DNA of 62,868 bases, counting the filler, from Choristocarpus tenellus KU-1152 (taxonomy: Eukaryota > Protista > Phaeophyceae), in the NCBI GenBank assembly GCA_964200185.2. It is 12 parts of 12 records of this genome, joined end to end, with 100 filler letters (N's around TTAATTAATTAA, not from the genome) between each part and the next. Parts side by side here need not be neighbours in the genome. Positions count along the whole stretch, not along the records: positions 45,066 to 48,430 come from CAXNAD020020511.1; 11 more parts are not named here. One strand, 5' to 3'. A program made the position numbers and the translations under genes. Positions within the stretch are counted from its first letter, which is position 1. Each line of letters opens with the position of its first letter. Shown here piece by piece: positions 1 to 62,868 of this stretch. The notes beneath the pieces were generated by a model. The model saw only the letters and a list, made by a program, of their open reading frames with translations, searched no databases and was not told the DNA's origin.

Positions 1-1499
1 CAAGCAAAGTTCCATGTTATGGGGCGGGGGGGGGGAGGGGGGAAGGAAAATGTTTGCAATATTATTATCTATCCTTTCATCATCAAATCATTGATACATC
101 AGACATGACAACACATTGGCCTCCCTCTGTTGAACCTTGAATGCAAGCTTGGAATTTCAATAAGTTCAAAAACACACAGAGGACCTTGAAGGCAGGCCTT
201 GACTCCCACCCTCAATCCTCCAATACCCCCACACTAAGTAGTTGAAGGCATTACAACAGGCATGGAGAAGGGGAAGTACTCAAGTACTCAGAAGTAGGCA
301 TTACAACGGCTCACTTAAACTGTACTCAGCTTGCATCCTGCACAGTAGCATAGAGCACAGCATGAGATTTTTCTCAGCACCCCAGAAACACAACGGAATT
401 CAAGTGGAGTGTACACGTCCCATGTTGTAATCAATTGGGGCTCAACGGCACCCATAAGTATTGCTTCACTTCACCCCGTATGAACCCATGGAAACTCTTG
501 AGAAATGAGGAAACGACCATATTACAAATGATACAAACCTACTGGCACATTTGAGCGCGCATGTGGAAAAGGCAGGTAACCCGGTCAAACAAACAGAAAA
601 GTTCTTGCCCCACATCATGATGTGCCAATGAGCAAAGTCTGCATTGGAATCAACAGTACCTAGGGGAAAGACCACGCTAGGGCAGGGAGGGGGGAGGGGG
701 GTGAATAAAGGTTCGTTTTACGGGCCAGCTTGAGGCTCCAACAAGGCAAAAGGCAAGTTGTGACGAAACTCACCACTTTTAAGCTTGGGCTCAGCTGTGA
801 GTACGACTCCTGTGGTTAGAGAAAAAAAAATCAAAGAGTACAAAATGGTGGGAGGACAAGAAGCGGGCACGTGGGGAGGAATTGAGGGAATGAGCATGGA
901 GTACAGAACAAGCTGGCTGAAAAGAGATAATATCTACTTACAACGGCAGGGTGAGTTGGGACTGGGGAGAGCCTGGGTCCTTGGCGAATACACAACAGTT
1001 TTGGAACAGTATCATACTCAGCAAGCGTGCATGTAGTTAGTACCTGGCACAACAGTAACAATTGCGAAAAAACGGATTTTTCGAAAAGATCACCACATCA
1101 GGTCAGGACCTGGTCGAGGTAGGTGTTGGGTCCATTAGCTGTTTCCTGGCACCCGGACTAGTCTAGTGTGTTCGGGATAGGGCCTATGCAGGCTCAATAT
1201 AGGCCGCATGTACATTACTTCAAAAATAATTGCACACATTCCTCCTGGTCAGCTCACCGGTTGAGCAGACCCTGCCCTTGTGGCCATGGAAGGCTTTGGT
1301 GTGCATCGCGAGGTAGGTCGTAAGGTCGTAGAGCGCAAACTTTTTGTTTGTCGCAGTTCATCATTGCATCCTGTGGTGAGAGAAGCCTACGCAAAAATTG
1401 AGGAGTGAGGGTGTCCACGGAGAGGCGCAAGAATGGGTTATCAGAGAGGACGATGTAATACGCCTAACTGACTTCCACAACCCAGTCTCATTGGCTATA

Positions 1500-3300
1500 T
1501 ATATAATATGGCAGATATCTCCCTCCTCACCTTTGGAGCAACAAAACCCAGAACGCAAGGAGTCAGTAGCGTGACTGCTAATGCCCAGCACACCAGGCTA
1601 AGCGCAGCCCTGTTCGCCATGGGTGGCGAATACTACCGAACCACCCCTACGGGTGTATCCCCTCGTGACAAGCAATGCAAAAAGATCGTTGTATCACAAA
1701 ATCCTGGAACGAGAGGGACGGGAGGTAAAAATCCCTGAGTCAATATCGTTCGCCAGAGGAAAGGCTACAAACTCTGGATGACACCTGAAGACTGCAGTTA
1801 CATTTGAAAGAAAGGTATCATGGCATTTGAACGCCAGTGCAAGGAGAGATAGAACTGATGCTTTTGCGCATCCATTAGAGAGAAAGTAGGACATGGCGTC
1901 ACACCACTGGGCGCTCACACCATGCGACTCACGCACCTCGATTAGCTGTCATGCACCAAAATAGTGTGTATACTATACACAGTAGTGACGTATTTTACGG
2001 TACTAAACAACGTGGGTCAATGCAATTAATATTACAAAGGTTGTGTAACGATAACCAACATGACAACGTGGTCTTGGATGGAAGATGTTTTAGGTGTGGT
2101 GAGGACATCATGAGTACGTCCCACCTTCAAAACCCAAATGCCTCCAGATGCAGCAGGAAACACACTTCAATAGTCTTCAATCAGAAAAGAAATCCTTTGT
2201 GAGCCTGCTTGATGTGTGGGTTGACTGCACCCTCCTCTGTGACTTTGCTCTGTTCAAGGATGCAACCGATCTCAGCCTTCACAAAACTGGTGCAACAATT
2301 CTTGTTGAAATTCATGAAAAAAAACATACAAACATGGACGGGAAACGCCAACCTCGCCTTCGTAACGGTCACCAGATTCTTTTTCAACACGTGAACACAC
2401 CCAATCACTCCACAATACGAAATACAACCAATGATTCTCGACTACTACTATGTGTAATAGTGGTGTGTGAATAGGAGTGAGAACTCATCTTGACTAGTGT
2501 TGATGACATTGCAGCACTGAACCACCCTCTATATCTTCTTGTTCCTTTTTGAATCGTTATTGTGACTGTGTGCGATTTTGTTATGATGGATATAGGTATG
2601 TAAACTTATGGGAAAGCTGATACACATTGGGAAAAGCAGGAGGCACAATGCATTCATCAATTCAACCAGAATGGGCTGTTCGTCACAGAAAGAAAAGTGG
2701 TGAGTGGTTGTCGTTGCAAAATCTCGATACTATACTATAACAACACAATACGAGGTGTTGCAGGTGTTCCGGACACTATGAACGATCTACCTCTGGATCT
2801 CACTCACTTAGTTGCAACTATCTACTGTCTGTCGTCAAACACCCCCAGTAGCACTAAACAGGGTATTTGGGGGGGGAGGATTGAGGTGTCACATGGAGGT
2901 GGATTGCTTCGTTTTGGGGGCGCAAAACAATCCCCCATCGAAGAATTCATTTGCCGATCCTAATGTAGGTAAGGTGGTCATCATCAGCCAACTACAACAA
3001 GACAATGTCCATTTAAAAGTACCGAGATCGCATGGATACCACAAACGCCCCCATCATATAGGCATGGGGAGTTATCTCCAACGAGTTTATTGTCCATCGT
3101 GATAGGCATTGTAGATAAATTTAGTGGCAATGCTGGCAGTATCACCGGGTTCTATACCACAATAACCAGTCCTTCTCGCTAGACCACGAAATACTACTGT
3201 TGTGAGAGGTCATTCTAATGTTGTTGGTGTTGGGAACTTTTCACATTGCCACCAGTGATCCAACGTTGGTCATATTATCGTGAAAAAGGTGAACCTGATT
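1500..3300 (+). mobile_element. Degenerate LTR-retrotransposon (probably Ty1/copia) gag-pol remnant
   Basis: Zn-knuckle-like text (GRCFRCGE..H, ~2080-2160) and broken pol-like frames with many stops and frameshifts. Confidence 0.35.
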
Positions 3301-3431
3301 TATTCAGGTGGTGTAGAAATATGTTTGAGAAGAAACAATCAGGAGTGGAAGAATGTATATATGGAGGGCACAGAGTAGAGATGGATGAGATTGTTTTAGG
3401 GTAGAATACTGTAGTTGCGATGGGGGGAGGG

Positions 3432-3531
3432 NNNNNNNNNNNNNNNNNNNNNNNNNNNNNNNNNNNNNNNNNNNNTTAATTAATTAANNNNNNNNNNNNN
3501 NNNNNNNNNNNNNNNNNNNNNNNNNNNNNNN
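3432..3531. other. Artificial contig linker (44N-TTAATTAATTAA-44N); also at 10808, 14114, 17429, 20516, 24347, 28160, 37136, 39937, 44966, 48431 and 11 copies in total
   Basis: Identical 100-bp spacer with stop codons in all six frames; an assembly artefact. Confidence 0.98.
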
Positions 3532-3699
3532 GGGGGGATCTGGCATGCTGGTTCCAGCGGTTGCGTCGAGGCCCAGGCGTTTGCCCCTTGTCCACACTGG
3601 CTCCGGGGGCACGCATTATTTTGACAAGTATTGATGAGTGGTGAGTGGCTCCCACGTCTCTCACCACAGCCCCTTTTCTCCCGATTACTTGGGACCTAT

Positions 3700-5000
3700 G
3701 TAAGGCTTAAGGGGTCAAGGAGTGGATATCCAGCATCCAGAGCACAGTAAGAAATGGTAACTAACATGCAATGAGCAGGGGTAGTAGTCACAGTGGGAGT
3801 GGCATCGATAGCAACAGTTGTCAAGAGTGAAGAGAATCACAGAGCAAGGTGGATCAGAAGGTTCAAAGCAAACTGTAACCGAGAGGACGAAGTTAAGGTC
3901 GGATATGGAGGAGGTGAAGAGTGCTGATAGGGGAGAATTGCAATTCAGGCAGACAAGCCCCAAACAACTCCTCAGTGATTGATCACTTTCTGAACGATCT
4001 TCTGTTGTGGAACCATGGTTCTTCACCAGAGGTTGTTGCCAGGAGTCTCGGAAAGAACATCAAAGGTTATGGCGGTGTATGGTACGACAATGAACGGTCT
4101 GATAACAGACAACCTTGCTTTCCACACCTAATGTTAGAATCAGTGTGTGTGTCCTTTGGCTGAAAGGAAATATAGCGTTGGATATGGTAGGATTGAGGAA
4201 GTGACCTCTAAACAAAATGCTACTTATCTTTAAGTACTTTAAGATGTTAGCGACAAAGAAAGGACAGTGCAAAATGGAACTAACCTTCTTGATCCTGGGT
4301 GATGTCTGCAGAAGTGGGTGTGCCAGGAAAAAGATGGTGTTGAGAGGCTGAGGTGCTCACCGTCCATGAAGTCCCCTGCTAACAGGGCGAGAATAGCAAT
4401 GCAATACTTGACTACAGCAACAGTATTGAGATCAAGTTGAAAGCCACAAAAAGACCCTTGATACCCTAATGTTTCCAGTACTTGCTGAATTAGTCCTTCA
4501 ACACTTTCACAATATTCTCCTTCACCTCCATATAAGAAAGGCACTGAAGAGAACTCTATCAAAGGTTTGTTGCATGCATCAGAGGTCTGACATATGTGGG
4601 ATAATATAGAGCTTGTGTAATCTTTCAAGGCTCACTCACATTTTTCTGCTTGCTGGGCGAAGATCAGATCTCTTTCTCCTTTGAAGTACAAAATAGTACA
4701 CACCTGTTGAATAAATCCTTGTTACTGATCAGAGTCTAACTGTCGCTTTCCACCTGCATGCAAAAATACCTGTTACGCAATGAATCTAGAGCCCTATTGA
4801 CAAATGGGGCAAACAAGATTAGTCCAACCAAATCGTACTCACAGAACATCCCCGTTACATAACTTTACAGTGTATGCATTACTTGGTTTAGAACAATCTT
4901 TAAGGGGACATTGTTGTATTGTTAGCTTTCAAATAGTACATATTTTCGGCAGTTGCCTTATCATTGCTTGTAACTTTTTGTAGTAGAACAAGTATTTCAT
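3700..5000 (-). mobile_element. Degenerate Ty1/copia integrase remnant
   Basis: ORF 4239-4628 has FLYGGEGEYC..., resembling the copia integrase core (SDGGGEY); disrupted frames. Confidence 0.45.
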
Positions 5001-5223
5001 CGGTACCAGTGTTCGGATCGGTCCCATCACGTCCTGCCAGTCCAGTGTAAGGTTCCTCCAAATACTAACCATATTCACAAGCGGCGAGCGGTCTCACGAT
5101 ATTGCGCGCGGTTCAAGTTGAAACACTTTAACCGAGATATGTGGTGTATCGAAGCCGATCAAACGTGTGGACGATCCCCTGGAACAGGGTAGCCACTCCT
5201 GCGATCACCATCTTGGATCCAGG

Positions 5224-7057
5224 ATGGGCAAGTCGCAGAAACGAAGAAAACGTGCTGGTGGGAATCCCATTGTCACGAAGGGAGTTAAAGATGGTTCACA
5301 TAATCCTGTCGTAGCGGGGAGGACTACCAATATATCGCGACCCAAGGCGAATGGTAGCAAGCTCTCGAAGGTGGGTCAAGGAGAGGCTCGACGAAAGAGG
5401 AAAGAAGGAAAAAATGAAACAGAGAGGCGAAGGGAGCAAGAGGAGAAGAGAGAGGAAGAGGAAGATGACGAGAACGAAGAAGAGGTGATGAGTTGCATAA
5501 TGGAGGGCATGTTTTGTTTGTGCCCATTGCACGAAATTTTCGACATGCAGACTATGGACACAAAGATCAGTTGGGATGTGATCAATCCTTAGGGATGGTT
5601 TTCAATTAAATTGCCTAAGTCAAGATGATAAGAAGTACATCTGCCTGCTCCTGTTTGATGAGTTTTCAAAGATGCAACCTCGACAAGCGTCGTAGGTCAT
5701 CTCCCCAAGAAACCTTTGGTTATCTTATATTTAGAACCCTTGATACATTCTTGACATTGGGGTAATGTTTTCGTAGAGAATAGTGTGGTACCCTTGCCAG
5801 CCTCTCTTCGATTATGTTTTCACTGACCGTTCAAAACAGGAGCCTGTGCGAGTGTTGGGTCCCTTTCGACTCTGTTCTAGTTGTTGCTTTATTAATCAAG
5901 AACACCTTCCAACACCTCCACTATACCAGTCCATCGAGGGAGGAAATGTGGACAACGATGAAAACGAAGCCAGGGACAGTGAGGACGCTGAAAGTGATGA
6001 AGTAGACTTGGACGAACCTCCACCCAAAGGTGGAGACAGGAAAGAGAAGCCTGGGAATTCAAATTGCAACGGCGGGGCTAAGGTTGTAGAGGGTGGAGAA
6101 GAGGATGGCGACGGTGAAGATGAGAGTGAAGATGAGGACGATGATGATGATGATGACAATGATGATGATGAGGAGGAGCAGCAGCAGGAGGTTGAGAGCA
6201 CTCTCCAAACTAAGAAAGAGCCGCCGAGTAAAGGGAAGCCTATCTCGAAGGGAGAGGTGAGTGCGAAGACTTACGGACGGCTCAACCGACCAACTGACCT
6301 TGTCAAGGTGCATGTAGGGAACCTCCACATTTCGGGAGTTATCAGGGAGCACAGTTAGATTGTTTTTCTTCCTTTTGAACATGGGGATTGCAAGGGATGG
6401 GTGTGTGTTTTCACAGGGCATGAGAACAAGCTATACGCTCGAGGCAACTTTCTACTGGTTGTGGATTAACAATGCAGTTGCTCAAGTTTCTCTCTATGAT
6501 TTCTGAGTGAGAATAGGAAGGGGGAAAGATGAAGGAAGAAGGGATACTCAGAGAGTACAGTCAGTGTTCAAGCTTGCTAGTGGCAGCAATGTTTTTGTGA
6601 ATGCAAACTCTGTGCCTGGAAGTCATCCACTAGTGTATGCTCTTTGTACCAGTTAGAACACTGTGATCCTCCTTCACCTTGCTTGTGGTAGTAGTTGCTG
6701 GAGCAAAAATATATAGGAAATTTTCTGTGAAAGCGAAACGTGACAAGCCCAAAGATATTTTTTGATAATTTCTGGTCTGTGTTGCTCTATTTTACCCGTC
6801 AAACAAAAAGGTTGCACTCAAAGACCATTAGGTTTTTGGTGCAAATTGTTACGCTTTGGCTGTAAATAGTACTGATAAAACGCCTCGTGAGTAGAGACAA
6901 GTCTAAGTCTGGTACGTTGGGGAGGCTCAATAGGGAGGATTAACGGATGTCATTGGATATCAAGGCCAAGAGGGTCAAGGTTGAGTGTCCTGTGGACCTC
7001 TTGTGTTATTTTTGCATGAGAAGTGATGAGAATGCAGGCTTCATTGGCGTCCTCTTA

Positions 7058-7093
<36 letters not shown>

Positions 7094-7552
7094 TCCCCCA
7101 CTTTTCCCCTTACTATTTTCCCTTCCTCAGTCTCNNNNNNNNNNCCTCTTATCCCCCCTCCCCCCCCCCTTCCTCCTCCTCCACTTGTCTCCTGTAAGTA
7201 CCTTAATTCCTTTCCATCCTCCACATTGCATTTCATTTCTTAAATGCAGGCAAACAAGCTGACAAAGAGGCCGAGAGATGACAAAGCCACAGAGGTGGAG
7301 GAGCCATGCACAATAGCTGAAAATAAGAAGAAAAAGAAGGTCAAGAAAGTAGTAGCGGATGAGGAAAAAGCAAAGTCTGGGGCAAGGGCAGGGGCAGCAG
7401 AGGGTGGTGTGGAGTTGAAGGATGGAAAGGAGAGTGATAGCATGATGAGAACTGGGTTCTTTTCAGGCGTAGAGTTTTCTACACTGCCCCTATCCGATGT
7501 CATGCAGTCTGCCCTGACCAGCTTAAAGTTTGAAACAACCACCAAGATTCAG
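5224..7552 (+). CDS. DEAD-box RNA helicase, HAS1/DDX18-like, 5' partial; exons 5224-5484, 5930-6256, 7250-7552
   Basis: Three phase-0 GT-AG exons join in frame. A K/E/D-rich N-terminus leads to the Q-motif FSTLPLSDVMQSALTSLKFETTTKIQ just before a GT donor. Subfamily is inferred. Confidence 0.8.
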
Positions 7553-8045
7553 GTAAGGAATATTTATTATGGAATATCCAAGATTGTGTGATGGGGGCGG
7601 GAGGGAGGACAGGAGGGGGAGGGTAGGGGGAGGTGGGAATCTGATTTTATTTTTTCCTGGGATTTGTGTATACTTGGAAGGCGTAGTGTGCAGAAGTTTT
7701 TTGGTGTATTTGTAGAGGAGACGGTTGTCACGATGTTCGGATTGGAGTGTTGACTTTCAAACGAAAACCGCAATTGTGATATATATACATATATATATAT
7801 ATATTTTTTTTTTCCTTTTATTGTAACTGCCGTTGTAGTTAAAATAAGAAATGTTAAAGGAGATGGTGTAGTGTGGCACGCATGCTGTTGATGCTACGTG
7901 TCACGGAGAAGAAAGAGAAAGAAGTACAGGGTAAGTTGCTAAGTAAGTTGCAGAGAAGGAGAGGGGCGGTGAACAGAACAAGCATATCGTTGTATACATT
8001 CCTCGTCAACAAATTGGTCTTGCTTGTTGGTGCGCAATATCTGGC

Positions 8046-8222
8046 TAGGGTTAGGGCTTGGGTTCAGGTTCGGGTTCAGGCTTGGGTTCAGGTTCAGGTT
8101 CAGGCTTGGGTTCAGGTTCAGGTTCAGGTTCGGGTTCGGGTTCGGGTTCAGGCTTGGGTTCGGGTTCGGGTTCGGGTTCAGGTTCGGGTTCGAGTTCGAG
8201 TTTGGATTGGGGTTAGGGTTAG
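8046..8222 (+). repeat. Interstitial telomere-like hexamer array (TTAGGG at the edges; TTCAGG/TTCGGG/CTTGGG inside)
   Basis: About 30 hexamers read directly. Confidence 0.9.
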
Positions 8223-8614
8223 TCCTGGGTGTTGTGGCAGGTACTTTTTTGTTACATGGATCTTTTGGAGGATGAAATTCTTTCTGGGAAAAAGACCCAA
8301 CAGAGGTGCTACTGTAAAAGCCTGTACATCCTCTTAGTAACTGCAAAAAACACATATCCTCTTAGTAGGTACCACGATATGGTGCGTTTCAATATATTGG
8401 GTGTGTGTTTTTGGGGTAGGCAATACCTGTGAATACGTTTGAAAATCACGTATGTGTCGTGGTTTGAGAATTTTTATTTTGGTCCATGTGAAATGCTGAG
8501 TTTTTTTCTTTTCCATTTGTTGAAGTTTTTGTTGTTGTGTTTTGTCTCTTTTTTTGCTGATTTGTTTACTTTATTACAGTGCTGTTGTTATTACTGTACT
8601 CTGTATTTTATTAT

Positions 8615-9243
8615 TATAACAGTACTGTTGTTATTAGTGTACTATTGTTATTAGTGTACTATTGTTATTAGTGTACTATTGTTATTTCAGTACTATTGTT
8701 ATTAGTGTACTATTATTATAACAGTACTATTGTAATTAGTGTACTATTGTTATTAGTGTACTATTGTTGTAACATTACTATTGTTATTTCAGTACTGTTG
8801 TTATAACAGTACTATTGTTATTTCAGTACTAATGTCATAACAGTACTATTGTTATTAGTGTACTATTGTTATAACAGTACTATTGTTATTTCAGTACTAA
8901 TGTCATAACAGTACTATTGTTATTAGTGTACTATTGTTATAACAGTACTATTTATATTAGTGTACTGTTGTTATTAGTGTACTATTGTTATAACAGTACT
9001 ATTGTTATTAGTGTACTATTGTTATAACAGTACTATTGTTATTAGTGTACTATCGTTATAACAGTACTATTGTTATTTCAGTACTAATGTCATAACAGTA
9101 CTATTGTTATTAGTGTACTGTTGTTATAACAGTACTATTGTTATTAGTGTACTATCGTTATAACAGTACTATTGTTATTAGTGTACTGTTGTTATAACAG
9201 TACTATTGTTATTAGTGTACTATCGTTATAACAGTACTATTGT
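8615..9243 (+). repeat. 17-bp AT-rich minisatellite (TACTATTGTTATTAGTG / TACTATTGTTATAACAG variants)
   Basis: About 37 tandem units, with a visible 68-bp higher-order unit. Confidence 0.95.
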
Positions 9244-9917
9244 ACCATATTATACCGTGTGCTCAATCGGGAAGAGGACTGTACGATAGATAGTCTAGGG
9301 TTATATTTTGACTCTTCTTATTTAATGCATGAATCAAGTTCGCTTTTTCATAGATTACCTGGATGGAATAAGATAAGTAGCCTTGAGGTCCCAAAAGTCT
9401 TTTTCTTACTATAGTGCCACTAGTGCAGTGAATATAGAAAGTTAAGGACCCTAACCCTAAGTAGATTTTAAGTCGGTGGAAAATTCTCAGCGTGCTGATT
9501 TGAATCGAATTGTCCACGAAGTGAAGGAAAGGAAACACAAGGCGCCAAAGAAGACTACCCAAGCAATAGAAAAACTTTATCGTATCAATTTCAGTTTTGA
9601 AATTGTGGCGGTTCCTGACATGGTCATCCTCGTACTGTTTAAAGAGCTGAAGCATCTCCTGTAAGCTTGCGACTTGAATTTTTTGCTCTTTTTTTTGCCG
9701 TGATGATTTATGAATTTTTCGTTTTTTTTGTTTGTCTTGTGTTAATGATGTGTGTATTGCGATTGATCCCTCCGGTTAAATTTATATATATATTTTTTTG
9801 TGACATTTTTGATTTATGTTGATCTTTGCGATACACGTTTTTGAATTTTTCTGCAAAAAAAAAAGGAAAAGCTCAAGAAACAACGCGGTTTTTGAGTTTG
9901 CTCCTGTAGCAGTGGTA

Positions 9918-9956
9918 AGGAGGTAGGTAGGTAGGTAGGTAGGTAGGTAGGTAGGT
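9918..9956 (+). repeat. (GGTA)n microsatellite
   Basis: Read directly. Confidence 0.9.
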
Positions 9957-10107
9957 TGTGAAACTGTTTGGTCACGTTGAAGCGAGTGATCCGTACGAGT
10001 GAAACTGCCATATATGTTTTTTTCATTTTTTATTCATTTTTTTTTAATACTACCTTGTTTTTGTTTGAAAGCGTCACCTCTGTTTCGATGTGCATATTTT
10101 TTTACTT

Positions 10108-10250
10108 TTATTTTTGTTGATGTTGATGTTGATGTCGATGTTGGTGTTTTGAGTGATGTCGCATTGGATATTTTTTGTTGATGTTGATGTTGATGTTGAT
10201 GTTGATGTTGGTGTTTTGAGTGATGTCGTATTGGGTATTTTTTGTTGATG
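10108..10250 (+). repeat. Tandem duplication (~65 bp) containing (GTTGAT)n
   Basis: tttttgttgatgttgat...gttggtgttttgagtgatgtcg(c/t)attgg occurs twice. Confidence 0.8.
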
Positions 10251-11489
10251 TCCGTTGGTATTGTTGAACCGGCTCTCTGAAAACAGTGACGGAAGTGTAC
10301 TTACTGCTAAGAGTATTTTTCCTCTTGCCGTTTCAATGAGTTCCGGAAGGTTTGTGTAACTGTTGGCGCTATACTTTGATACTACTGTGTTGTTGGGTGT
10401 TCCACAAGGTCTGGTAGGCGATGGTGTCACGAGTCATATGTTGGTAGTGTAACTTCAAATTAATTGTGACCGTGTGCAGGGTAGTCAGTAAAGGTATGCT
10501 GTTTTGTAGGGAATGGTTCCTTTTTAGTGTAGACATTTCTCTTGGCGCCACGTGCTATATACATTGACAAGGACAGGCGTGACTCACACCTGAGGGAACC
10601 AAGTAGTACCGACTATGGCTTATTATTAGGGTGTACCTTTTTTTGCTACTAATACTAATATTCTAAATCATGTACCACCCGCTTTGCATGATCTCCCTCT
10701 TTGAATGCCTGCATGTATGCACTAGACCTCCCCCCCCCCCCCCCCCCCCCCCCCCCCTGCTCCTTTCCCCCCCCCCTCCCCTCCCCCCCCCCCCCCCCCC
10801 TTTTTTTNNNNNNNNNNNNNNNNNNNNNNNNNNNNNNNNNNNNNNNNNNNNTTAATTAATTAANNNNNNNNNNNNNNNNNNNNNNNNNNNNNNNNNNNNN
10901 NNNNNNNCCCCAGATACTTTGGCCCCCTCCTATATTGCAATGCCTCATCAATATCCCCCTTGGCCCCCAGAAAATGCTCGCGTTGTAGCGAACCAGTCTG
11001 CATAATTGTCATCCGAAAGTTGAAGGAGTTTGGTGTGGGTCCCATCCGAGGCTATGAGTGGTGCTATGCCAATTCAAAACAAACCAGTCCGGCTGCATCT
11101 CCCCTAGCTAGAGTTTGTGTTAGGCGCTTAAAAGCGTGTTGAGAAGCTTGGCGCACGTAAGGCTCGTCGCCAGAAGCTAGCAGTTGAATTCCATGGTAAA
11201 GCACACAACACACTGAATTATATTAATTGCCCGTCAACCATCCATCATCACTGACGTGTGAATGAATGTTGACTTATTATATTTTATATACTATGTACTT
11301 TGTATCATACCTAACCAATTATAAACGTACGTATAACCTATGTTATATACTTGTGTCAGCACAAATAACATAAGGATAGCACTAGGTTATTCGACAGAAT
11401 GCAGGAGCACAGTTTCACGGAATTCGAGGCATGCCTTGGCAATGCAAGTATATATGGAAGTGGCGGTCGCTGGATTCTTGAAGTGGTTA

Positions 11490-12009
11490 GAGCCAAAGAG
11501 TCAAAGTATCTAAGAGGGTAGTGCCGTGTCCATTGGGGGTCAAGTCGACTGTTGCAATTTTGATGGATTTTTGGCTATCATGTTTGTTTGGAGATGTCAA
11601 TATTCGTGTTCTGGGCACTCCTTTTCATAACGTAAACATTTTACCAACTCCAAAACATTTTGGAGTAGGTAAAATGTCATTGAAAACCCGTGGGAAGCCA
11701 AGCCCTAAATGGACAAACAGGGAAAAACTCGTACCCTCTAAGATACTTTTAGAGCCAAAGTATCTTAGAGGGTATAGCCACGTCCATTTGGGGGCCAAAA
11801 TCCAATGTTGCGTTTTGATGTAATTTTCGCCATCGTGTTTATTAGGAAGTGGCAATATCCTTGTTCTGGACACACCTGTTCATAACATTTACATTATACC
11901 TACTCCGACACATTTTGGAGCAGGAAAACGCCATAAAAGAATCCATTTGGAACCAAGCTCCAAACGGACAAACAGGGCAAAACTCATACCCTCTAAGATA
12001 CTTTTACTC
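11490..12009 (+). mobile_element. MITE family A, two copies (inner ~11498-11748 inside the left end of the outer copy)
   Basis: GAG(C/T)CAAAGTATCT..AGAGGGTA termini; GTTA TSD flanks the whole unit. Confidence 0.9.
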
Positions 12010-12029
12010 GTTAGGAGAGGAAGCCCCAG

Positions 12030-13349
12030 ACTTGACCCCCCCGACTCTTACGAAGGTGTTGGTGCAGACAACCTTGGGAACCAGGAAGAAGACCATTCCG
12101 AAGACATTCCTAAGTGCAAACACTTCAATATGGTCCAGGTGGACTAAGGCGCAGAAGATTGTCACCAACATGTACACATCCCCCTCTGGCTGACATAAAT
12201 ATGACATTAGATGATGCTGGAGCTCCTGCTGCATTGCATTTCACACTTTAGTAGGTTACACACCTGAAATCCATAATCACAACGCTTAATAGCGAGTATC
12301 TTAACATGCACACATTGAACACTTTTCTTGCTTCCCAGTCTTGTTCCCGGAGGAAAGTTGCGGTCTGGGGAGCAGGAGACGGACTGCCTGCAGAAGCTGT
12401 GCGACTGGTTGTGGGAGAAGCAGGAGAAATCGAGGATTAGTGGGAGTACCATCGACCTTGTTGGAGGGGGGGAGGACGAAGGTGAATCTCCAGCGACGAC
12501 TGCGGCTAAAGTGGTGGGGTCTGATTTAGGAGGTCCCACTTCCAGTCCTGCCAGCGCCACCCCAGAGGCCCAGCGATGAACTACCCTCTCCTGGATCAGG
12601 GGGGAGACCTTTGCCCCAGGTTTGCCCTATTCCCCCCCTCCAAAAAAATGCCAGATGGTTGGGTCCCCCCATATCTTCTCCTGTTTGCAGTGTATAGACC
12701 CCCGTCCATTGATGTACTCCAAGACTTTGACATGAGTATGAGTGAGGGACCCCCACAAGAAGGGTCCACATCTTGTGACTTCAGCAAGGATGGGGGGTCA
12801 GTGGAGTCTTCTTCATTGGAGGGTGTGAAGGCAATGAGAAGGTTCAGGCCAGCAGCAAACCCTGGATCGAGGAGGCGACAACAGTTACGGAGGGCTGCTG
12901 TGGAGGACTTGAAGTTGGAAGCAGAGTTAAGGAAAAAAAGTAGGATGGACGACCACGTTATTAGTGCTCACATATCCACATTGGATTATGCATCTAGAGA
13001 CATGAGGAGACATACAGAAATCATGGAAGAAAAGGCTACTTCTAGAGAAGATAGGAAGAAAAGGATGGAAAATAGGCGCAAATTTGACGTAATGCTCAAA
13101 ACCGCAAAGCAAGCTTGGCAGACTCTTGAGAAGAGTGGTGATACTGTTCGGGCAGAGTTCTGTAGGAAACGGTATGAGGAACTGGTTGCAGTGAGGCTGG
13201 ACGAGAATATCAGTGGTGCTGGGGTGATGTTGGGAAGTGGTGGGACCGTGGTGAAGGGGAGGTTGACTTGGGGGATTTGGGAACAAGCAGTGGCGAAGGG
13301 GAGGTTGACTTGCGAACTTTGGGGGCCGGAAGCAGTAGTGGGGGGATAG
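12030..13349 (+). mobile_element. Harbinger/PIF ORF2-like (Myb/SANT, NAM-associated-like) coding remnant, including ORF 12576-13349
   Basis: SIWSRWTKAQKIVTN, then SG.QETD..., then a charged helical region; converges on a transposase-like remnant. Confidence 0.4.
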
Positions 13350-13399
13350 GCTTGAGGAATCAGTTGTGACAACACAGCTGTCAGTGTAGTGCTTAGTAA

Positions 13400-14113
13400 T
13401 CTTTTACAGCGGTGCCACGCACGTAGGTGTGCCATCATCAAACTGGACGGCATTATTGGCAAATCTTTGTTTAAATTCGAGGTAATTTTTTGAATGGAAT
13501 TTATTTTTGTGTAAAGTCCTCTTATCTTGAGCTTCTGATGCGTAACCAAACAAAGCTGTCCACCCTGACCTTGTATCATGACCTTGAGCAAGGTTAAAGA
13601 AACAATGGTGATCCCAGCGCTCTTCAGAAGGTTGGTTAGGGTATAATATTATCCACTACTCAGAACAAAGTGAGCTGCTCTTGTCCATGAGGGCAATCTT
13701 TACCTAAATACATTGTCAACAACCAGTGGCAATTAATTCTTCCTTTTGACTGTTGACTCTCAAACACTCTCTACATTTTACTGACAAATGACTCTTTGTC
13801 CAGTATTACGTCTTCCTACCTCTTCTTGTATATACTTTACAAGAGTAAAATACCAATTGTACCATTCACTATCACATAAAATGTCAATAGCGCAAAATGC
13901 AAAGCACTGTTTGACAAGCAAGATCCCATCATCAGGACCTCATCCTAACAACCTCTCCGTTTTCTTCCTTGTACTTGTAGTGTGCGATGAGCCTATTCCT
14001 AAGCTCATCAAATCCCATCTCCCTCTTCACATACTCTTGAGACCCCCCTGCCCCCTGGTACCTTGGCATGCCCATCCATGTGAAATCAGTGTAAGGGTCA
14101 CTGTAGAAGGCAT
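13400..14113 (-). mobile_element. Degenerate Harbinger-type DDE transposase 3' part
   Basis: DAFY... at the contig edge and VFESQQSKGRI..W.VDNVF resemble the GDxAY and FN..MS..R..VE motifs of DDE_Tnp_4. Confidence 0.35.
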
Positions 14114-14473
14114 NNNNNNNNNNNNNNNNNNNNNNNNNNNNNNNNNNNNNNNNNNNNTTAATTAATTAANNNNNNNNNNNNNNNNNNNNNNNNNNNNNNN
14201 NNNNNNNNNNNNNCCCTGGTGTAGACCCCCCCCCCTCCCAGATACTTTGGGTCACCTGCAATGAAAATTCGAGGGGAAATATTTCCATTGGGAGGCCAAA
14301 GAACCAAGTGTTTTCCCCACAAGATCCTACCAGGGCAGACTACAAAAATGTAGTGTTTCCTTTGGCTCCTACTTTGCTAGAGTCTACCACCGATGCAAAA
14401 GACGAATTCTAGAACTTGCTTTGCTCGATTGCTTCCACTGTTAGTGGCAATGAGCACTTGAGAGGAATGTAAA

Positions 14474-14734
14474 GAGCCAAAGTATCTTAGAGGGTAAGGC
14501 CGCGTCCATTTGGGGGTCAAGATCCAATGTTGCGATTTTTATGTAATTTTGGCTATCAGGTTCGTTAGGAGGTGTCAATATCCTTTGTTTCGGACACGCC
14601 TTTTCATAACGTATACATTTTATCTACTCCTAAACATTTTGGATAGGAAATGTCATTTTTTTTTATTAAGTGGGAAGCAAAACCCCAAACGGACAAACAG
14701 GGCAAAACTTCTACTCTCTAAGACACTTTCACCC
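14474..14734 (+). mobile_element. MITE family A
   Basis: Same ~260-bp body and ~23-bp TIRs as the other copies. Confidence 0.9.
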
Positions 14735-14983
14735 AAACAAACTCCCTCGTAGAACAGTTGTACTGCAAGTAACAACTCAAAGCGGCACAGCTCTTGAGAG
14801 GAAAGGCGTAAAGGATTGTGCATTACGATGAAAAAAACTAAAATCGAGTCTACAGCGCAACCTTGATCTACAACACCATCCCCACCCAAACGCGCCAAAT
14901 CGCCTATGTACAACATTTGGGATGAGTACGAGTATGAGCAGCAAAGAACAAGCACATGAGACATATCGTGTGAGAGAAAATAC

Positions 14984-16928
14984 CTTACCACTAGAGTGAC
15001 GTTGTGCTTTCTGAAGTAGGCTATGTAGTCCCTGGGGGTTAGAGTTTGGTAGCCATATCCTGTGTGCTCGGATTTGCTGTGAGGGCCCGCAAATGCAAGA
15101 AATTTGTTGTCAACAATCCAGTTCAGGTCGCCGTTCTCCACCTTGCAAAGAATGAAGAGTTCATAAAACATAGATCATCATTCAGACCTTAAGGTAGTGA
15201 GTGATATGGTACAACGACATGATCAGTAATTCTCAATGAAAGTTTGCCTTCTCATTTTTTTCTATCTCTTTGTTGTACGGTTCCTTTAGCTGTTGCACTG
15301 GAACCACAAGAAGGTAGATGAACATTCATATGCCTAGAGCATTCCATGGATACCTCCAATCACTTATGAGCCTCTGAGACAATATCAATTGGGTTACAAC
15401 TGAAAACCTTCAGCAGAATGCCCCGCTTGATAGACTGTAGACGTTCTCGTCCGGAAATAATCAGGATGGGAAAAGCGAGATATCATGGCTCATGCCAAGA
15501 TAAGATGGAGGGATCCCCTACAATAGCTCTGCTGTTTATGATGTCTGCTCTCTGCTGGGTACTACATGAGAGCCTCTAAGCGGCAGAAAGGATTGATATA
15601 TATATATATAAATGTAAGGAAACTTTTGATTCAGAATTACTGTCCAAAGATTGTACCTACTGAGTGAAAGTATCTTAGAGGGTACGACTTTTGCCCTGTT
15701 TGTCCATTTGGGGCTTGGTATCCCATGGGGTTTTTAATGACATTTTTCTACTCCAAAGTGTTTCGGAGTAGGTAAAATGTATACGTTATGAGAAGGTTTG
15801 TCCGGAACAAGGATATTGACACTTCCTATCAAATAAGATAGACAAAATTACATCAAAATCGCAACATTGGATTTTGGTCCCCAAATGGACGCGGCCCTAC
15901 CCTCTAAGATACTTTGGCTCACTTCACAGTACACATAAGTGTCAGTCACACCTTGGAAAAATGCAACAGTCAATGCTACTGCTACCCTAGAACGCTCAGC
16001 CATTTTTGTGAACAATTTATACTATCCAGTAACACGTTTGGGTCATTTTCTCATTTCTCAATAACATCCGCTCTTTGTTTGGGGACCAGGTCCTCCGTAT
16101 AATGTCCTTGTCCATACAATGCCGAAGTCTATTTGCTCTTAAGACGTTCATTGCCTAGCACAATAATTGCATCTACTATTTCGAAATGAATATATTCACA
16201 CCAATAAGATAGATTTTGTTTGGAAAAATACTTCACATTAAGCCGATGCAACACTTTCACCCTACGACCTCCCCCAACCCATGCATCGATTTTTTCTCTC
16301 ACAACTGGCAAGGAGTCTCTGTCATTGGAATGCCCCCCCTAAGTGATCCAGAGGCAGTAGAAAATATCTCAAGTAGGGGTAGATAAAGGTACTTAGAAAT
16401 ATTATGGTGCTATGCAATTTAATATCAGTTCCGTAGTCACCAGGCAGGTAGCACTACATGTGCGTATGTCTACCTGAACAATATATATAGATAAACATAC
16501 ATTTATATGATGGTCACATCAACGCAAAGGTGATGAGTACCCCAACAGACCTACAACATATGAACAGAAAAAAGTGTCTTAGAAAAATATCTGTCCACCA
16601 GTGATTGCACACATGAATCTAGAAAACACTAAACCCTCAAGCAAATATGACCACCTACGTCCAGCCGCTCTATCCCAGAGGTTCTCTTGATTGATCCTGA
16701 CTACCTGAAGTCTATCACTCCGTGGATGATTACACTCTACCATCCTACCTGCTCATAGTGTTCATATTCGTTGACGTTGAAGGTCTTGAAATCAAAGAAG
16801 CAATGTGACCGTGCCCTTGCCAGTCCTCGAAGACAGTCAATAATAGTGAGATTGTACGTGCAGACACATGGCGATGCGTCGTGGAAAGGTGGGAATGATG
16901 GGAACACGCTCTTGAAGGGAGAAAATGC
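14984..16928 (-). CDS. CDC14: Cdc14 dual-specificity phosphatase, internal exons 16928-16749 and 15141-14984
   Basis: [24 protein letters not shown]...[16 protein letters not shown]|[21 protein letters not shown]...[12 protein letters not shown] are hallmark Cdc14 motifs; canonical splice sites, in phase. Confidence 0.95.
15662..15920 (-). mobile_element. MITE family A (in Cdc14 intron)
   Basis: Full-length copy with TIRs; ACT flanks both sides. Confidence 0.92.
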
Positions 16929-17252
16929 CTGAGGTTTTGGAGAAATGAGGTATGTAGCTGTCAGCAGAAAGATTATCGGGTGTTAAGAGGAGGTAGATAG
17001 GGGGGGGGGGAAGAGGGTCCTTCATGATCATAGAACCTGATCTAAGCTGGGAGAACCGTTGCTGTTAAAATGTTGGTTGTGGCAATACTTCATGTTGATG
17101 TACAAAAGAGCAGCAAGGCTTATTGTTGCAGAGGCTAGCAGAGTTTTATTTTGTTTTAGAATGTTCTGCAGGTCGCAGAATCCTTCTTACTTACTACAGT
17201 TGTCCCTTTAGTGTGTGCAGTATAGGTGTGTAGGAACGGACACCAGTAGACA

Positions 17253-17428
17253 GGCTAAAAGTATCTGGGGGGGGTGGCAGCTGTCCATTTGGGGCCATTT
17301 TTCTCATGTCGCAATATTTATGTGATTTGGTTGCATACATCGGATGGATAATGTGAGTACACGTTTCCTGGTTATGGCACAAATGGACACCCTGGTTTAG
17401 ACCCAACCCCCCCCCCCCCAGAGAACTT
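17253..17428. mobile_element. MITE family B (poly-G/C subterminal), cut by contig end; other partial copies at 10908-10925, 14214-14253, 20616-20709, 24447-24504, 44774-44945, 45066-45105, 48313-48430, 62841-62868
   Basis: GGCT(A/C)AAAGTATCTGGGG... termini and GTCCATTTGG subterminal boxes. Confidence 0.85.
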
Positions 17429-17573
17429 NNNNNNNNNNNNNNNNNNNNNNNNNNNNNNNNNNNNNNNNNNNNTTAATTAATTAANNNNNNNNNNNNNNNN
17501 NNNNNNNNNNNNNNNNNNNNNNNNNNNNGGTGAGAAATGAGGAGGATAGCGGGAATGAAGAGAGTGTGGGAGT

Positions 17574-17628
<55 letters not shown>

Positions 17629-18105
17629 GAATTCACAGCACAATCCAACACTATGCTACTGCTGAACAAAACTGGGGTGACAGGGTTTAAACCTAGGAGT
17701 TGATAATGCATGACAGGCATTTTTATGTGTATGACCTGTAAAAATCCTTTCAAAAGTCAAAAAAGGATACCAAGATCAATCAAGAACAATCAAGATCAAT
17801 CAAGATCAATTGACACATCATGGATAAGTAAGAGAACCAATCTCAACCTCAATTGTGCCCCCGCTGGAAGGAGAGAAGTTTTCATTGAACAAGCACTTCA
17901 AAAAAATATACATACACCATTCACACGGAGTGAACCAACCGATCACACTCACATCACCGTGTTGTCCACAGCTTTACAATGGAACAGTTCCCTTTACAAA
18001 ATTCAAAATAATATTGCACAATACCAAAAAAAAAAGGTACATACCGCTCGCCACTGTAAAATTCCAAGACAGAAAAGGGTATAATCACTGCATTGCTTTC
18101 CGTAC

Positions 18106-18258
18106 CTGTTGAGGAGTGAGGCTGGAAAGGTACACCAACGGAGATTTGTGAACTATAGATGCGGACCGACCAACATCTGGACCAATCCACAGAAGGCGTT
18201 CTATCTCCACCGTCATCCATGCCACTACAGCAAATGTACTGTCAATAAAAGAACAAAA

Positions 18259-18327
<69 letters not shown>

Positions 18328-20397
18328 CATTGCTGGGTCAGTGAAGGAAGTCAATCGATTTTGTACTGTCCATTATTGCGGCAGATGCAGGCGAGACAAC
18401 TCAGAGAAGAGACACAACCTCAACACCTCAACACAGACATGCTACTCATGCGCCTGATGACTTGGCTGTCGGTAGATGAGCCTTTTTTTTTCCTACCAAA
18501 ACAACAGCAAGGGAGACTTGACAACACCAGGGCAAACAACTAGACATCACGGAGCCAAATTATCTTCGAGGGTAGAGCCATGTCCATTTGGGGCCAAAAT
18601 ACAGTGTTGCGATTTTGATGTAGTTTTGACTATCGTGTTTGTTAGTAAGTGTCAACATCCGTCTTCCAAACACACCTTTTCGTAAGATGTACATTTTACC
18701 TACTCCGAAACATTTTGGAGTAGGAAAATGTCATAAAAACCCCGAGGGAAGCCCAGCCCCAAATGGGCAAACAGGGCAAAACTCGTACCTTCTAAGATAC
18801 TTTCACTCATGTATAAACACACAATATAAAATATATATATACATATATATAGGGTTTGATTACTTTAAAAATTGTAAACCAATGTGCAATAACAGTACAC
18901 CTAAAAAATATCACTAAAACAATACAAATTAACAAAAAATTGCATTGAAGATTACAGTCAACAGAGAATGCCCAAATGCACTGTCCCCAAGAGTAGAGTC
19001 CACCTCTCATCAAATAACGCCTGCACACTTTCATGGAAATACACAAGGTTCATTGTTATATACCCACATCATCGTGAAGGGAGGGACAGGGCTCTGTCAA
19101 ATTATGGTTGTACCTATCTTCCCCTCCACAGTACCCCAATGGCATGGAACAAAGCAAACTCCTTTTCTGGTGTTCAAAAAGGTGACTCCTCGAACTATCC
19201 CTATCCCCTATCAACCAATCAGCAAACGACGTTCAAATTCATAACTATTCCACTTTATTACATCATATAGCAGGGTCTACTAAACACCTGTAGTACACAC
19301 CACCCTCAATCCTAACCCTAACCCTAACCCTATCAGGTACAACTTATCCATGTATGTGTGTACACTTTAGTTAGACCTACCACAACATCAGATGCTTTTA
19401 GGTGTACCCTATTTTAGATCAGTATTCTCCTCAAAGCGGTAACACCAAGGGTGGTGATATCATTAACCTAAGCCTTAGCCCTGCCAAATTATGATGTACC
19501 TAATTCAGGCATACAATACGCTTACGCTCGTCGTTCCAATCTCTCCGATACCTACCACCCTCACCCTCGGAGTCCTGAGACTCCTTGCAACTGCAGAACA
19601 ATTGCAGTTCTCCCATCTATTTTTGTGACAACTCATTGTGAAAAAAGGGAATAACTTTAAGGACGCCCAATAGCTTCTTCAGAGCCACTGTGGCAACACT
19701 GCAGCGTGCAATATCAGCTATGCTTCCCTTGGGGAATCTATTCAAAAGATATTAACCGTTTTTTTTTCTCAAAAGATCTTTTTTTTTCACGCCGAGGCAG
19801 AAAAAATATCCCTCTTTCAAATTTTCAGGATTTTAAAAAAAAACTCTATTTTTCACTGTTGAAGATCTGTTTGCACGAATCGCAATTGACCCACAAAATA
19901 ATAAAAGTGAATATTTGATTCTCTTCCAGAATTTCACCCAGACCCTACCCTGCCACAAAATTGATCGCCACATATTTTCATCAGAACTGCACATACAAAA
20001 AAAAAAAAGTAACGACCGACCCTCCTTAACTTTCAACCCTCCGAGGTTCTGTGCCCTATATCCATGCATGCTTCAGTTACAGCCATGTACTTCAACCCTG
20101 ACACTATGAGGTATATACGTACCTTATACGTGCATGTTTCAGTTCCACCTCCCTCGCCCACTTCCTTTTCTCAGGCGTGATGGGTGCAGCGGGCTCGATT
20201 TCCACAAGCAACTCTGGCGAACCATCTCCTTGATTGATTGGCAACCCCATGCTCCAAGGCCAGACTCCTGTGTGCACATGAACAGGCTCGTCTGACAAGG
20301 TTGAGGACACAATGGCAACACCATTGACCGCACCCTCCTCATCCACCTTGGGAGGCTTTTGGTATGGCGCAGTGAGGATGGCGACAACGTCTCCATT
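18106..20397 (-). CDS. Two internal exons (20397-20123, 18224-18106) of an unidentified protein
   Basis: AG/GT-bounded and phase-compatible: NGDVVAILTAPYQKPP...HARI|SGMDDGGDRTPSVDWSRCWSVRIYSSQISVGVPFQPHSST. Confidence 0.55.
18263..18324 (+). repeat. (GT)n microsatellite
   Basis: About 30 units read directly. Confidence 0.97.
18552..18808 (+). mobile_element. MITE family A
   Basis: Full-length with TIRs; flanks ACG/ATG. Confidence 0.9.
19311..19332 (-). repeat. Short interstitial telomeric repeat (CCCTAA)n
   Basis: cctaaccctaaccctaacccta. Confidence 0.75.
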
Positions 20398-21807
20398 CTA
20401 GTGAGTGCCCCCGGTTAGGAGTGAGGCAGGGAAACACCGGGGAGGGGAGGGGGGGGGGGGGGGGGAAACGCGCCCCCCCCACAAACCAGGAAAAAAAAAC
20501 CGAGCTCTTGTTGCCNNNNNNNNNNNNNNNNNNNNNNNNNNNNNNNNNNNNNNNNNNNNTTAATTAATTAANNNNNNNNNNNNNNNNNNNNNNNNNNNNN
20601 NNNNNNNNNNNNNNNTCCGAAGTATGGAACCAGATCATCCAAAAATCGCGACATGAAAAAATTGGTCCCAAATGGACAGCCGCCACCCCCCCCCCAGATT
20701 CTTTGAGCCAATACACTTGCACAATCTCATGACTCCATAGCAAATGAGGCAACCCAACTAACACATCAAATTTCAAAGTGCCTGTGAGAGTTCATCTAAA
20801 GAAGGGATCCATCACCTCTCCAACACACGCTTTTTCATGAAGTGAGTGACTCTAATTCATTGCACCAAGTCTACCAACAACTCCAGGGTAAGAAAATATA
20901 GATGCAAATGCGACTTACAGGACCTGCTGAGCACCGAAACAACTAAACAGCGAACGGAAGGAGGATCATCTCTAAAACGCGATGTGCTCATCAGTATTTG
21001 TATAGGATTGCGTATGATCCCTGCCTATCATTGGTTTATCTCCAGTCTATAATCTTCTACTGCAAAAGAGCCTTCCAAATAAATGCCCTGGAGTAGAAGT
21101 AATGAAGGTTAGAGTTATTATGTAAGAATTGCATCGACAAAGCACAGTAAATCGACCAAAGGGTATTTCCCCACTGTGAGCTCTATGGCCTGTGATCCAA
21201 GAAGGAGAGTAGGAAGGGAAGAACTAAATCTGCAATTATGAAGTCAGTGTGCTTATTCCTCGCCAACACAGAGTACCCTATCCTCTTATTGTATGTTTTG
21301 TATTGTTTGGCAATCCCTGCCTAGTTTCACTGTTGAACCAACCTAAACGAGGGGTACCCAGAGTTGTGTTTTAAGGATGTTGCCACATATATGCGAAAAA
21401 AAATGACTTCTTGTACAATTGAGCAAACAAAAATTTCTGAATTCTCCCGAAAATATTTAAACAATAAGAAATCAACGCTCCCAAGTCAAACTCAGCACTT
21501 CATCCATAGAAATATGGGTAAATTTGAAAAGATTAGAAAATTGACGTAGAATTTTAAACGACCAAAACCTGGGTACCTCTTGTTTCCTTTAGGGCTCTTT
21601 TCGTTCCTAAATAGTTCATATCACTATTTCGTACCGCCTTCAGTACCTCCGAATGAATATAGTATATTATGGAGTATATACTACGTTGGTGCACAAGGTT
21701 GTATATTACAATTAACATTAATGACTTAACATACGCTATATTAGCACCTCCCACATTCTCAAAAACCGTTTGACCTAGAATTAGTTCTAATTCGAAGTAG
21801 CAGGTAC

Positions 21808-21976
21808 CCTCAAGTTTGGGGTTCCAAGCACTCGGTGCCCAACATGACCACCCCTGCGAAGGGTAAGGATGATAATATGGAGAAAGGGTCTCTACCACCC
21901 TCGCTGGAATGTTGCTGGTGTCGACAGAGCTGATGGGGATAGCGTATTTCGGCTGAGGATCGTCGATTGTCACCAA
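21808..21976 (-). CDS. Probable isolated exon, unknown protein (LVTIDDPQPKYAIP...YYHPYPSQGWSCWAPSAWNPKLE)
   Basis: Pyrimidine-rich acceptor ending TTTAG, GT donor, open frame with coding-like composition. Confidence 0.45.
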
Positions 21977-23244
21977 CTAAAGAAGTTTGAGTGGAGGAGT
22001 CCTTGGGTGCAACCCAAGAAAGGAAGAAAGAACTGTCACTGACACATAGAGGATGCATTCCTTAAGGTTCTTAATGCTGAGGAATGACTAGAGATCATGG
22101 CAAAGGGGAAGACCAGTGTATAGACAGTTCAACCATAGTAACTGATCTATGATGGCCTGTAACGACTCCACCCCACGTTGGGGCTTACAGCTCTGCTATT
22201 TATTTAAGGAGTGAACATAGATCCTGCCAAGGACCACATATGCTCCAAACACCAAATAATGCAAACGCCTCAGCTATGTTAGGAAAACCCTCCCTGCTGT
22301 GTCTACAACACCCCCAGAGCCAAACAGGCTACCAATAGTAGCAAAACTGCCAGCTCGACAAAGAACAGCATACAATACCAACTCAAATATCAATCTTGTA
22401 CTGCCTCCTAAACGTATTGAGCACTTGAGCATGCAACTTCAGCTTCTTCAACTGTTTGTACAGAAAGACAGGGGCATCCTCTAAAATGGAAGACAGTGTG
22501 AGTGATGCCTTCTGCTACAACGTAGGCTACTCATCTTTTGTGCACTTGATACGATACAGTATTACCAGTTTATACTAACTATCGATTCACACATCAGTAC
22601 TTGGCGTTAGTCACATTTACAGCATTACCACGTCATCAGAAGATAATCGGTTACTGTTAGAATATCATGGTGCATAGGAAATATGGAACAGTCCACATCT
22701 GTCAAATATACAACTATAGCATTCTTTTTCTGGCTGACATTGGCCCCTTCTAAGACATCAAGCTCGCTCTGCAATAAGCGTACCTGATACACAACTGAAG
22801 ACCATATATTCAGAGTTAAAACATCAAAAAAAAAAACCTTCTTCACAAGGTGACAAGCCTCGACTCAGAGCATGAACTTCTTCCTTTGAGCATCTCAACG
22901 AATAACTACAACCTTTACCAAATAACCTATGACTATGCACATCATGTCACTAGATTCACCAGCCAGAATTCACCGTTGATTTATTGCACTATGACACCCC
23001 TTCACCCCTTCGCCAAAACCAACCTGCCACAGTACAAGAGCACGATTCATTCAATCCCAGGTTTCAACAGGTTGTGTGCCTCATACAATTCCCCTTCACA
23101 AAACGCAACCTTTCATCCTCACTAAGCCCCAAACAATCCTCCAAAACCTGGTATTCATACCCTTCTACCCTCCACACTGCCAGAATATCATACATTTTAA
23201 ACTCCTCCTGGTTCTGTATGTACTGGAATGTTTGCTTCATCTCT

Positions 23245-23501
23245 GAGTGAAAGTATCTTAGAGGGTACGAGTTTTGCCCTGTTTGTCCATTTGGGGCTTG
23301 GCTTCCCTTGGATTTTATATGACATTTTCCTACTCCAAAATATTTTGGAAAAAGTAAAATGTGTATGTTATTAAAAGGTGTGTCCGGAACAAGGATATTG
23401 ACAATTCCTAACAACACGATATTCAAAATTACATCAAAATCGCAACATTGGATTTTGGCCTCCAAATGGACGCAGCTCTACCCTCTAAGATACTTTGACT
23501 C
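23245..23501 (-). mobile_element. MITE family A
   Basis: TIRs and exact CTCT TSD. Confidence 0.93.
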
Positions 23502-23782
23502 CTCTGTGGCCACGTTCAGCTCCTTCTCTGCATAGAACTACAACCTCGACACCTGCACCCTTTGCACATCACCAGAAATAAACATGTGGTTGTTCCGTGG
23601 CTACCACACACCATGACCCAGTCCATGTGCTTACCAGCTTGGGTGTGCTTCCCTTATGACGTACTTGTGCCACCATTACAAAGTTCCCTGTGGCAAAGTT
23701 TGACATTACATCCTGACTGGTTGCCCTGCGTTGCTGGGTGTGATATGCTGAACCCGCTCCAGAACCCCCTTATGCAGCTGCT

Positions 23783-23948
23783 GGCCCAAAGTATATGGGG
23801 GGGGGGGTCTACACCAGGGTGTCCATTTGAACCAAAATCAGGAAAAGTGCATTTTCATTATCCATCGGACGTATGCAATCAAATCACCAAAAAATCGTGA
23901 CATTAAAAAATTGATGGGCCGTCACCCACCCTCAGATACTTTTAAGCC
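23783..23948. mobile_element. MITE family B, complete (~166 bp)
   Basis: TIRs and exact TGCT TSD. Confidence 0.9.
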
Positions 23949-24511
23949 TGCTCCTGGACAACCCGTAGCTCCCCAGTCAAGGCCAGCATGTGCTCTTTGC
24001 TCAATGGCACTAGCAACCATGTCCCCTCCTGCGAGTTTTTCACAGCTGATAGTGCAGTACGAGGTTCCTGGCCATACATGATGTGGTATGGGGTGTTGTT
24101 GTACCATTCCCAATACCCTGTGTTCAGTGCCCACTGCACGGCAGACAAACAGTTTACCCCATCGCTGACGGGAAATTGCCCCTCGCTTAGCATCGCCTTC
24201 AGTGTCCTGATCACCTCACGCATTATTCGCTCCCTTCTCCCACTAATCTAGGGGGAGTTGGCTATCGTGAATTGGTGATCCACCCCAGACAGCTCCTGCA
24301 TCCACCTCAGTACCTGATTCTTCAGTGGCTGGCTATATTGGTCACCNNNNNNNNNNNNNNNNNNNNNNNNNNNNNNNNNNNNNNNNNNNNTTAATTAATT
24401 AANNNNNNNNNNNNNNNNNNNNNNNNNNNNNNNNNNNNNNNNNNNNGGTTATGGTCCAAATGGACCCCCTGGTCCAGATCCCCCCCCCCCAGATACTTTG
24501 GTTCAGTACCT

Positions 24512-24691
24512 GACTCAAGTATCTGGGGGGGGGGGAGGGGGGGGTCTAAACTAGGGTATCCATTCGGACCCTGACCAGGAGAAGCGCACTTACATCACCC
24601 ATCCGACGAATGTAACCAAATTCACCCATAAATCGCGACATGGAAAAATGGACCCCAAATGGACAGCCGTCTCCCCCAGATACTTTGAGCC
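24512..24691. mobile_element. MITE family B, complete
   Basis: TIRs and exact ACCT TSD. Confidence 0.9.
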
Positions 24692-27071
24692 ACCTGCAAT
24701 GTAATCAAAATAGGTACAACACATTGAGAACATGCACAATGCCTAAGGGGAGTTGATAACGGCAATCAAGTAGAACCAGTTAGAGCTGACCCAATGGGTA
24801 GTTATGGGGCTTTGCAATAAATGGTAGAAACATTCACAAATAGCCCTACCTCAAGATATAAATTAGCGAGAGTCATTTGGTACGAGGCAACGCGCAAACA
24901 CACATGCAACGATGAGAGTCCGTGTTGGTAACATATTGACAGGCAGGCGGACAGAGAGTCGGACAGAAAAAACGGGTGAATGGATGGACAAGTAGATCAC
25001 GATTTATTTTACCCAGTGGTATTTATGTAAAGGGTTTAAGAACCCTGGTAAGAGGTGGTTAGCGGAATACATCCGTTCGACTTGGAAAGACTTTGCTTTT
25101 TTTCGTTGTTCCTCTCCAATGGCAACATCTGCACTAGGCATCCGATCGATAATATGCAAGGGCCATGAATTGGGTGTTAAGTCCACTTTTACGTGATGAA
25201 GTTTGAATGGGTAAATAAGAGGTAACTTTTCGAGGCCGACCTGCACCATCACATATTTCTTACACGTAATATATTATTGACTGGTGTTCCTTGTTGTTGT
25301 GAGACGTTACATGCGCTAGGAATGGAATATTACCCTGCTCTATTGTCCACTCAGACGTGAAGTATAATTTAAATTAAATAGTACTTGAAAAATAATACTT
25401 ACTCTTTATGGCAGCAAAGATCCTCAACGTCCTCAAACGGGGGTAGGCCTCCACCCCTCCACCAGTATTCCCTCTCTCTCTATTGGGTGGTTGGTTCAGG
25501 TGGAGAGTGAGGTAACACCCTGTTTCTGATGCGCGATATGTCTTCACAACCAAGATCTACCGCCATACATGAGGTTCTGCTTGATAACGAAACCAATCTT
25601 TGCCTGTGCAAGGGATTGACTTTCATCTACCAAACTACCGTCCAGTGGACAAACGGGTAACACAACAAACGAGGTCTAAACAATTGTAACATGCCAGACC
25701 CAAAGGTACCACAAAGGCATCCAGCACAGCTGTTGACTTCTGAACTGTGATTGAAGCTCACCTGTATTAAACTCAACGAACCTGTCACACTCAACCAGCC
25801 ATCGAAAGTTTAGCTCATTTGGAACGCTTGAGAGTTGTGGGAAATAATGGGTGATACAGAGCTCTGGCGTTATATAGACAACGTGCTTACAGAGACTGTG
25901 CATGCTTACGCCACGTGATCTGTCAGCTCCATCTTGCACCGACTCTAGTTAGTGTTGTACCCACTCTTCGGTTTCGTAGGTCTTCTGGCTGTCTCAAGGC
26001 TCGTGTGTTCTGATAATTACACCATTCCACGACACACTGTTCTACATCACTATAAAATATAACAATTGTACGGGTTCTTTGTTGAGGAACCCTTGTACAC
26101 TAGGGGCAAGTTGAAACATTACCTCATGCTGCAGAGAGCAAGCTACATCGTTGAGATTTGAACAAAAATATATTAGATTAAAAAGAAATTGCGAGAAGAC
26201 ATGAAAGTATTGTGTCAAACTGAGTATACATGCAACTTTCCCCCTACTAATACCTGGAGGCACTGCTGTACAGAAGTATCAAGAGATCAAGTGCACTGAC
26301 AGGTGATTGACCTAAAACATAACGGAAACACTCCAAGGGATGGTTGAAGTGGGGTGTATTTTTAGCGACTACTACTGAACAAATAAATAGATGTAACAAA
26401 TATTATGAAGGGCGTGTAGCAGTGATGGAGCTGGACCCAGAGTCAGCAATAGGAAAGACCATTCCAGTGCCAATCACTATACTGGCAGCAGGAATAGCTT
26501 TGCCACAGGTCAATCAATGCATGAATCAGTGAGGCTTGTAAACTCCAATCAGAGGGAACATTGTCTTTCGCATGATCACTTGTGTATGCCATCAATTTCA
26601 TGTTTGGGGCCTTAGGAGGGGGTTTCATGCACCATAACCGCTTGTTTGTCAAAGCAAGCAGTCATTGGCTACTGAGCTACTCATGTTGGTAACCCGTGCC
26701 TCGACTTAAAGGTGCGTAAGAGCCTTCCAGGGATGACATGCACCTTACATAAGCAAATCCGTTCTACTTCATGCATTGATCCCACAACTACAGAGCATAG
26801 TCCAAAGACACCCGCTTACTACTGTACCAACCAAAACCGACTGCTCATTCAAAGATCTCCCCTCCCAGTGAGCATGAGAGCCAAAAGGTAGTGTGGATGG
26901 TGCTGACTCAGTATGATTCCATTCAACAAGAGTGTGGGAAACGCAAGCTTTCACTTCTGATGCAAAACCCTCTCCAAAACGGCCAATTCACCGATCGATC
27001 GTGAAGCTCCTACAATCCACCACAGAAGCAAAAGTGGTGTGTTCTTAAGACAAGAAGTGAGAAGGAAATGG

Positions 27072-27976
27072 TCATTTCTCCGCTGTCCCCATGCTAGTAT
27101 CACTTTGTAAACTTTTTCTGCGTACACTGTCTCTTCTCGCCTGCACATGTTTCTCTTGTGCCAACTTGAACTTGCCCAAGAGGGTACTTACATCTGCTGC
27201 CTTTGCCTGGAGATCGAGTAGCCAAGACAAAAATGAGGCAAACAAATGCAAGCGAGAGATGAGGGTGGGGGGAGGGGGGGGGAAGTCACGATTATAAGGT
27301 CTCTCATCAGAAAAGACATCAGGAAAGACTTGAACTAGAAAATGTGAGGATCTTGTCTTCTGGGTGCATAATCTAGGGATTGAAGTAATCGATCCAAATC
27401 ATATGCTGGATGGGTAGGACATGGAGGCATTGTGCAGGACAACAGAGGATAAGGAGAGAGCCTTATGTGATCTTGACAACCTAAAGCAAACTAACCTGCA
27501 GAACAGCAAGCCACTTATGAAAGCAGGCGGAAAATGTGTTAGGTGGGACACACTTGTCCAGAAGTCACAAGACATCTTGCTAAGCTATGCACATTTCCCT
27601 CCCTCAACAAAACAAATACTCCTTCGAGTCAATTGACTGAAGGCGCATCTTCCCAGCACTAAGCAGAGAACCAGGGTGAAGGACGGGAGCAGATATAAAT
27701 TGGGAGATAGTTTATGTTGGCAAACCATCACCAAACTATCGAGACAGTCCACCATCCTCACCAAGACAGTAAAAAAACAAAATACAAAGAAATTAGTTGC
27801 ACCATAGAGCACACCTTGCTTCCCCTTCGCGCCAGCGAAGTTGGAACCCTGTCCCCACGACTAATACTTCCAGTTCCACTTGTGGTACTTGTCCCAGAGG
27901 ACGGGAGGACAGAGAGGTTCTGGTGCAACGAGCAAGCTGTTGTCATTCGACCTCGTAAGGTGTTGAAGGCTGTGGA
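27072..27976 (-). CDS. VAC14: VAC14 homolog, last two exons (27976-27815, 27206-27072)
   Basis: STAFNTLRGRMTTACSL matches the (LPQ)SxAFxxLxxRL motif; the final exon VSTLLGKFKLAQEKHVQARR...stop matches the VAC14 terminal helix; phase 0 junctions. Confidence 0.75.
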
Positions 27977-30046
27977 CTGAGTACAGTCAACAGAGGCACA
28001 GAGATGGAGTGTAGGATACGTCTTAGTCTTTGCGTTGTGTTGGTTGAGAGCCGGAAGTCCAGTCTATGAACACAAATCGGTACTGTAGTATGCAGGGGGA
28101 AAGGAAGGTGGGGATTTGGGGGTGGGGCGGGAGGGGGGCTAAATGAAATGGTGGTAGCANNNNNNNNNNNNNNNNNNNNNNNNNNNNNNNNNNNNNNNNN
28201 NNNTTAATTAATTAANNNNNNNNNNNNNNNNNNNNNNNNNNNNNNNNNNNNNNNNNNNNTGAACCTCTGTGGTAGGTGCAGGTGGTGCTGTTCCCCCCCA
28301 AGTTACCCAGTCTTGGCCAATAATTTCAGCTTTCCCGATATCCTTAAAATCCAAGTCACTTCTACTTTTGAGTCGTTCTCATTTTATGTAGCGTTGGATT
28401 ATGTAATGCTTTAGTAGTTACGGCTGCAGATATCTCCATAGATTTCGTGGTTACGAACCCCTTCAATGCTAGACTTCTTTGCACGCATGCATATCTGGTT
28501 TCGGTTATCCTGTTCCATGTGGCAAGCACAACCGATTTATACACCTCTACTATCCTGCCTCTCTCTGCCTGCATCACAAAAACGTCAGAACAAGATAATG
28601 GTGGAAACTTTGTTTTCGATCCAACTGAAGATTCAAGGGAGGAGATGGTGCAACGGCTAGTGGAAGTGCTGAACCCAACTTGCCAGAAACAAGGAAGAAC
28701 CGGGCGTACACAAAGGTAGTCGAAATTCAACAGACAGTTGTTAGACAGTAGCAGTTTGTTGAGAGGTAGTCCAATGTACAGCATGCCTCTGACAATGGGT
28801 CGGGATTACCCTCGAAAAATTTGATTCAACAGTTAATACTCCCTTCGTTCATAATTAAATACAACATGACTTTTGTAAGTTCCATTCTCACCCGGGAACA
28901 ACCCAGATGACAAACCCTCTGAAGGAGCCTTAGTTCTCAAATAGATAGGGAGTCGTGCAAAGTTTGAGATGGTGGACTATCACGACTATGGAGGATCACC
29001 AGTACAAAGTAAATCAAGTCATATTTGACAGGGTTCAAAAACATAATGAAACCGTCGAAGTGGGAGCTTATTGGGATGCCTAGGATGAAGGTACCCCATC
29101 GTTCGACCGGCTCGCTCATCCCATCATCACCCATCAGTCCCAATTCTTCAGCCCATAAGTATGTCTGAGGTCCAGATCCAAACACTCCGATGAAGAACAG
29201 CATGATCACGTAATGCCTGGAGGGAAAAGGGATTGAGACTTAGATACCTCTGGGGATGGCAGCAGCCATCACGGAGGACTTCAGGGTTTCCCAATCACCA
29301 TATTCCTTCATCTGAAGGAATATGACAGCTACACGGCCCGGGGTAAATGCATGGATCTTGTACAATGCTGCAAGGGCCAATGTGGCCGCTGTACAAGTAT
29401 CCTCGACGTTTGGGATGTCCCATCAGTACACCACACATCCTTCCACAAATTGGCGGGCAAAGCTGGGGTCTCCCTTGCCTCATTGTAGGACCTCTGTGCA
29501 GGCTCAAGAAGGTCAAGAAGGTCAAGCCGTGGGTTAAGCCAGTCCCCTCAGACTACCAGAAAGTCAGCAGGGTGGGTTTCGTCATCAGCCACACGCACAG
29601 GAGAGGAAGAAATGGGGTATTAGTTGATGGTTTATATGACTGGGTACAGGATATAAATTACATTACAAATGTGGTGTTCCTTGCAGCTGTGGCCCGCCCT
29701 AGGAAGCTCTACAAATGCGATGTGGCTTAAAGGGAAAATCGAGATCTGGACAATCGTGGGCACTAAAGGTCGTTCAGCACTCCAGTAAACACCGCTCCAA
29801 GGGTACCAAGGAGATTCTGCCAGTCATGGTGGACGGGGGGAGGTATATAAGAAGGTTATGATCGAGGATGATCTCGGCAATCAAGGCCTGCATGCCTAGC
29901 CCAGAAGGATACGCCATCTTTGCGCAGCAGGACGGGGTAAAGTCATACACCAATGAGGCAATCATGGAGCCAATCGAGGAGGTGGTGGGGGACGACATTG
30001 TAATAGAGACCCAGCAAGTCAACTGACCTGACCTCAACGTCATGAT

Positions 30047-30569
30047 GAGTGAAAGCATGTAATAGGGTAGGAGTTTTGCCCTGTTTTTCCGTTCGGGGCT
30101 TGACTTCTCATAGGTTTCCTATGCCCTTTGTTGGTTTCCCTGTGTCAACATAGTTACCTAAAATGTGTAGGACTATGAAAGGTATGTTTGGAGCAAGGAT
30201 ATTGACTCTTGCTAACAAACATGATAGTCAAATTTCATCAAAATCGTAACATTGGGTTAATGATCCCGAACGGACGTGACGAGTCAAAGTATCTTAGAGG
30301 GTAGGGCCGCGTCCATTTGGGGACCAAAATCCAATGTTGCGATTTTGATGTAATTTTCGTCTATCTTATTTGATAGGAAGTGTCAATATCCTTGTTCCGG
30401 ACACACCTTCTCATAACGTATACATTTTACCTACTCCGAAACACTTTGGAGTAGAAAAATGTCATTTAAAACCCCATGGGATGCCAAGCCCCAAATGGAC
30501 AAATAGGGTAAAACTCGTACCCTCTAAGATACTTTCACTCTGACCCTACCCTCCAAGATGCTTTGGCTC
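30047..30569 (-). mobile_element. Old MITE family A copy (TSD TGAT/TGAC), split by a younger copy
   Basis: Body runs 30047-30280 and resumes at 30541-30569. Confidence 0.88.
30281..30540 (+). mobile_element. Young MITE family A copy nested in the older copy
   Basis: Intact TIRs and exact TGAC TSD; nearly identical to the 15662-15920 copy. Confidence 0.93.
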
Positions 30570-31799
30570 TGACCTGGGATTCTTTCATTCCATCCAGCTA
30601 CTGAAGGTAGAGACGTAGGGGTGACTAACACAGAGAAGCTGGTGGAGGCCACAATGGAGGCATTCGGTGTGTACCTCCGGGAGATACTAGGGCGCATCTG
30701 GCAGAGCTTCTTTGCAGTCTACGGTGAAGTGCTAGTATCCAAGGGTGACAGCGTCTTCAAAATTCCCCGTGTTAGCTAGGAAAAGGTCGAGAAGGCGGAC
30801 AAGCTCCCCTTGAATGCCCTCAGTGGATGCAGCGAATTACCGTGCTGGAATGTAATTTTGGAGGACTTCGGGGCGGAGTCTTAGATAGATGTAGGCTACC
30901 CTATTTTGCTTGAGATTTTGGTGGGTAACCTTTTAGTGTCTGCACAATACACCCATATAATATGAACATGTGGAAAAAACATCTTGCTTCTTCATTGAGA
31001 CTGCAAAAGTATGTTACATTTAATTCCAAATGGTGGAGGTAATAAAATAAAAACAGATGAGTCGTTGCAATATCACAATATGATATGATGTGCACAAAAT
31101 ATACATGTTAGGTGAAGGGTATTTTGACCCTTGCCTACTACGCATCACTTTAATAGTAAATACTTGAGTTTTCTGCCGTCCTTGAACCCTATTTTCAATA
31201 TATCGATGATCGTGAGCATCACGATGATGTCAATGGCTATTTTTTATTACCGATGCATTTTGAAAACAAGAGGAAATCATTCCTGCATCATGACTACAAA
31301 GCTTACAGGCGTACAGTTCCGGGGTTTATGGTTGGTTTATCACCTTGGTGTCCGGTGCTGATGTGGATGTTTGGCTTGGTATAGTGAAACACATTACATA
31401 ATGTAAAGTGTGAAGTTTGTGTAGGAGTTTTTTTACAAAATACAGAAAGACTTCCTAACTGTTGAGGTTCAGCAAAACACCCTTTTCTGCCCGTCATGCG
31501 GTCGAGAAATCTCTACCCCGACCCGTCACCTGACATCTTTGATTGACACATCAGGTAGTTTCAAAAGTGGATAGTTTCGGTGGTGTCGGCAGTATAAACT
31601 GACTTAACAGGAAACTGTTGAGGATGGTATATATGGGTATGTGAAATTAGTGGCTCACACAAGAGGAATGAGTGCCAATCAAAAATACGACTTATGTATC
31701 TGCCAATATCATAACACATCTTAATACACAGTCCATCCATTTTGTTGGAAGCTGCCTCAGAAGAAGTACTACTACCTCCTGCACGGAAGGCACTGCCAG

Positions 31800-33900
31800 G
31801 AGGGTGGGGTGCAAGTGATAGTGCACTTATCAGAAACCAGGGTGGAGCGGAAATGGCATGGGAGCAACTGCGCAAAGACCTCCAAAGTGCCATTTTTCAA
31901 TAAGGCGTTGAAGATGCGTGACAAGCAACTCAAACGTGTGAGGGTGCCTATCGTGTAGAATGTTTTTTGTGACAAGCCAGGAAGATGGAGAACCTTATCC
32001 ATCGTGTGGACCAACCTGGTTTAGACCAACAACTGAAAGGGTTCAAGGTAGAAGAGAGAACTAGGTAGAGTATCTTCGAGCACCCTTAGGGTGCATCTTG
32101 AAGGTTACTGAGAAACAAAACGGTCGTTTTGGAACGGTGGAGGAGATACTTCAAAGTACTGCTCAAGGACATGTCGATCAACCTCAACCATCGCAGTATC
32201 CTGAAGCCCTCAACCAACAACCAACATCCATGTTAGTCGTGGAAGTGACTAGAGTAATTGACCCAATGGGAAATTGGAAGTCCATTGGTTCAGACAATAT
32301 TCCAGCCAAAGCTTTCCCAAAAAGAGGACAAGGCTATCTTCCAGGGTTTCCTCGAGACAAGAGTATTGTGTTGTCTGTATGTAATCAGGAAGTTGTTCCG
32401 CAACGTAGTCATCACGGTGCTACACAAAAAGAAAGACTTGACAATTGTGGGAATCACAGGGACATCTTATTGGTGGCACAACCTGGAAAAATACTGATCG
32501 AGGTTGTTGCACAAAATGCCTAGGACCTGGAACAGGAGAACGTACTCCATGAGTAACAATGTGATCGCCAGTCCCCATGCTACACTAGTGGTAGTATGTA
32601 CACTGTACACGCCCTTCCAAAAACTCGGCCAGGAAAAACATGCACTATTACCTTTCTTTATCCATATGATCTATTAACCTATAAAATATATTATGACTCT
32701 GTTGACTACGATTTCCTGTGGACTGTGCTTTACCACCATATTTGGATTTAGAGTGGTTGGGAAGACGACTTGAGTCATCCGCCAGTTCCATGATGGAATG
32801 TGGGCATGCGTTCGTATATGTGAATGAGAGTGTACAGACTTATTTGAGATTAGGTAGGGCCTTCGATAAGGTCGTGTTCTTGCTCCCAGTCTATTCAACG
32901 TCTTCTTCATTTCAATGCCAAGCATAGCATTAAGGAGGTCACATCTGACTTGTCCATCTCCAATGAACTTGTTGTCATCAAGAGGGTGACCACAAACAAC
33001 CAGAACAAAAGAGGAGGAGAAAAAGGAGATACCTGAGCAAATACTGTGGGGTATGCGTTGCACTGACAATGCGGGAATAGGTCTAAGGATCCAATAAGGA
33101 TTTGCCAGGACGATGATACAACGATTATGAAGGTGGTCAGGTTGTTCGTTCTGACCACGTTAGAGTTGAAGGTGGAGATCACGTCCTTTTTACCTCCCAA
33201 TGAAACCGAAGACTTCATGCTGATCCAGCCGTTGAGCCAGAAATATAAGCAGACTGAATTGTTTGTTTACCTTGGAGGCACCATCACTGATGAACCTACC
33301 ATCATTGCCGAGATCAGCCGCAGGATCCAATTAGCCTGCACATTTTTTCGCAAATCATCCAGGTGCTCCATGATAGGTGCTCAGGTGCATTAGTTGAGCT
33401 TTAGATCAGAACGCCCAGGATTTACATACTTTAGGTTCTCTGTTACATGGTTGAACAATATGGATGGGATACTCCAGTAGGTCAAATTTGTGAAGCTTCG
33501 CTCCCAACACAAATTTCTTCTACATTGCATCGAATTTCACAAACGGGAACGCACCCATCATGCACTGTCCTAGAAAAAGGCCCTTGGGAAGAGAGATCAT
33601 GAGAGTATTGGGGCGACTGTGCAAAAACGGAGGTTCCTATTTGCAAGGTGAGTTGCACGCACGGGGGATAGAGAGAATTCCCAAGGTGATGATGTTTGGG
33701 TAGCTCACAGATGGAAAATGGATGTAAGGTGGACACGATAATAACTCGTGGACATACCTCTAACACGACGACCTTATGAACTTTGGGATCACAGTTCAGG
33801 GGCGGAGTACAAAGGCGACCAACAGAGGTGAAATGAGTGTATGGTTGGCGGCACAACAAGCTTCGTGGCAGAGTGGAATAGCTGATGTTATATCATGCTA
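31800..33900 (+). mobile_element. Degenerate RTE-clade LINE reverse transcriptase
   Basis: MGNWKSIGSDNIPAK, CGNHRDILLVAQPGKIL, YDSVD, GLR.GRVLAPSLFNVF, LWGM..TD, FVYLGGTI in order, with frameshifts. Confidence 0.85.
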
Positions 33901-36900
33901 AAGCAGCAGGAAAGGCAGCCCAAACAACCAACACAAACATCCCCACTTTCATATGAATGCCGTTTTTCTTGCTTGATCTTTTAGGTTTGAATTTTCTTGC
34001 GTCCTTTTTCGGAATGGACTACACAGTTTGTGGGTGCTAGAGCATTACACATGAGTTCTTTCTACTCTTGGTCTTGTTCTTCTCTATTTTCTTCATTTCA
34101 CTAGTTTTCTACTTGCATTGCTTAAACAGTGCTATCACATTCTTCTAACCACCTTTTGACCTTTGTAGGTCTGAAGACTAATGTAACAAACAATTATAAT
34201 AGTTAAATAATCTGCAGTACATCAAAAAGGAAGATTTTTTTTTGCATCTGTGAAAAGCAGGGTTTGGACAGAACGTCACGGCACCGTTGATGAACTTGTA
34301 AAGGGGGTTCAAGTATGTTCCACGCGTGCGAATGCAGACACGCTCGAGAGGGTGTGACAGACTCTGTTTAAGAGGGACAATCAGGTGTTAAGGGCGTTGG
34401 GGGAGATAGATTTCGAGGTAGAGCACACCGGGACCAAAAAAAGGCAGCGGGAGTGCGGGTTGACTAGATCAGCCAAAGAACCATAGATTATTATGTAAAA
34501 TGTTCTAAGGAACCCAGCGCAAAGTTCGTTTTGTGATCGGAGGTCATCCTGAAGAGCTACAACTTAACGGCCCAGACTTATGGGACAGAGGGACTATGAT
34601 AATACGACCACACATACAATGAATAATTGGCCGTTGACTGTCGGCTGTGACTTGGTATTGGTTGTGCTGGTGTGTTCGTTTTCATGTGTTTGTTATCATC
34701 ATTGATCTGATGTCTGATTCTTGGCTGTGGTCATGCACTGATGAACCTTCAGCGAGGGAGTACGTCATTGCCAGTCAAGGCAAAGTTAAGTGGGTTGTGA
34801 GCATGAGTTCGAGACGGCGAAAGGCATACCTCGAAAACAAGGACTCAACGATCGCTTAGGCGCAGTCAAGATACTACAACGTCGATATTTTGAACCCCAG
34901 AGTTTACAGATAACTTGAGAGACCTCAGGTGATATCTCAAGTACAGGAATCTCAAATGACTTCCTCACATGAGATATTCATAGAAGGCAGGACAAGTACA
35001 AACGAAGTTTGGTCCAAGCACGGATGAAGGAGGACATATGACAGGGTAGTGAGTCTGACGTGGTGCTGGGGATGGGGGGGGAATTACCCTGTAGAATATG
35101 TTGTAGTACTGTATTTATGATTTATGGTACGTACATAATGAAGATCGCGTCTCTTTAGCAACGAGGTTCACATACAAATGAAGGATATACCTCATCCCTG
35201 TTTTTTTTTATATGATTAATACTAGAGAGCTTCATCTCACGTCAGTATGCCCCCTCTTATAGCAATCGAGATTAGCTATCAACATCCCAAGCAGAGTACA
35301 AAATATTAAATTGTCAACTTTGGGATGGTCGACATAGTCATCCATCAACCCTCCAAATTCGCTGCGAGCACAAAAGACCCTTGAGCTGCTGAGGAACCCC
35401 GCCAAAGCTGATTTTTGGGGTGGACAATTCCATTTGGTTGGCATTTTATGTTGGAAGAGGAGCATGGTGCTCTATAATATAGAGCTTTATTCTACTTGTT
35501 ATCAGTTAAAACACATGTGAATCGTGTGATGCCGTGGTGGCGTGGTTCTCTCAGGCAAGGGTAGCAAAAGAGAATCACAGGGCAAGACGAACCAGACGGA
35601 CCAAGACCAACTGTAGATGGCGAGGTAGGATTGGATAAGGACAAGTACGTGTGGAGAATGGAGGAGTGAAGCGAATCACCACCAGAGAGACAGGAAGGGA
35701 CTCCAAAAGAGCCAAACCAATTGAGAGGTAGGCAGGTTTGTATCCTTTTGCCTTCTACGCCATATTTCTTACGCTCTGTTCCTTTTTTTGTTGTGCGCAA
35801 AGTGTACGCAATGCTGATCTTCCCCCTTTCCACTCACACGAAGTGACACCACAACTAGGCAAAGGCACTTTCTATACGATTGTACAAAACAGTGTATTTT
35901 GCCCTTTCTCGGAATCCTTGATATGCAACCTTGCCTACCTCTGGATTAGTTTGACTCAAAGGAATCCCTTGGCGCTTGGTAGCTCCGAATGAAAAGAGTT
36001 CACCTGCGGAACGGTATCTCGGAGAGACTTCGCTGAATCTGTCTCAATGAAGATCCTCTATCGCTATTTTGATGTACCGGGTACAGGCTCAAGGGTAATG
36101 GGTCGCGGTCACACTGACTGTGTGGCATCTCGAACTACCACCCATCACTCGTGAGTGCTGCCCATATATAACCTTTTTATACCACAAGATTGATCACTTT
36201 TGATAGGTTTCATTCTGAAAGAGGAAACTGAATTATCCAAGAACGTCCCATAGGATATCGTTCCTTTCGAACCAACCACTATTCACACTACTACTATCAC
36301 ACTACTATACCTACAGGCCTAACCCTATGACAGTGGGCGAGGAATGAGGGAAGAATCCCAACCAAGAATCTGTAAGGCACTTCGTGTCCATTGGTGCAGA
36401 AATCTCCACTTCGCCCTCAAAATGGTGACCAAACATTTTATTTTTTTAGCTATATCTGGTGGCCTCATATCAACATGTGGAGGCAGTGGTAGTATGTATA
36501 ATTATAATAATAGACATGTCTACCATTAGTAGAAATTTGTGAGTAGACGCAAATACGAGGTGTGGGCCATACTTTCTACTTCGAAGTATGTGTCAATATT
36601 AAACACTCCAGCGAATGTGAGAGGTAAGAGCACTCGTTTTAACAATTCTCGAAAGCGTATTCGTAGAAGTGTTGCAAACAATAATAGTGACGTTATAAAT
36701 AGTGAAAGGGTACACTTCCTTAAAAACCTAGCCTAAATTCGAGGGATGAAATCGTAATACGAAATAGTTATCAACATATTGCATTGAGTGGTGTTGGCCC
36801 ATCAGAATGTATCAACAACTACCGTATGGGAGGTCCCTCCGTTTGACCCATGCGAGGGTTGTGGTTGACGGATCGCTGGTATTGACGTCTCAAACAAGCG

Positions 36901-39900
36901 ATACTTTTCACGAGGAATTTGATGGTTGCTATCCCCACCCCTGGCTAATTTGTTCAGTGGATTAATATTTCATTGAGAGGGAGCATGCTCATCGTCGCTC
37001 TTGGTGGCGAATTTTTTTGTAGTGACTCTAAGTTTCTATCACTATTTTGTTCTGAGGGATGATAGTACTGTTACAGGCGCCCCTCAATGCTCACCTTTCC
37101 AGGATGTAGAAGTCAAATCCAATTCACAGATTAACNNNNNNNNNNNNNNNNNNNNNNNNNNNNNNNNNNNNNNNNNNNNTTAATTAATTAANNNNNNNNN
37201 NNNNNNNNNNNNNNNNNNNNNNNNNNNNNNNNNNNTATTCACCAAAAAGTGACCACCCACCTCCGTATCCAATTCACATGGCTTCCCTAAGCAGTACGCT
37301 GCCGATGTGAACATCTTGTACGTGAAGAAATACATGATACCCTGTACAGCTTTACATTCGAAAAACAATAATTTCTTTCGGGTTTGCACCTCACCCATCC
37401 CTCACTTTTTACATATTAATATGCAAGAATAGCCGCCCTCTATTGCTAGTCCTCGTCACCCGAAACCCGAGCACTTCACCACTGCTTTTTTTTTTAGCGC
37501 GACCTTTCCCTCTTATGTAATGAATTAAGGCGCATAACCAGCCACATTCATTGCGATGCAAGTTGATCAGTCAGATTCCCTTTCCCCAACCATTTCTATT
37601 TATCTGATCACGTCCATCATACCTTTTTTTTATATCCATTTTTTTTTTCGAAGAATGGATAATCATGTAACCACACTCATTCAACATACTGAAAAGGTAT
37701 CACGAATCGCTTCTCAACTATATTCTATTTTCACATGACGCCGAACGACGTCATGCGAGACTTGCATCGTAAAGTTGATAAATTAGGCATTGAGATGACA
37801 CAAATGAAATAGGATTACTATGCAACAACACAAAACAAACAACGTGTGCATGAGAGAGATGCAGGTAGTGATCAGAGTTTGGTACAGGGTAGGGTTACTA
37901 TTTGTGTACATCGACATAAGAATGTGCGATGGGAGTTAGGGCATCCATGTTAGGGACTGTGTTTGTGAGGGAGCATACGATATGTGCGCTAACGATCTGC
38001 TTGGCAAACTCTGTATACATTGCGAAGATTTTCTAACAAGACTGTGTTGGGTTAGTTAAGGTGTGCCCCAGGGACATGGGGTCATTCAAATTTTTGTGGA
38101 TATGCGCAACGCGACGATGGAAGTTTACGAAGGGACGTTGTAAAGGTTGTTTCCGTAAACGTTGACAATTTTTACAACCATTTCGGAATTAGGGAGGGGA
38201 GGGAGGGGGGGTAGAGGTGCACACTTGGTGGCCGTCATTGTGGACAAGAAGAAGGATGAGCATAATCTTCAATCCCAACCGTTCCAAATAATTATGACTT
38301 AATGATTTCGTTGTCATTCGTGGTCTTCGTGAGAGTGTACATGTGGGCAGGGCTGCAGTAGTATGCCTGATTCTTTCACAAGTTCTATAAAGGAACATGG
38401 TCCCAAACTAAAGGGACTAACGACCACGGCCTTAGAGTTCTACGGAGGATTTGTTGGTGCGATGGAGTGATATATAAGAAAAGGTTGCGTAATGATGGGA
38501 GGGGGTGTGTGTGACCTGGCGAGGAATATGGCGACTTCAGTTGCGGTTGTTATTGTGGTCGATAAACCATGTGTTATATCCGTGTGGAAAAGGCAAAGGT
38601 GGTGTTGCATAGAGTAGGGTTAGGAAAACACGTATGAGTGTGTAGCTATGTGGTAACAGCGCGCACAGACTCTACCGCGTTAGTGGGATGGGTAGATTAC
38701 GAGTTTCACTATGTCTCTGGGTTGGTATAATGACATTCCGATGATGGGGGTGGGACAACACGGTCAGAACTAATGCGGAAAGAAGCTGTTGCCCAATCTT
38801 ACGGAAAAGCCAGGGAAGATTGGTATATATAGTGATCGACACGTTTGACAAATCATGTTGTGAATGTTCCGCTTGACGCGTTGGGGTAAAGATTGGGTGG
38901 TAGAATTAGGTACTGTGTCGTGTGGAACGGGTTACACCAAAAGGACAAGGACACACATGCAACAGTCATCCTTTCCCGTGTTCATGTTACAACGACGGCG
39001 TGAGGGGCTTGCTCAAATAGAAACAAATTGGGAAATAGTGCACAGGCTATACTGTCCTTTTCATTTCGTCGTCTGTAGGACAATGATTCGGTGCGCGTTA
39101 CAAACGTGTCTAGAGGCGTAGAAGAGGAAACATAAAGGCTAGAAATACGAAGGATCAAGGCTGAATGATCCGGATTGTGCATGGAGCGACGTGTTGGAAT
39201 GGGAGCTATGATAGGGCGGTTGATGAGGCAAATCATTCATCATGCGCGATATTGTCTGCTGAGAGCGGAGAAGGCGATTTCATATACTCAAGGTTGGTTT
39301 TAATGATCTGGAATAACCTTCAAGATGTATGCGTCAAACTCACTTGTTGCCTGCTGCTTTTGACATCCTTAAGTCCAGCAATTGCGACGCCTTTCCTTTT
39401 TAGTTCCTTTGCAGTGGGGCGATGTGGGTGTGTTCCAAAGCGGGCAGCGTAAACCTGTAGGGGAGGAGAAGCCACCTTTTGCCCTTAACCGCTGGTCCGG
39501 ATGGAGGGCTCGCCACGGGGGGTTGCTTCCTGTCTCCGTTTCCGTCACCTCCTCCTCCCATACAGAAGACCGTCAGCCGTTTATTCACCTCCCAACTACC
39601 CGTATATCGTACTATGATACGTATGTATTGTACATACGACTAGGGATGATGTAATATGGTTTAGTGCAAACTCTAACATAAGATACATATGAACATAAAA
39701 TCTATCTGCATCCGTTACGTATTGTGCACCATATTGTGTCTCAAACCAATCAGGTTTCGTTCCTGCCTAACCTTGCATGAAAATACCCGTGTCAGTAATC
39801 GCCGAACCAATATTGATCTTTTTTCACTATGAGGCAGATCATCTCCAACATATCCTAAACCCATCCAGACCACATGTGTTAGGCAGGGTCCAATCAGTCG

Positions 39901-40499
39901 TGGGGGGTGTTTAGAATCACCAATTGTGTCATGGTGNNNNNNNNNNNNNNNNNNNNNNNNNNNNNNNNNNNNNNNNNNNNTTAATTAATTAANNNNNNNN
40001 NNNNNNNNNNNNNNNNNNNNNNNNNNNNNNNNNNNNTGGGTCCGGGTGGGGGGGGGGGGGCGGGCGGTGGGCGGGGGGGGGGGGGGAGGGATGACCAACG
40101 CAATCAGCCTGGGAGGTGAGGTTGAGAAATTGTGTTACCTTACCTTGGGCTGATTAGTTGTGGTTTGTGGGGTAGGGGATGACATGTGTAGTATTTTGAG
40201 TTGCTTTGCTTTTCGATTTGATGGGTTCTTGCTTGAAGGGGTAGGTGGAGTAGTGTTAGGGTGTATGGCATTCTGTTGCGGAAGTAGCAGGCCCGTTCTT
40301 TTTTTTGTTTTGTGGGAGGGACTCTTTCTATATTGGGTTATTATTTAATGTAGGTTGTGAAGGTTATGGGGATTCGATTTTTGATGTGTGTAGCACAAGA
40401 CTCGCGAAAACGACTTTATGGGCATTCATGTTGGGTGTGATGCAGAAATGATACATGTAGATTTAAACAGTCTTAGTGAGGGTTTACTTGCCTGTGTGA

Positions 40500-42900
40500 T
40501 TTACTGAGTTAGGTGTTATAGTTGGTCTGGTTGCTGCTATCGGTGTGCTGAGGGTTTTGATGTTGAGAACTGTCTTGAGGCGGTGCAAGTCCTTACCCGA
40601 ACACTCTATTGCCAGGAACATTAGGTGTATGTGAAGGTACCCACTGTTCCTTCCGTTTTGAAATGATGTGTGTATGTTGGAATGTGATTCGGAGTCGAAA
40701 TCTGCCTCATCATTTTCCTTGTCAAGGTGTTGGTTGCACACTGATTGCCACTGTATACTTTTGGTTGTCCTGGCCTCTTACCACTCATCAAGCCAGCTTC
40801 TCTCAATGTTCTTATCTCAATGTGTTTTTGCTTTGATTGGCATATCGCCTTCGCTGATTCTGGCTCGATCATCTCGTGTGCTGTCTTTCTTCAGGCCTAA
40901 TAATGACCATCTGCCTCCACCAGGATCGCCTCCAGACAACATGTTTTTGTGATAAACCATTGATTTTGTCTCTTTCTTCCAGCACTTGTTAATATTTGTG
41001 AAGTGTATGTTTCACCCCACTTGTTGTATCAACTTTGGCTCATATTTACATATTTGTACTCCATCCCAGCCAGTTTATAGAACATAGGAGGGGTCTTTCG
41101 GTTCAGTAGTGTTTCTAGTGCTTGGCAGCACTGAGAGGATATGGTGTTGTCAGATGTAAAGCACATGGGTGTGGAATGTTACATAATGAACGTTTTCTCC
41201 TGTTATTGCGACAGTAGGAAATACCTGGTTTTTGTGCACTGATCATGGATTATTCTGACCAAAAGTGGAGGTGGAACAAACCTTGACTAGTCACACTTCC
41301 ATTTGCTTCAAGTGTAGCTTGGATTATATGGCGAGTTTCTGACTTTGTATTGTAGCCTTAGCTGCTTCAGTTTACATTTTAGGTCCTTGAATAGGTACGT
41401 TTGTTGTATGCAAGGGGCATGGTAATTCCTCGGAGTGTACAGGAAGGAGAATTAAGCTGCACGGAGGTTGATGATGGAGATGTGCAAGGTATTGGTGGTA
41501 AGGGAGAAGATCTGTTTGAGATTTAGACTTAGCAGGGTAGACTGCAGCCAGGGTTAGGATATTGATCATGCAACCCACTTTCTTGAAGTGAATGTGTAGT
41601 GTTGGGTACCTCATGCAGAATTGAGTACCTGAATAGTGGTGGAACCATGAGCTTTAAGCTTGTGTTCATTGAAATACTTTCATTTTGAGGTGTATTTATG
41701 GTATCCTGTTTCTGTTGAGGTTGTGATGTTACCAGACTTGATGACCTTGCAGTTGCTCAAGGTGTGTAGACTTGCAAGCATGATTTCTTGTGGGATTTCT
41801 TGTGTGTGTGATGACAGCTGAAGCATGTGATAATAATATGTTGCCTTGTCCTATTTTCAGTACACAAGAGTAATGAGTGAAGAAAACATATTAAGAAAAC
41901 AGTCGAATCGAAGTCAGGCCTATTGGAGTAACTGTCATGATGTCAAGACTAATAATTGGGGGGGCTGTTGTGTTGTATGTGTTGGGTCAACTGTTGATAT
42001 CCATTTATTTGTGGCCTCTTCACTTCATAAGCCTTGGTGTTTTCCAAGTCATTCTCCAGGATACAATTGTTGATACAGTGTAATCCGGCAATAATCTTTC
42101 TTGCTGCTAAAATGTCTGCATAAGATCTTTGTCACTTGGCAAGCCTTTTATTATTTGTACAAAAATATACAGTATATTTCTTTTTCTGAGAGAGGCGTGT
42201 GTGCAACGCATCCCTGTGTCATCTGGTACATAACTGGGTATTACCCACTTGTCAAGAGAGACACTTTGGATGGGTTGCTGTCCTTGAGCATACCTTAGTG
42301 CAACAGAATTAATTACTGCTAGCTAGGAAGTCACAGGCAGAGGAGAGAAGAGTATTGTGGAATATAAATTACTAAGTGTGCCTGTCTCTATAAAAATTTA
42401 AATAGTAAATAATTAGGATAAACTTGTAGTTTTAGACCTGTAAGAGATTATATGGTTATAACCCTCAGTCTGATGCTTCTTTGTTGCTAGCCAGGAAGTA
42501 GGTGCACCATAGCCAGCCAAGTGTTTGACTCTGCCTATCTGATATATGGAAAGTGGGGTAGAATCAACATGGACATACTCTTTATGCAGAATCAACCTTG
42601 GAAGTGGGGCAGAACTCTTTATGATGTCCTGGTTCTAAACTGAAACCATTTCTAAAATATGGTAACATTCATCCTGTCTGTGAAGGATTTTATACTCTGT
42701 TTTCACGGTGGTTGTTGGGTAAGCATGTGGATGAAACAAAGCTCCATTATGTGACGGCCCTGAATTTCCTGAGAAATCAGAGATTTCCTATTGATAGTGT
42801 GGAAGTGTAGTATTTGAAGAGGACCACTGAATCTGTGTATTGCGGTACCTACTACTGCAGTGTCATGAAATATCTTCCAGTATTACTCACAAAATACTTC
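40500..42900 (-). mobile_element. Highly degenerate LINE-like element (RT, possibly RNase H)
   Basis: QGCVA.TPL (RT motif B-like) at ~42200 and strand-biased composition; no intact ORF. Confidence 0.4.
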
Positions 42901-43449
42901 AAAGGTAGGTAGGTTGTACCTTTCTAATTAGCAAAGAAATGTACATTCCAGAGTATTCACACCCTCCAAGAATGGGCCAGTTGACAAAATAGAAGCAGAA
43001 TGACAATACAAAAAAAAACATAACACTTTATCCTAGTCAATTTTGGGTCAAGCCCATCCTCAATTTTTGAAATCGGCTGTTAATTATAGTCACTCCCAAC
43101 TGTTCCTTATTCAGTACAACTAAACTACAATTGTTATTATTATTGTAGGAAGTAGTACGTCAGATCTGATGCCTAACCAGGGATTAAACAGGGCTGTGGT
43201 TTAGCAGGCAGTATGATATCCCATGACTGGAAGCAGGTGTTGGTGGTATTTTGGATGCTATACTAAACAGGAATATAACTCACCCCCACCCATCCTTGGA
43301 GAGGAGGGGCACACACTTCAGATGTGATAAGGTGCCTGTCCTTCTGTTGAGAAGTACCTGGGGAGTTCATTAGTTGGTTCACTTTATTGTGCTCAGGCTT
43401 ACTTCACAAAAACAAGTGCAACTTTTTATCTAACAAAAACACCATGAAA

Positions 43450-44750
43450 AATGGTGTAATTTGCAACAGCCCTCTCGGATTTGCCCTTCCTGCACAAGGA
43501 AAGCCAGCCAACACGCTACCAGGTTATCTACAACAGGATGAACCAACAAGAGGAGGAAGCAGTGTTCCAACCTCCTACTACATTGTTACAATGCAAAGCA
43601 TGTCCTGGAACAGTTAGCACAACACAAGCTGTAAAATTACCTTTCAAGTCTTGTCTAATGTCCTCAACACATTGTGCATTACAGACAGTCAGTTGAAGAG
43701 GAGGAAATACAGCATCACATGCCCTACACATATTCTTCTCAATAGCAAAAAAACATTCTGGTTCAAACAATTAAAGCAATCATTGAGGGTCAGACACGAG
43801 GGAAGGAACATATTTCCACTACACAGGAGGTTCACCAGACCCTTCAACTTCAAGCATAATGCAAGCCCTTTGTTCAACATCCCAAACAACAAGAATAACT
43901 TGGCTGACACGCTGCTATGGACAAAACAGGAAAGTAATATTTTTTTTACTGACTGAACCCACATACTTCAGGCCCCTTTCCTGCTTAATATCTCCAACCA
44001 TTGCTTCCTCTCCCTTTCATCCACCACACTACCCACTTCCTATCCATACCGAGGTGATTGCTCTAATTGAAAAAAACCCTGCACTACAGTTTCTCTATCT
44101 CTGACAACCCAGGCTGGCATGTACTTGGCTCTTTCCGGTAACTTCATAGAACTGAACTGTTTTCTCTTGCTCAGGTATCACAATGTTACAGATACAATCC
44201 TTCAGGGATGTTCCCCTTCTTACGATAGAGGGCCTTCTCCTTTGCCTTTGTAAAGTCATCCATGGTCACCTGCCAAGAGCCCCAAAATACACCACACATC
44301 AAGCCAACATGTCAGGAGGTTTCTGTCACAATTAAGAGTGCAAATGTTACTTACACACACTTCAGAATAGGATATTTAAAACAACAAAAGCCGTAGTACT
44401 GATGCTTTGATTCATGACATGAAACAATACAAGGTTTGTGCATCAGTTGCAGACCTCATCATATCAACCAATAATCCCCCCTTCCAAAAGTCTTTGCAAC
44501 TGTTCAAGAGTACGCCATAAGAGCAGACCTTGCTGGTAAAGGCAATGCAATGCAATATGATATAATCCAGCGCATCCATGAACAAGGACTTCAATCTGCT
44601 GACCTAATGGATGCATCATATCCAGATAAAAATAAACAGCAACAGTTCCAGAAAAGTAACTACCTATCCATGTAAAAAAATAACAGGAAGAAACACCCTC
44701 AAACAGAAACAACTTGACAACATGCAACAAATGGCCACCACACCAGGTAC
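43450..44750 (+). mobile_element. Possible hAT-like transposase relic
   Basis: CKAC BED-finger-like text and fragmented coding-like frames; weak. Confidence 0.25.
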
Positions 44751-45995
44751 CACATTCTCCTTCCTAAGCACAAGGCTCAAAGTATCTGTGGGGGGGGGAT
44801 TGCGGCTATCCATTCGGGGCCATTTTTTCCACGTCACAAATTTTGTGTGATTTGGTTGCATGCTTTGGATGGATATTGTAAGTTCACTCTTCCTGGTCAG
44901 GGCCCAAATGGACACCCTGGTGTAGAATCCCCCCCCCCCCCCCCAACCAAGACGTGATGAAAAAANNNNNNNNNNNNNNNNNNNNNNNNNNNNNNNNNNN
45001 NNNNNNNNNTTAATTAATTAANNNNNNNNNNNNNNNNNNNNNNNNNNNNNNNNNNNNNNNNNNNNCCCCTCACTAACCACCCCCCCCCCCAAGATACTTT
45101 GACCCATCACCTACGCAAAACTGTGGTGTTCATTGTGTCCACTTGTATATTTCGTTCTTCCCAATCACAATATTGCAAAAGACAGTGGGCAACATGTAGT
45201 CGCAATGCATTCTCAAAATAGAGAATACAACATTCGGTTTTCACTTGATATTGCTGACCTACCTCAGGTGTGATGATAGTAATAGTAAGAATAATAGTAA
45301 CAGAAAGATAGCAATAGTAAAGCATGTTTTCAAGGGGCCGGGCTGGACCTTAGAAAATGTCATGGGACTGGGCTGCCCCAGCTATCTGCCAGCCCAATAC
45401 AAAGCCCTGGCCTTCGCTGTGGGGATTTATTGCAAATTGTAGTTGTAATGGCAATACTTCTCCTTACTTTGGTCTGGGCACTCACATGGTTGGACCATTT
45501 CGTTTTTATATACCATTTGGATTAGTGAGGGAGGTGCTTTCACTCAAGGTGCATATTCCTCTAGAAAGTTGTACAATAATTTGGAATCTTCTTAAAATTC
45601 TAGGGGTTGGTGAGGTCAAGATTGTACCTCCCCATGAAGAGTGCCAGTGTGGATAGTGGGACCTAGATTGGTAGAGAGGCTGGGAGGTTTGCCACAGACA
45701 GATGCAGTGTATATGGATATCTGTATCACGATTTCCAAGATCGAAAGATGATCATTGTTTACAACTTGTTTTTGGTAGGATGCCTAGGTGTTTGAAAGTA
45801 TTACTCTTTTCATCACGGAAAAATGTAACGCCAGTAAGATAAGATGGGCATATTTATCAGCTGTCCTATTCATGGGATATTGACTATGCTGCAGATGCAT
45901 CAATTTGGCTTGCTCACCCTTCTACATTCCTTACTTCTCACACGCCCTTTCAATCCCCACCCCATCACAACATTTTGCACATAATTGCTCACCAG

Positions 45996-46688
45996 GCGGT
46001 AAGGATGATGTTTATATTGCCAAGTGCATGGCTTGGTGATGCAACGAAAGTCCCAAAGGGCTACTATGACCCGCAGACATGGCTCCTCACCCTCTTTCCA
46101 GAGCACAACACATGGGCTAGGATTGGTTTACCTGAGGCTTTGTATGTTCCAACTTGGACTTTACGGCAGGTTCAAGAAGTTATTGCACTTCCAGCGGTGG
46201 GGTGCTCGGTCCTCTTCACATTCCTAGCTCTCTTACTATTGATAGGGCATATTCCCATTATGTTTAGCTGGTACCTTAACCGCCCCCACAGAGCTTTTCC
46301 CTCTTTTTTAGAGTCTCAAGTTCTAAAATATGTTGGCTTGCCATATGCCAACCTCTTTGCTGGTCCCTTAGGCTTGGCACATTTATACATAATGGGCCGT
46401 CTTTTCTTTGACCACAAAAGAAATAATAATATCTTAGCCTATTTATGTGTGTGCAGCATCTGGGCGCTTGCTCTTTGGAGCCTTGTTGATCCGGTAAACC
46501 GTGAGGATGAATACTCTGCCAAGTATTTTATTTTCGTAGAGACGCGTTTGTGGTGCTGGATTGGGGCGACGTGTGGGTGGTACTTTATTCTTGGTTTTAC
46601 CAGAGCAATGAACAAAAATCCGTTCACACAACTCGTTGAAACTGGACCCCGCCGTGTCGACCCAAGCTTTGCATCTTTCAGCTTTTGA
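45996..46688 (+). CDS. Terminal exon of an unidentified multi-pass membrane protein
   Basis: 230-codon open frame after a pyrimidine tract and CAG acceptor; several hydrophobic segments; the present stop lies inside the HU insert. Confidence 0.75.
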   Translation, partial: AVRMMFILPSAWLGDATKVPKGYYDPQTWLLTLFPEHNTWARIGLPEALYVPTWTLRQVQEVIALPAVGCSVLFTFLALLLLIGHIPIMFSWYLNRPHRAFPSFLESQVLKYVGLPYANLFAGPLGLAHLYIMGRLFFDHKRNNNILAYLCVCSIWALALWSLVDPVNREDEYSAKYFIFVETRLWCWIGATCGWYFILGFTRAMNKNPFTQLVETGPRRVDPSFASFSF

Positions 46689-46894
46689 CCAACCTTAAAT
46701 CTTGGCTGCTTATAAGCTTTAATTTGAATTGTCTCACCAGTCCTTGGATTACGTCCAGGTCTAGCAGCAACTTCGCTAACGCTATAGCTACCAAAACCTA
46801 CTAATGATACATCATTACCTTTGCCAAGCGCTCTGATAACTGACCTTGTGAACATATCAACAACTCTTTCAGCTTCCGCTTTTGTACATTGTTT
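46670..46894 (-). pseudogene. hup: Bacterial HU histone-like DNA-binding protein gene fragment (75 codons, both ends truncated)
   Basis: KQCTKAEAERVVDMFTRSVIRALGKGNDVSLVGFGSYSVSEVAARPGRNPRTGETIQIKAYKQPRFKVGQKLKDA carries the GFG and GRNPRTGE signatures of the Bac_DNA_binding family; no native start or stop. Confidence 0.93.
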
Positions 46895-48530
46895 GAAATG
46901 TAGAGCATCCTTTCACCCATCTGCTGACTTCCAACGTACCTGTGACTTGAAGCGCGGGCGCACGCGTGTGTGTATATGTGTGATTTTCCGTCTCTCTTTG
47001 ATGGTCTATAAGATACCAAAAAGTTTTGAGTACTGTGGTTTTATCCTTCATGATTAGTATAATTTAGCGCTGTTGTGGTCTCCTGACAGAATATGCACCC
47101 ATAATTTGTTGTGATTATCAGGTTGCTCTCAATCATTTTCAATACACAGAGAGAGACTGAAAAGAGCTCCATATACTGTTTAATATCTGTCCGAAAAGGT
47201 TGAAGAGTCAATGTATAGATGTGCGTTTGGAGACGATTTTGGTCCCATACAACGTAGGGCAAGAGCATCACTGTTGTCCTCCTTTAACTAGTCAATACTG
47301 GCATGGTACGTTATTGCTGTCTTCTAATCAATATTCTCCTATTTGTACTCTCTCCCCTTGATCAATGACGGTTTGACATGCTGTCCCTGTTACTATTTTT
47401 TGTCTTGCCAAGCAAATTGGATGTTCTTTTGTGTCGAAAATTGAACTCATCCTCAACCAGGTTGGCCCGATGGGTTGATAGGTAGCGAAATGTGTATGTT
47501 GTGCACATGCAGGTTATCTGTGAGCACTAATTGCTGCTTGTGGTGAAGAGTGTAAACAAGTCCTCAATTGCAGACAGAGCAAGATTTCCCCAAGATGACA
47601 GAAAAACTCCAGTCAGACACCTCAAATATTCCACGATGGTTGAACTACAGTAGTATTTACAGGTAGAAGGTCTATTCGAAGTACAGGATTATGTCATCAA
47701 TATGGGTGTCACTGATGTTAGGATAGGAGATTGCTGGGAGAGCGAAGGAAGCATAGTCACATATTTGTTGGGATTAAAACCAAGAGTTGTTGAATAACAT
47801 CGTGCAGGAAAGGCTCATCGCCAGAACCTGCTGGGTGTGTTACACGGTGAACATACACTGGTGGTCATTAATTATCGGCTGGGGCTTTGTCTCAGTCATC
47901 CATTGTCTCTAACTTATGGTCAAAGACCAACCCATCAATCATACCGCTATTTACGTTACTACTCTGTATTGTGCCAAACCAAATATTAACGTACATGAAA
48001 CTGTGTTACATGCTTCATCAGCACACACAACATCAGTAAAGCACTAGTTACTCGACAAGTGTGTCTTCGAACTGAATTGTATGCCCATGTACTAACCTGA
48101 TCTTCTTGACACCCATGGTCAGAGTACAGAGGAAAGCGATAAATGAATACAAAGAAGTACACAAGCGTATGCATCCTGGAAACGAAAGGAAGAGATTTGA
48201 ATATATCGAGAAAGAGTTCAGTAGGTGTCCCAATATGTTCCAGTTTGTACCGACACAAAATACCAAATTCCATTGCCAGCCCTCCATCCAGTCAGGAAAA
48301 AAATGGCCGAAACACCCGAAGTATCTGGGAGGGGGGTGAGGTCTAAACCAAGGTGTCCATTTGGACCAAAATATGCAAAAGTGAATATATATTATCTATC
48401 CGAAATATATATGCAACCAAATTACAAAAANNNNNNNNNNNNNNNNNNNNNNNNNNNNNNNNNNNNNNNNNNNNTTAATTAATTAANNNNNNNNNNNNNN
48501 NNNNNNNNNNNNNNNNNNNNNNNNNNNNNN

Positions 48531-51500
48531 CAGTCCGTGCAGTCCGTTCCAATCTCACACGGGGTTGATGATCCTATGAATGAACCGTCATCACTGTGAC
48601 CACTGCCATAAACAAATGTAGGGGTGTTCCAAGCGCATTAGTGGTCATAGCCAAGAATCACTATCCTACTGTTCCACCAATGTGCAAAATGATATTCTTG
48701 GTACTCTGCTAGTAATATTTTGAGTACAACATTGACAAATAAAAAAGGTCACCATCACAGCAGTCGGTCAAAAAAAAAAAACTCGAGCAGCAAATGGCAG
48801 TTTAAACAACTATAGCCATGAACTTACAGGCTGCTGTACTCGCTTGGCTGGTGGTAGTAGTTGGTGTGACTGGAAAACTCCTGCTGGCTGTTTGAGGTGC
48901 TATCCTGTAGACCAACAAAAATTGTAGTGACCAGAGTTGCAGGGGCATGAAACTGCTGTATCAATATACTGCAGGTAGACAAGTTTACTTCACCACCTAT
49001 GACAAAAAATGTACATGTTCTCAAATATTTTTTCCACTTCAAGTAATGATCGTCAACTATGGCATACATCTTAGCATCACTGGTCATGCTATAAACACCA
49101 AAATTAACTGGTATAAAATAATGCAATAAAGCCTCCTCCGCCCCATCCCTACCTCATAGACACACTGCTCTCTTCCCTACATGAAAACACAGAATATACA
49201 CTGCAAAAGCCAATCCGCCCTCTCCAGTATAGGGATAGGATCCTTACCCTGGGCTCCTCACAGTTGCCATTAATAGCATAGATACAACTATCTTCACAGA
49301 ATGTTGTAGAACTATCCTCCTCCACTCTGGCAACCTGGATACCGCCATCTTATCAGACATCCAACGCAAAAGCAATCATTCACACAAAAACAAATATATA
49401 TAGAGGGAGGTGAGGGGAAAATCAGTTCAAGATAAGGAATATTTTAGTAACAGCAATTTGGGTAACAAAAACGGACCAATACCACTAAGATCGTTATGAC
49501 TATCAGAAGCAATGCTGCCATGAACTACTTAGTTGGGAGGAGCTGACAATACAGAAGCGATTAGGTGTTACCGATAACATACGCTATCTACAACAACAAC
49601 ACACACACACACATAATACGACTCCAATGCGACTGAAACGTTAAAAATATCAACTACAGTGCCATAAGTACCTACTGATGCGAAGTGTTTCCATTCCGAG
49701 TGAAAATATCTTAGAGGGTACCAGTTTTTCCATCTTTTTCTATTTGGGGCTTGGCTTCCCATGTTTTTTTTATGCCATTTTCCTACTTCAAAACGTCTCA
49801 GAATAGATTAAATGTGTACATTATGAAAAGGTGTTTCCAGGAACAACGATAAGAACACTTCCTAACAAACGAGATAGCCAAAATTACACCAAAATCGCAA
49901 CATTGGATTTTGACCCCCAAAAGGACACGGCTCTACCCTCTTAGATACTTTGGCTCTTACCTCACTTGCTAATCACCTGACATGCTTCAAGGGAGTCACG
50001 CAAATGAGACTCCTTCTCCTTGAAACACTAAATACAACCCCTGTGGCAACTTCACCTTCACCTAGCACCTATCACCCTGTAGAAGCTGTGGGGTTCCTAT
50101 CAATGCACACGCACATTGCACATGCCTAGATGTACACAACAATGAAAACAACACAAAGCCACTCCAACTCACCTGGGAAGGTAATAACGCCTGCACCGGT
50201 GTCAATAGAAACAATTTTTATTGGAGTGTTTCCTCTCGGAGGCATACTCACCCACTCTTCGCCCACAAGCCTTAGGGATAAAATGTTGTCTGTCCACAGT
50301 GGCTTTGAAAGAAAGTATGTAATTAAACAAAACAAAAGTGGGTAGGTTGGTGGAGGGAAGGTAGGTTGGGAAACCATACTGACACCCTCACAGCCTGTGT
50401 TTTGCTCTAGGCTTGAATATAACAAACCACGCCGCTTGAGATAGTGCTTCTAAAACCACTCCTAAAAACCTTTAAAAATGTCATTGAAATTGTGTCACTA
50501 CCCCTATTTCATACTGTGAACTTCGAACTGCGTACGCTTTGAGTTGGAGTACAAACTATCAATGAGGGGTCCAACAAAAAAATGTATTTATGAGAGTCAG
50601 AGACATGACACGTTGAAAGATGTTGAAAAAACCTAAAAATTGTCACAAACCACACTGTCAGCGCTTGAGGAACTCAGCAAAAGGCCTTTAACAACCTAGA
50701 CAACCAAACATCAGTCAAATTTAGCTACAAGCAAGGAGCAAATTTTCTGAACAAAACAGAAAAGATATGAAAAAATAGAAAGTCTCACTACCCCCTATCG
50801 TACCTGGATGTCATAGCTGGAGGGAGGGATCTTATCCAGGATAATGACAGGAGGTTTTGAATAGTCAAGCCGAGATACAAAGCCTGAGCCAATGATAGGG
50901 AAGCTGCTAGTAAGGGTGCGATAGACTTTCCTGTCGATTTCAATCACATTTGGCTCATTCAGGACAACAGCCACCGTAATTCCCCGGGTACCCCCCAAAG
51001 TGACCTGTGCACAAAAAAATGAAACGAAGATGGGAGGAATTGTGTCACTACAATAGTGCAATAACTACATCAATAGTATAATAGACCAGAGAACAGGCAA
51101 TGACTCGATCCAGAAGAGTAAACACGACGAAATATTTTATCAGGGGCCCTATACGGAGTTGTACTTTCACTGTTCGGCCAATTACTGACCTTGAAGGTTT
51201 GTCCTATCGCATCTAAGGGTAGAAATGAATATGACTTATGTTGACAGGGTCACAGCAACCATCGCTGCCTATTTCATACGAAAAGATAGCTGCAGAGGGA
51301 ATTTCTACGGGAGGGTTCGGTCTTGCAAAAACAGAAACATATACAAGAAAACAACAGTAGTACAGTTAGTTCTGGTTCACGGTACGTTATGGTCTATGGT
51401 TGGAGTTCTGATCTGGACAGTACAGCCATCACCGTACGATTTTCCCTGGGGCTTACAAGGGTGTCAGCATGGTCCTTCGGCAGTTGTGTACAGCAGTGAT

Positions 51501-54500
51501 GGGGACCCTAAGCCGTTCAAGGCGAAGGGGTTGGTGATGAAACATAATTTTGACTACTTAATATTTCGGTCTCTCGAAATATTGGAAAAAAACGTCTTGA
51601 TTGTATATTCCATACTTGATGCACTAACCATCTTGGTCTTAATACTCTCCTGTAGTTTTTATTGATCGTATATTGTACAATAGTACTAGGGGGACGACCT
51701 CATTTGCATTTTCAAGTTTCTACAGTGAGTGCATCACTGGACAGTACTTTTGCAGCAGGCGCACCTCAGGCATGGTGTGGTTGTTCTGCAGTCACAGGTA
51801 CTACTTGAAGAACCGGACAGTATGGTCATTGTACCCCAACAGAGTACTATTTGGAGAGTAGGGTACAGCAGGGTGCACCACCCACAGTCACAACAGTACA
51901 GTTACAAACTCTGACAGTTGTGCATGATTTTTCGATGTCTCCACATTTGCCAATGGCCGGTTCAACATTAGGGTTCCAGAAAAGATTGACCATAGACATA
52001 TTCCCCACCCGTAACCATGAAACACCCTATTATTACCGGGCTGTAGCAACAGTGTAGGCCCCTACGTTTTACACTCAAACTACAATGTTCAAAAAGCAGT
52101 TCAACCCTACATAGTTATATCAAATATAGTATTACTTTTGTAGAATATCTCCAACAAGCAAGTACCAGGATAGAGGGGGATGATAATGTACTTCACAGTG
52201 CTCAGACACAAAGAAGCATTTTGCATTTAGTTGGTCCATCCTGATCTCACACTAAAAGTTGCAATCCGACGTTTTGAAAGAACCATATTTCCACAACTAG
52301 TGAGCCCCACAACCTTCATAATGTATTGGTCAACTCACAATTATACCATGCCCTTCGCAAAATACACATCATTTACCAAGAAACAAAACACGCCTATTAT
52401 ATGGTATTGCACAGGCCAAAAACTCTGCTACTTCGCTCTTTTACACACATGTTTTGCAACAAAAAACACTTAATTGTTCCAAATTGATATTTTCTTATCC
52501 ATCACGTGCATTGTAGTGATGAAAAGAAATACATAAGCTAATGCCGTACACACCTCTCCATCTCCAACATCGATAGACTTGAGCAGAAGAACCCCCCCCA
52601 CCAAACACCACTTCTTTCCCTCATGAAGGGTGAGTTTAAGAGAGTCCTCGGACACAACCTCAAGGTCATAAACGTCAGATGGGAGCTTGGGCTCAAACGT
52701 CAGCTTCGGTGTTCCTTTGAAGCCTGAACCATGAATAAAGAGTTCGGTGCTGGTTTCCTACAGGTATGGAGGCATATGTGCAGAAAAGGTTGAGAATTAG
52801 GAAGAGGGGTAGCACAATACATCTCCCATTAACTTTGAGTGAAATTATCTTAGAGGGTACGAGTTTTGCCCTGTTTGTCCATTTGGAGCTTGGCTTCCCG
52901 TGGTTTTTTTTTTTATGACATTTACCGACTCCAAATGTTTCGGAGTAGGTAAAATGTTTATGCTATGAAAGGTATGTCCAGAACATGGATATTGACACTT
53001 CCTAACAAACACGATGGCCAAAACTACGTCAAAATCGCAACATTGGATTTTGACCCCCAAGTGAACGCGGCTCTACCCTCTAAGATACATTGGCTCTTTT
53101 CTTTCAAACATCACACAAACTCTGCTGTAGACTTTGCTCATCAAACAGTACAAGCCAAATCCAAACTAGTGGATTCAGTTGAAACAAAAACGCCCAACCT
53201 CCTGCATGAAAAGGGTGCCCCCTGCTCCCAACCAACAGAACAATATCTACATCAGCCTTTTTGAGAGGTGCTACCGTGCAGGAAGTGACGATTGATTCGT
53301 ATACAAAACACACACCGAGAATATTCACACTGTAGAATAACATCCAAATTACTCTTTCCAATATACTCGACACCAACCTGGTACAGCGCCAGTTCATTTG
53401 ATGGGAACACCGTAACCCCACTCTCATGTGTTGCTATGTAATCAACAACCTTGGCTACCGTCACTGGCTCTGGGAAATTCACCATGCCTGCCTCAGTGTC
53501 CGGCACCTGCCATTGGGGCAAAGACAGAAGGGAAAAGGGAATGAGATTGAGGTGTCAAGGATCAGAGTAAGTTCTATATGGGGGGATGGGGGGTGAGAAG
53601 TGGTCATTCCCAGTGTATCAAGACACTGAGCACACTATTGCCCCGGACAGATAAATGTAAGGTGAAGTCTTCATAAATGCACTTCCTAGACAGCAGTGCC
53701 AGTGGTCCTGGGATAGTCTCGATGTTTTGCACTCAAACAGATGCGGCAAGGCCATGCACTAATGTGTTTGAACACCCGAAAGATTTAAAGCTAGGTCATG
53801 CAACTAAATGCTGCAGACTCTTTCGTGTACTAAAAGGTGAAACAAATTCCGAGCTCGTTTATGCACCAAGCATTGAACACCAAAAAAGACGGCGTCATTT
53901 TTAAAATAGGAACCGTACACACTCGAAACAAGAGATGTGCTCCGTAAATATTTTCAATATTTTTTAAATGATTCCTTGTTAAACAGTACACAGCAATCAT
54001 GTATCAATACGCTATACTTGTGTGCCAACAAAAGATAAGGCTCTTTTTTCAAAGGACAATACAATTAAAATGTCAATTTCAAATTTTCAATCTCACAAGA
54101 ATGCCTGCACTTCTTCCCCCCACATCACAACTCATCGCTAAAAGCCATTACCTTACCCTCCATTCTCAATCTATCTATGCTGACACTCACTTTGGTTCCA
54201 GGAAGGGGGCCTTCCCCATGTATCTTCATTGTTGGCATGGACCGATAGACGTTAAGGTCCTCCTGGATCTCAGCAACAGTCACTCCATTCAACTGCATCA
54301 AAAGACCGTGTCACAAATATTCATGCGTGCATTTGTGTCAATGAATAATAATAATATAATAACTGGATTCTCTTCTGTTCTATGTACTCAAAAAAAAAGA
54401 AGCAAGTAATAACCAACTTGTGTTGAACTGTGCTGAAGTTCATGCATGTGTGTGTATCTGTGAAAGGAAAATAATGGAAGAGCACGCATCGAAGGCACTC

Positions 54501-57500
54501 TTGATGTAAATAATATGCCACTACGCTTCCAAGAGAGGAGCCAAAGACAAAGGGAACAGCAGGCAACAGCAGTGTGAATAGAACGGTGTCCACAGAGAGT
54601 TAGAGCAAGAGAGAGGGGGGGGGGATGGGGAAACGGTCCTGTAACTGGTAGTTTCAGGTACAGAAAATAGCTCAAACCAGAAACAGCACAACTAGACCTA
54701 ATATATATATCCAAAACTGGTATATCACCATTTACAACAACAGGTTCACACCACATCCCAAAATGAGTGAAAGTATCTTAGAGCGTACGAGTTTTGCCCT
54801 GTTTGTCAATTTGGGGCTTGGCTTCCCATGGGTTCTTTTATGACATTTTCCTGCTCCAAAATGTTTACGAGTAGATAAAGCGTGCATGTTATGAAAAATT
54901 GTGTCCAGAACGTGGATATTGACACTTCCTAACAAACACGATAGTCGAAATTACAAAAAATCGCAACATTAGATTTTGACCCCCGACCCCCAAATGGACG
55001 CGGCTCTACCCTCTAAAATACTTCAGCTAAAATACCAATATATACATAACAATTTAAAAGGTCTACCAAACTACTTGCCACAACAAAAAATGAATACAAT
55101 TTCAGTACAGATAATCAATCTGCAATGAGATCTTCGTACAGTAAGCTATCATCGTTTTGGAGAAGAATCTTCAAGACTCACATCTGGGCTCAGAGGAAGA
55201 ACCCCTCCTCCAGTGTTGATGGCAATCAACTTAAGTGGACCAGGCTCACTGCACCAAACAACCTTATCAACGTCGCTGTATGTCTTTGTCAACAAAATCT
55301 GCGTAGACGAAATGACCTACAATGAAGGCAGGGGAGGAGGGAGAAGGGTTGACAGTGACAAATATGGAAGTTACAACAAACACAAAAGCCGAGGAACCAT
55401 TTCTGGTAACGTGCAAGAAAAAAAAAAGTTGTTGGAGTAGAAAATTAGCCAAACCAACAGCAAAAAGAAGCACTGACCTTAGACATGGTGATACCCTCAG
55501 GGAGGGGTGGATCAAAGAAAAGATCGGTCTTCTTCACATTGAAGTTTGTTCCATTCACCATTATCTTGGGAGTAGTACCCATGAACACATTCTTCTTCGA
55601 TGCTTGGACAGTCGGAGTCGGCAGCACAGTCGCTACCTGTTTTAGAGAGGCACACACACAAACGCATAAAGATACAGGTATACACACAAGTACAGGAGGA
55701 AAAGGTTAAGAAAGGGGACTATAACGGAATATGTAGAGCCTCATGAGAGATACCATGGCACAATACAGACAGTAGATACAGTGGAGGAGAGTGTCGTCCT
55801 ACATTTCAATGTACAATCAATGCTCTCATCAGGACCAATAATCGATACACTGAAAAGCTTCAAAATAACAATCACAACCAAAAGAATCTAACATGAACAT
55901 AAAACAGTCCAGGTGAGTTCACCAATGTCTGGAAGCACACTTGTTGAAACAGTCGTAACTGCCACTGGAACAACAATCCTAGTCACATATGAGAGATAAA
56001 TAGCTCCAGCCATTGACTTTTTTCATTCTCTTCCTCATACAGATCACTGCCACTGGAACAAACAATCCTAGTCACATATGAGAGATAAATAGCCCCAGCC
56101 ATTGACTTTTTTCATTCTCTTCCTCATACAGATCATCTTGATCCTCACTTTTGGACGGCATGCACAGGCGCGATAATGACTTATTTTGAGGTCCACCACA
56201 GTCAAGCAATAAGAAATCGTCATGCAATTCAGTCACACACACGCGGTTGCAGCAACTTGTGAAAAAAGTCTCGAATGAGTGAAAGTATCTTAGAGGGTAC
56301 ACGCTTTGCCCTGTTTATCCATTTGTTTGGGGCTTGACTCCCGAAGGGTTTCATATATATGTCCTGAACAAGGATATTGACACTTTTTAATAAATACGAC
56401 AGCCAAAACTGCATCAAATCACATCATCAGATTTTGGTCCCCAAACAGACATGACTCTACCCTCTCAGATACTTTGACCCAATGGATATCATAATAGTGT
56501 TGTAAAGCCCCTTGGCTTGAGAAAAATATGTGCAGTACAAACAGGGTATGACTTCACACGGAGAGGAACCCATCTGTTTCAGTCGGCTGCTTCCTCCCCT
56601 CCTGAACAAGACAACGATGTGTATCATACCTCTGCCCATTCCCAACTCACAAAACGTTCATGAGAAAATACATCAAAACACACAATAGAAAGCTGCATAG
56701 CGAAATTTCTCCAAAAGGTGTCCAGCTTTATGCACGCCTCTCTTTTCAAGAACAGCGATAAGTGCAGTTGGGCTTAACGTACATCACTAACTGGATAAGA
56801 CACTTTTACCTCTATCACGAAAAGTGCAAGTAATGCAAAACTCAAGACCAGAAGAGTAGAGTTGAACTTGATGTGTTCCCCAATCAAAAATCCAACAGAT
56901 CTTTTCTTACTCTTGGAAAAATACTGCTGCGTTCTAAATTGGTTCCACCCCTTGCGTCCACACTTCAACGCAGCATTTGAAAATGGTTAGATTAACCAAC
57001 ATCTTGATGTCTCCCAGCAGGCGCAACAGACATCTTTGACAATCAGGGTCTATTATCCCCTCAGGGGAGGAAGAACTATCAAAGAGGTCCACAACCTTGC
57101 ATAACCTCGATCCAAGAAGCCAGGTCTACATACCGATGCAACCTGATCCATCCAAGAAAAACAATACTTTGTGAAACAAGAGGTCTTCCTCAATGAAGAA
57201 GAAACTTAAAAAACCTAAGCGCCCTGGCATCATCATTATCAGTTAGTGCTCCATAGGAACAGAGGAATACTCGGAATCAAGCTGAAAATTGGCTGCCTAC
57301 ATTCTGCCTCTGGACTACTGGCAACTGTGCAACCCACTTGGTCAATACAAGGTCACATAAGGTCCTGAACATGATCAGTAGAGCATGTCAGGAACTTCAA
57401 CATTGAAGGGAGCAGTGCGTAGTGATCAATTTAAATCCACTCAAGGCCTTTTTTCATGTCCAAGATTACATCAAAGCCTGCATACCCTTCCTATCACATC

Positions 57501-60500
57501 CTTTGACAGTCATAAAATAAAATAAAAAATCAACCCAAAATATCTACAAAAGTCACTTCTGCCTGCTCGCAATAGCCACTATCAAGAATCACACACCCAC
57601 AATACCGCTTCAAATACTGAAAAAATACCCTTAGATTCATTCTCACTACTGTTGTATAGTTGTTGTCTGTCTTACATTCACTGCCCATCCCTACTCTCAT
57701 GAAAATTTCATCCCATCAGCACATCTCCCTTTCTCGACCTTTCACTCTCTGCATAGTAACAAAAAATCACCTTTGTAGAAAGCATTCTCTATATACACAC
57801 GTATGCCTAACCTTACTTCTAACATCTCTCAACCCCTCAAACCCTTGATGCCCTCATTACTATTTCCCTGCCTCCCCCCTCTCTTATAATCCGCACAAAC
57901 TACCCTTACATCCCATTTTATAAGTACCTGAACAGGTTCATCCAAAATCGATTCCTCCCCAACCTTTGCTGCAGACAGAAAAAGGGGTTGTGGGCTAGAA
58001 TCATCCTCCAACAATATCCAGCTTCACAGGAAGAGAGGGAGAGGGGGATGAGGTGAGATTCTGCAGAAAATGAATACAAGGCATTGGGTACCCATACACT
58101 TCTGTATATACAACAAAGTACACAATCTCATGGGATGTGTTTAGGTCTTTTTTTAATTTTCTGCTCAAAGAAGTTTTTCTTGGGAGCTGCAACGTCCGAA
58201 ATCCAAGCCCTTTCCAACCCTTAAATGTTTCAACCATGTTTGTTGATAGCTATAGAAAATATCCTTCGGTACGAAAAGTTAGTTTGGATTGCAATGCTTT
58301 GGTACAAAATATTCAGTCCGAGGATCACCTTTGGTACCGTACAAGTCAGGTAAAGAGTCAAGAAAAAAGAACAACAAATTCGAGTTCAGAATGAGAGAGA
58401 CATCTACATATCCACACAGCAGCAGAGAAAAAAAATCAATTTGATCAAATTTCTTCATACATTGCAGTGTACAGGGTCTATAGAACTATACTGTGCTGCA
58501 ATAGTCCACCTAAGATCTCCTACATGCCTGAACTTAACCATAGCACATCAGACAGACCTCTGGGAAATGATCTTGCAATTGTCCCCCCACAGACAAGCAC
58601 TTCAATGTGTATATTTATTGCTTCCAGGAAAAAATCAATCTGATGTTCCAGTCAGGCACAATAAAGACTACACCCTCCACAACAACAAGAAACATCTCCT
58701 CCTCCCTTTACTGTCTACTGTGCTGATCCGCTGCAACTATTGAGCCAGTCTAACCACATCTACAAGTGTATATGTACAAATGACTCGAGGGTAGGCTACA
58801 AATTCCTCCTAGGGACTATTTTTAAGTTTCGATCAAAAACTGTCGTTCTTCTGGGAGTCACATCACTGTTCCCCTCTGATTCCTAGGCGAGAAAAAATAG
58901 AGTAGAATACTTTGGTGTGGATACTTCAAAGACCACCTTCAAGTTACTTCAGAGTTACACGTACTATGAAAGAACTCACACAGTGCAATATCAAAATACA
59001 CACTTGGGTGCAACAACTGACCATGGGACGACAAATCAACATGCAATTGAAGCCTCTCTCATCCTTGTTTAAAATCAGTCGAAACATCGTCTGACCCTAA
59101 TATTTTCTACGGTAGAAAATTGTGCTCCAAGGGAACCAGGAGGGAGGGGTTCAACAACTAAATAACCTACAAACTGTCGACAATGACCATAGATATGTTG
59201 TGCTCATGGATCTAGATGGCCTAAGTTCAGAAAAACAGTCCCAAAATGTCTGAAGCAACATGCACCATCATGGCTGGCTCAGCCAGAGTTTTAAAACAAT
59301 ACCTTGGTCGATATGAAGAGCATCTTTTCTGTGAAGGTTTCGGAGGTGAAAAATGTTGGAATTGATGTGTTCATTTGTTGACAGACGAGAGATTCCAGCC
59401 CAACTACAGCACAGTTTCTACGCGCTCTGTGGATAGACCTACTGGGGATCATGAGAATGCATATTGAACATGGCACTGACAGCCTTAAAGGGCTGCAAGC
59501 ACAAACACCTACTGAATCACATGAAACTGTAGTTTGCACTGCGGTTCAACTGCAGAACCTAAACTAAAGAACCAACCACACATATGAACATCATAAGAGA
59601 CTTGTCATATCTCGATGATGGAAATTGGGAAGCAGGGATCCTCGTAACAAGATAACCAGGGATTTCGTAAACCAGCATGGATAATGATTACCTCCTTTGA
59701 ATAGCAGTGGAATAAAGGCAATAATATGCCCAGGCATCATTGCAACGGGTGGGCGTTTACGTGAACGTGGTCATGTCCTGTAGAAGAAGCATTTCTGCAG
59801 TGATGATGGAGAGCATCTAATTGGACAGATTCAAAATCAACTATATACTACACACCCAAACAAGACAAATCAGAAACATTCACTTTGAACGGTATGGAGA
59901 CCAAATACATTTTGGGGGATACAAAAGGTCAACAGGAATGGACTACTAAGCACAATGACAAACAAGAAAAGAGTCTCACATTTGCATAGACCGAGCATGC
60001 GAAGGATACCAACAACACAACAAACACTATTAATCGCAAGAGGAGCACCATTCTCTTCCACTACACTACGAACGAAGAGGTGAGTTGAGATAGGCGTTTT
60101 GATAATATAAGATCTGTTCTCTAATACAGATTCTTGCCTTAACAAACGTATCATACAGTTCGTGATCGATACATTAAAGTGTACAAATTCTACGCCACTA
60201 CACTACAGTAGTCACTTTCAAATTCGGTACATGCCTGAACTCAACCAGTGTTTACACATTTTTTTTCACTATTATGATGTCACATTTGTCACCTTACAAT
60301 ACAGACGAACAATTTAAACCACACAGATATTGCATCAGACTCACATCAATCTAATGTTCCAGTCTGCCACATTGAAGACTACGCCTTCCACAAGAACAAA
60401 AACCATCTCCTCCCCCCTCTCCTGTCTGCTCTCCTCATCCACTGTAAGTACCGAGCCATTTGTACTGGATCTACAAACTTTCGTTCCAGGATATTTCTTG

Positions 60501-62677
60501 GTTTCCTTCAGAACCAAAGTATCTTAGAGGGTAGAGCCATGTCCACTTGGGGGCCAAAATCCAACGTTGCAATTTTGATGTAATTTTGGCTATCATGTTC
60601 TTTAGGAGATGCCAGTATCCTTGTTCCGGACACATATTTTCATAACATACATATTTTACCTACTCCGAAACATTTTGGAGTAGGTAAAATGTCATTAAAA
60701 ACCCGTGGGAAGCCAAGCCCCAAATGGATAAACAGGGAAAAACTCGTACCCTCTAAGATACTTTCACTCTTTAGAATCTTTCCTTTTAACAGAGTCACAC
60801 CACTGTTTCCCCCAGATCCCAAAAGTGAGAAAAATGTTAGAGTATCTGATGCAGATGCTTGAAAGCATCACCTCTACATTTCTCCAGCGCTATCCATTCC
60901 ATATCCTGGACTACTCACGGCAAGACAAACAAAAGACATGAAATCAACATACCAAATCAAGTACCTCTCACCCTTAAAAAAGATGACTACATCAGTATTC
61001 TGAGCTTGTGTTGGTTGCATCAGGAAATCGTGCTACAAGGAGAGAGGGATGGTTGCGGTTACTCAAAAAAAGACCACACATTATTATGGTCCTGGATTTA
61101 GCTGATAAGCCATCAGAGCACATTCCCAGTATTTCGGAGGATATTCACAATTATGTGAACAATTCTATATGTTGAGGAAAATGGAGTTCAATGGACAGTG
61201 CTTACCTCATTCCTGCAATTTATGTCTTCATATTTGTTGGTGGGCAAGAAGGTATTCCAACTCAACGTAAGGAAAATTTCGGCAAACGTGTATAAAATTA
61301 GAAGGGGCCATGAGAACGTAAACGGGAATGGGCACTACCTCTCCTTTGAGGTTTCAACCACAAATACTTGAAAAAGCGCCTAGGATCACAGTTGGTACTG
61401 TGTCCAACCGTACTGCAATAGCAAATATAAATATGTATGTATATATATATATACATATTTATATAGCAACTCAACAAGCAACTTAACTGATCTCTCTGGA
61501 AGAAAACGAAAGTGGAATACTTGGAGACGTTATTTATGAGTTCGGCAAACCATCATGGATAATGATCACCGTTGCTGAACAGAGGCAGACAGTTCGTGGG
61601 TTGACATGAAGGTCATTACTGAGATCTTAAGGGTCGAGGGGTCATGAAAACTGTATTTATCGCTTCCAGTAATTTTGGGATAAATGAAAGCGAGAGGGGG
61701 GACGGGGCGGGGAGGTAGATACGTACGTGGAGCCAGACTGGAGCGTGAGCACAAGCGCTGTATCACCCTGGATCTCCAACGTGTAGTCGGTGCCGATGCT
61801 CCGCTTGGGTAAGAAAGTTAGATCTATCGAGGAGTGATCATCTATAGAGGAAAAGCCTTTTCCCCTGATGCGAAGTTTTGGCTGAATGTTGTAGGCATAA
61901 CCGTATACCTTCTTGTCGATAGATATCTGCAAAGAGACATCGGTAAGACGTCAGACACAATTGAACGGGGGTTAGAAGAACGGGGGGAGTTCAAGGAAGA
62001 GGTAGGTCAGATGCAAGGAAAAGGTTATCCGACAGGTGACTGACAACCGCACATATATATGAGATCCTGACACATGTCTGGGTGAACACAAATAACAAGG
62101 TACACTAGAACGTTCAATTGTGTTACCAAATGTAAGTTTGCCAAGCTGTTCAGGATCAAGTCATCACACTGATGAACCAAAGTAGACCGGAAGCACCACA
62201 CTATCCTCTACCTTTGAGTGCATTCAAGTGGAGTCTCGCAGATGTCATATCACACACAGGACGTGAGACGAGGAAAGATACCACATGCTTAACATTTAAT
62301 TTCCATCTTCGATACACCAAAGTTGAGACATCCGTAATTGATTTTCTCAATCCCATTCTTAAAATGAGCTTGAGTCTCAAAATTAAGATGCCAAAAAGGA
62401 TTTGCTCTATAGTTTGTGGGCAATAACACGCCAAAGCCTCATCGCAGATGGTGAGCGTAACCAACGTGCATATCATCGCAAATTCATACACAGTTCTACA
62501 AAGGAAATGACACTTGGTAGTATCATAAGGAGATATGAGATTCTTTGAGAGGCAAAGAACGGGAATCAACTACTTGGGGAAAGAAGAGGTGTGAAATGAT
62601 CTCACATTTGCACAGACCGACAAAAAGAAGGATGCCAGCGACAAAACTGGCGCCGCCAATCGCCAAAGGAGAACCAT
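48531..62677 (-). CDS. Secreted/cell-surface protein with tandem beta-rich (IPT/Ig-like) repeats and a Cys-rich module, 3' partial; exons 62677-62606, 61926-61727, 58021-57928, 55636-55478, 55316-55182, 54292-54191, 53506-53378, 52757-52554, 51004-50804, 50302-50173, 49348-49248, 48904-48828, 48602-48531
   Basis: All 13 exons have canonical splice sites and matching phases. Signal peptide MVLLWRLAAPVLSLASFFLSVCAN; repeats with I.G.GF, L.L..G..W, IDTGAG, V.VA.V; then CEDSCIYAINGNCEE...CEIGTDCTDC. Confidence 0.85.
49698..49956 (-). mobile_element. MITE family A (intronic)
   Basis: TIRs; flanks TTCC/TTAC. Confidence 0.9.
52837..53096 (-). mobile_element. MITE family A (intronic)
   Basis: TIRs; flanks CTTT/TTTT. 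Confidence 0.9.
54765..55029 (-). mobile_element. MITE family A (intronic)
   Basis: TIRs; AAAT TSD. Confidence 0.9.
55958..56134 (+). repeat. Direct tandem duplication (~88 bp x2)
   Basis: actgccactggaaca...cctcatacagatc repeated almost exactly. Confidence 0.92.
56277..56480 (-). mobile_element. MITE family A with ~55-bp internal deletion
   Basis: Both TIRs present; AAT flanks both sides. Confidence 0.88.
56750..57500 (+). mobile_element. Possible second CRE-like RT relic (intronic)
   Basis: HLDV (YLDD-like) followed by SAPIGTEEY (LGAPIG-like); heavily decayed. Confidence 0.3.
59980..60051 (-). CDS. Second paralogous signal-peptide exon (MVLLLRLIVFVVLLVSFACSVYAN) inside intron 2
   Basis: 72 nt with ATG start and the same GCAAAT|GTGAGA donor as exon 62677-62606. 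Confidence 0.65.
60511..60769 (+). mobile_element. MITE family A (intronic)
   Basis: TIRs; flanks TTCA/TTTA. Confidence 0.9.
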
Positions 62678-62868
62678 CTTCCACAACGACACCACCGCCC
62701 CAAGGGATCATCTCCAATTGTTTCTCAAGAGCTTGTCCTCTTCTAAGAAGGAAGTATGCGATGGGATTCTCCATCAAGATGGGCGAGGACCCCTTCTCGA
62801 GGTCACTGTTCGAAGATGGATTCTATTCTAACTTGCGATCGACCCAAAGTATCTCCGGGGTGGGGGGG

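Follow-up and report, generated by a model that had tools for sequence, protein, structure and literature searches.

Nuclear genomes contain pieces of organelle DNA, known as NUMTs and NUPTs, which are presumed to have been captured by end joining at a break. In arthropods and nematodes, most Wolbachia insertions (nuwts) are short, degraded pieces without function, and they have been regarded as 'fossils' of an infection, past or present (PMC3849323, PMC4046930, PMC4299567). For Megaira-group Rickettsiaceae, our literature search found only the case of Volvox carteri, in which the nuclear genome of a symbiont-free strain contains ~9 kb of rickettsial gene-like DNA that includes four gene-like regions (Kawafune et al. 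2015, PMC4324946). Integrated symbiont fragments record the history of a symbiosis and can date or reveal earlier infections. They are also evidence that DNA from bacteria arrives in the host's nucleus or germline, where it is raw material for functional gene transfer.

Here we describe a further instance of this known phenomenon, nuwt-like endosymbiont DNA in a host genome, from the assembly of Choristocarpus tenellus KU-1152 (GCA_964200185.2). The window that was analysed is a stretch of 62,868 nucleotides made of joined parts of this assembly, one of which is the whole of the 3365-bp contig CAXNAD020020511.1 (window positions 45066-48430). This contig contains 219 bp of a bacterial HU gene. 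We consider it probable that a piece of HU gene from a Megaira-like Rickettsiaceae bacterium was captured into a host chromosome, and that it lies there as a dead fragment that overlaps, in antisense, the 3' end of a host ORF. The features of the contig are as follows.

45066..45107, no strand assigned: very high-copy repeat at the left contig end (summed depth 2181-8592)
46005..46688, plus strand: orphan 226-aa ORF P0121, the sole gene called on the record, hydrophobic and membrane-like
46670..46888, minus strand: HU gene fragment, Rickettsiaceae (Megaira-like), from Pfam, blastn and the tree
46889..46915, minus strand: host sequence directly 5' of the insert (gene orientation), unrelated to the bacterial 5' part and holding a TGA at 46915-46913
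46890..47057, plus strand: open frame continuing the frame of P0121 for 55 codons past the insert, with no Pfam match
48314..48430, no strand assigned: right contig end occupied by a very high-copy repeat, with summed depths that reach 22961-92786

When the entire contig was compared with bacterial loci by blastn, the single match was an ungapped one at 46670-46888. It corresponds to codons 16-88 of a 90-codon bacterial HU gene (gene nt 46-264, 219 nt) and has no indels relative to the bacterial HU genes. The translated insert matched the Pfam family PF00216 (Bac_DNA_binding) over profile positions 15-88 of 90 with 85.1 bits and an E-value of 4.1e-24, which passes the HU/IHF family threshold (gathering score of 22.4 bits). 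NCBIfam models for HU-beta and IHF matched the same span with scores far under their equivalog cut-offs, as expected because the insert is a fragment, and solved HU and IHF structures also matched this span, with E-values down to 9e-18. A reading made from the sequence alone (the sequence-only reading) had proposed an HU fragment of 75 codons at 46670-46894, and these results confirm it as real with several corrections. The fragment is on the minus strand; homology covers 46670-46888, and the two codons at 46889-46894 have none; and 15 N-terminal residues are missing rather than about 12, while the 'few' missing at the C-terminus are two residues plus the stop codon. Its remarks on A/T-rich third positions (GC3 of 23%, vs 16-29% in the bacterial relatives) and on an in-frame stop just upstream, the TGA at 46915-46913, both proved accurate.

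Both ends of the homology are sharp. In gene orientation it begins with TGT of codon 16 (46888) and stops with GCA of codon 88 (46670). Translation of the minus strand from 46936 to 46640 passes through the upstream TGA and then gives an open frame with CTKAEAE, VGFGSY, GRNPRTGE and IKAYKQPRFKVGQKLKDA. Bacterial HU residues 1-15 (MNKGNFVSYIADKHN) are replaced in the contig by unrelated sequence with a stop, and this is also what stands upstream of the insert in place of codons 9-15 (YIADKHN). No microhomology longer than one base is visible at the insert junctions. An upstream extension of the insert beyond 46888, in which MAFFT paired ~15 host bases with bacterial codons 9-13 (10/15, after a 7-nt gap), was rejected because identity falls from 93% to 67%. 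At 46657-46669, next to the other end, a host AAGCTT matches after an 8-nt gap the AAGCTT found just past the HU stop codon in two bacterial loci (L002 and L004), which may be chance or may mean that the insert was at first slightly longer and later suffered a small deletion. JGI metagenome contigs did not contain a 34-mer that spans the left junction.

Judged from its sequence, the insert cannot be expected to give a working HU, because helix 1 is absent and the first ATG is residue 28. A complete HU domain has ~90 residues and includes helix 1 of the dimer core; the insert has neither start nor stop codon and lacks 15 codons at its 5' end and two at its 3' end, and its frame continues into the antisense of the host ORF. 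It is almost certainly a small, inert and non-functional dead fragment. The frame is also that of a 138-aa minus-strand ORF (46439-46855), whose ATG is HU residue 28 and which extends beyond the HU homology, antisense to the host ORF. We saw no sign that this ORF is a gene. Long antisense frames are frequent opposite coding sequence.

Could the insert instead be an exon of a functional eukaryotic HU-like gene, organelle-targeted or of the dinoflagellate type, with its N-terminus encoded on an upstream exon? Some eukaryotes have HU-like proteins of bacterial descent, and the minus-strand frame through the insert is open for 158 codons, both of which would suit such a gene. However, the insert has 93% DNA identity to bacterial HU genes with bacterial GC3 and no indels, its homology breaks off at codons 16 and 88 without a stop codon and gives way to unrelated sequence on either side, and its three non-synonymous changes are unique relative to its seven closest relatives. 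A product from the first ATG would be without helix 1 and part of helix 2. The insert is neither a complete ORF with an N-terminal extension nor a member of a eukaryotic or plastid HU group, and it sits deep within a Rickettsiaceae clade (see below). We therefore regard a eukaryotic HU exon as exceedingly improbable, and the sequence-only reading was right that this does not look like an organelle-targeted HU gene, because the start codon, the N-terminal 15 codons and the stop codon are all missing.

The relatives of the insert are bacterial. A word-based protein search gave 1159 matches, the best of which were 90-aa HU proteins with 91-95% identity, and the named ones among these best matches were 'Rickettsiaceae bacterium' MAGs. 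DNA identity was 93.2-93.6% to L002 (a seawater metagenome), L003 and L004, 91.3% to L005-7, and 88% to L001 (a 1.48-Mb chromosome); the nearest sampled bacterium is thus 93.6% identical to the insert. For the closest bacterial HU protein (P0001), identity is 82% to the HU of Ca. Megaera/Megaira venefica and 79% to that of Ca. M. polyxenophila. In a maximum-likelihood tree of 219 columns, the insert fell within a 12-row clade of Rickettsiaceae with support of 99/98, nested among endosymbionts, and within a 4-row subclade (97/93) whose other members are L002, L009 and the resident symbiont (see below); the end branch of the insert is 0.036. The tree rows NVVL01, RXKF01 and JAFLDA01 are 'Ca. Megaira' in the wide sense of Davison et al. 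2023 (PMC10132079). The origin of the insert from a Megaira-like Rickettsiaceae bacterium is strongly supported by these data. This agrees with the Rickettsiaceae source that had been proposed from motifs, and the phylogeny does not group the insert with HU-like proteins of plastids or eukaryotes.

In this Rickettsiaceae clade, the neighbourhood upstream of HU is conserved (read from L001-L005 and L055-L057) and comprises CorC/HlyC-type, SMC/AAA, lipoyl synthase and polyketide-cyclase-like genes. The downstream side varies by genome and includes an ankyrin-repeat gene, MepB-like, Ada-type and MOSC genes. None of the conserved upstream genes is present in the window.

The junctions of the insert were followed in three public runs (X1-X3), which come from three samples of one study and hold 75-96% of the contig's sampled words. 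The junction evidence consists of Logan contigs, not raw or long reads, and the support is not independent because all three runs belong to a single study that is probably the source of the assembly. The contigs that carry the insert-type sequence are listed here.

X1 record 3, 45995-46720: depth 153, insert-type, crosses the left junction
X1 record 4, 46691-48361: depth 17, insert-type, crosses the right junction
X2 record 9, 45086-46718: depth 17, insert-type, crosses the left junction
X2 record 11, 46691-46798: depth 24, insert-type, within the HU stretch
X2 record 12, 46770-48348: depth 22, insert-type, crosses the right junction
X3 record 20, 46248-46718: depth 9, insert-type, crosses the left junction

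Across the junctions these contigs have 0-1 letters that differ from the window. Both junctions are crossed in X1 and X2, and the left one is crossed in X3. In these Logan contigs of one study, the junctions with non-bacterial DNA have a depth of 7-24, vs 65-3200 for the bacterial allele. Among the listed joints of the run contigs, no empty-site allele was seen.

A second population of contigs has a bacterial-type HU gene, at depths of 65 (X1), ~3100-3200 (X2) and 1957 (X3). Past 46888 these contigs encode FVSYIADKHN, and past 46670 they encode C, N and a stop codon followed by a bacterial spacer; a complete resident HU gene is thus present in all three runs. The resident variant was rebuilt from its listed differences to the window. 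It differs from the insert at 15 listed sites within 46691-46888 (198 nt), or at 16 when counted on the longest contigs. The resident gene is 99.5% identical to the MAG contig JANQTT010000113 (L009, isolate MAG_16), which the spacer after the gene also matches, and is 92% identical to the insert. A symbiont of the donor type is therefore associated with the host in all three runs. The resident HU protein (P0015) was also found in several other public samples.

The symbiont's abundance makes it necessary to weigh an assembly or library chimera, in which symbiont reads were misjoined to host sequence and the junction exists in no genome. The symbiont's depth in these runs is as high as ~3200x, the contig, at 3365 bp, is short and comes from a fragmented assembly, and summed depth rises over 46648-46986. 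That rise, however, is the sum of two different molecules, because the separate bacterial-type contigs have other letters at the 15 listed sites (up to 16), and the integrated copy is at flank depth: the insert-type contig within the HU stretch in X2 (record 11) has a depth of 24, vs 17-22 for the flanks. The insert is ~8% different from the resident gene, and so was not built from its reads. Since the contigs span the junctions at the depth of the flanks, the chimeric contig that the sequence-only reading had named as a danger to its claim is very improbable. The observations support physical integration of the insert in a low-copy contig. That contig lies outside the bacterial genome, since the ratio of resident to contig depth varies between runs from ~3 (X1) through ~160 (X2) to ~260 (X3).

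To what extent the fragment has decayed can be read from its substitutions. Relative to the seven closest bacterial relatives, the insert has six private substitutions, three of them non-synonymous (S30R, G34R and E38K) and three synonymous, vs 7 non-synonymous and 40 synonymous changes in the bacterial clade (Fisher p 0.07). Of 37 Rickettsiaceae HU genes compared, none has S30R and three have the G34R state. These small numbers, which are not significant, suggest that constraint on the insert may have been relaxed or lost. On a neutral-decay scale the insert would be young, because its GC3 is still bacterial and it has neither indels nor stops. The claim of a 'recent' insertion stands in a relative sense only; the insert is 7-8% from every sampled bacterium, including the resident.

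The donor was either an ancestor or earlier stage of the resident lineage or a sister strain, because the resident symbiont is related but not identical to the insert. The tree places the insert outside L002 + (resident, L009). When the insert, the resident and L009 were forced into one clade, the arrangement was not rejected (AU p 0.36), and an origin of the insert from a lineage separate from that of the resident is not established by this tree.

The two ends of the contig bear on the nature of the carrier. Within the contig, depth is 6-23 and is low and stable in the three samples. At 45105-45109 many other contigs turn to unrelated sequence, with loose ends that show low agreement, and loose ends also occur before 48314 at the right-end repeat. 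In part, each contig end is an inverted copy of the other (I2, 83%), the left end having an inverted match to 48319-48342. Many contigs join ~45105 to ~48314 directly or via 26-40 other letters; there may be a short MITE-like element with both contig-end sequences as its ends, and the contig's unique part of 3.2 kb may lie either between two copies or within one element. The copy number and the partly inverted orientation of the contig ends fit the sequence-only remark that both carry MITE copies.

From the copy number of the end repeats, the low coding density and a depth that is uncoupled from that of the bacterium, we infer that the carrier is probably a eukaryotic nuclear genome. The integration might also be real without the host nucleus being its carrier, in which case the contig would come from something else in the sample, such as an extrachromosomal element, a large virus or another eukaryote. 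None of the flanks has a homologue that points to a taxon, and no recognisable eukaryotic homologue of the flanks was found by word search, Atlas, Pfam or Rfam, or by a scan of 1.84 billion representatives for P0121. Against such a carrier, each end runs into repeats whose depth is thousands of times that of the contig, the interior depth is low and stable in three samples whereas the bacterium varies ~90-fold relative to it, and coding density is low. A carrier other than the host nucleus thus appears decidedly unlikely, and integration into a nuclear chromosome is the reading that we follow below.

The insert lies at the end of the contig's only long ORF, a plus-strand frame open from 45975 to 46688, from whose ATG at 46005 P0121 is called. 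A frame of 237 open codons has a probability by chance of ~3e-5 per frame start. P0121 has hydrophobic stretches at residues ~55-92 and ~141-165. It has no relatives but itself in the word search and in a phmmer scan of 1.84 billion representatives, it matches no Pfam or NCBIfam family, and its Atlas score of 0.77 is under the useful level. It is probably a lineage-specific gene. The last six codons of P0121 and its TGA (46686-46688) fall in the antisense of the HU insert, and the insertion would thus have disrupted this host ORF. The insert's length of 219 is 73 x 3, and past the insert the frame of P0121 is open for a further 55 codons (46890-47057), a continuation with a chance probability of ~0.08. 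This segment is possibly the displaced original 3' end of the P0121 ORF, for which the open frame is only suggestive.

Elsewhere in the contig, ten other ORFs of >=60 aa gave no Pfam match above threshold; a match to TIC20 in one contig ORF (E 0.027, 14.7 bits vs a cut-off of 28.6) was sub-threshold and was dismissed as noise. The contig had no match in Rfam. At 47778-48116 depth rises to as much as 187 in X2, and a joint skips 78 bases (47859->47938) in X2 and X3; part of the contigs have single-base insertions at 48015/48016. The segment 47778-48116 may be either moderately repeated or subject to allelic indel variation.

In X1, the stretch 45995-46720 is represented by one contig at a depth of 153, vs 17-23 for its neighbours, and in X2 its depth is a uniform 17. 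X1 also has a loose end there, made of 28 unrelated letters, which starts just before 45995/45996 and directly follows an AG (45994-45995). Both observations would fit a sample-specific duplication or, if there is RNA in X1, an exon that is spliced and expressed; none of the runs X1-X3 is recorded as RNA.

These features raise the question of whether the insertion was co-opted, either as a new C-terminus, stop and 3' end for a host membrane-protein gene or as a source of antisense RNA. The host ORF reads six codons into the insert and then stops, the insert is a multiple of three with the old frame open for 55 codons beyond it, and the X1 depth and AG-adjacent loose end would fit an expressed exon if the run were RNA. 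However, no run is recorded as RNA and P0121 is without relatives, the open frame past the insert has a p of ~0.08 by chance, and a truncating insertion is equally likely to be neutral or harmful. We consider co-option unlikely, and an inert fragment remains our preferred reading.

The following course of events would account for the locus. A 219-bp piece of a symbiont's HU gene would have entered a host chromosome, most likely captured while a double-strand break was being repaired, the same route as for NUMTs, NUPTs and Wolbachia nuwts. Its landing site would be the 3' end of a host ORF, on the antisense strand, and the ORF would now end six codons inside the insert. A related but non-identical symbiont persists at very high titre in the host, or at least in its sample. 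A more far-reaching interpretation is that the insert stems, as a fossil, from a Megaira-like lineage other than that of the resident and is one of many such pieces in this genome, documenting symbiont turnover or long co-residence in a eukaryote lineage for which there is no prior description, and that the insertion may, in addition, have given a lineage-specific membrane-protein gene an altered 3' end. We put this forward as a tentative possibility that we do not favour.

The insert is of interest for what it tells of the past of a Megaira-like symbiosis in this host, and it gives a caution for contamination filtering. In genome curation, this contig should not be removed as bacterial contamination. 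Conversely, symbiont-like matches in this assembly are no proof of infection unless junctions and depth have been checked.

At the level of the protein family, residues 16-88 of the insert align fully with bacterial HU/IHF (PF00216; e.g., E. coli HU-beta, PDB 2o97_B), including the beta-arm motif GRNPRTGE. Unlike these proteins, the insert is without helix 1 and both gene ends, and hence is not a functional member of the family. As an integrated piece of DNA, it resembles NUMTs and NUPTs in its size class (tens to hundreds of bp) and in its blunt borders without target-site features. It differs from them in that the donor was a facultative bacterial symbiont, not an organelle. Like the nuwts, it is a fragment of an intracellular alphaproteobacterium in what is probably a host chromosome; unlike them, it comes from another bacterial family and lies in an apparently non-animal host, and one fragment is seen here. 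The closest parallel in donor is the Volvox carteri case, where the Megaira group is also the source and the transferred DNA is likewise not from the strain now found in hosts, a non-identity that in Volvox points to more than one infection or to an older one (PMC4324946). Whereas the Volvox DNA amounts to ~9 kb in a symbiont-free strain, the present insert is 219 bp of one gene in the presence of a related symbiont. It would add to the Megaira group a data point from a host that still has a related symbiont at very high titre.
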